Below are positions 1 through 64,000 of a stretch of 64,000 nucleotides of DNA, in pieces. Location of the stretch: NCBI GenBank assembly GCA_026770705.1, contig JANJGN010000013.1, positions 38,006,001-38,070,000 on the forward strand, read 5' to 3'. The notes under the pieces were generated by a model. That model had not been told where the DNA came from. It saw only the letters and a list, made by a program, of their open reading frames with translations, and searched no databases. A program made the position numbers and the translations under genes. This DNA comes from Isurus oxyrinchus. Its lineage: Eukaryota. The stretch's first letter is position 1. Each line of letters starts with the position of its first letter.

Positions 1-11
1 TTTAACTCATT

Positions 12-690
12 GTCTCAGCATTCACAGTCATTTGAGGCAGAGGCAGGGATTGGTGGGGGAGGGGGGGGGGGGGGGGGGGTGGTGGTGGCGGGACCTGCTC
101 GCCAAAACATAAAATGACGCGGGATGACGTCGGGTGGAACTCCCGATGTCACCCTGCATCATTTTAATTCTCAGGTCAGCGCGGGCACGGCCAAATCAGC
201 TGTGTGCCCGCCAACCTGTCAACGGCCTATTGAGGCCAGTAAAAAAGTAATGGACCTGCCTGCACAACCTTAAGGTTGGCAGGCAGACCGGGAGCCCTGG
301 CGAGCTTCAGAAAAGGCATGAAACCTCATCCACAGGCGAGGTGAGGTTTCATGAGAGTTTGTAAAGTTTTAATAAATGTATGCTTTAAAGTGATGGGCAT
401 GTCCCAACTCATGTGACAGTGTCACATGAGGGGACATGTCAGGGAAATTTTATTTTTGCACCTTCACCATTTTTAAATTTGGCGCCGATCTCCCTGAGGC
501 AGCACTTAGCCTCAGGGAGACGAGTGCGTTTTTTCGTGCGCATGCGCAAAAGAGCCCACTCTTGGGTTTAGGGATCCCCCCTGCCCATAGCGCTTCCTGG
601 CTGATGTCACACTGGGCTGGCCTTAATTGACCCGCCCAGATAAAATGGCAGCACACCCCCAATCGGTCCCGCTCCTGCACAACTGCAGTG
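12..690 (+). mobile_element. Palindrome-rich Harbinger-type MITE copy (ends degraded, poly-G expansion)
   Basis: Shares internal hairpins (catgaaacctcatcc..ggtgaggtttcatg, catgtgacagtgtcacatg, ctccctgaggc..gcctcagggag, aaccttaaggtt) with the TIR/TSD-defined copies at 19272, 21226, 28501 and 34658. Confidence 0.75.
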
Positions 691-766
691 TGTATTTCTA
701 TTACTCTGTGTGTGAAAAAGTGCTTCCCCATGATTTTGCTCCTGAATGCCCCGGCTATAATTTTAG

Positions 767-3530
767 ACATAAGACCATAAAACATAGGAGCAGAAGTAGG
801 CCATTCAAGTCTGCTCTGCCATTCAATGAGATTATGGCTGATCTGATAATTCTCAACTCCACTTTCCTGCCTTTTCTCCATAACCCTTGATTCCCTTACT
901 GATTAAAAATCTGTCTATCTCAGCCTTGAATATACTTAATGACCCAGCCTCTACAGCCCTCTGTGGTAAAGAATTCCACAGATTAACTAACCTCTGAGAG
1001 AAGAAATTCCTCCTCATCTCTGTTTTAAATGGGCACCCCCTTACTCTGAGATTATGATCTCTGGTCCTAGACTCTTCCATAAGGGGAAACAACCTCTTAG
1101 CATCTACCCTATCAAGCACCCTAAGAATCTTATGTTTCAATAAGGTCGCCTCTCATTCTTCGAAATTCGAATGAGTTTAGGTCCAACCTATTCAATCTTT
1201 TCTCATAAAAAAATCCCTCCATACTGGGGATCAACCTAGTGAACCTTCTCTGGACTGCATCCAATGCCCAGTATATCTTTCCTTAGATAAGGGGACCAAA
1301 ACTGTTCACAGTATTCTAGGTGTGGTCTAACTAATGCCTTGCTATTGTTTTAGCAAGACTTCACTATTTTTATACTCTATCTCCTTTGAAATAAAGGCCA
1401 ACATTCCATTTGCCTCCCCTATTACCTGTTGAATTTATATGTTACCTTTTTGGGATTCATTCACAAGGACTCCCAAATCCCTCTGTGCTGCAGCCTTCTG
1501 CAGTCTTTCTCCATTTCAGTAATATTCAGCTCCTCTATTCTTCCTTCCAAGGTGCATAACTTCACATTTTCCCATATTACATTCTATCTGCCAAGTCTTT
1601 GCCCACTCACTTAACCTGTCTATATTCCTCTGTAGACTCTCTGTGTCATTTTCACCACTTGCCATCCCACCTATTTTTGTGTCATCCGTAAATTTGGCAA
1701 TAGTACATTCACTTCCCTCATCTAAGTCATTAATATATATTGTAAATAGTTGAGGCCCCAGCACTGATCCTTGTGGCACTCCACTAGTTACATGTTGCCA
1801 TTCTGAAAATGCCCCCATTGATCCCAACTCTATGTCTTCTATTAGTTGGCCAATCCTCTATCCATGCACCCCCCCACCCCCCCCCCCCAACACCATGGGC
1901 TCTTATCTTATTAAGTAGCCTTATGTGTGGTACCTTTTCAAATGCATTTTGGAAATCCATATATATTACATCTACTGGTTTTCCTTTATCTATCCTGCTT
2001 GTTACCTCCTCAAAGAATTCTAATACATTTGTTAGGCATGATTTCCCCTTCATCAAGCTGACTCTGCTTGATTAGATGATGTATTTCTAAATGCTCTGCT
2101 ATTACATCCTTTATAATGGATTCCAACATTTTCCCAATGACAGATGTTAAGCTAACTTGTCTATAGTTACCTGTTTTTTTGTCTCCCTCCCTTTTTGAAT
2201 AAAGGTGTTACATTGGCTGTTCTCCAATCCTCTGGGACTTTTCCAGAATCTGAGGATTCTTGGAAGATTACTATCAGTGCATCCACTATCTCTGTAGCTA
2301 CTTTCTTTTAATATCCTAGGATGCAACCCACCAGCTCCAGGGGACTTATTGGCCTTTAACCCCATTAATTTCCTTAGTACTTTTTCTCTAGTGATAGTTA
2401 TTGTATTTATTTCTGCTCCCAACCCCACTTTTGCCTCTTGATTATTTAGTATTTTTGGAATGCTATTAGTATCTTCCACCATGAAGACTGAGGCAAAGTA
2501 TTTATTCAACTTCTTTGCCATTTCCTGCTTCCTCATTACTATTTCCCCAGCTTCATTCTCTAAGGAGCCTGTGTTCACTTTGGCCTCTCTCTTCCTTTTT
2601 ATATATTTAAAGAAGTTTTTACTGTCTGTTTTTATATTACTTGCTAGTTTACCCTCAAAGTTTATTTTCTCCTTTTTTTGGTCATCTTTTGTTGGTTTTT
2701 AAAACTTTCCCAATCCTCTGGCTTATCACTAATCTTTGCCACATTGTATGTCTTTTCTTTCAATTTGATACTGTCCTTAACTTCCTTGATTATCCATGGT
2801 TGGTTTATCCCCTTCCTTGAATCCTTCTTCCTCACTGGGATATATCTTTGTTGAGAATCTTTAAAATATTTTCTTAAATATCTGCCATTGTTAATCAATC
2901 TTCTTTTCTGCTAAACTGTTTTCCCAGTCTACCCCAGCCAACTCTGCCCTCATTCTATTGTAATTACCCTTATTTAAGTTTAGCACAATTGTTTCTGACC
3001 CAAATTTCTCACTCTCACACTGAACGCTAAATTCTACCATATTGTGGTCACTGTTTCCTAGGGGATCCTTTATTCTGAGATCATTTAGTAAACCTGCCTC
3101 ATTACACATTATCAGATCCAAAATAGCTTAACCCTCATTGGATTCACAACATATTATTCTAAGAAACTCCTGAATACAGTCTATGAATTCTTGCTTGTGT
3201 CTACTTCTGCCAATTTGATTTTCCCAATCTACATGAAGATCACCCATGGTTAATATACTGCCTTTTTTACATGTCCTCTTTATCTCCTGATTTATTCTCT
3301 GTCCTACAGTATAGCTACTGTTAGGGGGCCTATATACTATTCCCACCAGTGTCTTCTTCCCATTGCTATTTCTTATCTCCACCCATTTGGATTATTCTAA
3401 ATTTTCCAATCCAAGATCTTTTCTTGTAATTGTACTTATTCCATCTCGTACTAACAAAGCTAGCCCACCATTCTTTCCTTCCTGCCTCCGGCCTGCCCCT
3501 TCAAAAAGCCACATGCCCCTGAATATTTAA
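767..3530 (-). mobile_element. CR1 LINE, 5'-truncated, decayed ORF2 (APE + RT) with 3' tail
   Basis: ORF fragments GIVYRPP, DPLGNSDHN, KSCLTN..YMDFQNAF, GVPQGSVLGP..KFTDDTK, NFFSQRLVNLWNSLP; tail repeat acataag/acatagg at 767-790. Confidence 0.9.
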
Positions 3531-3599
3531 TTTCTGGTATTGTCCCTTTGTTCTGAATTTTCCCACAGGAAGAAATAGCTTTTCTGTATCTATGCTGTC

Positions 3600-3892
3600 T
3601 AGTTTGGTTGGACTTACGGACTCAGGTTGCATGTTCATTGCGGGATGGCCAAATTGATATCATAGACAGAGTAGATCAGCAGACAGTTCTTAGGTAGAAT
3701 ACATTCTATTTATTTAGAAAGGAACGCGGCAGCTACACATGTGCTTTTTCAACTTAAACCCTGTCTCTACATTACAGGCTCTAACTATAGACCACTGAGG
3801 TAGCCCATACTACTCTGCTATTGGATACTAAAATCATGTGATCTTCCATTATAACATTTTCTTCATGGTATATTATACATCAGATTACCACA
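3600..3892 (-). repeat. 3' LTR of the Gypsy element
   Basis: Similar to 7836-8136; adjacent polypurine tract (tccctctcccttt on +, 3893-3905). Confidence 0.85.
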
Positions 3893-6800
3893 TCCCTCTC
3901 CCTTTACTCTGAAATATATTTTACAGTTACGAGTAAAATTTTTCTCAAAATATCAAATTACTTATAGAGTTAAGTAATTTACAAATTCAGTCTTTCTGAG
4001 GGATTCCTTGTGCATATAGAAGATCCCAGGTTTACAGTTTCAGATGCTTTGTCAGGAGCCTCCTTTTCTCAAGTTGCCTGGACTCCAATTTCTTTGGTGG
4101 GTACTTGCAAATCTGTTTCCTCAACTCTTGCAGGTACAGCCAACCCTTCAGGCACATCTGTACTCGGTTGAGTTCTCTCAACAGGTAACATTGACTCAGT
4201 CGTGAACATTGGTTGTATCATTTCTTGGTACTTTGTTCCTCCCCTCCTAACATGATCCACATGTCTCCATAGAACTCAGTCTTCCACTTTCATGTGGTAT
4301 AAAAGTCCAGTCACTGCATTTATTTCACCTGATAACCACTTGGGCCCTTCTCCACAATTTTTCATATATAACGTCTCTGCTACAGTAAAATTTCTGTCAT
4401 GACTGTGCCAGTCACGTCCAGTTTTCTGACTTCCCTGACTCCTTTCCACCTTCCCCCCCACCCCTGCTCCCTCCTCGCTAAATTTGGCATTATTAAGTGC
4501 AATCTCATCCTGAGACGGCGTTTCATCAATAATTCCGCCTGTTGTTGTGGGAGGGGTAGTCCTATAATAGAAAAGAAAACGTGTCAGCGTGGTTGCTATG
4601 GAATCTCCAGTTAATTTCTTCATGCCAGCCTTGAATGTTTGAGCTGCTCTCTTGGCCAGTCCATTTGAGGTAGGGTGGTCCGGTAAAGTTTTTACATGAG
4701 AGATGCCGTTGAGATTCAGCACTCGTCAATGCCATGCCATTATCTGATATGACCACTTCTGACAGTCTATTGATAGCGAAACTTGGACGTAGCTTGTGAA
4801 TTGTAGCAGAAGATGTTGATGACTTCACCTCATATATGTCCATCCATTTTGAGTGTGCGTCAACAATAAGCAAAAACATTGTTCCTACAAAAGGTCCCAA
4901 ATAGTCAATGTGTAATTGCACCCGCGGCCTTCCTGGCCACTCCCAAGGGTGTAACGGAGCTGTTGGAGATAACCTTTGCACTTGCTGACACTGCATACAA
5001 ATCTTCACTAAGCTCTCTATTTCTCCATCCATTCCAGGCCACCATAGACAGCTGTGTGCTTTAGTCTTCATTCGGGAAATTCTTGGATGTGCACTGTGTA
5101 GTTCAGATAACAATGGCTTTCGTCATTTTAGAGAACAACCACTCATACTCCCCACAATAAGATACCCTCCTGGCTGGTTATTTCATATATTCTGTGAAAG
5201 TACAGTTTCATTTCATCGGATTCCTGCTCTTGTGACCAACAATGAAGAACTTGCTCACGTACTGTGGATAAGACTGTGTCTCGACTTGTCTAATCTCTGA
5301 TCTGTCTAGCACAAAACAGTGTTAAATCTAAGAAGTTCAATAATAAAATGAATTTGTGAAAGGCTGGAACATCCTCATCATTTTCTTGCAAAGACTAAGC
5401 GCATCAGCGTTTGCAATTTGATTTCCAGGTCTATGGATGAAAGTATACTCATACGCTGCCAAGATCAATGCCCATCTTTGTATGCTTGCTGAGGCTGTGG
5501 ATGGTGTAGCCTTGTCCTCACTGAGCAATCTTAGCAATGGCTTGTGGTCTGAAATGATAGTAAAATGGTGGCTGTGTATGTACTGGTGAAATTTCTTGAC
5601 ACTAAAGATGATGGGACAGGCCTCCTTTTTTTAATTGCAAGTATCCCTTTTCCTCTGTGTTGAGCATTCTTGATATATATCCTATAGGCCGTTCTGAACC
5701 ATTCGTCCATTCAATGGGAAAGCATTGCTCCCACTCCATATAGAGATGCATCACATATCAATACCAACTCTTTTCTCTGGTCAAAATGTACCAATAGGGT
5801 AGATGAGTGCAACAATTGTTGCACCTTTGTGAAAGCTTCTTTCTATGGTGTTTGTTGGTTTTCTTGAATAGGTTATACATGGGTGCCAGTTCTGCCCACA
5901 AATGAAGTAAGAAGCACCCATAGTAACTGATCATCCCCAAGACTGATTTGATCTCAGGGCTGTTCTTTGGCATTGGTGCCTCTCTAAATGGCTCTCACTT
6001 TTTCCTCAGCTGGGTGGAGGCCCTGTAAATCTACCCTGTGACCGAATTAGACTACCTCTTTCGCTTGAAATGTGCACTTTTCTTTTTTTTAATGCTCTCC
6101 AACCTGTGAGAAATGTTTTAAAACTTCTTCTGAGTTTGCCAAATGCTCCTTTTCAGTGAGTCCTTTCACTAGAACATCATCTAAATAAACTACAATGTAG
6201 GGCAGTCCCTGCAGTAAACTTTCCATTGTTCTCTGGAATATGGCACAATGAAAGGCAAACGGGTACTGGTACAATTCTTTATGTGTATTAATTGTGACAA
6301 ATTTCTGGGAGGCCTTCTCTAACTCCAATTGTTGATAAACATGATTCATATCAAGCTTCGTGTAGGCGGTTCCATCTGCTAGCTTGGCATACAGGTCTTC
6401 AATTTTTGGTGTAGGGTATCTGTTCAACTTCACCACTTTAATAACTGTCAATTTGTGGTCTCCACAAATTCGAACGCTTTGGTCGGGTTTAAGGATGGGG
6501 ACTATTGGTGCTGTCCGTTTCGAGAACTGCACAGGCTGTATAACGCCCACTTTCTCTAATCTATCCAGTTCAGCGTTGACCTTATCCCGCATTGCGTAAG
6601 GTACCGGTCTCGCTTTCATGAATCGAGGGGTTGCCTCTGGATCCATATGAATTTTTGCTTGCAGCCCCTGGATCTCCCCAAGTTTGTCCTTGAAGACAGG
6701 TGTATTTTTATAGTAGCTCTGGTAGCCCACTGGATCTCAGCTGGAAAATTTCAGCCTATTCCAATTTAATTTCCTTCAGCCAGTTTCATCCAAGGAGGCT

Positions 6801-7824
6801 TGGCTTCTTGCCTGTTACCGCCATCAAGGGTAGTTTTACCGATTGGCTTCCATATTGTACAGTAACCTTGCTTATTCCTTTGACTTTGATGTCTTCTCCT
6901 TCATAAGTTTTCATTTTGGCATCTGTCCCTTCCAAATTTAATTTACGTTCCCCATAATTCAAATATTTGAAAGTACGTTCACCAATTACCATAGTGGAAG
7001 CTCCTGTGTCCACCTCCATTTTAATAGGTCTATCGTTCACTTCACTGTTACATAGATTGGTTCTGTTCTCCCCACCTTCAAATTATATAATGAATAAATA
7101 TCTGAATCTGTTACTTCAGGCACTTCTATGTTGTGGATCTCATGGGATATTTTCTTTTGTGTGAAAGTCTTAAAATCCAAATTTGTTTCGGATAGTAATC
7201 TCTTCTGAATCGTATCTTCATTTACAGAGCACACCAAATTATCTCTATGCATATCATTTATAGATGTATCAAACTCATGATGTTCTGTTAACTATTTAAG
7301 ACTTGCCACATAACAAGCAGCTGTCTTCCCCTGAGGCTCTATTTCTTGAGTTAAATTTGAACTGTTGTGTCATTACCAAGGGCTTTGGCTGGTAATGACT
7401 ATTTATGAGGTCCACTAAATCATAAAAACTCTCCGAATCTGGGGCACTGGATGCTGTCAAACTTCGAATCAATCCATAGGTCTTAGTCCTACAAATGGAT
7501 AGAGGATTCTTCACCTCTTCTCATCCCCCGCCAAAGTTGTTTGCTTGGAAAAAGAACGTGAGGCATTCAATATAATGAGACCAACCATCTGTCGCTGGAA
7601 CAAAAGGATCAATTCTTCCAAATTGCAGCATACTTTGAGGGGATTGCTTCGATGATTAGGACAGAAATTCTACTTACAATTACTGTGTGAGGTATGGCCC
7701 GATGTTGATTCTCTTGATTTCCTTCATTAACTTGATTTAGTCTCAAAACCAGCTTATTGTATCTTCGCTTTTTTCTCACCCTTGGTTGCTTTATCTTGCT
7801 TTTTCCTCATCGACAGTTTGTTCG

Positions 7825-7837
7825 ATCCTAGTCACTA
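7825..7837 (-). promoter_or_regulatory. Degenerate primer-binding site, tRNA-Ser(GCU)-like
   Basis: Minus strand tagtgactaggat resembles TGGCGACGAGGAT immediately after the 5' LTR. Confidence 0.55.
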
Positions 7838-8136
7838 ATTTGGTTGGACTTACAGAACCAGGTTGCACACTTCTTTCGGGATGGCCGAGTTGGTACCATA
7901 GACAGAGTAGATCAGCAGACAGATCTTAGGTAGAACATATTCTATTTATTTACAAAGGAACTCAGCAGATACACATGTGTGCTTTCACCTCAAACCCTGT
8001 CTTTACATTACAGGCTCTAATTATAGAATACTGACGACAGAAGTAGCTCACGCTACTCTGCTATTTGGTACACAGATAATGTGATTTTCCATTATAATAT
8101 TTTTCTTAAAGGTATATTTCACTTCAGAATACCACA
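7836..8136 (-). repeat. 5' LTR of the Gypsy element
   Basis: Similar to 3600-3892; followed on the minus strand by a PBS-like sequence. Confidence 0.85.
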
Positions 8137-8289
8137 CTATCAAATCCTTTTAACATCTTAAGCACCTCGATTATCACTCCTGAATCTTCTTTGTGCAAGA
8201 GAATACAAGTTAAATTTACGCGACCTGTTCTCATAATTTAATCCCTTCATACGTGAACAAAGCTGACTCTGGAGGGGTCAAAGACATGG

Positions 8290-8750
8290 ATGGGAATTTA
8301 AGCATTAAATTAGCTGAGCAGGGGCAGAGGCAGATAATGTTATAGAGATGTAGCACATGAATCTTTGTGTTGGAGGAGATATGGTGTCTGAAACTTAGTT
8401 TGGGGTCCATTCGGCCTATCCAGCATGTGTTGGCTCTGTGGAAGAACTGTCCAGTTAGTCCCGGCCCCTTTCTCCATAACTTTGTTTAATAGGATGTTGC
8501 AGTTGTGAACGTTCTGGTTCAACCTGATACAGCAGCTTCAAAGAAGTTTGAATCAGTGGCAAGGGTACAGAGATTGGAGCGTGGACCTAAAATAATCACT
8601 TCAGTTTTGTCAATATTTACCTGGAGGAAATTGCAGGTCATTCAAGTCTGGACTTTAGACAAGCAGCATGGCAACACTAGGCAATGGAGAAGTGGAAACT
8701 AGTAAGGGTGGGGAGGTCCAGCTGTGTATTGTCAGTGTACAACAAATAAC
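8290..8750 (-). mobile_element. Old L2-like LINE RT fragment (interrupted by a short CR1 3' piece ~8405-8480)
   Basis: Minus strand encodes YTDNTQL (YADDTQL-like) near 8715-8740. Confidence 0.55.
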
Positions 8751-8811
8751 CTGAACAATGTGGCAATACTAAACCAAGCTTCGGACCAGGCTAATGCAAA
8801 TGCCAGCAGAA

Positions 8812-8960
8812 CTTTTTTTTAATTGATTCATGAGATGTGGGCTTCGCTGACTGTACTAGCATTTATTGCCCATCCCTAGTCGCCCTTGAGAGGGTGGTAG
8901 TGAGCTGCCTTCTTGAATCACTGCTGTCCATGTGGTGTAGGTACACCCACAGTGCTGTTG
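8812..8960 (-). mobile_element. HER1-type LINE 3' end fragment
   Basis: Reverse complement of the tail at 45690-45790 and 44430-44495 (agcatttattgcccatccct). Confidence 0.7.
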
Positions 8961-10790
8961 ATACCCGCAGTTCTGCAGGCATCAACAATCTCCATGACCT
9001 CGAGTACATACATATAGGATTAAAGATGGCTTAAGTCTACTTAGCCTGTATTTAAGTGGGCCCTGGAGATTGAAGAGTCCATTTCGAAAATCTTAACCAC
9101 TTCTTCAAAAACCTGTCACAGTTGTGCCAAACACTGACTATAAACAAAACCTTTCTCCAGAGCACTGCTATCGAAGCATACCGACCAGCTCCCATCAAAA
9201 GAAAGAAGAAAAGAAATCAAATCAAATTGGGTTGTTCACAATGCCAGTTAAAGAAGGCCAAGGCTGCTTTGGGCAAAACGAGTGATCTCGCCCCAATTTA
9301 TGTTCATTTTATGAAGTGTCTTTTCTTTCCTCAAGTGTGAAACCAAAACCACTGCAGATCACCAAACTCAAAATCTTCCATTAACCAGCACAAATCGGCA
9401 TTGTGTTAGAATATAATATTGTCAAAACCTTTCACAATAAAAAATATTCCTTGACAGGTTGAATAGTGGTAACCTGGTGCAGTTTCATTAATACAACTGA
9501 AAATGGGGTTTTGCCAAAAAATAAACATTTAAAATCAGCACTGAATCCCACTGTGAGTAACCTGAAATTAAACAACTGAAAATGACTTTTTAAAAAATCT
9601 ATAATAGAACAATTTGCCAGTTACATGGCTGTGTTATAGACAGTTTCTACGCAAAAAAAGTAAAAGCTTTTAGAATGTGCCAACTCATCTTTGCACCTGA
9701 AAAAATTAAGAGGTTCCTCCAAGCCCTGCAAACCGACGCAATGAGCAGAAACTCACAATGGTGGGGGCCTGGGGGCATGGTCACTTTTGCGGGCAAGACC
9801 ATCTTCGAGCTCAATGCTTTCAACTTGCACAATAATCTCGGTATACACTGAGTGTAATTTACACTTGAAATTTCTCAATCTTTTGTGCTGGTTTGGCTGA
9901 TTATCAGTTGAACTGCCTTGTGAAAAACTCTGTCTCGGGAATATCTGCATTATTAAAACTGGATAATTGCCAGCTAAAAATTCTGGAGCCTGAAGTGTGT
10001 CGGTGAAAACATCAGTTCTTCAGGTTGAATACCAGCCATTTCCATGTCCTGACCCATTGGTCAGTCAGCCTGGCCTTTGCTTTCGAGGTGAAATTATGGT
10101 GCAGCATTCAGCTATCCTCTAAAGTACTCAGACCCAGTTGCATTGGCTTTCCTGCCTAGCTGCTGCCTTATGACTGGAATGCTGCAGCATGTACTACTAC
10201 GTAAATGATCAATTAACTAACCCATTCCAAGATCAAGGGGATTCTTCATAGAGAGTCCAAATAAGGGAGCTAATCACATAGGATTAACTGCTTTAGCTGG
10301 GAGTCTATTCCACATATTCATTAAACTTGGAGGGGGGGGGTAAAATAAAATTCTACTAATCTCTAGTCTTGCTTGTGGCTTGTTAATTTTATGCTCAAGC
10401 ACTCCAGTTCTGCAAATAACTTGCTTACCCCTACAATATTGATGCCCCTCAGCATGATAAAGATGCAGATCATGTTCCCTCACTTTTGTTTGTATTACAG
10501 AGTGGATTTATCAGCAGCAAATTTAAACCAGCAGGCAAAAAACACAATAGTTGCAAGTCTGACTGTCCACAGTCCTTCCATTCTCCTCTGCTCTATTTTG
10601 GCAATGGGTTTCCTGTGTTAAGCTGCATAAATATGAAAGGGATGCCCCAAAGGTAGACTTTTACTTCATTTGGACCAATTGTTCTTTGCCTTTTTTGGAT
10701 TTAATGTATCCAAAGCGAATAATTAGATACAATTTGTACAACATTATCTATCGAGACACTTTCAGAGTGTGGGAGGGGACGCAGACACAA

Positions 10791-10932
10791 CCTAGTTCTG
10801 TTGAAGAGTCATGCGGACTCGAAACATTAACTGTGTTCCACTCCGCAGATGCTGTCAGACCTGCTGAGTTTTTCCAGGTATTTTTGTTTTTATTTTGGAT
10901 TTCCAGCAACCGCAGTTTTTTGCTTTTATCTT
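10791..10932 (+). mobile_element. Penelope-like element tail-only copy starting at the hammerhead
   Basis: Matches the PLE 3' tail (gatgctg..cagacctgctgagtttttccagg..ggatttccagca). Confidence 0.8.
10794..10832 (+). ncRNA. Minimal type-I hammerhead ribozyme-like motif (core CUGUUGA)
   Basis: AGTT-CTGTTGA-A-GAGTC-atgcg-GACTC-GAAA-CA-TT-AACT. Confidence 0.6.
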
Positions 10933-12529
10933 ACTTTGAATTCAGTGTGTTAAACAGAAATGAATAAAGTATCCTTTTAAGCCAAACTGAATTTTCTGGG
11001 TTGCTAAAATTCAACTCACAGCCTATAGCAAATATCACCAATGGCCATGAATGCTGTCACTGGGGTGCTATTTAAACTGGAACAGCTGGGTAGATCTAAG
11101 GAAACTACCAGAAGCACAATGTCGGCACTGTTGAGAGGTGCTGTACTTTATCACTTGCTTGTTTTGTCTGAAGAAATGCAGGAATTTAACACTCTAAACC
11201 AGCTCGGTAAAAATCAAAGGGGCCATCTCTCTGCCAAGCATCACTGAAATGTTCAACTCTGCCGTGAAGTTACGCTAGAAGCAACTTTTGACCTCTGTTT
11301 GAGTGAGTACTTTCAGCACTGGGCTAATGAGCAGGCTCAAGCACATATACGATTATCTCTGGCTCTTGCAGCCAGTTGGTTTCAGGTGATGTTCCTTTGA
11401 TACTGATAAGATTGAAGTTCATAAGCAGATCACACATTCTTCCCAGCACAAGTGGCTGAATAAGATGCAGGAACAGAACATTGGCTACAGAAATTTGAAA
11501 TCATCAGTCTTTATTCACAAGGGCACTTCTCCAAATTGTTGTACATAAATCCTCAAGATTCAATGGACATCTCCACAGTGTTCTTTGTGGAATGTTCTGG
11601 CCTTTGAAACAAAGTAGCCACTGTACCTAATTAGCCTAAAATAAAGATAACTCAATGATCCACAAACTAGACAGGATCTTAGAAAGATACCTGCTATAAA
11701 TCTAATCCTGACTAAAGCTGCACATTGTGAATTCAGTGAAAGGGCTGCATTTGAATTAGCTATTGGGTAATAAGCAACTTCGTTCTGAGCCACACGTTCG
11801 ACAAAATGGGGCAGAAATTGCTGGAATGGTGTATCGCCCAGCACTTTCTGCCCAGTATCAGTTGGAGATTGCCTGCTCGGTTCAAGCTTTCATAATACCA
11901 ACTTTAGTAACAATTCAAATATTTGTCATTATTTGTCACCCTGTGGTGCTTTCGTTACTTTTGTTAACATCCCATTTCTCACATTTGCGCGGCCTGGCCA
12001 CTATGCCAATAAAAAAAAAACTGTATTGCTGCAACTCCTCTGTGTTAGGTAAACTCACTGATGTTATTGAACACTTTGTTGATGTCCATTTATTGCAGAT
12101 GTTCTGAATCCCAATTCTCACTAACAAATAGCCACCTGGTGCCTGCTGTGCCAGGTGCCTTGTTCACACAAATCATTCTAGACAGATTCAATACACTCTG
12201 AACTTTTCATTATACCCAGGTGAACTGCTTACTTTGCTGGTAACATTTAAGTACAATCCTGGGCAGATGAATTAGAATCTCTCCCACACATGCTCCTGAT
12301 ATGCGTGGCTAATTCTCCGAGGCACGGGTTAATACCACCAATTAACTCTTCACTACAGTAGTACCAGTCTTGCCCATGCATGCCAATACCCTCCCACCAC
12401 TGTACAGGCCACTAAGACTCCATGGCATTGTAACCACCAGCACCATCCCTGCCTGAGTATGTCACCAGCAGGGCCACCAGGCTACTATGGGTTTGAGCCC
12501 TCATTAGGAAATATTAGGTGTTAAAAAGT

Positions 12530-13850
12530 AGTCATTTGATAGCACAGAACTTGAGCATTGCTGAAAAAAAAGACATGTTGAAGCTTTTTGACTTACATTC
12601 ACCAGGACACTTTGCAAGAATACCAATACAAGGGGAAAACAACAATTGATACTGTATTGGTTGGCAAGTGGACTCTGATTGGTAGGAACACTGCCATGGA
12701 GAATGGTCCAGGGATGGTGACTGACAGTTAACTGCCAAGAATTGTTTGAAATTTAGGCAGGCAGCTTGACCTTGATTGGTCAAGGCAGTGTCCTGAGGAA
12801 TGAGTCAGCAAATGGCTGTCACTTATTTTGTTTAGCTGAAACAGGCGCAATGTGTGTACATGTTCTTTCTGTCTGCACAGAACAGGGCTCAGTGTATTAA
12901 CATATGTAGCTTCCAATACATGCAAATCCGCCATACTGCAAGCCTGACTGACAATCTTAAATTGGTTGCCAGCACAATTCTTAGCACACTGAGGATTATT
13001 TAGCAAATGGTGTCCAATCGTGGAATCACATCTAATATTGGACACAGTGTTTTGAACTTTGCAAACACTGGCTGGTTGGGTACAGTCTGAACCTTGTCCA
13101 CTGTGAACAGCATCTGGGACATTACATCTTTGGGACGTAATGCTTACATACCTAACATCACAGTGGCACTGAAATTCATATACCACATTACTCATTTATG
13201 TGATAGGCAGAACGTCTTTTTGGCTTGACGGCAGCATCTTGTTAGGGGTGAACACCTCTTGTGTTGCTACTGCACAGTAGCAGTGTGAAACAGCTAGTCT
13301 CACCTGTTGTTCAAATTTTTGAGATACCTTGGCCTTCCAAGGTAATCTGAGGTAGAATGGGCACTTTTCAGGGCTGAAATTGACAGCCTGAGGCCTGTTC
13401 ATAAATTTGCATGATCTACAGCAAGCAATGATCTGATCAGGGTAGACAATATCCTGCAGGATGCCTTTGATGCGCCCTATTTCAGCATCAAACTTACATG
13501 GTGAACAAATGGCTCGGGCCTTATTTACAAGGTTGCTGATAAGACCAATCTTATAGCGTGTGGAACTGTAAGAATCTCAATGCGTAAATTGACCAGTAGA
13601 CCATGGGAGAAAACCTCCTGGCAGATTTCTCAACTAGTATCTCAAGGAAAGGGAGCTGATTTGACTGCTCCATTTCAAAGGTGAATTTGAGTGCAGCAAG
13701 GAGCTCATTAAGACATGTAAGGAAATTATTACAAGTGGTTGCGGATTTAAATATAGCAAACGTCTCATCCACATATCGGAAATATGCGAGGGGTCAGAGG
13801 TTAGGTGACATCCCATCGAGGATAGGTTTCTCATGGAACCAGCAATGCTG
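12530..13850 (-). mobile_element. Second, older Penelope-like family (Poseidon-like), decayed RT C-terminus + GIY-YIG
   Basis: Fragments YFRYVD.TF, LKFTFEMEQSNQLPFLEILV, LRLPW, NVVYEFQCHCDVRYVSITSQR; no Cys-rich linker before the nuclease. Confidence 0.8.
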
Positions 13851-14165
13851 TGACCATGTCTTCATTTGACATTGCTAGCCTATTCACCAATGCTCCACAT
13901 AAAGATGCCATAGATATTTGCACTGCAGCACTGTATCATGGCAATCTAGATCTGCCAACATTGTGCGAAACAGTATTCATTGAACTTATGAACTCAGCGA
14001 CTTGCGCAGTTAAGTTCAGTTTTAATGACACCATGTATGCCATGGGATCCCCTCTAGGTCCAGCTCTCGCAAACCGATCTTTGTTGAGTTCCATGAGAAG
14101 CATGTTTTAGATGAATGACGCCTAACTTCCTACCCTTCACATATTTCCGATACATGGATAATACA
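13851..14165 (+). mobile_element. Inverted RT segment of the same older PLE family
   Basis: SFDIASLFTN, FSFNDTMY, AMGSPLGPALAN, then tatttccgatacatggat (YFRYMD). Confidence 0.8.
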
Positions 14166-17094
14166 CTTAAATACGATGATATATTCGATATGTTTAATAC
14201 TCATATTATAAGATACTAGGAGCTCCTCACATGATGCAGTAAGTAACAACACTGGCCATAAACTTTTGAGGGCATTGCTGATCACAGCCTGAATGCAAAG
14301 CATATCGCACTGAAGTAGAGTTTCAGCTGAACCTCCTTATCTCACTGCAATCCAAGCATGATGGGTCCCAAATCAATGATTGTTTGTTCTCATACCTGAT
14401 CTGCAAGTAACAACTATCATTTTATGAAAATACTCATTGCAAATAAATGAACCTCATAGAACAGAACTTGAGTATTACTGATGAGAGAGACATGTTGCCG
14501 ACTACTTTTCATCTTGCACTCTCTTTTAGCGATAAGAAACTTTATCATGAGTTAAACAAACCTCTGACATGTCGAAACAGAAAACAATTCATAGTTCCTC
14601 ATAACATATCCTATATTTATTGAGCACAACAATAACAGTTTAAGCAGTGTTTCTGACTGATGTCAACTTATGTGTGAAAGTGCATTTCAAACGTTCACTC
14701 ATAAAATTGACCTAGAGAATTCTAGACCTTCAAGACCACATAAAACCATCAGAATAAAGTCTGAGGCAAAAACCATCCAGAGCTGTCCTGGTTGATTTTT
14801 CAGATTAAGCCATTTTTTCAGTCCCACAGGAAGTGGCAATTCAAAGGAGCAGGAGGTGGGTGGTGCTTGGGTGGGGGAGTGGTGGGTGTAGGCAGGGAAG
14901 TGGAGATGGAGGGATGAGGGCAGAACTCAATCAAAGTCAACGTCAAAGTAAAAAACACTATGATGGGCAATTTCAGTTCAGGTATAACAGCCGTCTATCT
15001 CCCACATGTAATGTGAAGTACATGCATGATTCTTTAAAAAATGTGACATGGGCCGTAAATAAAGAGCTAATATAACCTTCATTCACACAGTAGCAAGGAG
15101 TTACGGACTTTCTTTATACGGGGGTTGGGTTTGATCAGTGACTGTCATTTAGAGATAGATTCTACATATTAAATTAACAGTGTTTCAGAATTTTGACGAG
15201 GCACATCTGGAAATTCAGGTCACAGAATATCTCAAGCCACAGTGCACGTAATGCTTTTTAAACCAGCAGCATGTACGCGGAGACCTATTGTGCTGTTGAT
15301 TGAAAGGATAGATACACAATAGCATTAGCCAGTCGTTTTTCATAACACAGCAAATTAGATGATTTTATTAAACCAAGTTGGCAACAGGGAAAAAAAATGT
15401 GCTCTTGCAAAAATTAGATTTTGTATTATAATTGAGTTTGTGCATGAGATTTTGTAAGTATTTCGCAGGATTATAAATCAATTCTTTGGAAATGGCGCTG
15501 GGCATTTTACAATTCAGTAATTGCTCTAAAGAAAGCAGAAAATCAGTGAGACTTATCAGTTAAAATTTCTTCTTCATGACAGTTTGTTTTGGACAGAAAG
15601 CTGCCTAATCAAGCTTTCCTTCTGTTCATCCTTTGATCTTTACACAAGTATTATGATGTCAACTTTTGTCACCAGAGGCTCAAGAAGTACAATGACCTAG
15701 TTTTCTCCATCTATGGATCAGACAACATAGTGAAATGGCTAGAAAGGAAAGTGAAAACAGACCAGACCTGCTTTCAGATGCGCTTTCTAATTTTCTGTTA
15801 GCATAGGAGGAAGATTATGGGGACGTACAACCACCTCTGTGGACACGGTTTCATCGTGGAACACAGGGACAATGCACACATTTAAAAAATCAAATCATTT
15901 TCCTGAAGTACTTGTTTTTCTTTTGTGTGAGTGGGGAGAATTTGGAAAACTCATGTAGAAACACTATTCTCTGTGCAATGGCCTTCACCCTGATAGCCCT
16001 CCAATGAATAAAGTGAGAGATGGCAACTGTTTGAGTGATTTTAAATGTCTCTGACAAGCTAAGACAACAATTATTCACAATAATAGAGGGTCTAACATAA
16101 CAACTTAGAGCTTGCAATTCCAACGAGACTTGAAGCACAGCTTAACACTCATGGCAGGCATAAACACTACCACATAGGGTGATACATGGAACTGGAATTA
16201 TTGTAGGTTTATTTTACATTAATTCAACTTCCAAAAGTCAGTGTTCGTTTTGAACTCTGTTACCAGTGAACAGAATGGTTTATTTACAAACTCATATTGA
16301 ATTGGCAGACCTGAATCTGAAACTATTCCAAAATAAGCATTACATTTACCTTGAGTTTCTAAATTCTTGAAAGCAACCTTTTGCCTCTGCTTATGGTTAT
16401 TTAACAGACATGACCCACACAGCAAAATCCTTTCATCAGTTTCATTCAAATGATAATGGTCAATCTGGTTCACATTCATATGTTTTAGAATATGGCTTTT
16501 ATTTTCAGAAATATAACTTTTAGGTTGTAGGTTAAAGCGTTAAATGTAAAATTAGTTGCCATCTGCTTGAGAAATTGGTAATTTCTGATGTATGTGCAAT
16601 TCAAACAAACCTAGGTTTATTGCACTTAAAAGGTACCCTATGCTGAAAAAGCAATAAACAATGGGGAGTCTTCAATCTTAGTTTAAGAATGCTAGAAGGT
16701 CTACCCTTACTTCAATAAAATACTTAAATTATGAATGAAGTTTCCAGATGAAAAGAAGCTGAACGCAGAACATGAGTTTTCTTCATAGACTCAGGGAGTC
16801 TGGAGAAAGGGTAATAAAACTGTATTAGTAATATTAAATTATTAAATGGGTTACAGAATCAAAGAGTAACATTGAAGGTAAAATAATCAATTTGCATTTC
16901 AGGTTGTGAACATTCCAAAGCATGCCACGTCATCATAAAGATGGACTGAGAGGTTCCTTAGTGTAACTTATCTGGGCGCGTTTGCTAACAGAAGCAAGCA
17001 GTTCAGTTTTGGGAACAGACGGAGACAATTGCAGCTTTGCTTTGGTATAGACTGCATCTCAACGGATTGAGACAGAACAGGAGATGATAGTCAT

Positions 17095-18120
17095 ACGAAC
17101 ATACAAACTAGGAGCAGGAGTAGGCCACTTGGCTGATCTGATTGTAACCTCAACCCCACATTCCTGCCTATACCTGATTACCTTTCACCTCCTTGCTTAT
17201 CAAGAATCTATCTACCTCTGCCTTAAAAAATACTTAGAGACTCTGCTTCCACTGCCTTTTGAGGAAGAGAGTTCCAAAGACTCATGATCCTTAGAGAAAA
17301 AAATTCTCCTCATCACTAACGTAAATGGGTGATCCCTTATTTTTAAACAGTGACTCCTAGTTCTAGATTCCTCCATAAGGGGAAACATCCTTTCCACATT
17401 AACACTGTCAAGACCCCTCAGGATCTTACATGTTTCATTCAAGTCACCTCTTACTCTTCTAAACTCCAGCGGATACAAGCCTAGACTGTCCAACCTTTCC
17501 TCATAAAACAACCCGCCCATTCCAGGTATTAATCTAGTAAACCTTTTCTGAATTGCTTCCAATGCATTTACATCCTTCCTTAAATAAGTAAACCAATACT
17601 GTATGCAGTTCTTCAGGTGTAGTCTCACCAATGTCCTGTATAACTGAAGCATAACCTCTCTACTTTTGTATTCAATTCTCCTCGCAATAAATGATAACAT
17701 TCTATTAACTTTCCTAATTACTTGCTATAAAAACAAAAAAACTGCGGATGCTGGAAATCCAAAACAAAAACAGAAATACCTGGAAAAGCTCAGCAGGTCT
17801 GGCAGCATTGGCGGAGAAGAACAAAATTGACGTTTCAAGTCCTGTTCAAGGGTCATGAGGACTCAAAACGTCAACTTTGTTCTTCTCCGCTGATGCTGCC
17901 AGATCTGCTGAGTTTTGCCAGGTATTTCTAATTATTTGCTATATCTGCATAGTAACCTTTTGTGATTCTTGTACCAGAAGACCCAAATCCCTGTGCAACT
18001 CAGACCCTTGCAATCTCTCACCATTTAGATTTCTTTTCATTTTTCCTGCCAAAATGGACAATTTCACATTTTTCCACATTATACTCCATTTGCCAGATCT
18101 TTGCCCACTCACTTAACCAA
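17095..18120 (-). mobile_element. CR1 LINE 3' portion, interrupted by a fold-back PLE
   Basis: 162-aa [35 protein letters not shown]; 3' tail at 17095. Confidence 0.88.
17730..17927. mobile_element. Fold-back (head-to-head) PLE tail insertion with ~16-bp TSD
   Basis: Inverted arms of the PLE tail; TSD ctaattacttgctata (17714-17729)/ctaattatttgctata (17928-17943). Confidence 0.88.
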
Positions 18121-18189
18121 TCTTTCTATCTATAGTCCATTAGGCCTGCACTTCAAGCAGAGAAAATATTAACTTCTTTGTTCACCAAA

Positions 18190-18808
18190 TGGAATGTGGG
18201 TAGGTCTCTATTTCAGTTTAGATTTCATGAGCGAAAAGTAGCTGGAAGTTTTGTCAAGCTTACAGATAGTTGAAGAAATCTACAGTAGTCCTCACAGAGC
18301 TTTGTGGCAGAAAACAGTCAGCAGAGTTAGCTTAGAAAGCTGTAGGTATGCAGTTGGGTATCTACAGCAACCTGAACAAGGAGCTTAGGCATCTTCACTG
18401 CCATGAGGTCTATAAAGAAAAATTGGAGAGTCACATTGCCAAAAAGCTTTTGGAAGGACCACTATAGAATCTTATGTTGGAGGATAGCTGGAACACTAAA
18501 GGGAATTAAAGTGAATTCCGAAGGGCTGCTGCATACCTTTTGAGTTGGTCCCGAAAGAAGCAAAAGAATCTTCAAGATTAGTGTAACATTTTAGGGAATT
18601 CTTAGGGAACTGAAAGAACAGAGTTGATATCATTAGTAATTTTAAAACATATTGTTAAGTTATTAGTGCTTGCTTTGTTTAATTCTTCTTATATAAAGTT
18701 TGTTTTTGTTTAAAAGTGTGAAAACTTGTGTAATAGTTCTGTCAGTTGATCACCAGGTGTTCAGATTTCTTCTTTATAAACTAACAGTCTTTAACAGAAT
18801 CATAACAA
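18190..18808 (+). mobile_element. Possible solo LTR remnant
   Basis: Ends in polyA-signal-like tataaagtttg followed by terminal cataaca; general resemblance to the repeat ending at 58890; no internal coding sequence. Confidence 0.3.
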
Positions 18809-19271
18809 AAGTTATAGTAATATCACAATTAAGATACAATCTGGGAAGTAGTTTCTCAATGTTTTATTTTTAGGAATTTGGTAAGCGTAACTAAATATAA
18901 TATTGGATGCATTGCTCCTTTGCCTCTGTGGAGTATTTACTAGACAGGTGCTCATTCTCTGATTTGGAAACAAAATCTCCCACCAGAGAATGGAATCAAA
19001 AGAATATTTTTCTCACAGAAGTCAAGTCACAAGGGAATTCTCTTGCCTAGCATTGCAGTGATAGCGCAAGCAAATTATCTAACAGGAATAGGTGTCTTTT
19101 TGTCTTAACGCTGACAATCTTTAAGACAGGATGTCTCCACTGGAAATTCATTGTGCGTACAGGCAATATGAAATAAGCAAATGAAAACACAGTCCAAATG
19201 AACAGTCAAAAGGCAGTTTAAAGAAACGTCTATACCCAGCTATGTTGCCCAACTGGTTATTTATTCTCCAT

Positions 19272-19946
19272 GGCCTGAATTTTTCAGGAGGCAGGCAGGC
19301 TCAGCGGGGGCGGGTGGTCACAGAGCTGGTCATCACCCGTGATTGGCTCCACGCCGCCATTTTACGTGGATGGGCCAATTAAGGCCCACCCAGCGAAAGA
19401 CGAGAGCCATAGCGCTCAGTGCTACCTGTGTGGGCAGGGGGAGGAGAGAGAGTCACATGGGCGCGAAAGACTGCTTCAATCTCCCTGAGGCACGGCGCTG
19501 CCTCAGGTAGATTGAATCACAATTGTAATTAATAGATAAATGGTTTAAAATTTGCTTTAAACTTGCCCCCTCAAGTGACTGTGTCATATTAGATGGGGCA
19601 TGTTTTTATATTTAGGAACTTTTTAAAATTTAATTAACAAAAGCTTTAGGAAACCTCACCCCACTTGCGGATGAGGTTTCCTAAAATACAGGAAGGCCGC
19701 TTGGCCTTTTTGCCTGCCCGCCAACCTTAAGATTGGATGAGCAGCGTTAACAATTACCTTAATCACTTCCTTAATGGTCTTAATAGGCCCTTTACATATC
19801 AGCGGACGTGCAGCCGACTCTAGTGCATGCCAGGCGAATGAAACATCACGAGACGATGTCGGGACACACACCCGATGTCATCGCGCGTCATTGTACACGT
19901 CAGCATATTGGGCCCGACCCCGCACAATGACTGAAAAATCCTGCTC
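19272..19946 (-). mobile_element. Harbinger-type MITE, TSD cat
   Basis: cat|ggcctgaattttt...aaaaatcctgctc|cat; family hairpins. Confidence 0.88.
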
Positions 19947-20207
19947 CATTTGTAGATCCAGGTAATGAGTGTCAGTATGCTATTCTACCGTGACAGAAAT
20001 CACAGTTGGGCCAGAAATTCTCACTCAAAATCAACACATAACATACTCTCCAGCAGGAGTCACTGGAATGGACACAAAGACCCCGACTGACATTTTCTCT
20101 TCCCAACCAAAGGGGCATTGAGATCAATTGCAGTGCAAAGCTTACAGTACAGGCTGGGAATCAAACCTTGGACATTAACACACCATGCAGTGCCTTCTTC
20201 TTAAGTT

Positions 20208-20370
20208 CTGTGCCCGAAGGCAGATCTGACCCACAGTGCCACAACCTCCTATGCAGGTAGGGCAAAGAGCAAGTCCCAAATCATCCCCAGCCTGAACAGG
20301 GATCGAACCATATGCTGTTGGCACTAATCTGATCCAGGCTGAGCTGTCCAGCCAACTGAGCCAACCCCAA
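20208..20370 (-). mobile_element. tRNA-headed SINE
   Basis: Minus strand A box tggctcagttgg and B box ggttcgatccc; second copy at 24547-24700. Confidence 0.65.
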
Positions 20371-20479
20371 GGAGACGAAGTTGCCATGGCAGCATACACT
20401 TTTACATGCATGTTATAGCCTGGGGCTATGGGTAGTGATGGTAGACACTCCAATTTCTTTCCATCATATAGTTGACCAG

Positions 20480-20625
20480 GAATCTCTCCTGCCCTTACCA
20501 CCTGCCATTGGCATGTCTTGGAAGGATGTACAAGTTGACACTCAACTTGTTTGGTTGCATTGAGAACACATCTTCCTTGGTCCATCAAGTCCTGGAATGG
20601 GACTGGAACACGGAGCTTCTTGCTC
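20480..20625 (-). mobile_element. tRNA-headed SINE (second family)
   Basis: Homologous to 31053-31225; minus strand A/B-box-like tggcaaaatggg and gttccagtccc. Confidence 0.55.
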
Positions 20626-21225
20626 AGAGTGCAGGGATGCTACCCATTTTGCCACAAGATCTCCTAATCCATTGCCCATACCAAATAAGAAGTGATGGGC
20701 AGGACTCCACCACTAAATGTTACAATATAACAAATTCAATGTTAGAGGCAGAAAAAAATCTTTCTTTGGTAGTTGGCAGTTATTTAAAACCTGTCCTGTA
20801 TTTAATAATAATGAAAAAAAGCTGCTATACTCTTCAAAGGATTGATAAAAGAATTACAACACTGCAGATTGTAAGTGAGGTGCAGCTTCAAAGGATTACT
20901 GTTAACATTCAAATGTTAATCATCTTCCTACATGCAGTTTGAGGGCTCCTGACTCACAAGCTGAAGAAGATTGGCATTTGGAAAAGTACAAGTTAATATT
21001 CTATCATGCCTAATTCCCCAAGCAATGACTGGTAAGTTAAAAAAAATTGCTTTTAAAATATTACTTTGTTTGTTATACTCAATGACAGATCAGCAACTCT
21101 TGGAAAATGGTCAATATTCTCAATCACACCGGAAACTTTGTTGACATCTACATATCAAGTCTGATGCATTTATCAGAAACTAGCAGCATCTGGTGTCACC
21201 TGGATTGGTTGCTCTTTGGTTCCTT

Positions 21226-22022
21226 GGAGAAGATTTTTCCCCTCGTCGAGCGGGTCCAGGAACAGCCGTGCAACGGTCAACCTACCGCCATCAGGCCCCA
21301 ATCGTGATTTCACGCCAGTTAACAGACAGCCAGTGTGAATCTTGCACTGAAACGCTCAGTGCTCCCTGGGTGGGGGGGTGGGAGGAGGTGGGGGGTGGGA
21401 GGAGGGCGAGCGTGGAGGTCAGAGCACGCGTGCAGTTATGTTCACAGAAATCTCCCTGAAGGCACAGAGCTGCCTCAAGGAGCTGAAGACTTATAGCATT
21501 AAAAAATAAACATTTTAAAATTAAGGTAAACATGGGCCCTCTGTCACATCAGCAGGGACATGTTAAAAATGAGATTTTAAAAATGTTATTTTATTTTTGG
21601 TTAATATTGGAAACCTCACCCACCTGTGGATGCGGTTTCCTCAAAAATCCAAAGGCGGCCTGGCCTTTTTGTCCACCCACCAACCATAAGGTTGGAAGGG
21701 AGGGAAAAATTCACTTTAATTAATTTATAATGGGCCTAACAGCCCTCTTAATTGTTGGCGGGCGCGTGACTCCCACGTGTGCCCACCGAGTGCACGAGTG
21801 CGCAATGACGTTGGGACATTTGCCTGACATCATCACGTGCTATTTCATGCTTGCCTGACATCATCGCGTGCTATTTCATGCTTGCCTGACATCATCGCGT
21901 GCTATTTCATGCTTGCCTGACATCATCGCGTGCTATTTCATGCTTGCCTGACATCATCGCGTGCTATTTCACGCTTGTGCGTGTTGTGCGCGTACCTCCA
22001 TACTGAGCTGAAAATCCAGCCC
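21226..22022 (-). mobile_element. Harbinger-type MITE, TSD ctt, with internal tandem expansion
   Basis: ctt|ggagaagattttt...aaaatccagccc|ctt; family hairpins. Confidence 0.85.
21821..21975. repeat. Tandem repeat, 5 x 31 bp (tgcctgacatcatcgcgtgctatttcatgct)
   Basis: Units start at 21821, 21852, 21883, 21914 and 21945; the inner three are identical. Confidence 0.97.
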
Positions 22023-22239
22023 CTTATTTACTTAAGTCATTAATTGCTTCACTGGAGTTTTTTTAACAAGTGCATAGCTGAAGGTTTTAGCCCATTGAAC
22101 TGGTTGGTTATATTGGCATTTCAGAACTCAACTCCCACAGCAATGGGCATAACAGGAACATAAGGTCCACTTCTGGGAATAGTCATTAATGCTGAGCCTA
22201 AGTGAAATTATTTATTACACAAAGCCAAAAATGTAGCAA

Positions 22240-22445
22240 AGAGCAGCAAGTTCTCCTGGTGTTTTGGCCAACATTCGTCCATCAACCAATACCACCCAAA
22301 ACAAAAGGCTAATTCATCATTCATCTTATTCACTCCTTGATATAACTTGCCATGCACAAATCAACTAATGAAAATGGTCGTAATTTAAAAGTAATTGATT
22401 ATCAAGCGCTTTAAAGACGGTGGATATGATAAATGCAAGTTTTTC
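22240..22445 (+). mobile_element. Deu-domain SINE fragment
   Basis: agagcag..ctcctggtgttttggccaacatt..tcaaccaa..ataaatgcaagt, shared with 36810-37065 and 47020-47395. Confidence 0.55.
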
Positions 22446-24546
22446 TTTTAATGATAAATGCTATTTTCCAATCATCTAAAGCAACATCATAAGCTAAAAA
22501 ATGGGGAATCGTACTGAGTTTTGAGCGACAGCATTTACACTGGAAGTTTTCGCATGATGCTACTCATAGTGTGTCAGAGCTAAGCTAAAAACTTGAGGGC
22601 TGAAGCATGACAGAAGGTGGGGGTGATACTTATCGTAAATATAAGCTACTCACATAGGCTTTTAAAATGTTTTAATATTACATATTTTCATTTTTTTAAT
22701 TTATGGAAGATGTAATGAAATATTAGTCCCCCTTAAGTAGGTTTTTACTTTTTTCCTGAGACGTGACAATGAAAACAATCCAAAGAGGAATTAAGATTAA
22801 ATGATTAACATGAAATTAGATCCTCTTATTGTTGCTCATAGAGTCTGTGGAACTATCCATGACTGAAGAGATTAGTTATCAAATATTAATGTTAAATCCA
22901 CATTTCATCGTGCAACACAGATGCTGCAGATGGTTACATTACTTTCTGCAATGGGCCCCAGCTGAGGCTTGTTTAATATGGTTAACAAGAGCAGGGTGGA
23001 CATAAAATAGAGTTGGCAATGGTGTTAACTCCAGGGAGTTAAAAGCAACATAAATATATAACCCATTAAATGTAATATTCAAATGCTGATTGAATGTATA
23101 ACTGGGTAAACAAAAGGCTAGGATCTTGAAAGTTTCAAGTTATTGTTGCATCAACATCAAGGTGAAGCCTACACAATTGCAATGTGAAAGTGAACTTTGC
23201 TGCTGGAAAGTAAATGAAATTCTGTTTCTGCATGGTTAATAAAGTCCCTCCTATTTATATTGCTACAGGGTATCATAGGTCTTCTATACTGATCAATAGT
23301 TGTTGGGATGAAATATTGGATTGTTCAGAGCTACATTGTAGGTTCCAGGATTGCATTGTTCATTTCTGTACTACTGTCACATATGCAGGTATTTTCACAG
23401 TTCGCATCAGCGGCTGCTTCATCCAGCTCCACGCATTGTGGAAAATGCTGTTCAATCTGTTGTTAATTTAACGTTAGATGATACTAAGAAAGCAGCCTGT
23501 TAGTGCATTAGTAGTTAACCAAGATCTCAAGGCAAGGCTCCATTACATTGTACATCAGAAAGGTTTCTATTTATTAACAAATGCTCCTTAAGCACCAGAC
23601 CAAAATTTATGTTCCATGATGCACACAAGCTATAACATTTCCTGTCAAGAGATTTCAAATCTAAAATACTTTCAATTCGTAAAAAAAAACTATTAATATA
23701 CATATTTTCTCAAATGTAAGAACTCTAAGCAGTATATTTTCTCTGCTAGAAGATATTGCTCATTAAGTTAATGGTTTCATTAAAGGCTATATGTAGAAAT
23801 TTTTTTTATAGGATGCGTATTCTAAAAATGCATTAATTATAGACAGATCGAGTATGCATGATGTTTGTATGTCTTTTTCACAATGTGTGACTACCAGAGC
23901 CTTATCTTCAGTGAAAAGTAAAGTACTGTATATTTTCCTGCGTTTAAAAACTGTTACCATTCTAAAACCCTGGATAAATACCATAAATGACCAGGCAACC
24001 TGTTTTACTGAATGTTTGTGGAGATATAAATAGCAACAGGACATGCTTCAAATCTTGTTAATTTGTGATAAAGTCACCCTATTTTGCAGTTAACAGTTTG
24101 TAGGTTAATTCACCTGCATATATTTATGTTGTGCGTGTATTTTAACAATGTGAAGATTGGACTACAATATCTCTTTTTTGCCTGTTTTTGAAGAATAAGC
24201 TGCATAACTCCCCACAATTCAAGAGTTTTAACCTTCAGGATTATTCTTTTTGTTCTTCTCTGACCATTTTATATCCATCAACATCTTCTTGAAGCAGTAA
24301 TGCAAATATATTGTAGTGCTCATTAAAACTACTGACAAGAAACCAATGGCAATTGGGTAAATCCAGTTTAGCTTAGTTGCAATCCTACTCCTGCAGTATT
24401 CTACTACTCATTACACCTCCATCAGACAATTCCCCATTTTTGCTAATGTTTTCCAACATTAGGCCACTTTGGACTCCAATAGCTGAAGTGCTATTGATTC
24501 CATAAATCTTGATCAGTGCTAAAAGCCTCACTTTTCTTTGTCAGTT

Positions 24547-24700
24547 CACTGTCTGAAGGCAGATCGGACCCACAGTGCCACGATCTCCAACATGGGATTG
24601 GCAAGGAGGTAGGCCTCCAATCTACCCCAAGCAGAATGGGCATTGAACCCCTTGCTGTTGGAACCAATCAGATTCACGCCATCCAGCCAATTGACCACCC
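24547..24700 (-). mobile_element. tRNA-headed SINE (same family as 20208-20370)
   Basis: gaaggcagatcggacccacagtgccac..tgctgttggaaccaatcagat..tccagccaattga. Confidence 0.6.
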
Positions 24701-27700
24701 CCCTCCCCCGCCCCGCCCCCCACCCCCACCCCCCTCCCCACCCCAACCCGCCCCCCGCCCATCACCCCCAACCCCCACAAGGAGTTGCTGTGGCACTTTT
24801 GCATGCATATTCTAGCCTGGAGCTATGGATAGTAATGGTAAAGGCTCCGAGAAGAGCAGGCAAAAAGAGAACCTGGGGGCAGCAACCAACACCTAGAAGA
24901 AGGGGAGAAAGGAGAACCCAGAGGCAGTAACCACCACAGAGAGGAGCTATCCAATCTAGTCTGTGGCTTCAGACCAGAGCGACTGCATTCACAGGAAAAC
25001 AATTAAGTGATTGGTTGGTGAATCTTTGACTTGTTTATCTTCAAAACTTGTGTAATTGTAATTGTATGGTTATATTAGTTGTAACAAGGTTTACCAGCAG
25101 TATTGTAGGTTATAGGGAGTAGCAGTGTTTCTTAATTTATAAATTAATTAAGAGGAACACATAATCAAGATGGCAGAGCAGGTGATGTGTTGCAACTGCA
25201 GACTAAGGGAATTCCTGGACAATGGGGTGATCCAGGGCAAACGTGTCTGCAATAAGTGCCTGTGGCTTGAACAGCTTCAGCTCAGAGTCAGACACTGCAA
25301 TGCATCAGGGAGGGGGAAAGTTACCTCGGCACTTTGTACCAGGAGGCAGTCACACCCCTTAGGACAGAGTCTTCTGATTTGGTCAGTGGCCAGGGACAGG
25401 AGGGTGTGACTGCGAGTGAGGCAGGGAAGGTAAGATAGAAGTGGAGGGGCCTCAACCTTTGCAATTGTCCAACAGGTTTGAGGTTCTTGCAGCCTCTGTG
25501 GATGAAGGTGGTGGCTGCAGGGTGGATGAGCAAACTGACTATGGCACCAGGGTATAAGAAGCCATTCAAGAAAAGGGAGTTAATAGGAATATAGTGGTAG
25601 TTGGGGACTGTATAGTAAAGGGAATAGAAACAGTTCTGTTCAGCTGAGAGCAGTGTTGCCTGCCCAGTGCCAGGGTTTGGGACCTCTGCTCTGGGCTGGA
25701 AAGGAACTTGCAGTAGGAGGGGGAGGATCCAGTGATCATGGTCTATGTAGGTACTAACAACATAGGTAAATTAAAAAAAAACTTGCTTTGCTTAGGGAGA
25801 ATGAGCAGCTGGGGGCTAAATTTGATAGTACAGTGTCAAACGTAATAATGTCTAGTTACTATCTGAGTCACGAGCAAACTGGCATAGAGTAAATCAGGTT
25901 AGAGAGTTAAAAGCATGGCTCAAAGACTGGTGTGGGAGACATGGGTTTTGATTTATGGGGACCAGGACTGGGGAAAGTGGGAGCTGTACTGTTGTGAAAG
26001 TCTTCACCTGAACTGTGCTGGGATGAGTTTTCTGGAGAGGCATATAACTAGGGTGGTAGAGACATCTTTAAACTAAATAGCTGGGGTAAGGGATCAAGCT
26101 TGAGAAGATGTAATAAATTAAATAGAGAAGGCAAGGAAAAAGAGCAAGGTAGCAATAATTGAAATAATGCTCAGAGCATAGCAGGAAGGGACAGTGCATA
26201 CAAACCTAAAAATGCGCCGACAGACAAGGCAAGAGATTACAAAAAAGGTAAAAAGACAGAACTAAAAGCTCTGTACCTGAATGCATGTAGCATTTGTAAT
26301 GAAACAGATGAATTGACAGCACAAATAGAAATAAATATGTATAATCTGATAGCCATTACAGAGACACGGCTGACAAAAACTGGAACCTGAATATTCAAGG
26401 GTACATGACATTTAGGAAGGACAAGAAACTAGGAAAAAGTGGAGGGGAGCTCTATTAATTAAGGATGATATTTGTACAACCAAGAGAGATGGCCTTAGTT
26501 CTGGAGATCAAAATGTTGAATCAGTTTGGGTTGAGATGAGAAATAGTACTGGTAAGAAGTCACTAATGGGACTGGTTTATAGGCCCCTTAATAGTCATCA
26601 CACTGTAGGATGTAGAATACAGGAAGAAATAATGGGGGCTTGTGAGAAAATCATGGGTGATTTTAATCTGCACATAGATACACAAATCAGATTAAAAAAG
26701 GTAGCCTGGATGATAAGTTCATAATGTTTTTGGAACAGTTCATAGATCAGCATGTATTAGCACCAACCAGAGAGCAGGCTATACTAGATCTGCTAATGTG
26801 CAATGAGACAGGATTAATTAATGACCTCATAGTGAAGGTGCCCCTAGGTAGCAGTGAACATAATATGATTGAATTTCACATTCAGTTTGGGGGAGAGGAG
26901 TGGATCTGATACTCGTGTTTTAAACTTAAATAAGGACAATTATGAGGGCATGAAGACATAGCTGGCTAAAGTGAACAGGGAATTAGATTAAGGGATATGT
27001 CAATAGAGATGCAGTGGCAGGCATTTGAAGGAGATATTTCAGAATACTCAGTAAAGATACATTCCAGGAAGAAAGAAATTCCTAGAGGAAGGAAACACCA
27101 TCCATGGCTAAATAAAAAAGTGAAAGATAGTATCAAACTAAAAGAAAAAGCATTTAATTCCTTAAAGGTGAGAGGCAGGTCAGAAAATTGGACAGAATAT
27201 AAAGAACAGCAGAGAATGACTAAAAGATTAATAAGGAGGGAGAAATTAGAGTAGGAGAGAAAGCTAGCTTGAAATATAAAATCAAATAGTAAAAGTTTCT
27301 ATAGGTATTTAAAAAGGAAACAAGTAAAATTAGTGTTGGTGCTCTAGAGAGTGAGAACGGGGAATTGATAATGGAAAATAAGGAAATGGCAGATGAATCG
27401 AACAGATATTTTGCATTTGTCTTCACTGTAGAGGATACAAATAACATCCCAAAAATAACTGTGAATCAAGAGGTGAAAGGGAGGGAGGAACTTAAAACAA
27501 TTACAATCACCAGGGAAAGGGTACTGAGAAAATTATTATAACTAAAAGCTGACAAGTCCCCTGATCCTGAGATAGTAGATGCATTGGTTTTAATCTTCCA
27601 AAATTCCTTAGACTTTGGAAAGATCCCATCAGATTGGAAAATAACAAATGTGACTCCTCTATTCAAGAAAGGAAGGAAGGAGACAGAAAGCAGGAAACTA

Positions 27701-28500
27701 CAGTTCAGATTGCTTAACAGTTCTCGTAGGGAAATTGTGGGGCACTTAGAAAATCTCAGTGCAGTCAAGCAGAGTCAACATAGTTTTGTGAAAGGGAAAT
27801 CATGTTTGACTAATTTATTGGATTTGTTTGAGGAAGTAACATGCAACGTGGATAAAGGGGAACCAGTGGATGTACTGCATTTAGATTTCCAGAAGGCATT
27901 TCACAAGGTGCCACATCAAAGATTACATGCAACGTAAGAGCTCATGGTGTAGGGCTAACATATTTGTATGGATAGAAGATTAATTAGCTAACAGGAAACA
28001 GAGAATGGGCATAAATGGGTCATTTTCAGGTTGGCAAGATGTGACGAGTGGAGTGCCACAGGAATCACAGCTGGGTTCTCAACTATTTACAATTTATGTG
28101 AATCGCTTGGATGAAAGAACTGAATGAATGGTTGCTAAAGTTTCTGATGACACATAGATAGGTAGGAAAGTAAGTTGTGAAGAGACTATAAGGAGTCTTC
28201 AAAGGGACATAGATATGTTAAGTGAATGGGCAAAAATTTGGCAGATGGAGTATGACGTGGGAAAATGTCCCCTTTAGCAGAAAAATTGGATAGCAGCTTA
28301 TTATTCAAATGGGGAGAGATTGCAGAACACTGAGATACAAAGGGATCTAGGAGTCCTGGTGCACAAATCAGGAAAAGTTAGGATGCAGGTGCAGCAAGTG
28401 GTTAGAAATGCAAATGGAATGTTGTTGTTTATTACAAGAGGATTGGAATATAAAAGTATGGATGTTTTTCTACAGTTGTGCAGGGCACTGGTGAGACCAC

Positions 28501-29196
28501 GGGCAGAATTTTGCACCTGTTGGGTGGGCTCGGCGGGGCTGGTTGGGAAAACGCCCGCCACCTGCGATCGGGGCCGGACCGCGATTTCACGCTGGTGGGC
28601 CAATTAAGGCCTCACCCAGTGTGAAACGCATGCTGCAGTGCTCAGCGCTGCCTGTGCGGGGGGAGGGGGAGGGAGGAGGACAAGCAGAATACTTCGCACA
28701 TGCGTATGAGTGCACAGTGGAAGAGCTCCCTGAGGCACAAAGCTGCCTCGGGGAGATGAAGAGTTCAGAAAAACAAAAATGAAGAATTTTTAAATGTTAA
28801 AAAACCTGTCCCCTCATGTGGCTCTGTCACATGGGCAGGGACATGTTACGAATGAGATGTAAATTTTTTTATTTTAGTTTTATTTGCTATTGGGAACCTC
28901 ATCCCGCCCATGGATGAGGTTTTGTAAGAAGTGCAAAGGCCACTTGGCCTTTTTGCCTGTCCCGCAATCGGAAGGTTGGACAGGCAGCGAAAAATTTAAG
29001 TTAATTAATACTATAATGGCCTTAATAGCCCTTCTAACTGTCGGCGGGCGCACTGCCGACTCCCGCGTGCGCCTGCTGACCAAACTGTCGCGTGAGTGTG
29101 AGTTGACGTTGGGACATTTGCCCGACGTCATTGCGCGTCATGTCTTGCCCGAGCGGGTTGGGGGCGCACCTGCCCACTGAGTTGAAAATTCTGCCC
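28501..29196 (-). mobile_element. Harbinger-type MITE with perfect 12-bp TIRs, TSD cac
   Basis: gtgagac-cac|gggcagaatttt...aaaattctgccc|cac-atctggag; removing it restores the CR1 sequence. Confidence 0.93.
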
Positions 29197-29294
29197 CACA
29201 TCTGGAGTACTGTGTACAGTTTTGGTTTCCTTATTTAGGAACAGATATAAATGCATTAAAAGCAGTTCAGAGAAGTTTCACTCGATTGACACCT

Positions 29295-29927
29295 GGGACA
29301 ACATCTTACCCCTGTCGGGTCGGGGGCGGGGGGAGGTGCGGGTGCGGGAGCGGGCACAGGAGGAGCAGGCCTCCGACTGGCGCCCCTGGTTGGGGGGGTG
29401 CGCTGTCAGTTTTAATTTAGCCAATTAAGGCCCGCCCAGCGTAACATCCACCAGGAAGCGCTATGCGCTCCTTGTGTGGGCAGGGGGAAATACCCTCAGC
29501 CGGCGGGGAGGGAAAGAGCGCACAGATCTCCCTAAGGCAAAGTGGCTCCGATTCAAAAGCTGAAATAAAGATAATAAAAAATTTCCCTGGTAAGTCCCCT
29601 CATGTGACATTGTCACTGTCACATGAGTTGGGACATGTCCATGACTTTTATTTAAGCATTTGATAAAAATTTAAATATCCTCATGAAACCTCATCCTGCC
29701 CATGGATGAGGTTTCATGCTTTTCCCGGCCTGCCCACCAACCTTAAGCTTAGATGGGCAGGTCCAAGAATCAGGTTAATTATTCTTTTAATGGCTGCGCA
29801 CCCAGCCGAACCGAAAATCTAAATGATGCGGGGTGACGCTGGGATGTGTGTCCCATGTATCCCCGCGCCATTTTACACGTCGGCAAGCGGGCCCCACCCC
29901 AGCTCACCGACTGGAAAATGCTGACCC
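29295..29927 (-). mobile_element. Harbinger-type MITE inserted in CR1
   Basis: Degenerate TIRs gggacaacatctt/aaaatgctgaccc; CR1 resumes at gatgaggggttatc. Confidence 0.82.
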
Positions 29928-30000
29928 CAGGATGAGGGGTTATCTTAACGAAGAAAGTTTGGACAGACTGGGCCTGTATCCATTGGAGCTTCGAAGATTG

Positions 30001-30640
30001 AGTGTGCACGCCCACAGGCCCAATCTTGTCAGGTGCAAAATAGCACACGATGGTGTCGCGTGAGCGTCCCAACGTTAACGCGCACTTGCGCGATATTTTG
30101 ATCGGTGGGCGCGTGTAAGATTTGGCAGCATACGCACCAACTATTAATGCCATTAAATTATTAATTTAAGAGAAACTTTTTGCTGCCCCTCCAACCTTAC
30201 AGCTAGCGGTTAGGCAAATTGGCCAGGCGGCCTTTACATTTTTGAGGAAACCTCATCCAAGGGCGGGATGAGGTTTCCAACATTAATTTAAGAAAAAAAT
30301 GCTTTGACATAATTTTTATTATCGATATGTTCACGTGAGTGAGTCCTATGTGGGGACATTTTTTTCAGAATTTCCAAATCTTTACTTTTGATGTTAAAAT
30401 TCCTCTGCTCCCTGAGGCAGCTCTCTGACCTCAGGGAGCTATCAGTGCGCGTTCCCCCATACCCACGCAGACTTCAGCGCTCGCCCTCCTCCCGCTCCCA
30501 CCCTGGCAGTGCTGAGCCTTTCACACTGGCTGCCTATTAGTTAGCCAACTAGCATGAAATTGCGGTCAGGGGCTGATCGCGGGTGGCGGAACGTTTCCCG
30601 GCTGCTCCTGGGCCCACCCAACAACCCAAATATCCTGCCC
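30001..30640 (+). mobile_element. Harbinger-type MITE (left end lost) inserted in CR1
   Basis: Family hairpins; right end aatatcctgccc; CR1 resumes at taagatcctgagggg. Confidence 0.8.
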
Positions 30641-31052
30641 CTAAGATCCTGAGGGGAACTTGACAGGAATGGTTGCTGAAAAGATTTTCACTTTGTGGGA
30701 GAGATTAGAACCAGGGGACACGGTTTAAAAATAAAGGGTCTCCCATTTAAGATGGAGATGGGAAGAAATTTTTTCTCTCAGAGGGTCATGAATATTTGGA
30801 ACTTCTCTTCCCAGACAGCAATCGAGGTAGGGTCAATGAATATGTTTAAGGCGGAGGTGGATGGATTCTTGGCTAAATAGGGAGTTATAAGTTATCTTGG
30901 GTAAGTGGAATGTGGAGTTGAGGCCACAATCAGATCAGCCACGATCTTATTGGATGCCAATGCAGACTTCAGGAGCTGAATGACCTACTCCTGCTCCCCC
31001 ATCCTAATTCATAAGTTGGCACAAATGCCTTTTTATCACATGTCTAACTAGG

Positions 31053-31225
31053 AATCTCTCCCACTCTTACCACCTGCCACTGGCAAATATTGGGAGGTTG
31101 ATACTCAACCTGTTTAGTTGTGTTATGAAAGCACCTTCCTTGGACGTCAAGTCCTGTAGTGGGACTTAAACCCAGGGCTTCCAGCTCAAAGGTAGGGACA
31201 TTACCACTGAACCACATGACCTCCT
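31053..31225 (-). mobile_element. tRNA-headed SINE (family of 20480-20625)
   Basis: tctctc..cttaccacctgccactggc..tcaagtcctg..tgggact shared with 20480-20625. Confidence 0.55.
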
Positions 31226-31303
31226 AAAAGCTTCAGTAGTGGAATTCAATAAATGCCTTCTGAAAGTCAAATAATTTAGATAAGCACAACATATGTTTTA
31301 ATA

Positions 31304-34267
31304 CAAAAACAGAATTACCTGGAAAACCTCAGCAGGTCTGGCAGCATCGGCGGAGAATAAAAGAGTTGACGTTTCGAGTCCTCATGACCCTTCGACAGAA
31401 CTTGAGTTCGAGTCCAAGAAAGAGTTGAAATATAAGCTGGTTTAAGGTGTGTGGGGGGGCGGAGAGAGAGAGAGAGGGAGAAGTGGAGGGGGAGGTGGTG
31501 TGGTTGTAGGGACAAACAAGCAGTGATAGAAGCAGATCACCAAAAGATGTCAACAACAATAGAACAAAAGAACACAGAGGTGTTAAAGTTGGTGATATTA
31601 TCTAAACAAATGTGCTAATTAAGAATGGATGGTAAGGCACTCAAGGTATAGCTCTAGTGGGGGTGAGGAGAGCATAAAAGATTTTAAAATATTTAAAAAT
31701 AATGGAAATAGGTGGGAAAAGAAAAATCTATATAATTTATTGGGAAAAAAAGGAAGGGGGAAACAGAAAGGGGGTGGGGATGGGGGAAGGAGCTCAAGAC
31801 CTAAAGTTGTTGAATTCAATATTCAGTCCGGAAGGCTGTAAAGTGCCTAGTCGGAAGATGAGCTGGTGTTCCTCCAATTTGCGTTGGGCTTCACTGGAAC
31901 AATGCAGCAAGCCAAGGACAGACATGTGGGCAAGAGAGCAGGGTGGAGTGTTAAAATGGCAAGCGATAGGGAGGTATGGGTCATTCTTGCGGACAGACCG
32001 CAGGTGTACTGCTAAGCGGTCGCCCAGTTTACGTTTGGTCTCTCCAATGTAGAGGAGACCACATTGGGAGCAACGAATGCAGTAGACTAAGTTGGGGGAA
32101 ATGCAAGTGAAATGCTGCTTCACTTGAAAGGCGTGTTTGGGCCCTTGGACAGTGAGGAGAGAGGAAGTGAAGGGGCAGGTGTTGCATCTTTTGCCTGGGC
32201 ATGGGGTGGTGCCATAGGAGGGGGTTGAGGAATAGGGGGTGATGGAGGAGTGGACCAGGGTGTCCTGGAGGGAGCGATCCCTACGGAATGCCGATAGGGG
32301 GGGGTGAAGGGAAGATGTGTTTGGTGGTGGCATCATGCTGGAGTTGGCGGAAATGGCGGAGGATGATCCTTGAATGCGGAGGCTGGTGGGGTGATAAGTG
32401 AGGACAAGGGGGACCCTATCATGTTTCTGGGAGGGAGGAGAAGGCGTGAGGGTGGATGCGCGGGAGATGAGCTGGACACGGTTGAGGGCCCTGTCAACGA
32501 CCGTGGGTGGAAAACCTCGGTTGAGGAAGAAGGAGGACATGTCAGAGGAATTGTTTTTGAAGGTAGCATCATCGGAACAGATGCGACGGAGGCGAAGGAA
32601 CTGAGAGAATGGGATGGAGTCCTTACAGGAAGTGGGGTGTGAGGAGCTGTAGTCGAGGTAGCTGTGGGAGTCGGTGGTTTTGTAATGAATATTGGTGGAC
32701 AGTCTATCATCAGAGATTGAGACAGAGAGGTCAAGGAAGGGAAGGGAAGTGTCAGAGATGGACCACGTGAAAATGATGGAGGGGTGGAGATTGGAAGCAA
32801 AATTAATACAGTTTTCCAAGTCCCGACGAGAGCATGAAGCGGCACCGAAGTAATCATCGATGTACCGGAGAAAGAGTTGTGGAAGGGGGCCGGAGTAGGA
32901 CTGGAACAAGGAATGTTCCACATACCCCATAAAGAGACAGGCATAGCTGGGGCCTATGCGGGTACCCATAGCCACACCTTTTATTTGGAGGAAGTGAGAG
33001 GAGTTGAAGGAGAAATTGTTCAGTGTGAGAACAAGTTCAGCCAGACGGAGGAGAGTAGTGGTGGATGGGGATTGTTCGGGCCTCTGTTCGAGGAAGAAGC
33101 TAAGGGCCCTCAGACCATCCTGGTGGGGGATGGAGGTGTAGAGGGATTGGACGTCCATGGTGAAGAGGAAGCGGTTGGGGGCCGGGAACTGGAAATTGTA
33201 GATGTGACGTAAGGTGTCAGAGGAATCATGGATGTAGATGGGAAGGGACTGGACAAGGGGAGAGAGAAGGGAGTCAAGATAACGAGAAATGAGTTCTGTG
33301 GGGCAGGAGCAAGCTGAGACGATCGGTCTACCGGGGCAGTTCTGTTTGTGGATTTTGGGTAGGAGATAGAAGCGGGCCGTCCGAGGTTGGGCGACTATCA
33401 GGTTGGAAGCTGTGGGAGGAATATCCCCAGAGGAGATGAGGTCAGTGACAGTCCTGGAAACAATGGCTTGATGTTCAGTGGTGGGGTCATGGTCCAGGGA
33501 GAAGTAGGAGGAAGTGTCTGCAAGTTGACGCTCAGCCTCCGCGAGGTCAGTGCGCCAGACAACAACAGCACCACCCTTGTCAGCGGGTTTGATGACAATG
33601 TCAGGGTTGGACCTGAGAGAATGGAGTCCAGTAAGTTCAGAGAGAGACAGGTTAGAACGGGTGAGAGGAGCAGAGAAATTGAGATGACTAATGTCGCGCC
33701 CACAGTTCTCAATGAAAAGATCAAGAGAAGGTAAGAATCCAGAGGGAGGGATCCAGGTGGAGGGAGAATATTGGAGATAGATAAAAGGATCCGTTGAATG
33801 GGGAGAGGACTCCTGCCCAAAGAAGTGAGCCCGGAGACGAAGACGCCGGAAGAAGAGTTCAACATCATGCCGAGCCCGAAATTCATTGAGTTGAGGGCGT
33901 AAGGGTATGAAACTAAGTCCTTTGCTGAGCACTGAACGTTCAGCATCAGAGAGGGGAAGGTCAAGGGGTACAGTGAATACACGGCTGGGGTTGGGATTGG
34001 AAGATGGGGCGGGGACGGAGGGACGGGAAGGGGTGGAGGGTCCTAGATGGGTGTTGGTGTTGATGAGTTGTTGGAGCTTGCGTTCCTTAGCATGTGAGAG
34101 AAAGAGAAAAAGTTTCTTGTTGAGGCGTCGGATGAGCCAAAGAATAAAATGAAACTGGGGGCACGCGCAGCTTTGAAAAAGGGTACGGCGGTGCTGCTGG
34201 AGGGTGAGGTCGAGTGTGTTCATATGGCGGCGCATGGCACTGAGTGTGGATTTCAGAATGTGACGGG
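31304..34267 (-). mobile_element. Neptune-type Penelope-like element, 5'-truncated, young
   Basis: TSD tatgttttaata (31292-31303)/tatattttaata (34268-34279); RT + GIY-YIG ORF; 3' tail with hammerhead motif. Confidence 0.95.
31364..31402 (-). ncRNA. Minimal type-I hammerhead ribozyme-like motif (core CUGUCGA, GUC site)
   Basis: AGTT-CTGTCGA-A-GGGTC-atgag-GACTC-GAAA-CG-TC-AACT: stem I AGTT/AACT, stem II, palindromic ACGT stem III. Confidence 0.7.
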
Positions 34268-34409
34268 TATATTTTAATAACCTACTTAAGACATAATATA
34301 CTGCTTTCAAAACCATTCTGAATTTCTCTTTCCTATCCCTGACCACTTTGAAGGAACAATAATGTAAAGGTGCCCTGCAAAATACTCTCCTGCCTTTCCC
34401 TGCTTCCAT
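31794..34409 (-). CDS. PLE reverse transcriptase + GIY-YIG endonuclease polyprotein (871-aa ORF; first ~47 aa lie outside the element)
   Basis: IKPADKGG, LPKIHK, PGRPIVS, MDVQSLYTSIP, GVAMGT, RYIDD, PFLDL; Cys linker CPGKRCNTC; LVYCIRCSQCGLLYIGET. Confidence 0.85.
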   Translation of the reverse strand: MEAGKGRRVFCRAPLHYCSFKVVRDRKEKFRMVLKAVYYVLSRLLKYTRHILKSTLSAMRRHMNTLDLTLQQHRRTLFQSCACPQFHFILWLIRRLNKKLFLFLSHAKERKLQQLINTNTHLGPSTPSRPSVPAPSSNPNPSRVFTVPLDLPLSDAERSVLSKGLSFIPLRPQLNEFRARHDVELFFRRLRLRAHFFGQESSPHSTDPFIYLQYSPSTWIPPSGFLPSLDLFIENCGRDISHLNFSAPLTRSNLSLSELTGLHSLRSNPDIVIKPADKGGAVVVWRTDLAEAERQLADTSSYFSLDHDPTTEHQAIVSRTVTDLISSGDIPPTASNLIVAQPRTARFYLLPKIHKQNCPGRPIVSACSCPTELISRYLDSLLSPLVQSLPIYIHDSSDTLRHIYNFQFPAPNRFLFTMDVQSLYTSIPHQDGLRALSFFLEQRPEQSPSTTTLLRLAELVLTLNNFSFNSSHFLQIKGVAMGTRIGPSYACLFMGYVEHSLFQSYSGPLPQLFLRYIDDYFGAASCSRRDLENCINFASNLHPSIIFTWSISDTSLPFLDLSVSISDDRLSTNIHYKTTDSHSYLDYSSSHPTSCKDSIPFSQFLRLRRICSDDATFKNNSSDMSSFFLNRGFPPTVVDRALNRVQLISRASTLTPSPPSQKHDRVPLVLTYHPTSLRIQGSSSAISANSSMMPPPNTSSLHPPLSAFRRDRSLQDTLVHSSITPYSSTPSYGTTPCPGKRCNTCPFTSSLLTVQGPKHAFQVKQHFTCISPNLVYCIRCSQCGLLYIGETKRKLGDRLAVHLRSVRKNDPYLPIACHFNTPPCSLAHMSVLGLLHCSSEAQRKLEEHQLIFRLGTLQPSGLNIEFNNFRS

Positions 34410-34657
34410 TGTTAATGCAGTAGCTCACTGACAGGAATCGTCATTGGATATGTGATGCTTCGTAAATTTTACTTAGATGTACTTAATTTCCCTTACAGTT
34501 CTTTGGGGACTCTATATTGTTTCATTTAATCAACATTATCAAAAGAAGGCATACAAAATTATAAAGAGATAAAAGACAAATGAAAAATGAAAAAATGGTG
34601 TTTTAAAATCTTTACCATTTAGGTATTGAACTTAGAAGCAAGACAGTGAAGAACCAG

Positions 34658-35258
34658 GGCCTGAATTTTTCAGTCGGCATGCGGGGGCAGGCCCGACACA
34701 TTGGCACGTAAAATGATGCGTGATGACGTTGGGCGTACTTCCTGACGTCATTGTGATGTTTCATTCAGCGGGCACATGCCAGAATCGACTGCGCGTCCAC
34801 TGATAACTGATAGGCCTATTAAGGCCATTAATGAATGAATTAGTGTAATTGTTAACGCTGCCCGTCCAACCTTAAGGTTGGTGGGCAGGTGAAAAGTCCT
34901 TTACATTTTTAGGAAACCTCATCCACGAGCGGGATGAGGTTTTCTAAATCTTTTATTAATTAAATTTTAAAAATTTCTGAAATATAAAAACATGTCCCCT
35001 TTAATTAAATTTTTAATTCATTTATTAATCCATCAAAAGTGTTTCAATCTCGCTGAGACTGCTCCACTTATTTGTGCGCATGCGCGAAAGAACGCTGGCC
35101 CCGACCCCCTCTCCTCCCCCTGCCTGCACAGCTAGCCACCGCTCATGTCTTACGCTGGGTAAGCCTTAATTGGCCCAACCGCGGGAGCCGATCGCGGGCG
35201 ATGGTCTGCTCCACAAACACCCCCACTGAGCCTGCCCACCGACTTAAAAACTCAGTCC
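34658..35258 (+). mobile_element. Harbinger-type MITE, TSD cag
   Basis: cag|ggcctgaattttt...aaaaactcagtcc|cag; family hairpins. Confidence 0.88.
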
Positions 35259-36137
35259 CAGATCTTGGACTTGGCTGGAATTTGGCTTTGTCTGTTCCTT
35301 AATGGATTTTACCAGGTTGCAGTTGGATGGCTAGAGGCTGTACAACCAATAATCATAGCTGCACAGAATTGCCAGCATCATTCATGGTACAGTACATGAT
35401 CTAGATCACATGTCCCATTGGCTAATCATGGGGCCAATGTTAACTGCTGATAAAAGTGAGATCCTGCAGCCATGCGGTTGCACTTTTTCTACTGAAGGAA
35501 GCTGAGCAGCAGGGGAAGATAATAATAGAAGCACTTGTCATAAAATGGGCAGAAAGTAGGAAGGATTTAAAGTGAATGTTTAGTATGAAGGCAATAGATG
35601 GTAAAAGATCATGGAAGGCAAAATTTGAACACCAGCCAGAATAATTAAATAAAATTGGCTCATTACTCCTTCACCTCTGCCTCTACATCTGTGCCCTTGG
35701 AATCATCAATGCGTTTTTAAGAATTAGAAAATAGAGAAATCAAAGCAAAATTTGGGAGCTAATTGTTGAAAATTGTCAGAATTACCAGCCTGTTGATTTA
35801 CGTACTACTATTTTTCAATTAAGTATAAATATGTGTGAAATGTCCATTGGCAGAGAAATGTGCACCACCTAATGGCTAAGGTACTGACAGCAGCACTCTT
35901 TACTCTTAACGCTGAGGTTTTTCTCCTGATAGTTTAGTGTCATTTTTTGCAACAGGGAAAAATAAGTTATCCAGTATTACAAATCAATAGGTAGTTAAAA
36001 TGGCAATACTAAATTGTTTAAAATATTCAAATTTTCTTATGATTTGAATTAGCTAAATTTGCATTAGGAATCAACAACTTGTATTTGTAATGTTATTGAC
36101 TTTAATGTAGTAAAACATCCCAATTCACTTCAAGGGA

Positions 36138-36294
36138 GGAACATAGGAACAGGAGTAGGCCATTCAGCCCATCAAGCCTACTCCACCATTCAATTAGATC
36201 ATCGCTGATCATCTACCGCAATGCCACTTTCCTGACTATCGCCATATCCCTTGATGTCATTAGTTTCCAGAAATCAAAAGATTTCTGTCTTGAA
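36138..36294 (-). mobile_element. CR1 3' end fragment
   Basis: gaacataggaacaggagtaggccattcagccc tail. Confidence 0.75.
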
Positions 36295-36810
36295 CGCAAA
36301 CTGAAGGGACAGCGCCTCATCTTCCGACTAGGCACTTTACAGCCTTCCAGACTGAATATGGAGTTCAAAAGTTTAGATCATGAACTCTCTCCTCCAACCC
36401 CACCCCCTTAATGATCCCCCTTTTTTTCCAATAATTTATATAGAGTTTTCTTTTCCCACCTATTTGCATTATTTTTAAATGTATTTCCACTGATTTGTTT
36501 TATCTCTACCTTTTAGCCTATTTCGATCCCTTCCCTTCACCCCACCCCACTCCCACTAGGGCTATCTGTACCTTGCTTGTCCTGCTTTCTACCCTTAATT
36601 AGTACATTCCTTTGATAATATCACCACCTTCAACACCTCTTTGTCCTTTTGTCTATGACATCTTTTGGCTATCTCCACCTATCACTGGCCCTCTATCCAG
36701 CTCTACTTGTCCCACCCCCACCCCCACCCCACCTTAAAACAGCTTATATTTCACCTCTTTTCAATTTTACTTAGTTCTGTTGAAGAGTCATATGGACTCG
36801 AAATGTTAAC
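36295..36810 (+). mobile_element. PLE 3' fragment (sister subfamily) ending at the hammerhead
   Basis: aacgcaaactg..ctcatcttccgactaggcactttacagcc (LIFRLGTLQP), 3' UTR, then agttctgttgaagagtcatatggactcgaaatgttaac (36773-36810). Confidence 0.85.
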
Positions 36811-37065
36811 AAAGATCCTATGTTACTCTTTAGAAAAAGAGCAGGGGAATCGACCTGGTGTTCTGGCCAATATCTATCTCTCAACCTATCAGTAAAACAG
36901 GTGATCTGGTCATAACCACAATGTTGTTTTGGGGACCTTTCTATGTACATACTGGCTGCCACATTCCTTACATTACAAAGTGACTGCACTTCAAAGGTAC
37001 TTCATTGGCTGTAAATTGTTTTGGGATTTCCAGAGATCATGCAAGGTGCTATACAAACACAGTCT
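36811..37065 (+). mobile_element. Deu-domain SINE fragment
   Basis: agagcagggga..cctggtgttctggccaata..gcacttcaaaggtacttcattggctgtaaa. Confidence 0.65.
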
Positions 37066-39326
37066 ATCTTTTTCTCTATTTTTATGGCCTTTTATGGCCT
37101 CAGCCAACCTTACTTCTGCAATCTCATCCAGCCTAACATGTTAGCAATTGCTCTTAGTTTTCTGACTCCAGCCTCCGGCACAGCCCCCTTACCCTTGGAT
37201 ATATCCTCGATGGCAGAGCCTTCATATACATGGAACGCCCCTTCAACTTTGCTTCTTTACTCCAAGTCTTAAAAAAACTTCCTCGAAACCTATTTTGTTA
37301 ATCATGCTTTGGGTCAAACTCCTATACTATTGCTTGGCTTTGGTTCTCCTTTGTGCACACTTTGATACATTTTCTACATGCATCAAGGTTGCGACATAAA
37401 TGCAAATTGCTATTGGTTGCATTTCCTTATGAAAAGATTACACTTGTATTATACTAACAATAGATTGATACCAGTATTGGTTTTATGTGACATTTACCAC
37501 AATCAATCCACATGATCCTTCAAGTAACAGATGAGTATCCAGACAAATATACACCAGTTATAACCTCATCTTAACTATTTCTTTTAAGAATCACTTATTT
37601 GAGGAACAGAGAAGAAGAAAAAATGTTAACAAAGATTTAATCCAATTTTTTTATTAGAACCAGTGGCATTCAACAGAGTTATAAATTCTGATGGAACAGA
37701 TTAATGTGCAAGCAGAACCCACATGTATGACTGGTTGTGAAAATTAAGTCTTGCTCCATGATTAGTGAGGTGTGTATCTTTTAAAATATTAGCTGTCTGA
37801 TGTTTACTTGAACTCTGAATGGGCTTTCTACAAATGTATTTGTTCAAATTCATTAATCATGTAGAAAACAGTATGTTAATTCAAGTAACTGTTACCTCGG
37901 TATTATTAGCTAGTTTTAGAAAGCTACATTGTCGAGGCAGTCCACTGTGTAATGACTTCCATTTATTCCAACTCAGATTGAAAGTGACCTTGTTAGAATT
38001 ATTCTTGCATCAAGATCATGCAAGCAAGAGATTTCAATAAAGAATCAATGTACTGTACTACGGAAACAGAGACCAAGATTAGATTCAATTATAGTAGCAA
38101 AAAAATATCCTAAATAACAGTTGCCTTTCACTGAAACAAATGTTCCAAGACGCCTTCTGTATGTAGATTTTTCAGTTAGGTTTGTAACCTTGTAACTTTT
38201 TGAATAGATTGCAGAGAAGAATGCAAAAACTGCTACTGCAGAGAATCACTTCCAGCTCCTCTGGAGACTGCCTCTCTTTCCCAAAGAATGTTCGTTTCCA
38301 TTTTAAAAAATGTAACATTCAAATTGCCGTAATTTTTATGGCATCTCTCTGATTTTCTTTTAAATCAGTGCTGTCAGCTAGTAGAGAACGCAATCTCGCG
38401 CCAAGGGAAGATGCTCTGATGTTTCTCCACTTTACACTAATAGTTTTACTGATTGAAAATTCATTCTAAGCCTAACCAGAAAGAGAATTGGGAGTCCCTC
38501 AGATACTATTGCATTAGAATAATTTATGATATGAAGTCTAGCAAAGCACAAAGCCATTTAAGGTTGTGTAAATCAGGAGAAATTGTTGTTCTGAATGTGT
38601 AGTTTTCACCAATGTAAACCCATTCTCTGTGGATATCAAGGGTTACAATTATTTTCACTGCGCTTGTTCTCATATGATAGTAAAATGGCCTTTCCAGAAT
38701 TTCAAGTATGCTATTTTCCTTGAGTCACAGTGAATGCCAGTATACTTGGTATGCTGCTACATTCGCAGGTCTGTTATTCTTACCATAAGAGACTGTTTAT
38801 TTGTGATAACTATTTCCTAAACCTATTGGCTTTGAAAGTGTAAAAGATAAGCATTATTGAATGGAATTGAATTGTCACACTGTTCTGATGCTGAGAGTAG
38901 TTCACAATAGAATAACAATCAAGCGGTGTGCAGGGCTTTGGAGTTCTGGTTGCTGTGATGAGAGCAATATGAAACAGATATTTGAACACCATATTTTTTG
39001 TTAAAATATCACTCCGCCAGTCTGTCTTCTTACCTTTATGCACAGAACATACATAATAATGGGCTGGATTTTAAGTTCACTGGCAGAAAGGGGTTTGGTA
39101 GCATGTGGAAACCCAGAGGGAAAGTTAGCAAATCTGTCAGTGGCTTTTGAACTCAGTCACTGCATTACCATATTACTCCGGGCTCCCTGACCAATTAGCG
39201 CGCATGGACAACGTTGACCTGCGTGAGTTGATTTCAACTCCAGTATTTAAAGGGATATCGCAAACATGAGAATTGATGGGTTCTGCAAGTGGGAATGGAA
39301 GACAGTGAAATGATGCCTGTCTCTTT

Positions 39327-40460
39327 ATGGGGTATGTGGAACATTCCTTGTTCCAGTCCTACTCCGGCCCCCTTCCACAACTCTTTCTCCAGTACATCGA
39401 TGATTACTTTGGTGCTGCTTCATGCTCTCGGCGGGACTTGGAAATATTTATTAATTTTGCTTCCAATCTCCACCCCTCCATCATTTTCACGTGGTCCATC
39501 TCTGACACTTCCCTTCCCTTCCTTGACCTCTCTGTCTCAATCTCTGATGATAGACTGTCCACCAATACCCATTACAAACCCACCAACTCCCACAGCTACC
39601 TCGACTACAGCTCCTCACACCTCGCCTCCTGTAAGGACTCCATCCCATTCTCACAGTTCCTTCGCCTCCGTCGCATCTGTTCCGATGATGCCACCTTCAA
39701 AAACAGTTCCTCTGACATGTCCTCCTTCTTCCTTAACCGAGGTTTTCCACCCACGGTTGTTGACAGGGCCCTCAACCGTGTCCTGCCCATCTCCCGTGCA
39801 TCCGCCCTCGCACCTTCTCCTCCCTCCCAGAAACATGATAGGGTCCCCCTTGTCCTCACTTATCACCCCACCAGCCTCCGTATTCAAAGGATCATCCTTC
39901 GCCATTTCCGCCAACTCCAGCATGATGCCACCACCAAACACATCTTCCCTTCACCCCCCCTATCGGCATTCCGTAGGGATCGCTCCCTCCGGGACACCCT
40001 GGTCCACTCCTCCATCACCCCCTACTCCTCAGCCCCCTCCTATGGCACCACCCCATGCCCAGGCAAAAGATGCAACACCTGCCCCTTCACTTCCTCTCTC
40101 CTCACTGTCCAAGGGCCCAAACACTCCTTTCAAGTGAAGCAGCATTTCACTTGCATCTCCAACTTAGTCTACTGCATTCGTTGCTCCCAATGTGGTCTCC
40201 TCTACATTGGAGAGACCAAACGTAAACTGGGCGACCACTTTGCAGAACACCTGCGGTCTGTCCACAAGAATGACCCAAACCTCCCTGTCGCTTGCCATTT
40301 TAACACTCCACCCTGCTCTCTTGCCCACATGTCTGTCCTTGGCTTGCTGCATTGTTCCAGTGAAGCCCAACGCAAACTGGAGGAACAACACCTCATCTTC
40401 CGACTAGGCACTTTACAGCCTTCTGGACTGAATATTGAATTCAACAACTTTAGGTCTTGA
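39327..40460 (+). pseudogene. Truncated PLE RT C-terminus + GIY-YIG ORF (377 aa)
   Basis: QYIDD, PFLDL, CPGKRCNTC, LVYCIRCSQCGLLYIGET; N-terminal RT motifs missing. Confidence 0.85.
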
Positions 40461-40859
40461 GCTCCCTCCTCCATCCCCACCCCCTCTCTGTTTCCCCCTT
40501 CCTTTTGTTTTTTTCCAATAAATAGATTTTTCTTTTCCCACCTATTTCCATTATTTTTAAATATTTTAAAATCTTTTATGCTCCCCCCACCCCCACTAGA
40601 GCTGTATCTTGAGTGCCCTACCATCCATTCTTAATTAGCACATTCGTTTAGATAATATCACCAACTTTAACACCTATGTGTTCTTTTGTCCTGTTGTTTA
40701 TGACATCTTTTGATGATCTGCTTCTATCACTGCTTTTGCCTAAAACCACACCAACCCCGTCCACTTCTCTCTATCTCTCTCTCTCTCTCTCCGCACCCCC
40801 CCCACCTCCCAACACCTTAAACCAGCTTATATTTCAACTCTTTCTTGGATTCGAACTCA

Positions 40860-40897
40860 AGTTCTGTCGAAGGGTCATGAGGACTCGAAACATCACT
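40860..40897 (+). ncRNA. Hammerhead-like motif, decayed stem III/I
   Basis: agttctgtcgaagggtcatgaggactcgaaacatcact. Confidence 0.55.
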
Positions 40898-40992
40898 CTT
40901 TTCTTCTCCGCCAATGCTACCAGACCTGCTGAGTTTTCCAGGTAATTCTGTTTTTGTAGTGAATTGACAGAATTGAGTGCACACATTCGAAG

Positions 40993-41210
40993 TCTGCACC
41001 TCATTTTATTGACACCTCTCTGGGTGTGATGCTGGGGGCTGTAAGAGCCCAGAAGGAGATACTGTTCCTTGCTGACGGGAGGAAGAAATCTGCTGGTGAA
41101 GCAAAGGAGGCATGGTTGGAGGTGATGGAGGAGGCAGCAGTAAGAGTGTGGTACCAAGCTTGTGGATCCAATGACAAAAGTAGTTTAATGATGTAAACTG
41201 GACAGGAAAG
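40993..41210 (+). pseudogene. Harbinger Myb/SANT-like DNA-binding protein exon, decayed
   Basis: SAPHFIDTSLGVMLGAVRAQKEILFLADGRKK..AWLEV..(frameshift)SSKSVVP..WIQ*QK*FND..GK|gtgagt. Confidence 0.75.
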
Positions 41211-41999
41211 GTGAGTACAGAAACACATTTGCCTACATCCTGATATTTGTATCACCCCCAACTTCCTGACTCTTCTTTCTGAAACCCTTTACAGCACATC
41301 ACGACCTCACATCCCCATCTGTCTATTCACCAGTGGCACTCACTCTCATATTTATGCACTGTGTTCCTCTCCCTCATGTTCACCCACAGCAAATGCTCTC
41401 CACCCACCACATGTTCCATCACTCTCACTCACAGGTCTTTTCTTACCCTTTTGGCAGGGGAAGAGAGAACATGAGGGAGAGGCAGAGAATGGGGGGTTGC
41501 CCTGCAGTAACCTTGGAACTGACAGCGCTGAACATCGGAGGAGCCTCAGCAGGCATGACCATCAGAGATGGGGGGGTCTCGCAACTACCTGGTGTCAGAA
41601 TTAAGTATCAGACAGCCACATGCCATACAACACTCACTCATGTTGACTTGCCGTTAGCAGTGAGTGAAATATGATCATGTGCATTATGATCACTTGAAAC
41701 CTTGACAGTTCTGATTTATTTCCCTGGGATCAAGTGTCCCACAGGAGGTGGTGCAGAAGGATGAAGATGCGTCAGAGAAGGTCACTCACTCAGAGGGTGC
41801 GCCACCAAAGGATTCATGCAGACCATGCACCAGCTCAGATCCTTACATTTCAGTGGACCGGTAAGTCAGATAGTTGGGTTTTCACCTAGTTACTCACACA
41901 CCACCAGTGAGTGAGAGCAGGTGGTGGAAGATGGTAAAAGGGGACATGGAAGTGCTTCCACTTTTGTTGCTTCTCCCTCCCCCTCCTCACTCATTTAGT

Positions 42000-42480
42000 G
42001 ACCCACACACCGCCTCGTGTCCTGCTGGCTGTGTCTATCCCTGTATACATGTAGGTGGAACAGCCTTTAACAAAGCAATCTCATCTTTCCAATAAGCACT
42101 TTACTGTCTTCCAGTCTCAACTGTGAGTTCAACAATTTCAGAACGTAACACCTGCCCCCACTGGTTTTGGTCAGGAGCTATTGGTAATGATTCTCCTATT
42201 CCGAGAAATACCTCCTCTAGATCCATCTTTTGTCTCCTTACTGGGCGATTTCCCATCTCATTTTGTCTCCCTTTCGTCATTTATTTTCTTCTGTCTTCCA
42301 ACCCAACAGAAACCTTCCTTTTTCTTCTTTCCTCCTCTCCTCTTTCCCTGGACTTGCTTACATCGCCAAACATTTCCAGTTCTAAAGAAAGGTCATTGGC
42401 CTAAAATGTTAACTTTGTTACTCTCTCCACTGATGCTGCCTGAGCTGCTGAGAGTTCCCAGTGTTTTCTGCTTTTATTGT
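42000..42480 (+). mobile_element. Old PLE 3' fragment with decayed hammerhead (42378-42415)
   Basis: ttccagtctcaactgtgagttcaacaatttcaga (GLNIEFNNFR-like); cagttctaaagaaaggtcattggcctaaaatgttaact; gatgctgcctgagctgctgag. Confidence 0.6.
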
Positions 42481-43989
42481 CAGTCAGTCAGTCAGTCTGC
42501 TGATTCTGACATAAGGTCTACAGGACCTGGAAACTGAAACTCAACCAAGCTCATTTTTACATTCCTTATCTCTTCAAAGCTACAACAAATGTTCTGCATT
42601 TTTTTTTCTATAAGACCTCATTATTTTAAGGGAAATTGAAATGAGCAAAACATTACAGTTTTAGTTGTACATATCCACATTTGCTTGCCAGTATTTTTTT
42701 TTCAGCAACACAGCAGAATTATAGCAATTTGTGTTTTTTTAAAGGAATTACATTCTCACATCTTTTCATTCTAGCACAGGATTCTATGAGAGTTTTGGGC
42801 GTTAAAGCAATGCCAGCACTCTCACTTACTGTCCAGGAAGACACATGCTTACATTTGTCCGTCTACGCCTTATTTCCCCAGCTATGTGACCAAACCTCAC
42901 CCCATAACTTAACCTTCTACGAACTCTTACAGTGCAGCTGGTTATAACCAGGGGTGGGGGCTAATTATTTAACAAAAGAAAGAGCACTCTTCTGTTTTTC
43001 ATGGAAAATGCACAGATCAAGTAAATTTATCAATTACTTCATAAAATACTGCTTGCAATGATGCTGAGATTCAGCTTGCTCTGTTATTAAAGATGCATGT
43101 AATCATATATTACTTTCCCTTTGATGCTTTCTTTATAGAAACTAAGAGAAACTAGCAACTTTTATTTTGTGAAGCAGAGGAGATCAGTATAAAGCTTATT
43201 GCTGCAGATAATTCCAGCTCACATTCTACACATTGCATGATTTGCTTCTCGTCTTACATGCAGAATGGATGCTATTCCCATGCAATACAATGCATTGCAA
43301 AAACCAATGCTGCTTCAGTTGAAGCCACATGATGCAATGACATGTCCATTCAGATCCTGTGATTCAATCATGATTAAAATTGGAAAAAAGTTGGAAATCT
43401 AATACTTGGAGGCCCAAACATTTCCATTTGCCACTCAAATTGGCCTGTCAGCTTGATTTGAAAAAGCCACTTTACATTTTTGAAGTTTCGGATTGATGAC
43501 CACGAATCCCAAAGGCACAACACTGGAAGTGGTGCGACTCTCCTCTCGTTTGCACTAGAATGTGACTCGTTTTGTTAGAGGGACGGGTTTCTATGTCTAA
43601 ACACTACATGGACGCTAAGCGATGTATCGAGTTTCGATATTTTTTATCCAAGATTTTCTAGCATCCCCAAGTCTTTCATTTCCATGGGGGTGTCCAAGAT
43701 GTTGCCACCTTGCATATTTGCTCTCCATAAAATCTTTGGCATGCAAGTGTGACTGTCGGGGTTCACATGTAACTGAGAAACTTCTGATCACCCAAGAAAC
43801 AAAAGCTGAGTTAGGGATGACTTGACCTTCCAAATAGTTCATTCAGAGAGAAGTGTGTATTACTAGAGTATAATTTGACAGCAAAGGCAAACCCACTCCA
43901 CAACATTAGACTGCAGTGAGGTCCCCGAGTAGAACAAAAAAAAATCATGTAATAGGAGATGTTGGGTTTAAAATGATAGTGGTGAGTAA

Positions 43990-45790
43990 CAACCAAGCTG
44001 TTCCATTACAAAACTGGCATCTACCTGACAATGTGGAAAATTGCCTAGCAATTTTCTATGTCCTGTACACAAAAGACAGGACAAAACCAAATCCGCTATT
44101 TACAGCCCCATTTGTCTATTCTCATGGGGAGGCAATGGTATAATGGTATTGTCACTGGACTAGTAATTCAGAGACCCAGGGTAATGTTTCTGGGGGGGGG
44201 GGGGGGGGGTGCGGTTTGAATCCCACCATGGCAAATAGTGGAATTTGAGTTCAATAAAAATCTGGAATTAAAAATCTGATGATGATCATGAAACCATTGT
44301 CAATTGTTGTAAAAACCTATCTGGTTCACCAATGTCCTTTAGGGAAGGAAATCAACTGTCCTTACCTGATCAGGCCTACATGTGCCTCCAGACCCACAGC
44401 AATGTGGTTGACTCTTGAATGCCCTCTGAATTAGGGATGGGTAATAATGCTGGCCTGGCCAGTGACACCCACATCCCATGAATGAATTTTAAAAATTCAC
44501 CAGCAAAATGATGGAAGATGTCATAAACAGTACTATCAAGTGGCACTTACAGCAATAACCTGCTCACTGATGATGAATTTAGGTTGTCAGGCCTGCTTGA
44601 AATCAGACCTCAATATGGCTTTGGTCGAAGCATGGAGCTGAACTTAACAGGCGGTGTGAGTGTGACTGCCCTTGACACCTAGACAGCATTTGACAGTGTG
44701 GGTGTCAAGGAACCTTAGTAAAATTGAAGCTAATGGGAATTAGGGGGAAAACTCTCCACTGGTTAGAGTCACACCTAATACAAAGAAGACAATTGTGGTT
44801 GTTGCAGGTCAGTCATCTCAGTTCCAAGACATCACTGCAGGCATTCCTCAGGGTAATGTCCTCGGCACAACCATCTTCAGCTGCTTCATCAATGACTTTT
44901 CCTCATCTTAAGGTCAGAAGTGAGGATGTTCTCTAATCTTTACAGGGTTTTCAGTTCCACTTGCAACTGTTCAGGTACTGAAGCAGTCTGTGCCCTCATG
45001 CAGCAAGACAGGGACAACATTCAGGTGTGGGCTGGTAAGTGACAAATAATATTCGCATCATGCTGCACCAGGCAATGTCCATCCAGTCAGAGAGAACACC
45101 TCCCTTTGATTTTCAATGGCATTACCATCGCTGAATTTCCCACTATCAACATCCAGGGTGTTACCACTGACCAGAGACCCACCTGGACCAGCCACATAAA
45201 CACTGTGGCTACAAGAACATGTTAGAGGCTGGGAATTCTACAGCGAGTAACTCACCTCCCGAATCCCCAAAGCCTGTCCACCATCTACAAAGGAACAAGT
45301 CAGGAACATGATGGAATATTCTCCACTTGCCTGGACGTGGGCAACTCTAACAACAATGATGAAGCTCAACACCATCCAGGACAAAACTGCTCACTTGATT
45401 GGAATCCCATCTATCACCTTAAAAATTCACTCTCTTCACCACTGGTGTACAGTGGCAGCAGTGTGTACTGTCTACAAGATGCACTGCAGCAACTCATCAA
45501 AGCTTCTTCACCAGTACCTTCCAAACCAATGACCTCTACCACCTCGAAGGAAAAGGGTAACAGGCAAATGGGAACATTACCATCTATAATTTCTCCTCCA
45601 AGTTACACAGCAACTTGGAATGATATCGCCATTCCTTCACTGTCACTGGATCAAAACCTTGGAACTCCCTCCCTAATAGCACTGTGGACTGCAGCACTTC
45701 AAGAGGCAGTTCACCACCACCTTCTCAATTAAGGATGGACAATAAATGCTGGCCTAGCTAGTGATCCTCAAAAGTGAATTAAAAAAAAAA
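43990..45790 (+). mobile_element. HER1-type LINE 3' half, decayed, interrupted by an HE1 SINE
   Basis: RT remnants (ALD..AFD, GIRGKTLHWLESHL, PQG.VLG-like), MMEYSPLAW..IHSLHH; tail gcttcaagaggcag-like..caataaatgctggcct. Confidence 0.8.
44126..44495 (+). mobile_element. HE1-type shark SINE (tRNA head, V-SINE-like core, HER1-derived tail)
   Basis: A box tggtataatgg, B box ggtttgaatcc, ctggttcaccaatgtcctttagggaaggaaat, tail shared with the LINE end at 45730-45790. Confidence 0.88.
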
Positions 45791-47019
45791 CTACAAAATG
45801 TAATGAATGAGATTCATGCTCCAGATTTGAGCATAACATCCTAGCACTTCTGTTTATTTTTTAGAAGAGGGATTCATGCTCTGTCCCTCCAAAAGCAGCC
45901 TCAGTGCGATCTCTGCCACTGCTCTAGGATGTACTACTATCTCTTTCCAGGATTTTCAGTAGTCGTGGCAAAAGGCAGGAAAATGGTGCCAGTTTCCAGA
46001 GCCTGCTTCTCCAGTGGCATAGCACAAGGTAATTCAAGTGCATCCAACCACTCTCCCTGCTTGGGTAGGGGAAGGCAAATCCAAGGCAGAACTGGTAAAG
46101 ATAGAGATGCAATGATACAAACTTCCAACTCCCCACTCAATTTCCGACAGTATAACAGAGGAAAATCAAAAGCCACATGTTCATGATTATCACAGGAAGG
46201 AGAATTCCAATTTAAATAGCACTTACGCAATATGTATGTGATTTTCTTCTTTTTTACATTTTAAATATATTGCTTATTGTAATGAAGTCTTGGATCAGAA
46301 GAAATTCAAAGTCATGCAATCCCAGTGACCTGATCTGAGGCATTATGACTTTGCTTCTGAATTACAATCTTGAACTTTGTAAAAGTGCCTTTTATCTTTA
46401 GTACTGTGTGGAGGAGTTCCAGAAAGCTGAATGGTTTATAAAACTCCATTTGACCAACAAGATTTATAAAAACACAATGTAGCCTTACAAACATGCTCTG
46501 CTAATCCGCAAGAGGAGCACACAAAAGTAACTTTTAACTCTATCCTTGCAGAGTCTGGTCCCCAGCTCCACAAAATCAGCCTGGGTCACCAACAGACCAG
46601 GTCACCGCCACCCCCCCCCCAAACATTTCCTCCTCCACACACCCCCGTACCCACCCCCCCACTCTCCCCCCTCCCCCCAACCCTCCAGTTCTTGACATTA
46701 AATATTCACTGCATTTCTCCCATGCCCCACCACCTACATCTCCCCACACCCACACTGGACCATTCAGACTTATCTTCTTCCAGTCCCAAATCTAGCAGAC
46801 CGCCCAGTTGCAGCCGTGTAATCTAACAATGATTTAATATGCAATACACATTTTTTAAATAGAGAATGCACAAAGAAAATCTTTAAAAACAACTGTCCAT
46901 AATATTGCACTACAATACTAAACTTCTTAAAGTGGAAGAATGTGAGAGTTGAGTATTCACAGAAGCCAACTGAGCATTACTCTCTTACACTGTTGAAATA
47001 CTGTACTATGATTTTTTTT

Positions 47020-47395
47020 TTAAAGTGACGGGCTTGCATTCAGAAAGCACCTTTCACAACTGCAAAATATCCCAGAGTGCTTTTTAACCAATAAAGTACG
47101 TTGCAAGTGTAGTATTATACAACAATTTGCACACAGCAAGCTCCCACAAACAGCAATGAAATGGATGACCACCTTATCTGTTTTAGGGATTGGTTGAGGA
47201 TTAAGTGTTGGCCAGGGCACTGGACTCTCCTCTTCTTTGATTAGTGCCATGCTCAGTTTAACATTCCACCTGAACAATGGCATTGCTAACAGTGCAGCAC
47301 TCCCTCAGTATTGCACAGAACTGCCAGCCTAGAGTACTTGAAGCTTGAACCCATAACTTTCTGACTCAGGAGTAGAGAGCCACAACTGACACTTT
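47020..47395 (-). mobile_element. Deu-domain SINE (SacSINE1-like)
   Basis: Minus strand gtgtcagttgtggctc..ctgagtcagaaagttatgggttcaag..tactgagggagtgctgcactgtt. Confidence 0.7.
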
Positions 47396-49039
47396 CTACA
47401 ATCTTTTAATTTTTAACAGCAAGTGTCAAAGATAACAGATGTAGCACTATGTTAAGTAATATATCAGTACGTAATTTATGAAGAAGAATGAAAGGTCCAT
47501 ATGAAATGAATGACTTTCATTCTCCAGATTTGTGAATTGCTTTCTGGCATTTTTCTTTAGTGATGACGATTGCAGTCAAGGTCTATGAGAACAGTTTTAC
47601 GGTTCATTTGCACTCATGCTTTCAAGCCATTCTTTTTATTCCCAACATTGTTAATTTCAGAGACCTGTATGTCTCGCACCATGTTTGTAATACCACAAAA
47701 CAGCATACATTTCCCTCTGTCACTGGGAGCAATGATAGATGTACAACGTCCCGAAATGCTTTTAACTATGCATTGCCAAGAATGAGCACTAAGAGATGCT
47801 TTCAATCTGACTTGAATCTAGTATTGGAAATCAATGTACAATGTCTAACATTTATGTATTATTGCTCATCTTTATATCCTCTTTCTGCAACCTTTGGTCT
47901 TTCGGAGCATTTCAGTTTGAAACAATGATCCTTGCAGGAGGGACATGCTCCAGGATTCACGATATGAGTAATGCACTACCATGTTATCATAATACTGCTA
48001 CTTCAATAAATTTACTGTGCAAATAATTATTGCTTGAGCCATTAATCAATATACAATGAAAAGTCCAAGCTTCATTTCTGCTGAAGGCTTCAAGATGTTT
48101 GGAATGAAATTGGTCGATGCCAGTACTGTCAAGTGGGCAGTAGTAAATTGTCAGCCTGTTTTCCAGTGTGCCAATTTTCTTTTTCAACAAAGTCAATGGA
48201 AAATAAAGTCAGGCACCTTTTTAAGACAGGTTGTCAATTTGCTACTGCTCATTTGCTCTACTGTCCAAGAGCAATCCCCTCTCCTTTTTTCGAATTATCC
48301 TTTAAAGTAACTACCTTCTAAGGAATGTATCATGCATGCGTACAGAGCCTCAATCTGTTACACATTTCTTGCCATTAAAAATAACAGTAGGATAAGTGAC
48401 ATTTTGACTGTGCAACCCCTAACTTGACCACCCAGAGGTGATCAGAATCTGAATCTATATATTCGGGACTTAACTGTTATTTTCGCCACCTGATTCTCTT
48501 CCATTGAAATACTATTCGGCGTTATGCTGCCCTCTTGCAGCTAGCTGAGCAAGCAAGTAGATCGCAGACTTTACGGTTTGCAACACAATTTTTTAATCAT
48601 GCCTTAATATTCATCCTTGATATCAAGAATGCAGAATTCTTAACTGCTAGCCTTTGACATAGCCGACAGGAATGATTGGTGAGTTGGATTATTGTCCTTG
48701 AGCACAGTATGAACAATTGTCCTGAACATATTTTAAAACACAATCTGTAACAATATAACCTGGCAATGAAACACTTCCCTTTCATATTCAATCAAGATTC
48801 AGAGTAATTTGAATATTCAGTCAATTGATGAGATATACAGGCACTTACTGTCAGGTTAAATAGACATATTATGTAGTTACTGCTTTAATGAAGATGTGTA
48901 GCAAAATAAAAATATTAGTAAAAGACATGGGAAATTATACATGTAGCAGTCTAATCAATTGATTTATTTCTTTTAAACCTTACATAAAATAAAATTTCTC
49001 TGAGCTGGATAGTTGTGAATTCAGCACCAAGTCTAGTGT

Positions 49040-49260
49040 CTTGGGCATATAATCCAAGCCAATGTCTTGTGCAGTACTGAGGTAGCGTTCCACTATTGGA
49101 CATGCTATCTTTCAGATGGGATTTTGAACTAAAGATCTGCCTACCTGCTCAGATGGACATGAAAGCTCCTGTGGCACTATTTGATGAGACCAGTTTTCCT
49201 AGCCAACATTTATCCCCCAGACAACACTAGAAAGACACATTGGGAATGTCTGCCTGACAA
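49040..49260 (+). mobile_element. Deu-domain SINE fragment
   Basis: gtgcagtactgagg..tctttcagatggga..ctgctcagatggacatgaaag..tggcactatttga. Confidence 0.55.
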
Positions 49261-50639
49261 AAAAGGACAGCAATGCCCAAAAATGGCTGGGAATGACCTA
49301 TCTATTCCTGCCATCGCTGGCATAATCTTTCCCTAGGTCCACCACTTGCTTCAGGTCAAATTGTCCCTTCTAATATGCAAATCAGGTTGCGAGAATTCTA
49401 TTTGCCATTTTAAGACAGCACTGGTGAGAGAAATCACGAGCCTTGGGTGTGCTTTTGTGGGTTGGGAGAGAGTGGAGGCAGGAAGGTGTCAAGGGAAATC
49501 AAGGAGCCTAGAAATCAGGGCTAGAGAGGGGTTGGGAGGAAAATTGGAGGAGCAGCCAGGGCCTCAGAGTTGGTGATTGCTACTCAGCTCAGTTTAACCA
49601 TCTTTGACTTCCTTTGGACAAAATCGTGAGAGACAATGAAATGTTTTAATGACATGATCAGTCAGTGGACATCATAAAGCTGACTGTGTTTGTCTAGTGC
49701 AATGCGTAGTCAAGAGACAACTTCTAGAATCGAATACAAGCAAAACAGATGAACAATGGAATGCTGAAACTACAGCAAAAAATTCCTAGATTTTGCTGCA
49801 AAGTTTCCTGTCATGGTAGTGAATATTTTCCTGCAGAAGCCACTAGTAAATATGACTGTTAATTTCCTTCCCCAGTTTTATATACGAACCTATCCTCTAC
49901 TGTAATTATTGTAAACCCAAAGGAAAAAATGAAAAAAACGCAACACTGGGACACTTATCACACACGCAATATATAGCTTATGTACCTACAAAAGTTGTGT
50001 GAAAATGTGTAGTATTTTCCACCTCTCCACCATAGTATTTGAGAATGTAAAATGCTTATCTTCCTTGCTACAAAGCTGCTGTGAATAAGGAACACATCTC
50101 TGTTTCAAACACCTCAAGAATATTGTTCATTCTGTCTAATGCGCTACCTGCTTCAGCCATGGGTTCATAGCTCACACCGTCTCCATGTTCTCTGTAATAA
50201 TTCACCAGTTGAATCTATCTGTCACAGAAGATGGATTGGATGGGTATAACAGCACCACAGTTGGTATGTAACTTTTATAGTCTATATGCACACCTGGGAG
50301 CTAACATTGACAGTAACATATGCTGTAGCTCTTAAGTGCATCATTCTTTTCCCCCAGGAATCTAGTCTTTGTCTTTGTAGGCCACATAGGTTTGTATCAT
50401 GCAGCTTTGGAGGCTGCAGGTGACATTGAAATCAATGGTCCCATAAAGCGGCATATATCTCCAGCAACATATCTACCAACATGTCTTGGCATTTGATTCA
50501 GAATTTATCCAATATTGAGCCAACAGCATTAAATACAGAGAATTCCAAGCCTGTAGACCAATCAAACAAGTCCAACCAGTATGCACCATAGTTGCAAACA
50601 GAATGGAATTGCTTGGGCTTCCTAAACCAGATTAGCCAG

Positions 50640-51730
50640 ACACTGGGGTATTTAGTTTTATGAGACAGAGTTCGGGCACTCGCTATTTTACTTTGGATGT
50701 ACTGAAGAAGTCAGGTCAGTAAAAGTAGTCTTATGGAGAGGAGAGGGGTTAATTTAAACAGCACTAATTTCTCCTCACCACCTGTGTGTAAACACAAAGA
50801 TGGTTTTATTTGTTTCCCTCTTTATAGCAGTGGTGTATTCCCCAACCTTTTGGCTTTAGTGCAATCCAATTTTCTACTAATAACCCCACAGCAAACTTAA
50901 GATAGGATGAACTCAAAGGGCTAGCTTATTTGCACACACTCAAAAACATGAAAAGAGGGTTTGCAACATACCCCCCTACACCCTTTGCATTCATACAGTA
51001 AAACAGGGATAGAGAAAAGAAGGTTTGATAGCGCAGAGTCCACAAAAGCTAAATATTGGTTCACGTGGGTCCAGAGGCTGGAGTACAATGAAGTATTTCT
51101 TCATGGAGGTCAGTGGGCTGAAAACCAATGCTGTTTAATTCACTTTTCAGGTGGTGTTTACTTCACACGATGAGATGGACACGCAGGGAGGAATCAGTCT
51201 TGTAGGTTATGGTACATAGTTTCCAGCAGAAGCAGTGTGGATGAGGCCAGGTATTCAACCTGGGCAGAGCTCCTTGTCTGTGAGGCTGCTAGTTAAATGG
51301 TAAACAGCAGACTGGGACTTTGCAGTTCAGCAAGGCAATATTGCTAGTTGCACGAGCCAGAGGCCCTTGTCACATGACTCCCACAACAGCATTAAATACA
51401 GAGAAGTCCAAGCCTGTAGACCAATCAAACAAGGCTGTCTTTGACAAAGGACGTGTATAGCTCGTCTGGGTCCCCGAGATTGTTAAATGTCTCAACCACT
51501 AATAATTGAAAGGAATTTTGTGTGTCCTTTGTCTTAGCAGCTGAGCCAGCCTGGCTTATGAAATACAGATGGCCTTTGTATAGCTTGGCCTTCTTTGAAT
51601 TTGGTCTGTGTAACCCACAGAGTTAGTGGCTTTTCAGGGTTAATGATCTGCGAGTTTCCCCAATACTGTCAAGTAGGTTCTTTTTTTCAAGTCAGACAGA
51701 CATAGGTTCAGCCATTTTAGGTCTTTGTCC
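50640..51730 (-). mobile_element. Possible solo LTR remnant
   Basis: Minus-strand aataaa near 50805, gtcacatgac motif, LTR-like composition; no second copy in the window. Confidence 0.3.
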
Positions 51731-51959
51731 AATTTGAAATTCTTAGAGATCGCAATGAGCATATCTCTATATATTTGATATTAATAAAAACAGGGTGAGG
51801 TCTTAGTCCCTCAAAATGGCGATATCTGGTGAGCTAATTTTCTAAATAACAAAGTAAAAACTCTGGCCTACTATTTTTCCCCAATGATTAACTAATGCAA
51901 AGGGTTGTTGCGAGTCAGTGCTTTATGCACACAATCAGTATATTGAATTGTCAAACGGT

Positions 51960-52278
51960 AAAGCACAGGAGGCCATTTGATTCACTGAGTCCATGCTAGC
52001 TTTCTGCAAAAGCAATTTAGCTGGTCCCTCACCCAGCCAGTTCCCTGTAGCCCTGTGAATTTTTTCTCTGCAGATGCTTATCCTTTTTAACGCCACAATT
52101 GAATTTGTCTCACTGCCCTCTCAGACTGCACTTTAGATCCTAATCATTCACTGTGTAAAGAAGATTTTCCTCATGTTACCTTTGGTTCTTTTACTAATCA
52201 CCTTAAATCTGTGTCCTTTGTTTCTCAGCCCTTCCACCAACAGGAAGTATTTCTCTCTATTCACTCTGTATAGACCAT
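51960..52278 (-). mobile_element. CR1 3' end fragment
   Basis: RVNREKYFLLVEG..GHRFKVISKRTKGNMRKIFFTQ. Confidence 0.75.
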
Positions 52279-52279
52279 A

Positions 52280-53103
52280 GCCCGGACCTTCTGCGAAGTA
52301 GCAATCATCATTGGACTGCTGCTCCACTTGAACTTTTCCATTCCCAGATGCTACTCTGCTGTTCTTGCTGGGTCCTCCAAGCTCAGCCTCTTCAGAATGG
52401 CAGAATGGAGTGTCCATCGGAGAACTCCATCGCAAAGCTGTAGAGTCAGGGTGAAGACTAGACATGCCCCCTTTTTAGCTGATGCAGCATAAGTTTAAAG
52501 GGTCAATGTGAGTTAGTGAATGGGTGGGTGGATGAATGAGTGAATGGATAGCATGGTAGGGTGGGTAGGCGGTTAAGGTAATTGTGTAGGATGGCAATTG
52601 GATAGGGTGGCAGGTGAGTAGGTTGGCAGGTGGATTGGGAGATAGTGGGGTCAGGTTGGGAGGCCGAGTCAGGTTAGATTGATGGGGTAATGAGGTTGGA
52701 TTGACAGTGGTCGGGAGTTGGGTGGGGGGGGGGAGCGCCGGGATTTGAGGGACTGGGGGGACTCGGGGTGGGTCACTGTGAGTGATTGGGGTTCTGTTCT
52801 GGAGTTACCCAGGAGTTGGACTAGGATTTTTCTGTCTGACATTTCCTGGGTAATCATTCAGGTATGTACTGCGGAACTGTCTGAAGTCTCCGACTCTTAC
52901 TCAAGGCCAGAGACATTCACAGAGGGCTCCAGGGAGCAGGGGAATTTCCCATTGGAAATTGAAACAACTCAGGCAATTGTCATGGAGGTCAGCACATCCA
53001 GACTTCCACAGAGGTCAGAAAGTCTGGACTTGCGCAGGGTCTCAATGTGCATCTAGGGTCATAAGTCCGGTCTCCGACAAACCAGAGACCGGAAGATCTG
53101 GCC
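52280..53103. mobile_element. Probable non-autonomous DNA transposon (different Harbinger-like MITE)
   Basis: Imperfect TIRs gcccggaccttc/gaagatctggcc; truncates the CR1 fragment; G-rich interior. Confidence 0.4.
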
Positions 53104-54002
53104 ATTATTTATAATGTAACAAATAGCTACCAGTTGGCCTGTACAAGTCCTGCTCTGCAATGTTGGAAGGGAGAAAGACAACACAAAAACATTTGCCATT
53201 TGTTTTAAACTTCATTTATTTCATTTTCTCTTTGTCCCTTTGGTTTTGCTGCATAGGCATCCACCTCCACAGAGAGGATGCCCCGGAGGCCTGATCCCAG
53301 ACCTTGACAAGTGCTACTTTATTATGGAGGACTAAGAGAAGGTATTTGAGAGGGGGAATTGGGTACTAATTTATCTGATTTTTATTTTCTTCCACTTGCT
53401 TCCTCCTCATCATATAGCACTCTTGGGATTGGATAGTTGTTGTGCAGTAACTCAAATTCTTCATAAAGTGTTTCCTGTGGGCTTTTATTTTCAAAAAGCA
53501 TTTCCTTTTCCAATAGGAAATTGAAAACACTCAATCAGATGATAAACTTGGGAAATTGTTTAATTTGTTGGGATTTAATTGATGCTTCTTAATTCATTTT
53601 TTCAAAAAACGTAAAAAGGACAATAGATCATGAGATGACCACTAATTAAAAAACATTACATTTTGATCCAACAACTTTGTAATAATCCTAGCCTTCATCC
53701 CCGTTAGGATTTGATGGCAATGTTGGACAGACTGCTGTCCCATCTGAGTGACAGGGCAACTAGCAGAACTGTGGCATACATGACAGAACCTCCTACAGTT
53801 AACAATTAGATAACACTGATAATGCTTAAGAGGAGCTCTGTACCTCAGCCCTTCTTCTGGGCATCTATAAAGGAGGGGAGGAGGAAGTCCTTCAGAAAGT
53901 ATACATGGATCAATAGATACAATGAGATTGAAAACCCTTGTAATCGTTTTGCCCTCTTTAGTCCAAAAATACTCAGCTCAACTGTATTTCCACCAACTGA
54001 TA

Positions 54003-55240
54003 CACAGGAACAAGAGAAGGTCATATAGCCCCTCAAGCCTGTTTCGGCATTCAATGAGATCATAGTTGATCTGTGACTAAACTCCACATACCTTTCTTGA
54101 GCTTAGGTAACTCATAGAGTAACAGAGGTCTACAGCACAGAAAAAGGCCCTTCAGCCCATTGAGTCTGTGCCGGTCAAGCAAATACGTAACTATTCTAAT
54201 CCCACTTTCCAGCACTAGGTCTACAGCCTTGTATGCCATGGCATCGCAAGTGCACATCCAAATGCTTCTTAAATGTTATGAGGGTTTCTGCCTCTACCAC
54301 CCTTTCAGGCAGAGAATTCCAGATTCCTACCACCCTCTGGGTGTAAAAAATTCTTCCTCACATCCCCTCTAAACCTCCTTCCTCTTACCTTAAATCTATA
54401 CCCCCTGGTTATTGATCCTTCCACCAAGGGGAAAAGTTCCTTTCTGTCTACCCTATCTATGCCCCTCATAATTTTATACACCTTAACCAGGTCCGCCCTC
54501 AATCTCCTCTGCTCCAGGGAAAATAACCCCAGTCTATCCAATCGCTCCTCATAACTAAAACTCTCCAGCCCAGGCAACATCCTGGTAAATCTCCTCTGCA
54601 CTCTCTCTAGTGCAATCACATCCTTCCTATAATGCGGTTCCAGAACTGTACACAATACTCTAGCTGCGGCCTAACCAGCACTTTATACAATTCCAGCATA
54701 ACCTCCCTACTCTTATATTCTATGCCTCAACTAATAAAGGCAAGTATCCCATATGCCTCCTTAACCACCTTATCTACCTATCCCAATACCTTAAGGGACC
54801 AGTGGACATGTACGCCAAGGTCCCTCTGATCCTCGATACTTCCCAGGGTCCTACCTTTCATCGTGTATTCCCGTGCATCACCTCACACTTATCCGGATTA
54901 AATGCCATTTGCCACTGATCAGCCCATCTGACCAGCCCGTCTATATCCTCCTGTAATCTAAAGCTATTCTCCTCACTATTTACCATCCCACCAATTTCCA
55001 TGTTATCCACGAACTTACTGACTAACCCTCCTCCATTCAAGTCTAAATCGTTTATATATACCACAAACAGCAAGGGACCCAACACCGATCCCTGTGGAAC
55101 CCCACTGGACACAGGCATCCAGTCACAAAAACACCCCTCGACCATCACCCTCTGCTTCCTGCCACTCAGCCAATTCTAGATCCAATTTGCCAAATTTCCT
55201 TGGATCCCACGGGCTCTTACCTTTGTTATCAGTCTCCCTC
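54003..55240 (-). mobile_element. CR1 LINE 3' part (RT C-terminus), with a second short CR1 tail at 54003-54110
   Basis: SGVPQGSVLGPLLF..KFVDN, ALERVQRRFTRMLPG..YEERL..LEQRRLRADL. Confidence 0.88.
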
Positions 55241-55399
55241 AGTACAGATTAGGGCATTCTTTGCTCCATGGTTTGGAGTAGACAGTATCTTTACCCATTA
55301 GGCTACTGGGAAACAGTCAGGTTTTAAAGCAAAAGCATAAGCATGGAGAAAACTAAACTCCTTGATCAACTATAACTACTATACGGGTGCCTTTGGAGT

Positions 55400-55525
55400 G
55401 ATGCACTACAGATTTTCTACATTACAGTAGTGATTTCACTTCAAAAAGTACTTCACTGGCCATACACCAATATGAGACGTCCTGAGTTCATGAAAGGCAC
55501 TACATAAATTCAAGTCTTTCTTTCT
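55400..55525 (+). mobile_element. Deu-domain SINE 3' tail fragment
   Basis: ctacattacag..cacttcaaaaagtacttcactggc..tgaaaggcactacataaattcaagtctttc. Confidence 0.55.
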
Positions 55526-56533
55526 ATATCCAACGCACATGATAAATTGAGAGCCAATTGTTGAATACATTTAAATCTATAGAGCATATTGGGCACCTTA
55601 CCATAGAATATATGAGAAACACTTGTTATTTTCTTCATCAAAATGTTTATTTCATGACAGATTAATATGTTTTTCTTCACACTTTAATGTTCAACACACA
55701 CCTCTTTTTAATTAAAAACATTATATGGTTGCTTCTGTATAACTGGAATCTGATTGGAATGAAGTTCTGCACCCCATGAGGCGCTTCCATTGAACGTACG
55801 GCAGGGATTAATGGGTTAATTGCTGCTACTCTGCTGGATACAAAAGCAGAATGCGAAGCTTCTAACTCAATTATTTTCATCGTAGTGAATTTTAAAAGAG
55901 TCACCATGATGGCTTGTGTAGAGTAAATGAAAATCCAGTGTGTTTAAAGGTGATAGGACCCTCAGCTCATTGCACTATCTGATTAAGGGAATTACAGCTC
56001 CATTGAAAACAAAAAGCAATCAAAAGGCCCTGGGACTCAAAAAAAACAATATTGAAGAGCATTGCAATTTCAATTTTGGAATAGCTGGCTGCATCAGTTC
56101 CATTTGTGTTATGTTTCCCCAGTGGTGGTAACTGTAGAACTTTTCCAACAGACTTTGCCATTCTATTCAGCACTACCTCACACCCAACATTTAACAGGCA
56201 AGCTTTGCACCATCAGCTATGGTTTTCTGCATTCTGTCACCACCAGTTCTCACAAAATAATCTCAACTCACAGCTACAGATAATTATTCAAAAGTTCAAT
56301 TTTAAAAATATTAATTCCACTATTGTGAGAATGGGTGTATACTTTAAAATATTTTTTGGGAAATATTGTTATTTCTGTGAAGAGGTCTGTGTGTGTGTAA
56401 ATGATTTAATTAAGCTGGGGAATGGTTACTAGAAACAGGTTGTCTGGGAGGTTAAGACATGAAAGGATAGAGGCGTTAGGTGTTCATTTGTAATGGGATA
56501 TTATGGTGGGTTTGAGGTACAAGAAAATAGGTT

Positions 56534-57837
56534 GGATCTAACATTTACATTTTTGGGCCGCTGGCATCGGGCGTGCTTGGCAGCATGAGTAGGCAATATG
56601 GCGAGAAGGCCAGAAATCGGTTTCACAATGTCATCAAACCAGTTTGTGATCGTCCACTCAACCTATCGATGGCAGGCCACGTTCCCCGCCATCAGACGTT
56701 GGGAACCTCATTGTAGTATATCTGCATATCATTAAAAGGCTAGCCCGCCAGACTCAGCCCCCCACCTCCCCCCTCCCCCACACTGGATTGTCCACCCACA
56801 TTGGGGCGCAAGCACATCGACGTGTTTCACAACTGCATATACGTCACGTACACTTGGCGAGCTGCACTCCACTCGGGACTTCAAGGTTTGTTTGCCCATC
56901 TTGCTTTGAGCAGCACTGACAGTCATCAGTGCCAGGCTTCACAGACAGCACCACAGCAGTTTTAGGGGGGCTCATGGGCAGGTCTCTATCTACCAGGCCA
57001 GCCATAAAGGGTGGTTTTGTACTACTGCAGGGCTAGGGCTTGCTTGGGGAAGGGGGAGAAGTGGTCTCAGGCAAGAGAAGAAGCTGCAGGGTGAGATCTG
57101 TACTGAGGAAGGAGGATGTCTCAGGGTTTGTCTGGGAGAAAAAGTTGATCTATGCAAGTGGCCTCAAGATGGCGACAACTGAGGAGGCAGTGTCTTGAGG
57201 AGATTAGGCCAGATGGAGATGTGAGAGAGTGGGTGGTGATGTCCTTTGAGCTGGCAGTGAGTGAGATGCCAGTGAATGTGTGATGGGCTTGAGTGTGTGA
57301 GTTTAGAGTGATGAGATGGTTGCCTTACCCTGGTGGCACAGATGGGATCATTCATCCTCTATCTGCATTGGATGGCCAACCTCTTCTGTGCAACGTTGGC
57401 ACTGATCACCATTGCCATTGCCTCCCAAGCTGGAGTGGTAATGTTGCTGCTCCTCCTTCAGCCAGAGTAGGGTTAGAGGACATCAGGGCAGACCTCCACC
57501 ACATCCAATAGGTGCTCGAGGGACACGTCACTAAATCTGGGGGCTGCAGACTTTTCGCCTTTCGGGGTCATGTCTTATTTGCAACAGTACTGGGCTGGAA
57601 GCTCTGAGATGTGTGTGTGCGGTTGTACTTTATATGTGACGCTTGGCATGACGAAGCGGCAAGGTGAGAACGTGACTGGTGAATCAGAGCCCACCCGCCA
57701 TAGAAACTGGGAATGCATAATTAATGTGGCGGGTTTGGGATGATATGGTGTGAGAAGCTGTTCTTGCGGCTGGAAGGTAAAATGTCATTTTACCCGCCCG
57801 CTACCGCACTTAGTGCAAATCTGGGACCATTCCGTCC
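56534..57837 (-). mobile_element. Harbinger deletion derivative retaining the Myb/SANT exon
   Basis: TIR-like right end accattccgtcc; CpG-rich subterminal sequence resembling the MITE ends; Myb exon on minus strand. Confidence 0.65.
57329..57571 (-). pseudogene. Harbinger Myb/SANT-like protein exon 1, decayed
   Basis: MTPKGEKSAAPRFSDVSLEHLLDVVEVCPDVL*PYSG*RRSSNITTPAWEAMAMVISANVAQKRLAIQCR*RMND..TR|gtaagg. Confidence 0.78.
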
Positions 57838-58327
57838 TTTAGATAAGTAGAGAGTTAATTTGAATATCAAAAGGGAGTCAGGGGTGGCAAAAAACATCTT
57901 TTCATCTTATAGGGGTTCCATGGGTACATAGAAGAGTGTATATTACATTTTATTGACCTGAAGGCTGAGACAAAACAGAAACATGAAAAATTTTATATTT
58001 GGAAGGATCTGTGTTTGAACCTGAGATGAAAGGGGGAAAGAGATATTCTCGAGTTACCGTGAAGAGCTTGGGGGGTGGCTGCTGGGGATTGGCTGTTGGT
58101 CTCCTGTAAACAGCTCTAGGCTAGGAGAAGATGTAGTTTGAATCAGCCATCCAGTCAAGTCACGAAAGTCTTGAGCTGCAAAACACAGACTTGTTATGAA
58201 GTCTTGGATTTCCACAGCAGATTGGAAGAGAGTTTAGAAGGTCATGTGGTTTGCCTTTATTAAAGCTACAGCAGTTTGCCTTGCATAATATTACTGGATT
58301 TTTCTGGTTAAACATCTATAAGGGAAT

Positions 58328-58561
58328 AAAAACAAAAAACTGCGGATGCTGGAAATCCAAAACAAAAACAGAATTACCTGGAAAAACTCCGCAGGTCTGG
58401 CAGCATCGACAGAGAAGAAAAGAGTTGACGTTTCGAGTCCTCATGACCCTTCTACTTAGTTCTGTCGAAGGGTCATGAGGACTCGAAACATCAACTCTTT
58501 TCTTCTCCGCCAATGCTGCCAGACCTGCTGAGTTTTTCCAGGTAATTGTTTTTGTTTTGTG
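58328..58561. mobile_element. Fold-back PLE tail insertion with perfect 14-bp TSD
   Basis: TSD atctataagggaat (58314-58327 and 58562-58575); arms are reverse complements meeting at gacccttc-tactt-agttctgtcgaagggtc. Confidence 0.92.
58458..58496 (+). ncRNA. Hammerhead-like motif (core CUGUCGA)
   Basis: agttctgtcgaagggtcatgaggactcgaaacatcaact. Confidence 0.6.
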
Positions 58562-59606
58562 ATCTATAAGGGAATGTTGCCTAGAAGATGTTTACTTGCG
58601 GGTCTGATCAAGTGAGGAGTTGTTTGGGGGAATGTTTTGTAAGGCTAGCTTTAACTTTGTAACTATAATCTTGTGTGCTTAAGTTTTCTTTTCTTCTTTT
58701 AGTAAAAGTTTTACTTTTAAATTTTTAAATCCCAAAAGTGTCACTGGACTTCTTGCTGCTGAGATCAGTACATTTTCTTCTCCTTTTCAGAATACAAAAA
58801 AAGGGTATAAAATAAAAAAAAACAAAATAAGCCAAATTTCCCTCTGGGATTCAGTTTACCCAGTGGTTAACATCTGCTGTGGCCCTAACACTATACTTAA
58901 TTTTAAAACAAACTGCTCCAATATATTCAATTTAAAGAGAGATTATTTGACTAATCAGATTTAAATTAATAGTGATTTTATAATATCAGTAAAAAAATAC
59001 AAGGGAATCCTATGCAGTATTTGTCACCTCCAAGTTCTTTCACCTACTCCAGTGCTTTCACATAACAGACTGTTAGCTGCAATTAAGGCTCACGGATTGA
59101 AGGTACCACCACCTTCTCAAAGGCAATAAGGTAATAATTTCTAGCCTTACCAGCAATGCTCACAAATATAACAAAAAATAATGAACTGGTTAGGAGATTA
59201 AGGAATAGAAGCCAGGCAGTAGGGATAATGGGCATGTACTTGAATTGAAAGGAAATGACTAACGTTGTCCTGCAAGGATCTGTGCTGGGATCAGGAACCC
59301 CATTCCATGATTTGCAATTTTGTTTTCATTTCAGGCCTTCAGTATCCGCAACATTTTGTTTTTGTGCACTTTGTGGTTGCCATTTCCCAGGGCAAACCAA
59401 TTAGCAGCCAAGTTCTGTGACCAAATAGGGATGGCAGGCTGGATGATGGTTCTACTGCAGCAGTGAAGGATCTCTGTTTAAAGGGTCCCCTGCAGAATTG
59501 TGGGAAAACAGGCAGTGTGAGGAAGGAAAGAGTAGGAGCATGGATGCCAGACATGGAAAGGTTGACCCACACCCTTTCACCCCGCCGCCCCCAACCCTAG
59601 TTCAAC

Positions 59607-59772
59607 CCTAGTTCAGAGATTTGTCCCTGGAGGTAATGATACAAGCAGTTAGGGAATAGGAAGGAGTCCTCTTCCAGGAGGATGGCAAGAGGAGGCCAGG
59701 CAGCTTCACCGGGCACGCGTGGCTTCAAGTGCTGAGGCAGTGAACAGTAGGAAGTGTGGTGCCAAGGACAAA
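59607..59772 (+). pseudogene. Harbinger Myb/SANT-like fragment
   Basis: FRDLSLEVMIQAVRE*EGVLFQEDGKRRPGSFTGHAWLQ..(frameshifts)AEAVNSR..VVPRT. Confidence 0.65.
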
Positions 59773-60287
59773 ATATTGCTGTGCCACCACCTCTGGTGTG
59801 TTTGTACTGCTTGTGGGACAGGACATACCCAGAGATGGTGTTGGAGGAGTCTGGGACTTTGGTTGTGAGGTATAATTCTGTGAGTATGACTATGTCAAGC
59901 TGTTACTGATTAGTCTGTTCTCCTGATTCTGGCATTCAACGAAAGCATGAGTTTTTGAGACCTACTTATTGTCATGGTGTCTAAATGTGTTGGATCCACC
60001 AATGAGCCTGATCAGCTAAATGCTATTGCATGGCCTGTGCCACCTTGATGAGGAGGTAAGACTGTGAAAGTGATGGGTAGACTTGTGTCTTTGGGGTGGG
60101 AAGTTGCTGTTGGGGAGGGTGGGGGGTGTTGTCAGGGGAGTAATTTAATGCTGCAAGCTTTAGGTGAAACATGATGAGGGCACCATGGGCTTAGCAAGCA
60201 GGCAGGGCTTCAGGCACCAATATAAAATCAGGATGCTCTTCCTTCTCCTCTGGAGATGCCAGCCCCTCTCCATCTGGTGCCAGTTAT

Positions 60288-60735
60288 GAACATATGAATT
60301 AGGAGGAGTAGGACATTTGGCCCCTCAAGCCTGCTCCATCATTTGATAAGGTCATAGCTGATCTGATTGTGGCCTCAACACCGCTTTTCTGTCTACCCCC
60401 AGTACTCTTAAATTCTTGATGAAAAAGGGAGTCAATCTACATCTGCCTTAAAATTATCCAACAACTCTGCCTCCAATCCTTTCTGAGGAAAGGAGATCTG
60501 CAGACTCACGACCCTCTATGAGAAAAAAATTCTCTTCATCTGTCTTAATGGGAGACCCCTTATTTTTAAACTGTGTCCCCTAGTTCTAGTCCTCCTACAA
60601 GGGGAAACATCCTTTCAGCATCCACCCTTTCAAGTCCGCTCAGGATCTAATATGTTTCAATAAGATCGCCTCTCATTCTTCTAAACTCCAATGGATACAG
60701 GCTTAGCTTTCATCATATAACTCCCTCATCCCATT
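60288..60735 (-). mobile_element. CR1 3' end fragment
   Basis: Homologous to 767-1200 and 17095-17520. Confidence 0.82.
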
Positions 60736-62407
60736 TCACTATCTGGCACCTTCACTAGCATCTTCTGAGAACTTTTCATCTTCATTTACAGACGCTATAT
60801 GAATACAAGGTGGTGCTGTTGTTAAAAGGAAGGGGAGAAGGATTAAAGTTAGGACGTACCGTGATGTCAGACCATTGGTGTCACAGCCAGTTCGGTGAGA
60901 CTGTGACTGAAAAAGTTAAGTCAGGAAGATGCCAAATAACCTTGCCAAGGCAAGTCTTCAGCTCTACCTGCTCCAATGCTAACTGTAGAGTTCCACCCTT
61001 TACATCAATGGCAGGCTCTTACACAAGGGTGAATGTTTGCAGACTGATAGCACATCCTCCTTCCTACTGAATGCAAAATTCTGCTGCAAGAGTAGAAGTG
61101 GATAAATATGTGCCCTGGGCCTGGGCTTTTAACCCTCACCAGGCATTAGCCGGTGCAAAGCAGGCTGTATGATGAAAGAAAGGGGCAGCAAACACGGCTA
61201 AGAAGGAGAAGCAGCTGTGGGGGCAGTAGCAGCTTCTACTACTAGGGTGAGGGAAAGACAGGAAGAGCAGTGAAGTCTTCATCATTGACATGTGAACAGC
61301 CATGGCTGAAGAAAAGTTGAGATAGGCTGTGCAGAGAGAACAAGGGGTATTGAAGAGATCTTACTCTTGAGATGATTCAATTGCTTGCTGCTTTGCAGCC
61401 AATTCCAGGAGAAAATGCCTGTGGGAAGCAAGATTCATGCTGGCAGTTCGCCTGCCACATGGAAATGAAAGATGACCCAAGTTCTGGGACCATATCCTCT
61501 CTGACTCCTTCAGGTCAGTGTTGCTCTCAGCCCATCCATCAGTTTCATTTTGGGAGACCAAATTTCACATAAAACATTGTGGTTTTAAAAGCAGCTTTTT
61601 AATCTTGTGTCATCGATCATAAAAGAGGCTCATTGCTAATACAAATATACAAACTTATACCATTATTCTTATTCAGTAGTTGTCACTATATGAATATAAA
61701 CTCTCAGACCTCTGAGCCGAATGGGGTGGACGTCACAAATGCAATGGTTTCCTCGTTCTTTTCTCTCTCTGTGAAAGATGTGGAATGAATGGTCCCATCG
61801 GCATGAACACCTCTTTATGACCACTACTTCTCAGCATGGTTTCAGGATTTTCATATCAGCAATTTAAATATTTATACAACTTGACAAACATCCACTGGAC
61901 TCTCGATGCTAGACATTAACAAGTGCCCTTTGCAGTCCTGCCAACCCAGTGCCCAAATTAAATTTAAAAACTCCTGTTGATGCAACATCTTTCATGCACC
62001 TTACAGAAGGAACAGTGGACACCATAAAGGAAGTAGAAGTTAGGCCAGAGGATGGGAAATAAGAGAAGGCATGGTTAAAGCGGCAGAGTTTACAGAGCGA
62101 ATGAGAAGGGTAGTATTGCAAAGAAGACTAAGAGGAGAATTCCAGAACGTAGAACATGCAGATGGTGCAGTACTGGAAGGGTACACCACAGGCATTAGTC
62201 AGTAGAGCCACCAGGGTAAGCTAGAACTCAAAGCTGGAGAAGATCACCGAACGGGGTGGAGTAAGGCCATCAAGAGCTTTGAAAATGAACCCTTGAGTCT
62301 TCCATAAAAATAAAAACAAAAAAACTGCGGATGCTGGAAATCCAAAACAAAATCAGAATTACCTGGAAAAACTCAGCAGGTCTGGCAGCATCGGCGGAGA
62401 AGAAAAG

Positions 62408-62446
62408 AGTTGACGTTTCGAGTCCTCATGACCCTTCGACAGAACT
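62408..62446 (-). ncRNA. Minimal hammerhead ribozyme-like motif (core CUGUCGA, GUC site)
   Basis: Identical to the 31364-31402 motif. Confidence 0.7.
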
Positions 62447-62819
62447 TGAGTTCGAGTCCAAGAAAGAGTTGAAATATAAGCTGGTTTAAGGTGTGTGTGT
62501 GGGGGGCGGAGAGTTAGAGAGAGAGAGAGGTGGGGGGTGTGGTTGTAGGGACAAACAAGCAGTGATAGAAGCAGATCATCAAAAGATGTCAACGACAATG
62601 GTACAATAGAACACATAGGTGTTAAAATTAAAGTTGGTGATATTATCTAAACGAATGTGCTAATTAAGAATGGATGGTAGGGCACTCAAGGTAAAGCTCT
62701 AGTGGGGGTGTTTTTTTTATATAATGGAAATAGGTGGGAGAAGGAAAATCTTTATAATTTATTGGAAAGAAAAAAAAGAAAGGGGGAAACAGAAAGGGGG
62801 TGGGGATGGGGGAGGGAGC

Positions 62820-63995
62820 TCACGACCTAAAGTTGTTGAATTCAATATTCAGTCCGGAAGGCTGTAAAGTGCCTAGTCGGAAGATGAGGTGTTGTTCCTC
62901 CAGTTTGCGTTGGGCTTCACTGGAACAATGCAGCAAGCCAAGGACAGATATGTGGGCAAGAGAGCAGGGTGGAGTGTTAAAATGGCAAGCGACAGGGAGG
63001 TTAGGGTCATTCTTGCGGACAGACCGCAGGTGTTCTGCAAAGCGGTCGCCCAGTTTACGTTTGGTCTCTCCAATGTAGAGGAGACCACATTGGGAGCAAC
63101 GAATGCAGTAGACTAAGTTGGGGGAAATGCAAGTGAAATGCTGCTTCATTTGAAAGGAGTGTTTGGGTCCTTGGACGGTGAGGAGAGAGGAAGTGAAGGG
63201 GCAGGTGTTGCATCTTTTGCGTGGGCATGGGGTGGTGCCATAGGAGGGGGTTGAGGAGTAGGGGGTGATGGAGGAGTGGACCAGGGTGTCCCGGAGGGAG
63301 CGATCCCTATGGAATGCCGATAAGGGGGGTGAAGGGAAGATGTGTTTGGTGGTGGCATCATGCTGGAGTTGGCGGAAATGGCGAAGGATGATCCTTTGAA
63401 TGCGGAGGCTGGTGGGGTGATAAGTGAGGACAAGGGGGACCCTATCATGTTTCTGGGAGGGAGGAGAAGGCGTGAGGGCGGATGCGCGGGAGATGGGCCG
63501 GACACGGTTGAGGGCCCTGTCAACGACTGTGGGTGGAAAACCTCGGTTAAGGAAGAAGGAGGACATGTCAGAGGAACTGTTTTTGAAGGTAGCATCATCG
63601 GAACAGATGCGATGGAGGCGAAGGAACTGAGAGAATGGGATGGAGTCCTTACAGGAAGCGGGGTGTGAGGAGCTGTAGTCGAGATAGCTGTGGGAGTCGG
63701 TGGGTTTGTAATGGATATTGGTGGACAGTCTATCACCAGAGATTGAGACAGAGAGGTCAAGGAAGGGAAGGGAAGTGTCAGAGATGGACCACGTGAAAAT
63801 GATGGAGGGGTGGAGATTGGAAGCAAAATTAATACATTTTTCCAAGTCCCGACGAGAGCATGAAGCAGCACCGAAGTAATCATCGATGTACCAGAGAAAG
63901 AGTTGTGGAAGGGGGCCGGAATAGGACTGCAACAAGGAATGTTCCACATACCCCATAAAGAGGGAGGCACAGCTAGGGCCTATGCGGATACCCAT
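62820..63995 (-). CDS. PLE RT C-terminus + GIY-YIG endonuclease (partial, open toward the window edge)
   Basis: WYIDD, PFLDL, CPRKRCNTC, LVYCIRCSQCGLLYIGETKRKLGDRFAEH, RKLEEQHLI. Confidence 0.8.
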   Translation of the reverse strand: MGIRIGPSCASLFMGYVEHSLLQSYSGPLPQLFLWYIDDYFGAASCSRRDLEKCINFASNLHPSIIFTWSISDTSLPFLDLSVSISGDRLSTNIHYKPTDSHSYLDYSSSHPASCKDSIPFSQFLRLHRICSDDATFKNSSSDMSSFFLNRGFPPTVVDRALNRVRPISRASALTPSPPSQKHDRVPLVLTYHPTSLRIQRIILRHFRQLQHDATTKHIFPSPPLSAFHRDRSLRDTLVHSSITPYSSTPSYGTTPCPRKRCNTCPFTSSLLTVQGPKHSFQMKQHFTCISPNLVYCIRCSQCGLLYIGETKRKLGDRFAEHLRSVRKNDPNLPVACHFNTPPCSLAHISVLGLLHCSSEAQRKLEEQHLIFRLGTLQPSGLNIEFNNFRS

Positions 63996-64000
63996 AGCCA

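Follow-up and report, generated by a model that had tools for sequence, protein, structure and literature searches.

A Penelope-like element hammerhead motif with U at core position 6 in Isurus oxyrinchus

The stretch of DNA analysed here, which we refer to as the window, covers 64,000 nt of Isurus oxyrinchus (GCA_026770705.1, contig JANJGN010000013.1, positions 38,006,001–38,070,000, forward strand). On its minus strand lies a hammerhead motif of a Penelope-like element (PLE) in which a core base that is normally nearly invariant, A6, is replaced by U. This base was lost, and about 90,000 exact-match copies were then made with the remaining core unchanged. What, then, does such a motif still do for the element that carries it? 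The role of PLE hammerheads is itself debated, as they are described as weak in vitro, as dispensable for insertion in one reconstituted system, and as missing from some very successful clades (PMC4209133, PMC11167929, PMC8557442). The present genome contains both the ancestral and the derived forms, which amount to ready-made matched constructs. Searches that insist on CUGANGA would miss the form of the motif that is commonest in this genome.

The motif and its host element

An earlier note on this DNA had laid out stem I, the core CUGUCGA with an extra A, stem II, GAAA and a GUC site at 31364–31402, and all of these were read directly on the minus strand (Table 1). Its assignment of the motif to the minimal hammerheads of PLEs is supported by this layout and by the PLE context. 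The identification rests on these two and not on folding energy, since an Rfam scan of the window at E up to 10 matched no hammerhead family, and the folding energy of the 39-mer was the same as that of shuffled sequences (z 0.06). The longer motif occurred nine times in the window against a shuffle mean of 1.7, and none of 100 shuffles reached this count; the bare 8-mer CTGTYGAA, also with nine occurrences, was not clearly enriched in the window, as 6 of 100 shuffles reached nine.

Table 1. Features of the PLE and of further motif copies in the window.
Feature	Position	Strand	Basis or remark
5′-truncated PLE, whole	31303–34267	−	motif closes its 3′ pseudo-LTR
5′-truncated RT + GIY-YIG ORF	31794–34267	−	94.6% identity to the intact tandem unit in L001
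3′ UTR / pseudo-LTR upstream of motif	31403–31793	−	
Tail past predicted cut	31303–31363	−	3′ end of element; ATT in flank; putative region where reverse transcription begins
Minimal type-I hammerhead motif with U6	31364–31402	−	layout, pairing, alignment
Stem I (AGUU/AACU)	31399–31402 with 31364–31367	−	
Core CUGUCGA	31392–31398	−	
Core position 6, U replacing consensus A	31395	−	sequence and genome counts
Extra A	31391	−	
Stem II GGGUC/GACUC around loop AUGAG	31376–31390	−	
GAAA	31372–31375	−	
ACGU palindrome	31369–31372	−	
C17	31368	−	predicted cut between 31368 and 31367
Upstream GGACTCGAACTC block	31404–31415	−	its GAAC predicted to pair with GUUC in this copy
Solo copy, older U6U7/GAGUC stage	10794–10832	+	starts at motif 5′ edge; homology to 10919
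Decayed U6 copy (CUGUUCA)	17838–17876	+	head-to-head with inverted partner 17730–17843
U6U7/GAGUC copy ending 3′ fragment 36293–36810	36773–36811	+	without tail
U6C7 copy, 3′ end of truncated element 39313–40957	40860–40898	+	
Decayed copy of older PLE family, A at position 6	42378–42414	+	stem II AGGUC/GGCCU
U6C7 copy	58458–58496	+	head-to-head with inverted partner 58329–58455, partner without core start
Intact U6C7 copy	62408–62446	−	3′ end of element reaching window edge (62313–64000)

Of the core positions C3-U4-G5-A6-N7-G8-A9, only position 6 departs from the consensus, and the other six fit. GAAA and GUC, which supply G12-A13-A14-A15.1, U16.1 and H17, are present in the 31364 copy and are fixed in the subfamily stages described below apart from CpG decay. 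Helix II has G10.1-C11.1 and an unpaired base after A9. The motif follows the ORF and the 3′ UTR and precedes the tail, which is the pseudo-LTR placement of minimal PLE hammerheads. Stem II was said to stay paired in the earlier note, and this held for each of the 12 distinct rows in an alignment selected by hand, in which 100% of the cells were paired and two pairs had double-sided changes, both coming from two older-family rows. The arms of helix I are complementary; 82.6% of its cells were paired, and double-sided changes were absent from the alignment.

Minimal hammerheads of metazoan PLEs have been reported to cut weakly and as dimers (PMC4209133; review PMC6765202). The shark motif resembles those described by Cervera and De la Pena 2014 (PMC4209133) in its pseudo-LTR position, its short stem I, the extra base between A9 and G10.1, the G10.1-C11.1 pair, the loopless palindromic 15.2–16.2 stem, the NUH site and the many solo and opposite-strand copies. 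It differs from them at position 6, which is U here, or C in one phase. Figure S3 of the same paper gives A6 in 56 of 56 representative motifs, obtained with a search descriptor that required canonical boxes, and the core variant given there is U3-A8 (PMC4209133). A natural A6C hammerhead exists in bacteriophage Bcep176, with low but detectable activity in Mg2+ and rescue by Mn2+ (PMC3088659, PMC7151607); its rate is about 3.6e-6 per min at 0.3 mM Mg2+ in a full-size hammerhead (PMC7151607). Both systems have a natural pyrimidine at position 6, and the shark lineage also has a C6 phase. However, Bcep176 A6C is one sequence from a phage, whose activity was measured and is low, with Mn2+ preferred, whereas the shark motif is mainly U6, minimal and dimer-type, and is fixed in about 90,000 exact-match copies. 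When another hammerhead was scanned by mutation, low activity was found for single and double mutants in the CUGA turn, the C3-G8 swap excepted (PMC9901934). PLE hammerheads and a natural position-6 pyrimidine (A6C) are thus already known. A natural A6U hammerhead or a shark PLE variant was not found in the accessible parts of the literature searched, outside which lies the work of Lunse et al. 2017 on PLE hammerhead variants; the accessible part of a 2026 retrozyme preprint includes one chondrichthyan and has no passage on the 'catalytic core'.

The host element was characterized through its intact relatives in a tandem array, L001:1–9490, which comprises one partial and two full units with a period of 3.3 kb and three U6 motifs. 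The two full units differ at one of 3,339 aligned bases, and one of them has an open ORF of 918 aa; therefore the U6 elements moved very recently. The array is compatible with either a circular or a read-through template. The intact ORF contains the DKG, YIDD and YIGET motifs. RVT_1 was matched above its cut-off and GIY-YIG at E 0.0009, which is below the curated cut-off. These domains, the pseudo-LTR, the tail and the tandem and inverted truncated insertions are those of an EN+ PLE. A CX2-5CxxC linker lies between RT and EN (CPRKRCNTC at residue 783 of the intact ORF). The linker is a Neptune-type feature and makes the element a candidate member of Neptune; a linker motif is found in Nematis as well. 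The best-matching named homolog was a Chiloscyllium protein (69%).

A single ORF with RT and C-terminal GIY-YIG, DKG, the CX2-5CxxC linker and tandem or inverted insertions are also reported for Neptune-clade EN+ PLEs (PMC8557442). Like PAc, the Poseidon PLE of Anolis (Frangieh et al. 2024, PMC11167929), the element is of the EN+ type, carries a hammerhead that probably lies close to the 5′ end of its RNA, and has a tail and, at the junction, an ATT target. PAc, however, belongs to the Poseidon clade and its ORF begins within the motif, whereas the shark ORF has a CxxxxCxxC linker and an AUG beyond the motif, the first in-frame AUG lying 170 nt after C3. In the Anolis PLE, reverse transcription is initiated internally with a preference for ATT, and the hammerhead cuts only with protein (PMC11167929). 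Two short upstream ORFs of 18 and 10 codons, the first beginning in loop II, precede the main AUG in young shark elements (L001:6060–6280).

Origin and fixation of U6

To reconstruct the subfamily history, the window was combined with 1.22 Mb of fetched DNA; together they gave 401 tail matches at E 0.01, 308 of them with a recognisable core. The fetched DNA was aimed at pattern matches, and subfamily proportions in this sample are not those of the genome. A tree was made from the ORF end and the 3′ UTR with the motif excluded. It kept 75 of 103 rows; the other 28 were left out because their ORF part was truncated or divergent. The root was placed on the longest A6A7 tip and not on an outgroup.

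The tree was a single ladder running from A6A7 through A6U7, U6U7 (with GAGUC in stem II) and a mixed C6U7/U6U7 stage (GGGUC) to U6C7, and the median tip lengths along it were 0.110, 0.067, 0.062, 0.033, 0.019 and 0.005. Support for the step from A6 to U6 was low (0.29–0.85); the order agrees with the tip lengths and with stepwise haplotypes. Since ladder, tip lengths and haplotypes agree, U6 is, judging from these sequences, derived; it arose once and later passed through a mixed C6/U6 phase. Position 6 later alternated between U and C, and no A6 subfamily re-emerged. Loss of an upstream AUG, which CUGAUGA holds, was also considered as the cause of A6U. It is weakly supported, a new AUG having appeared later in loop II.

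The genome-wide count of U6 against A6 that the earlier note had proposed was carried out, and U6 proved dominant in the youngest lineage. Exact genome-wide matches in the shared stem-II context numbered 89,875 for U6, 6,081 for A6 and 2,804 for C6/G6; in the youngest sequence context there were 59,315 with U6 vs 323 with another base. An A6 family consensus, which the note had named as what would speak against its reading, was found in the older ancestral subfamilies alone. The recently mobile lineage has U6 as its consensus, which is no peculiarity of the copies in the window. Among the A6 matches listed, nearly all had a different loop II, and most of the C6/G6 matches listed were CUGCUGA, which is a real subfamily. 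A count by eye of the first 100 non-U youngest-context copies listed gave 24 with A, 17 with G and 59 with C, so A6 revertants have not multiplied beyond what point mutation gives. Exact-match counts favour young copies and the higher U6 counts are confounded by age; they are therefore no proof of faster copying caused by U6. The family also occurs in contigs of a second species, compared over L001:6010–6260, with no alternative letter reaching at least 5% at position 6, and U6 appears to be common to that species from this contig-level evidence at 80% likeness.

How the motif changed after A6 was lost bears on whether it stayed under constraint. Stage-majority changes fell on N7, on H17 (U to C, both of which are allowed in hammerheads), on two letters of loop II and on pair 10.2 (A-U to G-U). 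None of the ten further invariant letters of the core changed across the U6 stages, and neither did G10.1-C11.1, the palindrome or stem I. Four of eight free positions had changed vs none of the 14 positions of core and helix III (Fisher p 0.0096), a within-motif contrast that is based on five changes. The probability that a 14-position core would stay unchanged is 0.02 at the rate of the UTR (78/318 columns changed), 0.19 at that of the tail (9/80) and 0.30 at that of the ORF (27/327). The sequence flanking the motif on both sides changed along the same branches. Constraint on the core after the loss of A6 is, on these comparisons, suggestive and not decisive.

Insertion junctions, predicted folds and possible roles

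Junctions were scored in 100 young copies picked by the tail alone (C1 up to 3.9 Mb and 12.7 Mb), 62 of which had a 5′ junction within 100 nt. Of these 62 junctions, 36 lay at −12 to +3 of C3, six inside the motif and 18 further upstream; none of the 62 from these tail-selected copies fell at the predicted cut, and two lay after it. When events were counted, the motif edge held 13 of 28 non-inverted junctions and 17 of 24 inversions. The non-inverted junctions were most frequent at the first A of stem I, which accounted for 4 of the 13 at the edge in young copies and for 4 of the 14 in old ones. In 58 older copies, mostly A6, 17 of 35 junctions were at the 5′ edge and two near the cut, and about a third of the copies start within −12 to +3 of C3 in both the U6 and the older A6 stages. 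Junctions scored at −96 to −80 probably reflect alignments that stop in a C/CT repeat. Genome-wide, 378 copies keep the post-cut bases but are without GAAA, vs 93,881 tail matches; the negated pattern behind the 378 captures just part of such junctions.

No cleavage footprint was found in the U6 insertion junctions, either in the sampled copies or by the genome-wide pattern. Because junctions are absent from the cut and pile up at the 5′ edge of the motif, the integrated templates were uncut or re-ligated in both stages. As the older, mostly A6 copies have the same pattern, the junctions reveal no change in cutting. The pile-up suggests that the element RNA starts at the motif. A type-III-like cut upstream of stem I was rejected as the cause of the 5′-edge junctions, inspection finding no NUH site in register. 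The corresponding A6-type footprint count (324) was uninterpretable, as most of it comes from a recurrent flank with GCCC at its end, ahead of RTTAAC. This GCCC-ending flank, seen just before RTTAAC in old copies, is probably another repeat inserted at that palindrome.

Predicted folding, in contrast to the pattern of changes, points away from constraint. The predicted probability of stem II was about 0.99 in the A6U7 and U6U7 stages vs 0.46 in the youngest stages, where it was 0.05–0.11 when upstream sequence was included. The hammerhead dimer was predicted at −10.1 kcal/mol vs a cofold minimum of −18.2; the ACGU palindrome is present, and the dimer is not the predicted minimum. The earlier note had also suggested that GAAC in the upstream block could pair with GUUC and compete with stem I. 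Such a hairpin is predicted in the 31364 copy and its stage, but the youngest subfamily reads GAAAUC and has lost it. The hairpin, predicted in the older U6C7 stage, was therefore rejected as a maintained switch. In the older stages, a pyrimidine tract runs up to an AG where stem I starts and resembles a splice acceptor (31399–31425, minus strand); the youngest stages have AAG and an altered tract there. A donor-like CAG/GTA appears in the tail (31312–31322, minus strand) at about the A6U stage.

We give about even chances to a weakened ribozyme, in which A6 changed to U once, the rest of the core stayed fixed, and cutting would be slow, probably dimer-only and protein-assisted. The transcript would start at about the first A of stem I, and reverse transcription would begin past the cut site, in the tail, and would have to run through a motif that is either uncut or has been re-ligated. 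Since copying would need such a motif and fast cutting would lose templates, a slower core would be tolerated or even favoured, and residual selection on hammerhead geometry would keep the other core letters. Jumping probably does not depend on fast cutting. As the minimal motif is weak to begin with, U6 may leave it practically inactive. The stronger claim, that the lineage turned down its own hammerhead by changing A6 to a pyrimidine, as RT copies the uncut motif, and that it retained slow cutting gated by protein or metal and came to copy itself better, we consider doubtful. If this attenuation did occur, the dated natural series A6A7, A6U7, U6U7, C6U7, U6C7 would directly test what PLE hammerheads are for.

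A motif that no longer cuts usefully and is kept as a non-catalytic 5′-end element, for example as a binding or folding site for the PLE protein, is possible though rather unlikely. It would agree with the use of uncut templates at the junctions, with the weaker predicted stem II of the youngest stages and with the poor cutting reported for position-6 mutants (PMC7151607, PMC9901934). Hammerhead mutants of the Anolis PLE still insert in vitro, with no effect reported (PMC11167929), and Naiad PLEs reach very high copy numbers without canonical hammerheads (PMC8557442). Against it stands that the changes that followed the loss of A6 hit sites that catalysis tolerates (N7, H17, loop II, a wobble pair), including single letters within otherwise fixed blocks. 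At the other extreme, U6 might be fully active here, for example by removing a mispairing of UGAC or UGAU with GUCA at the cut site; in silico, putting A6 into the young context strengthens the pairing of the core outside the hammerhead fold (−11.3 vs −7.9 kcal/mol, with C7). Full activity is nevertheless highly improbable, as U6 arose earlier, in a different context with a mispairing of its own, and published changes at position 6 reduce activity (PMC7151607, PMC9901934, PMC3088659).

The remaining explanations take the ribozyme to be a passenger or a relic. Constraint could act on DNA or on transcript processing if the motif overlaps an internal promoter or start site, or if the AG of stem I serves as a splice acceptor. 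Such constraint would fit the peak of the non-inverted junctions at the opening A of stem I and the AG that ends the pyrimidine tract of the older stages. Penelope of D. virilis is reported to have a promoter inside the element and an intron whose end lies at helix I (PMC2377424, PMC4209133). We hold constraint of this kind improbable, because it leaves the pairing of stem II, the double-sided changes and the tolerated-site pattern unexplained, and the upstream tract is heavily changed in the young stages. It is a little less probable still that A6U killed the ribozyme and that the changes in the relic are too few to reveal decay. An unchanged core is no surprise at the tail rate (0.19) and predicted folding weakens over time, but the UTR rate (0.02), the within-motif contrast (p about 0.01) and the changes in both flanks over the same branches argue against a relic.

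Further copies and repeats in the window

U6 was found in all six copies named in the earlier note, as CUGUCGA at 31364, 40860, 58458 and 62408 and as CUGUUGA at 10794 and 36773, and a seventh copy with U6 lies at 17838 (CUGUUCA). The ACGU palindrome and GUC are intact in just two of the six (31364 and 62408). The other named copies have CpG-type changes; in addition, the tail is lost at 36773 and an arm of stem I is broken at 40860. Other fragments of the window (4562–6736, 2147–2698, 17212–17724 and 12728–13195) look like pieces of mobile elements, and we take them to resemble integrase and RT parts of an LTR retroelement, fragments of LINE RTs and another GIY-YIG-like piece. The inverted repeat at 48129–48256, which is long and imperfect, gave matches below the cut-off to miRNA models and is probably a small inverted-repeat element.
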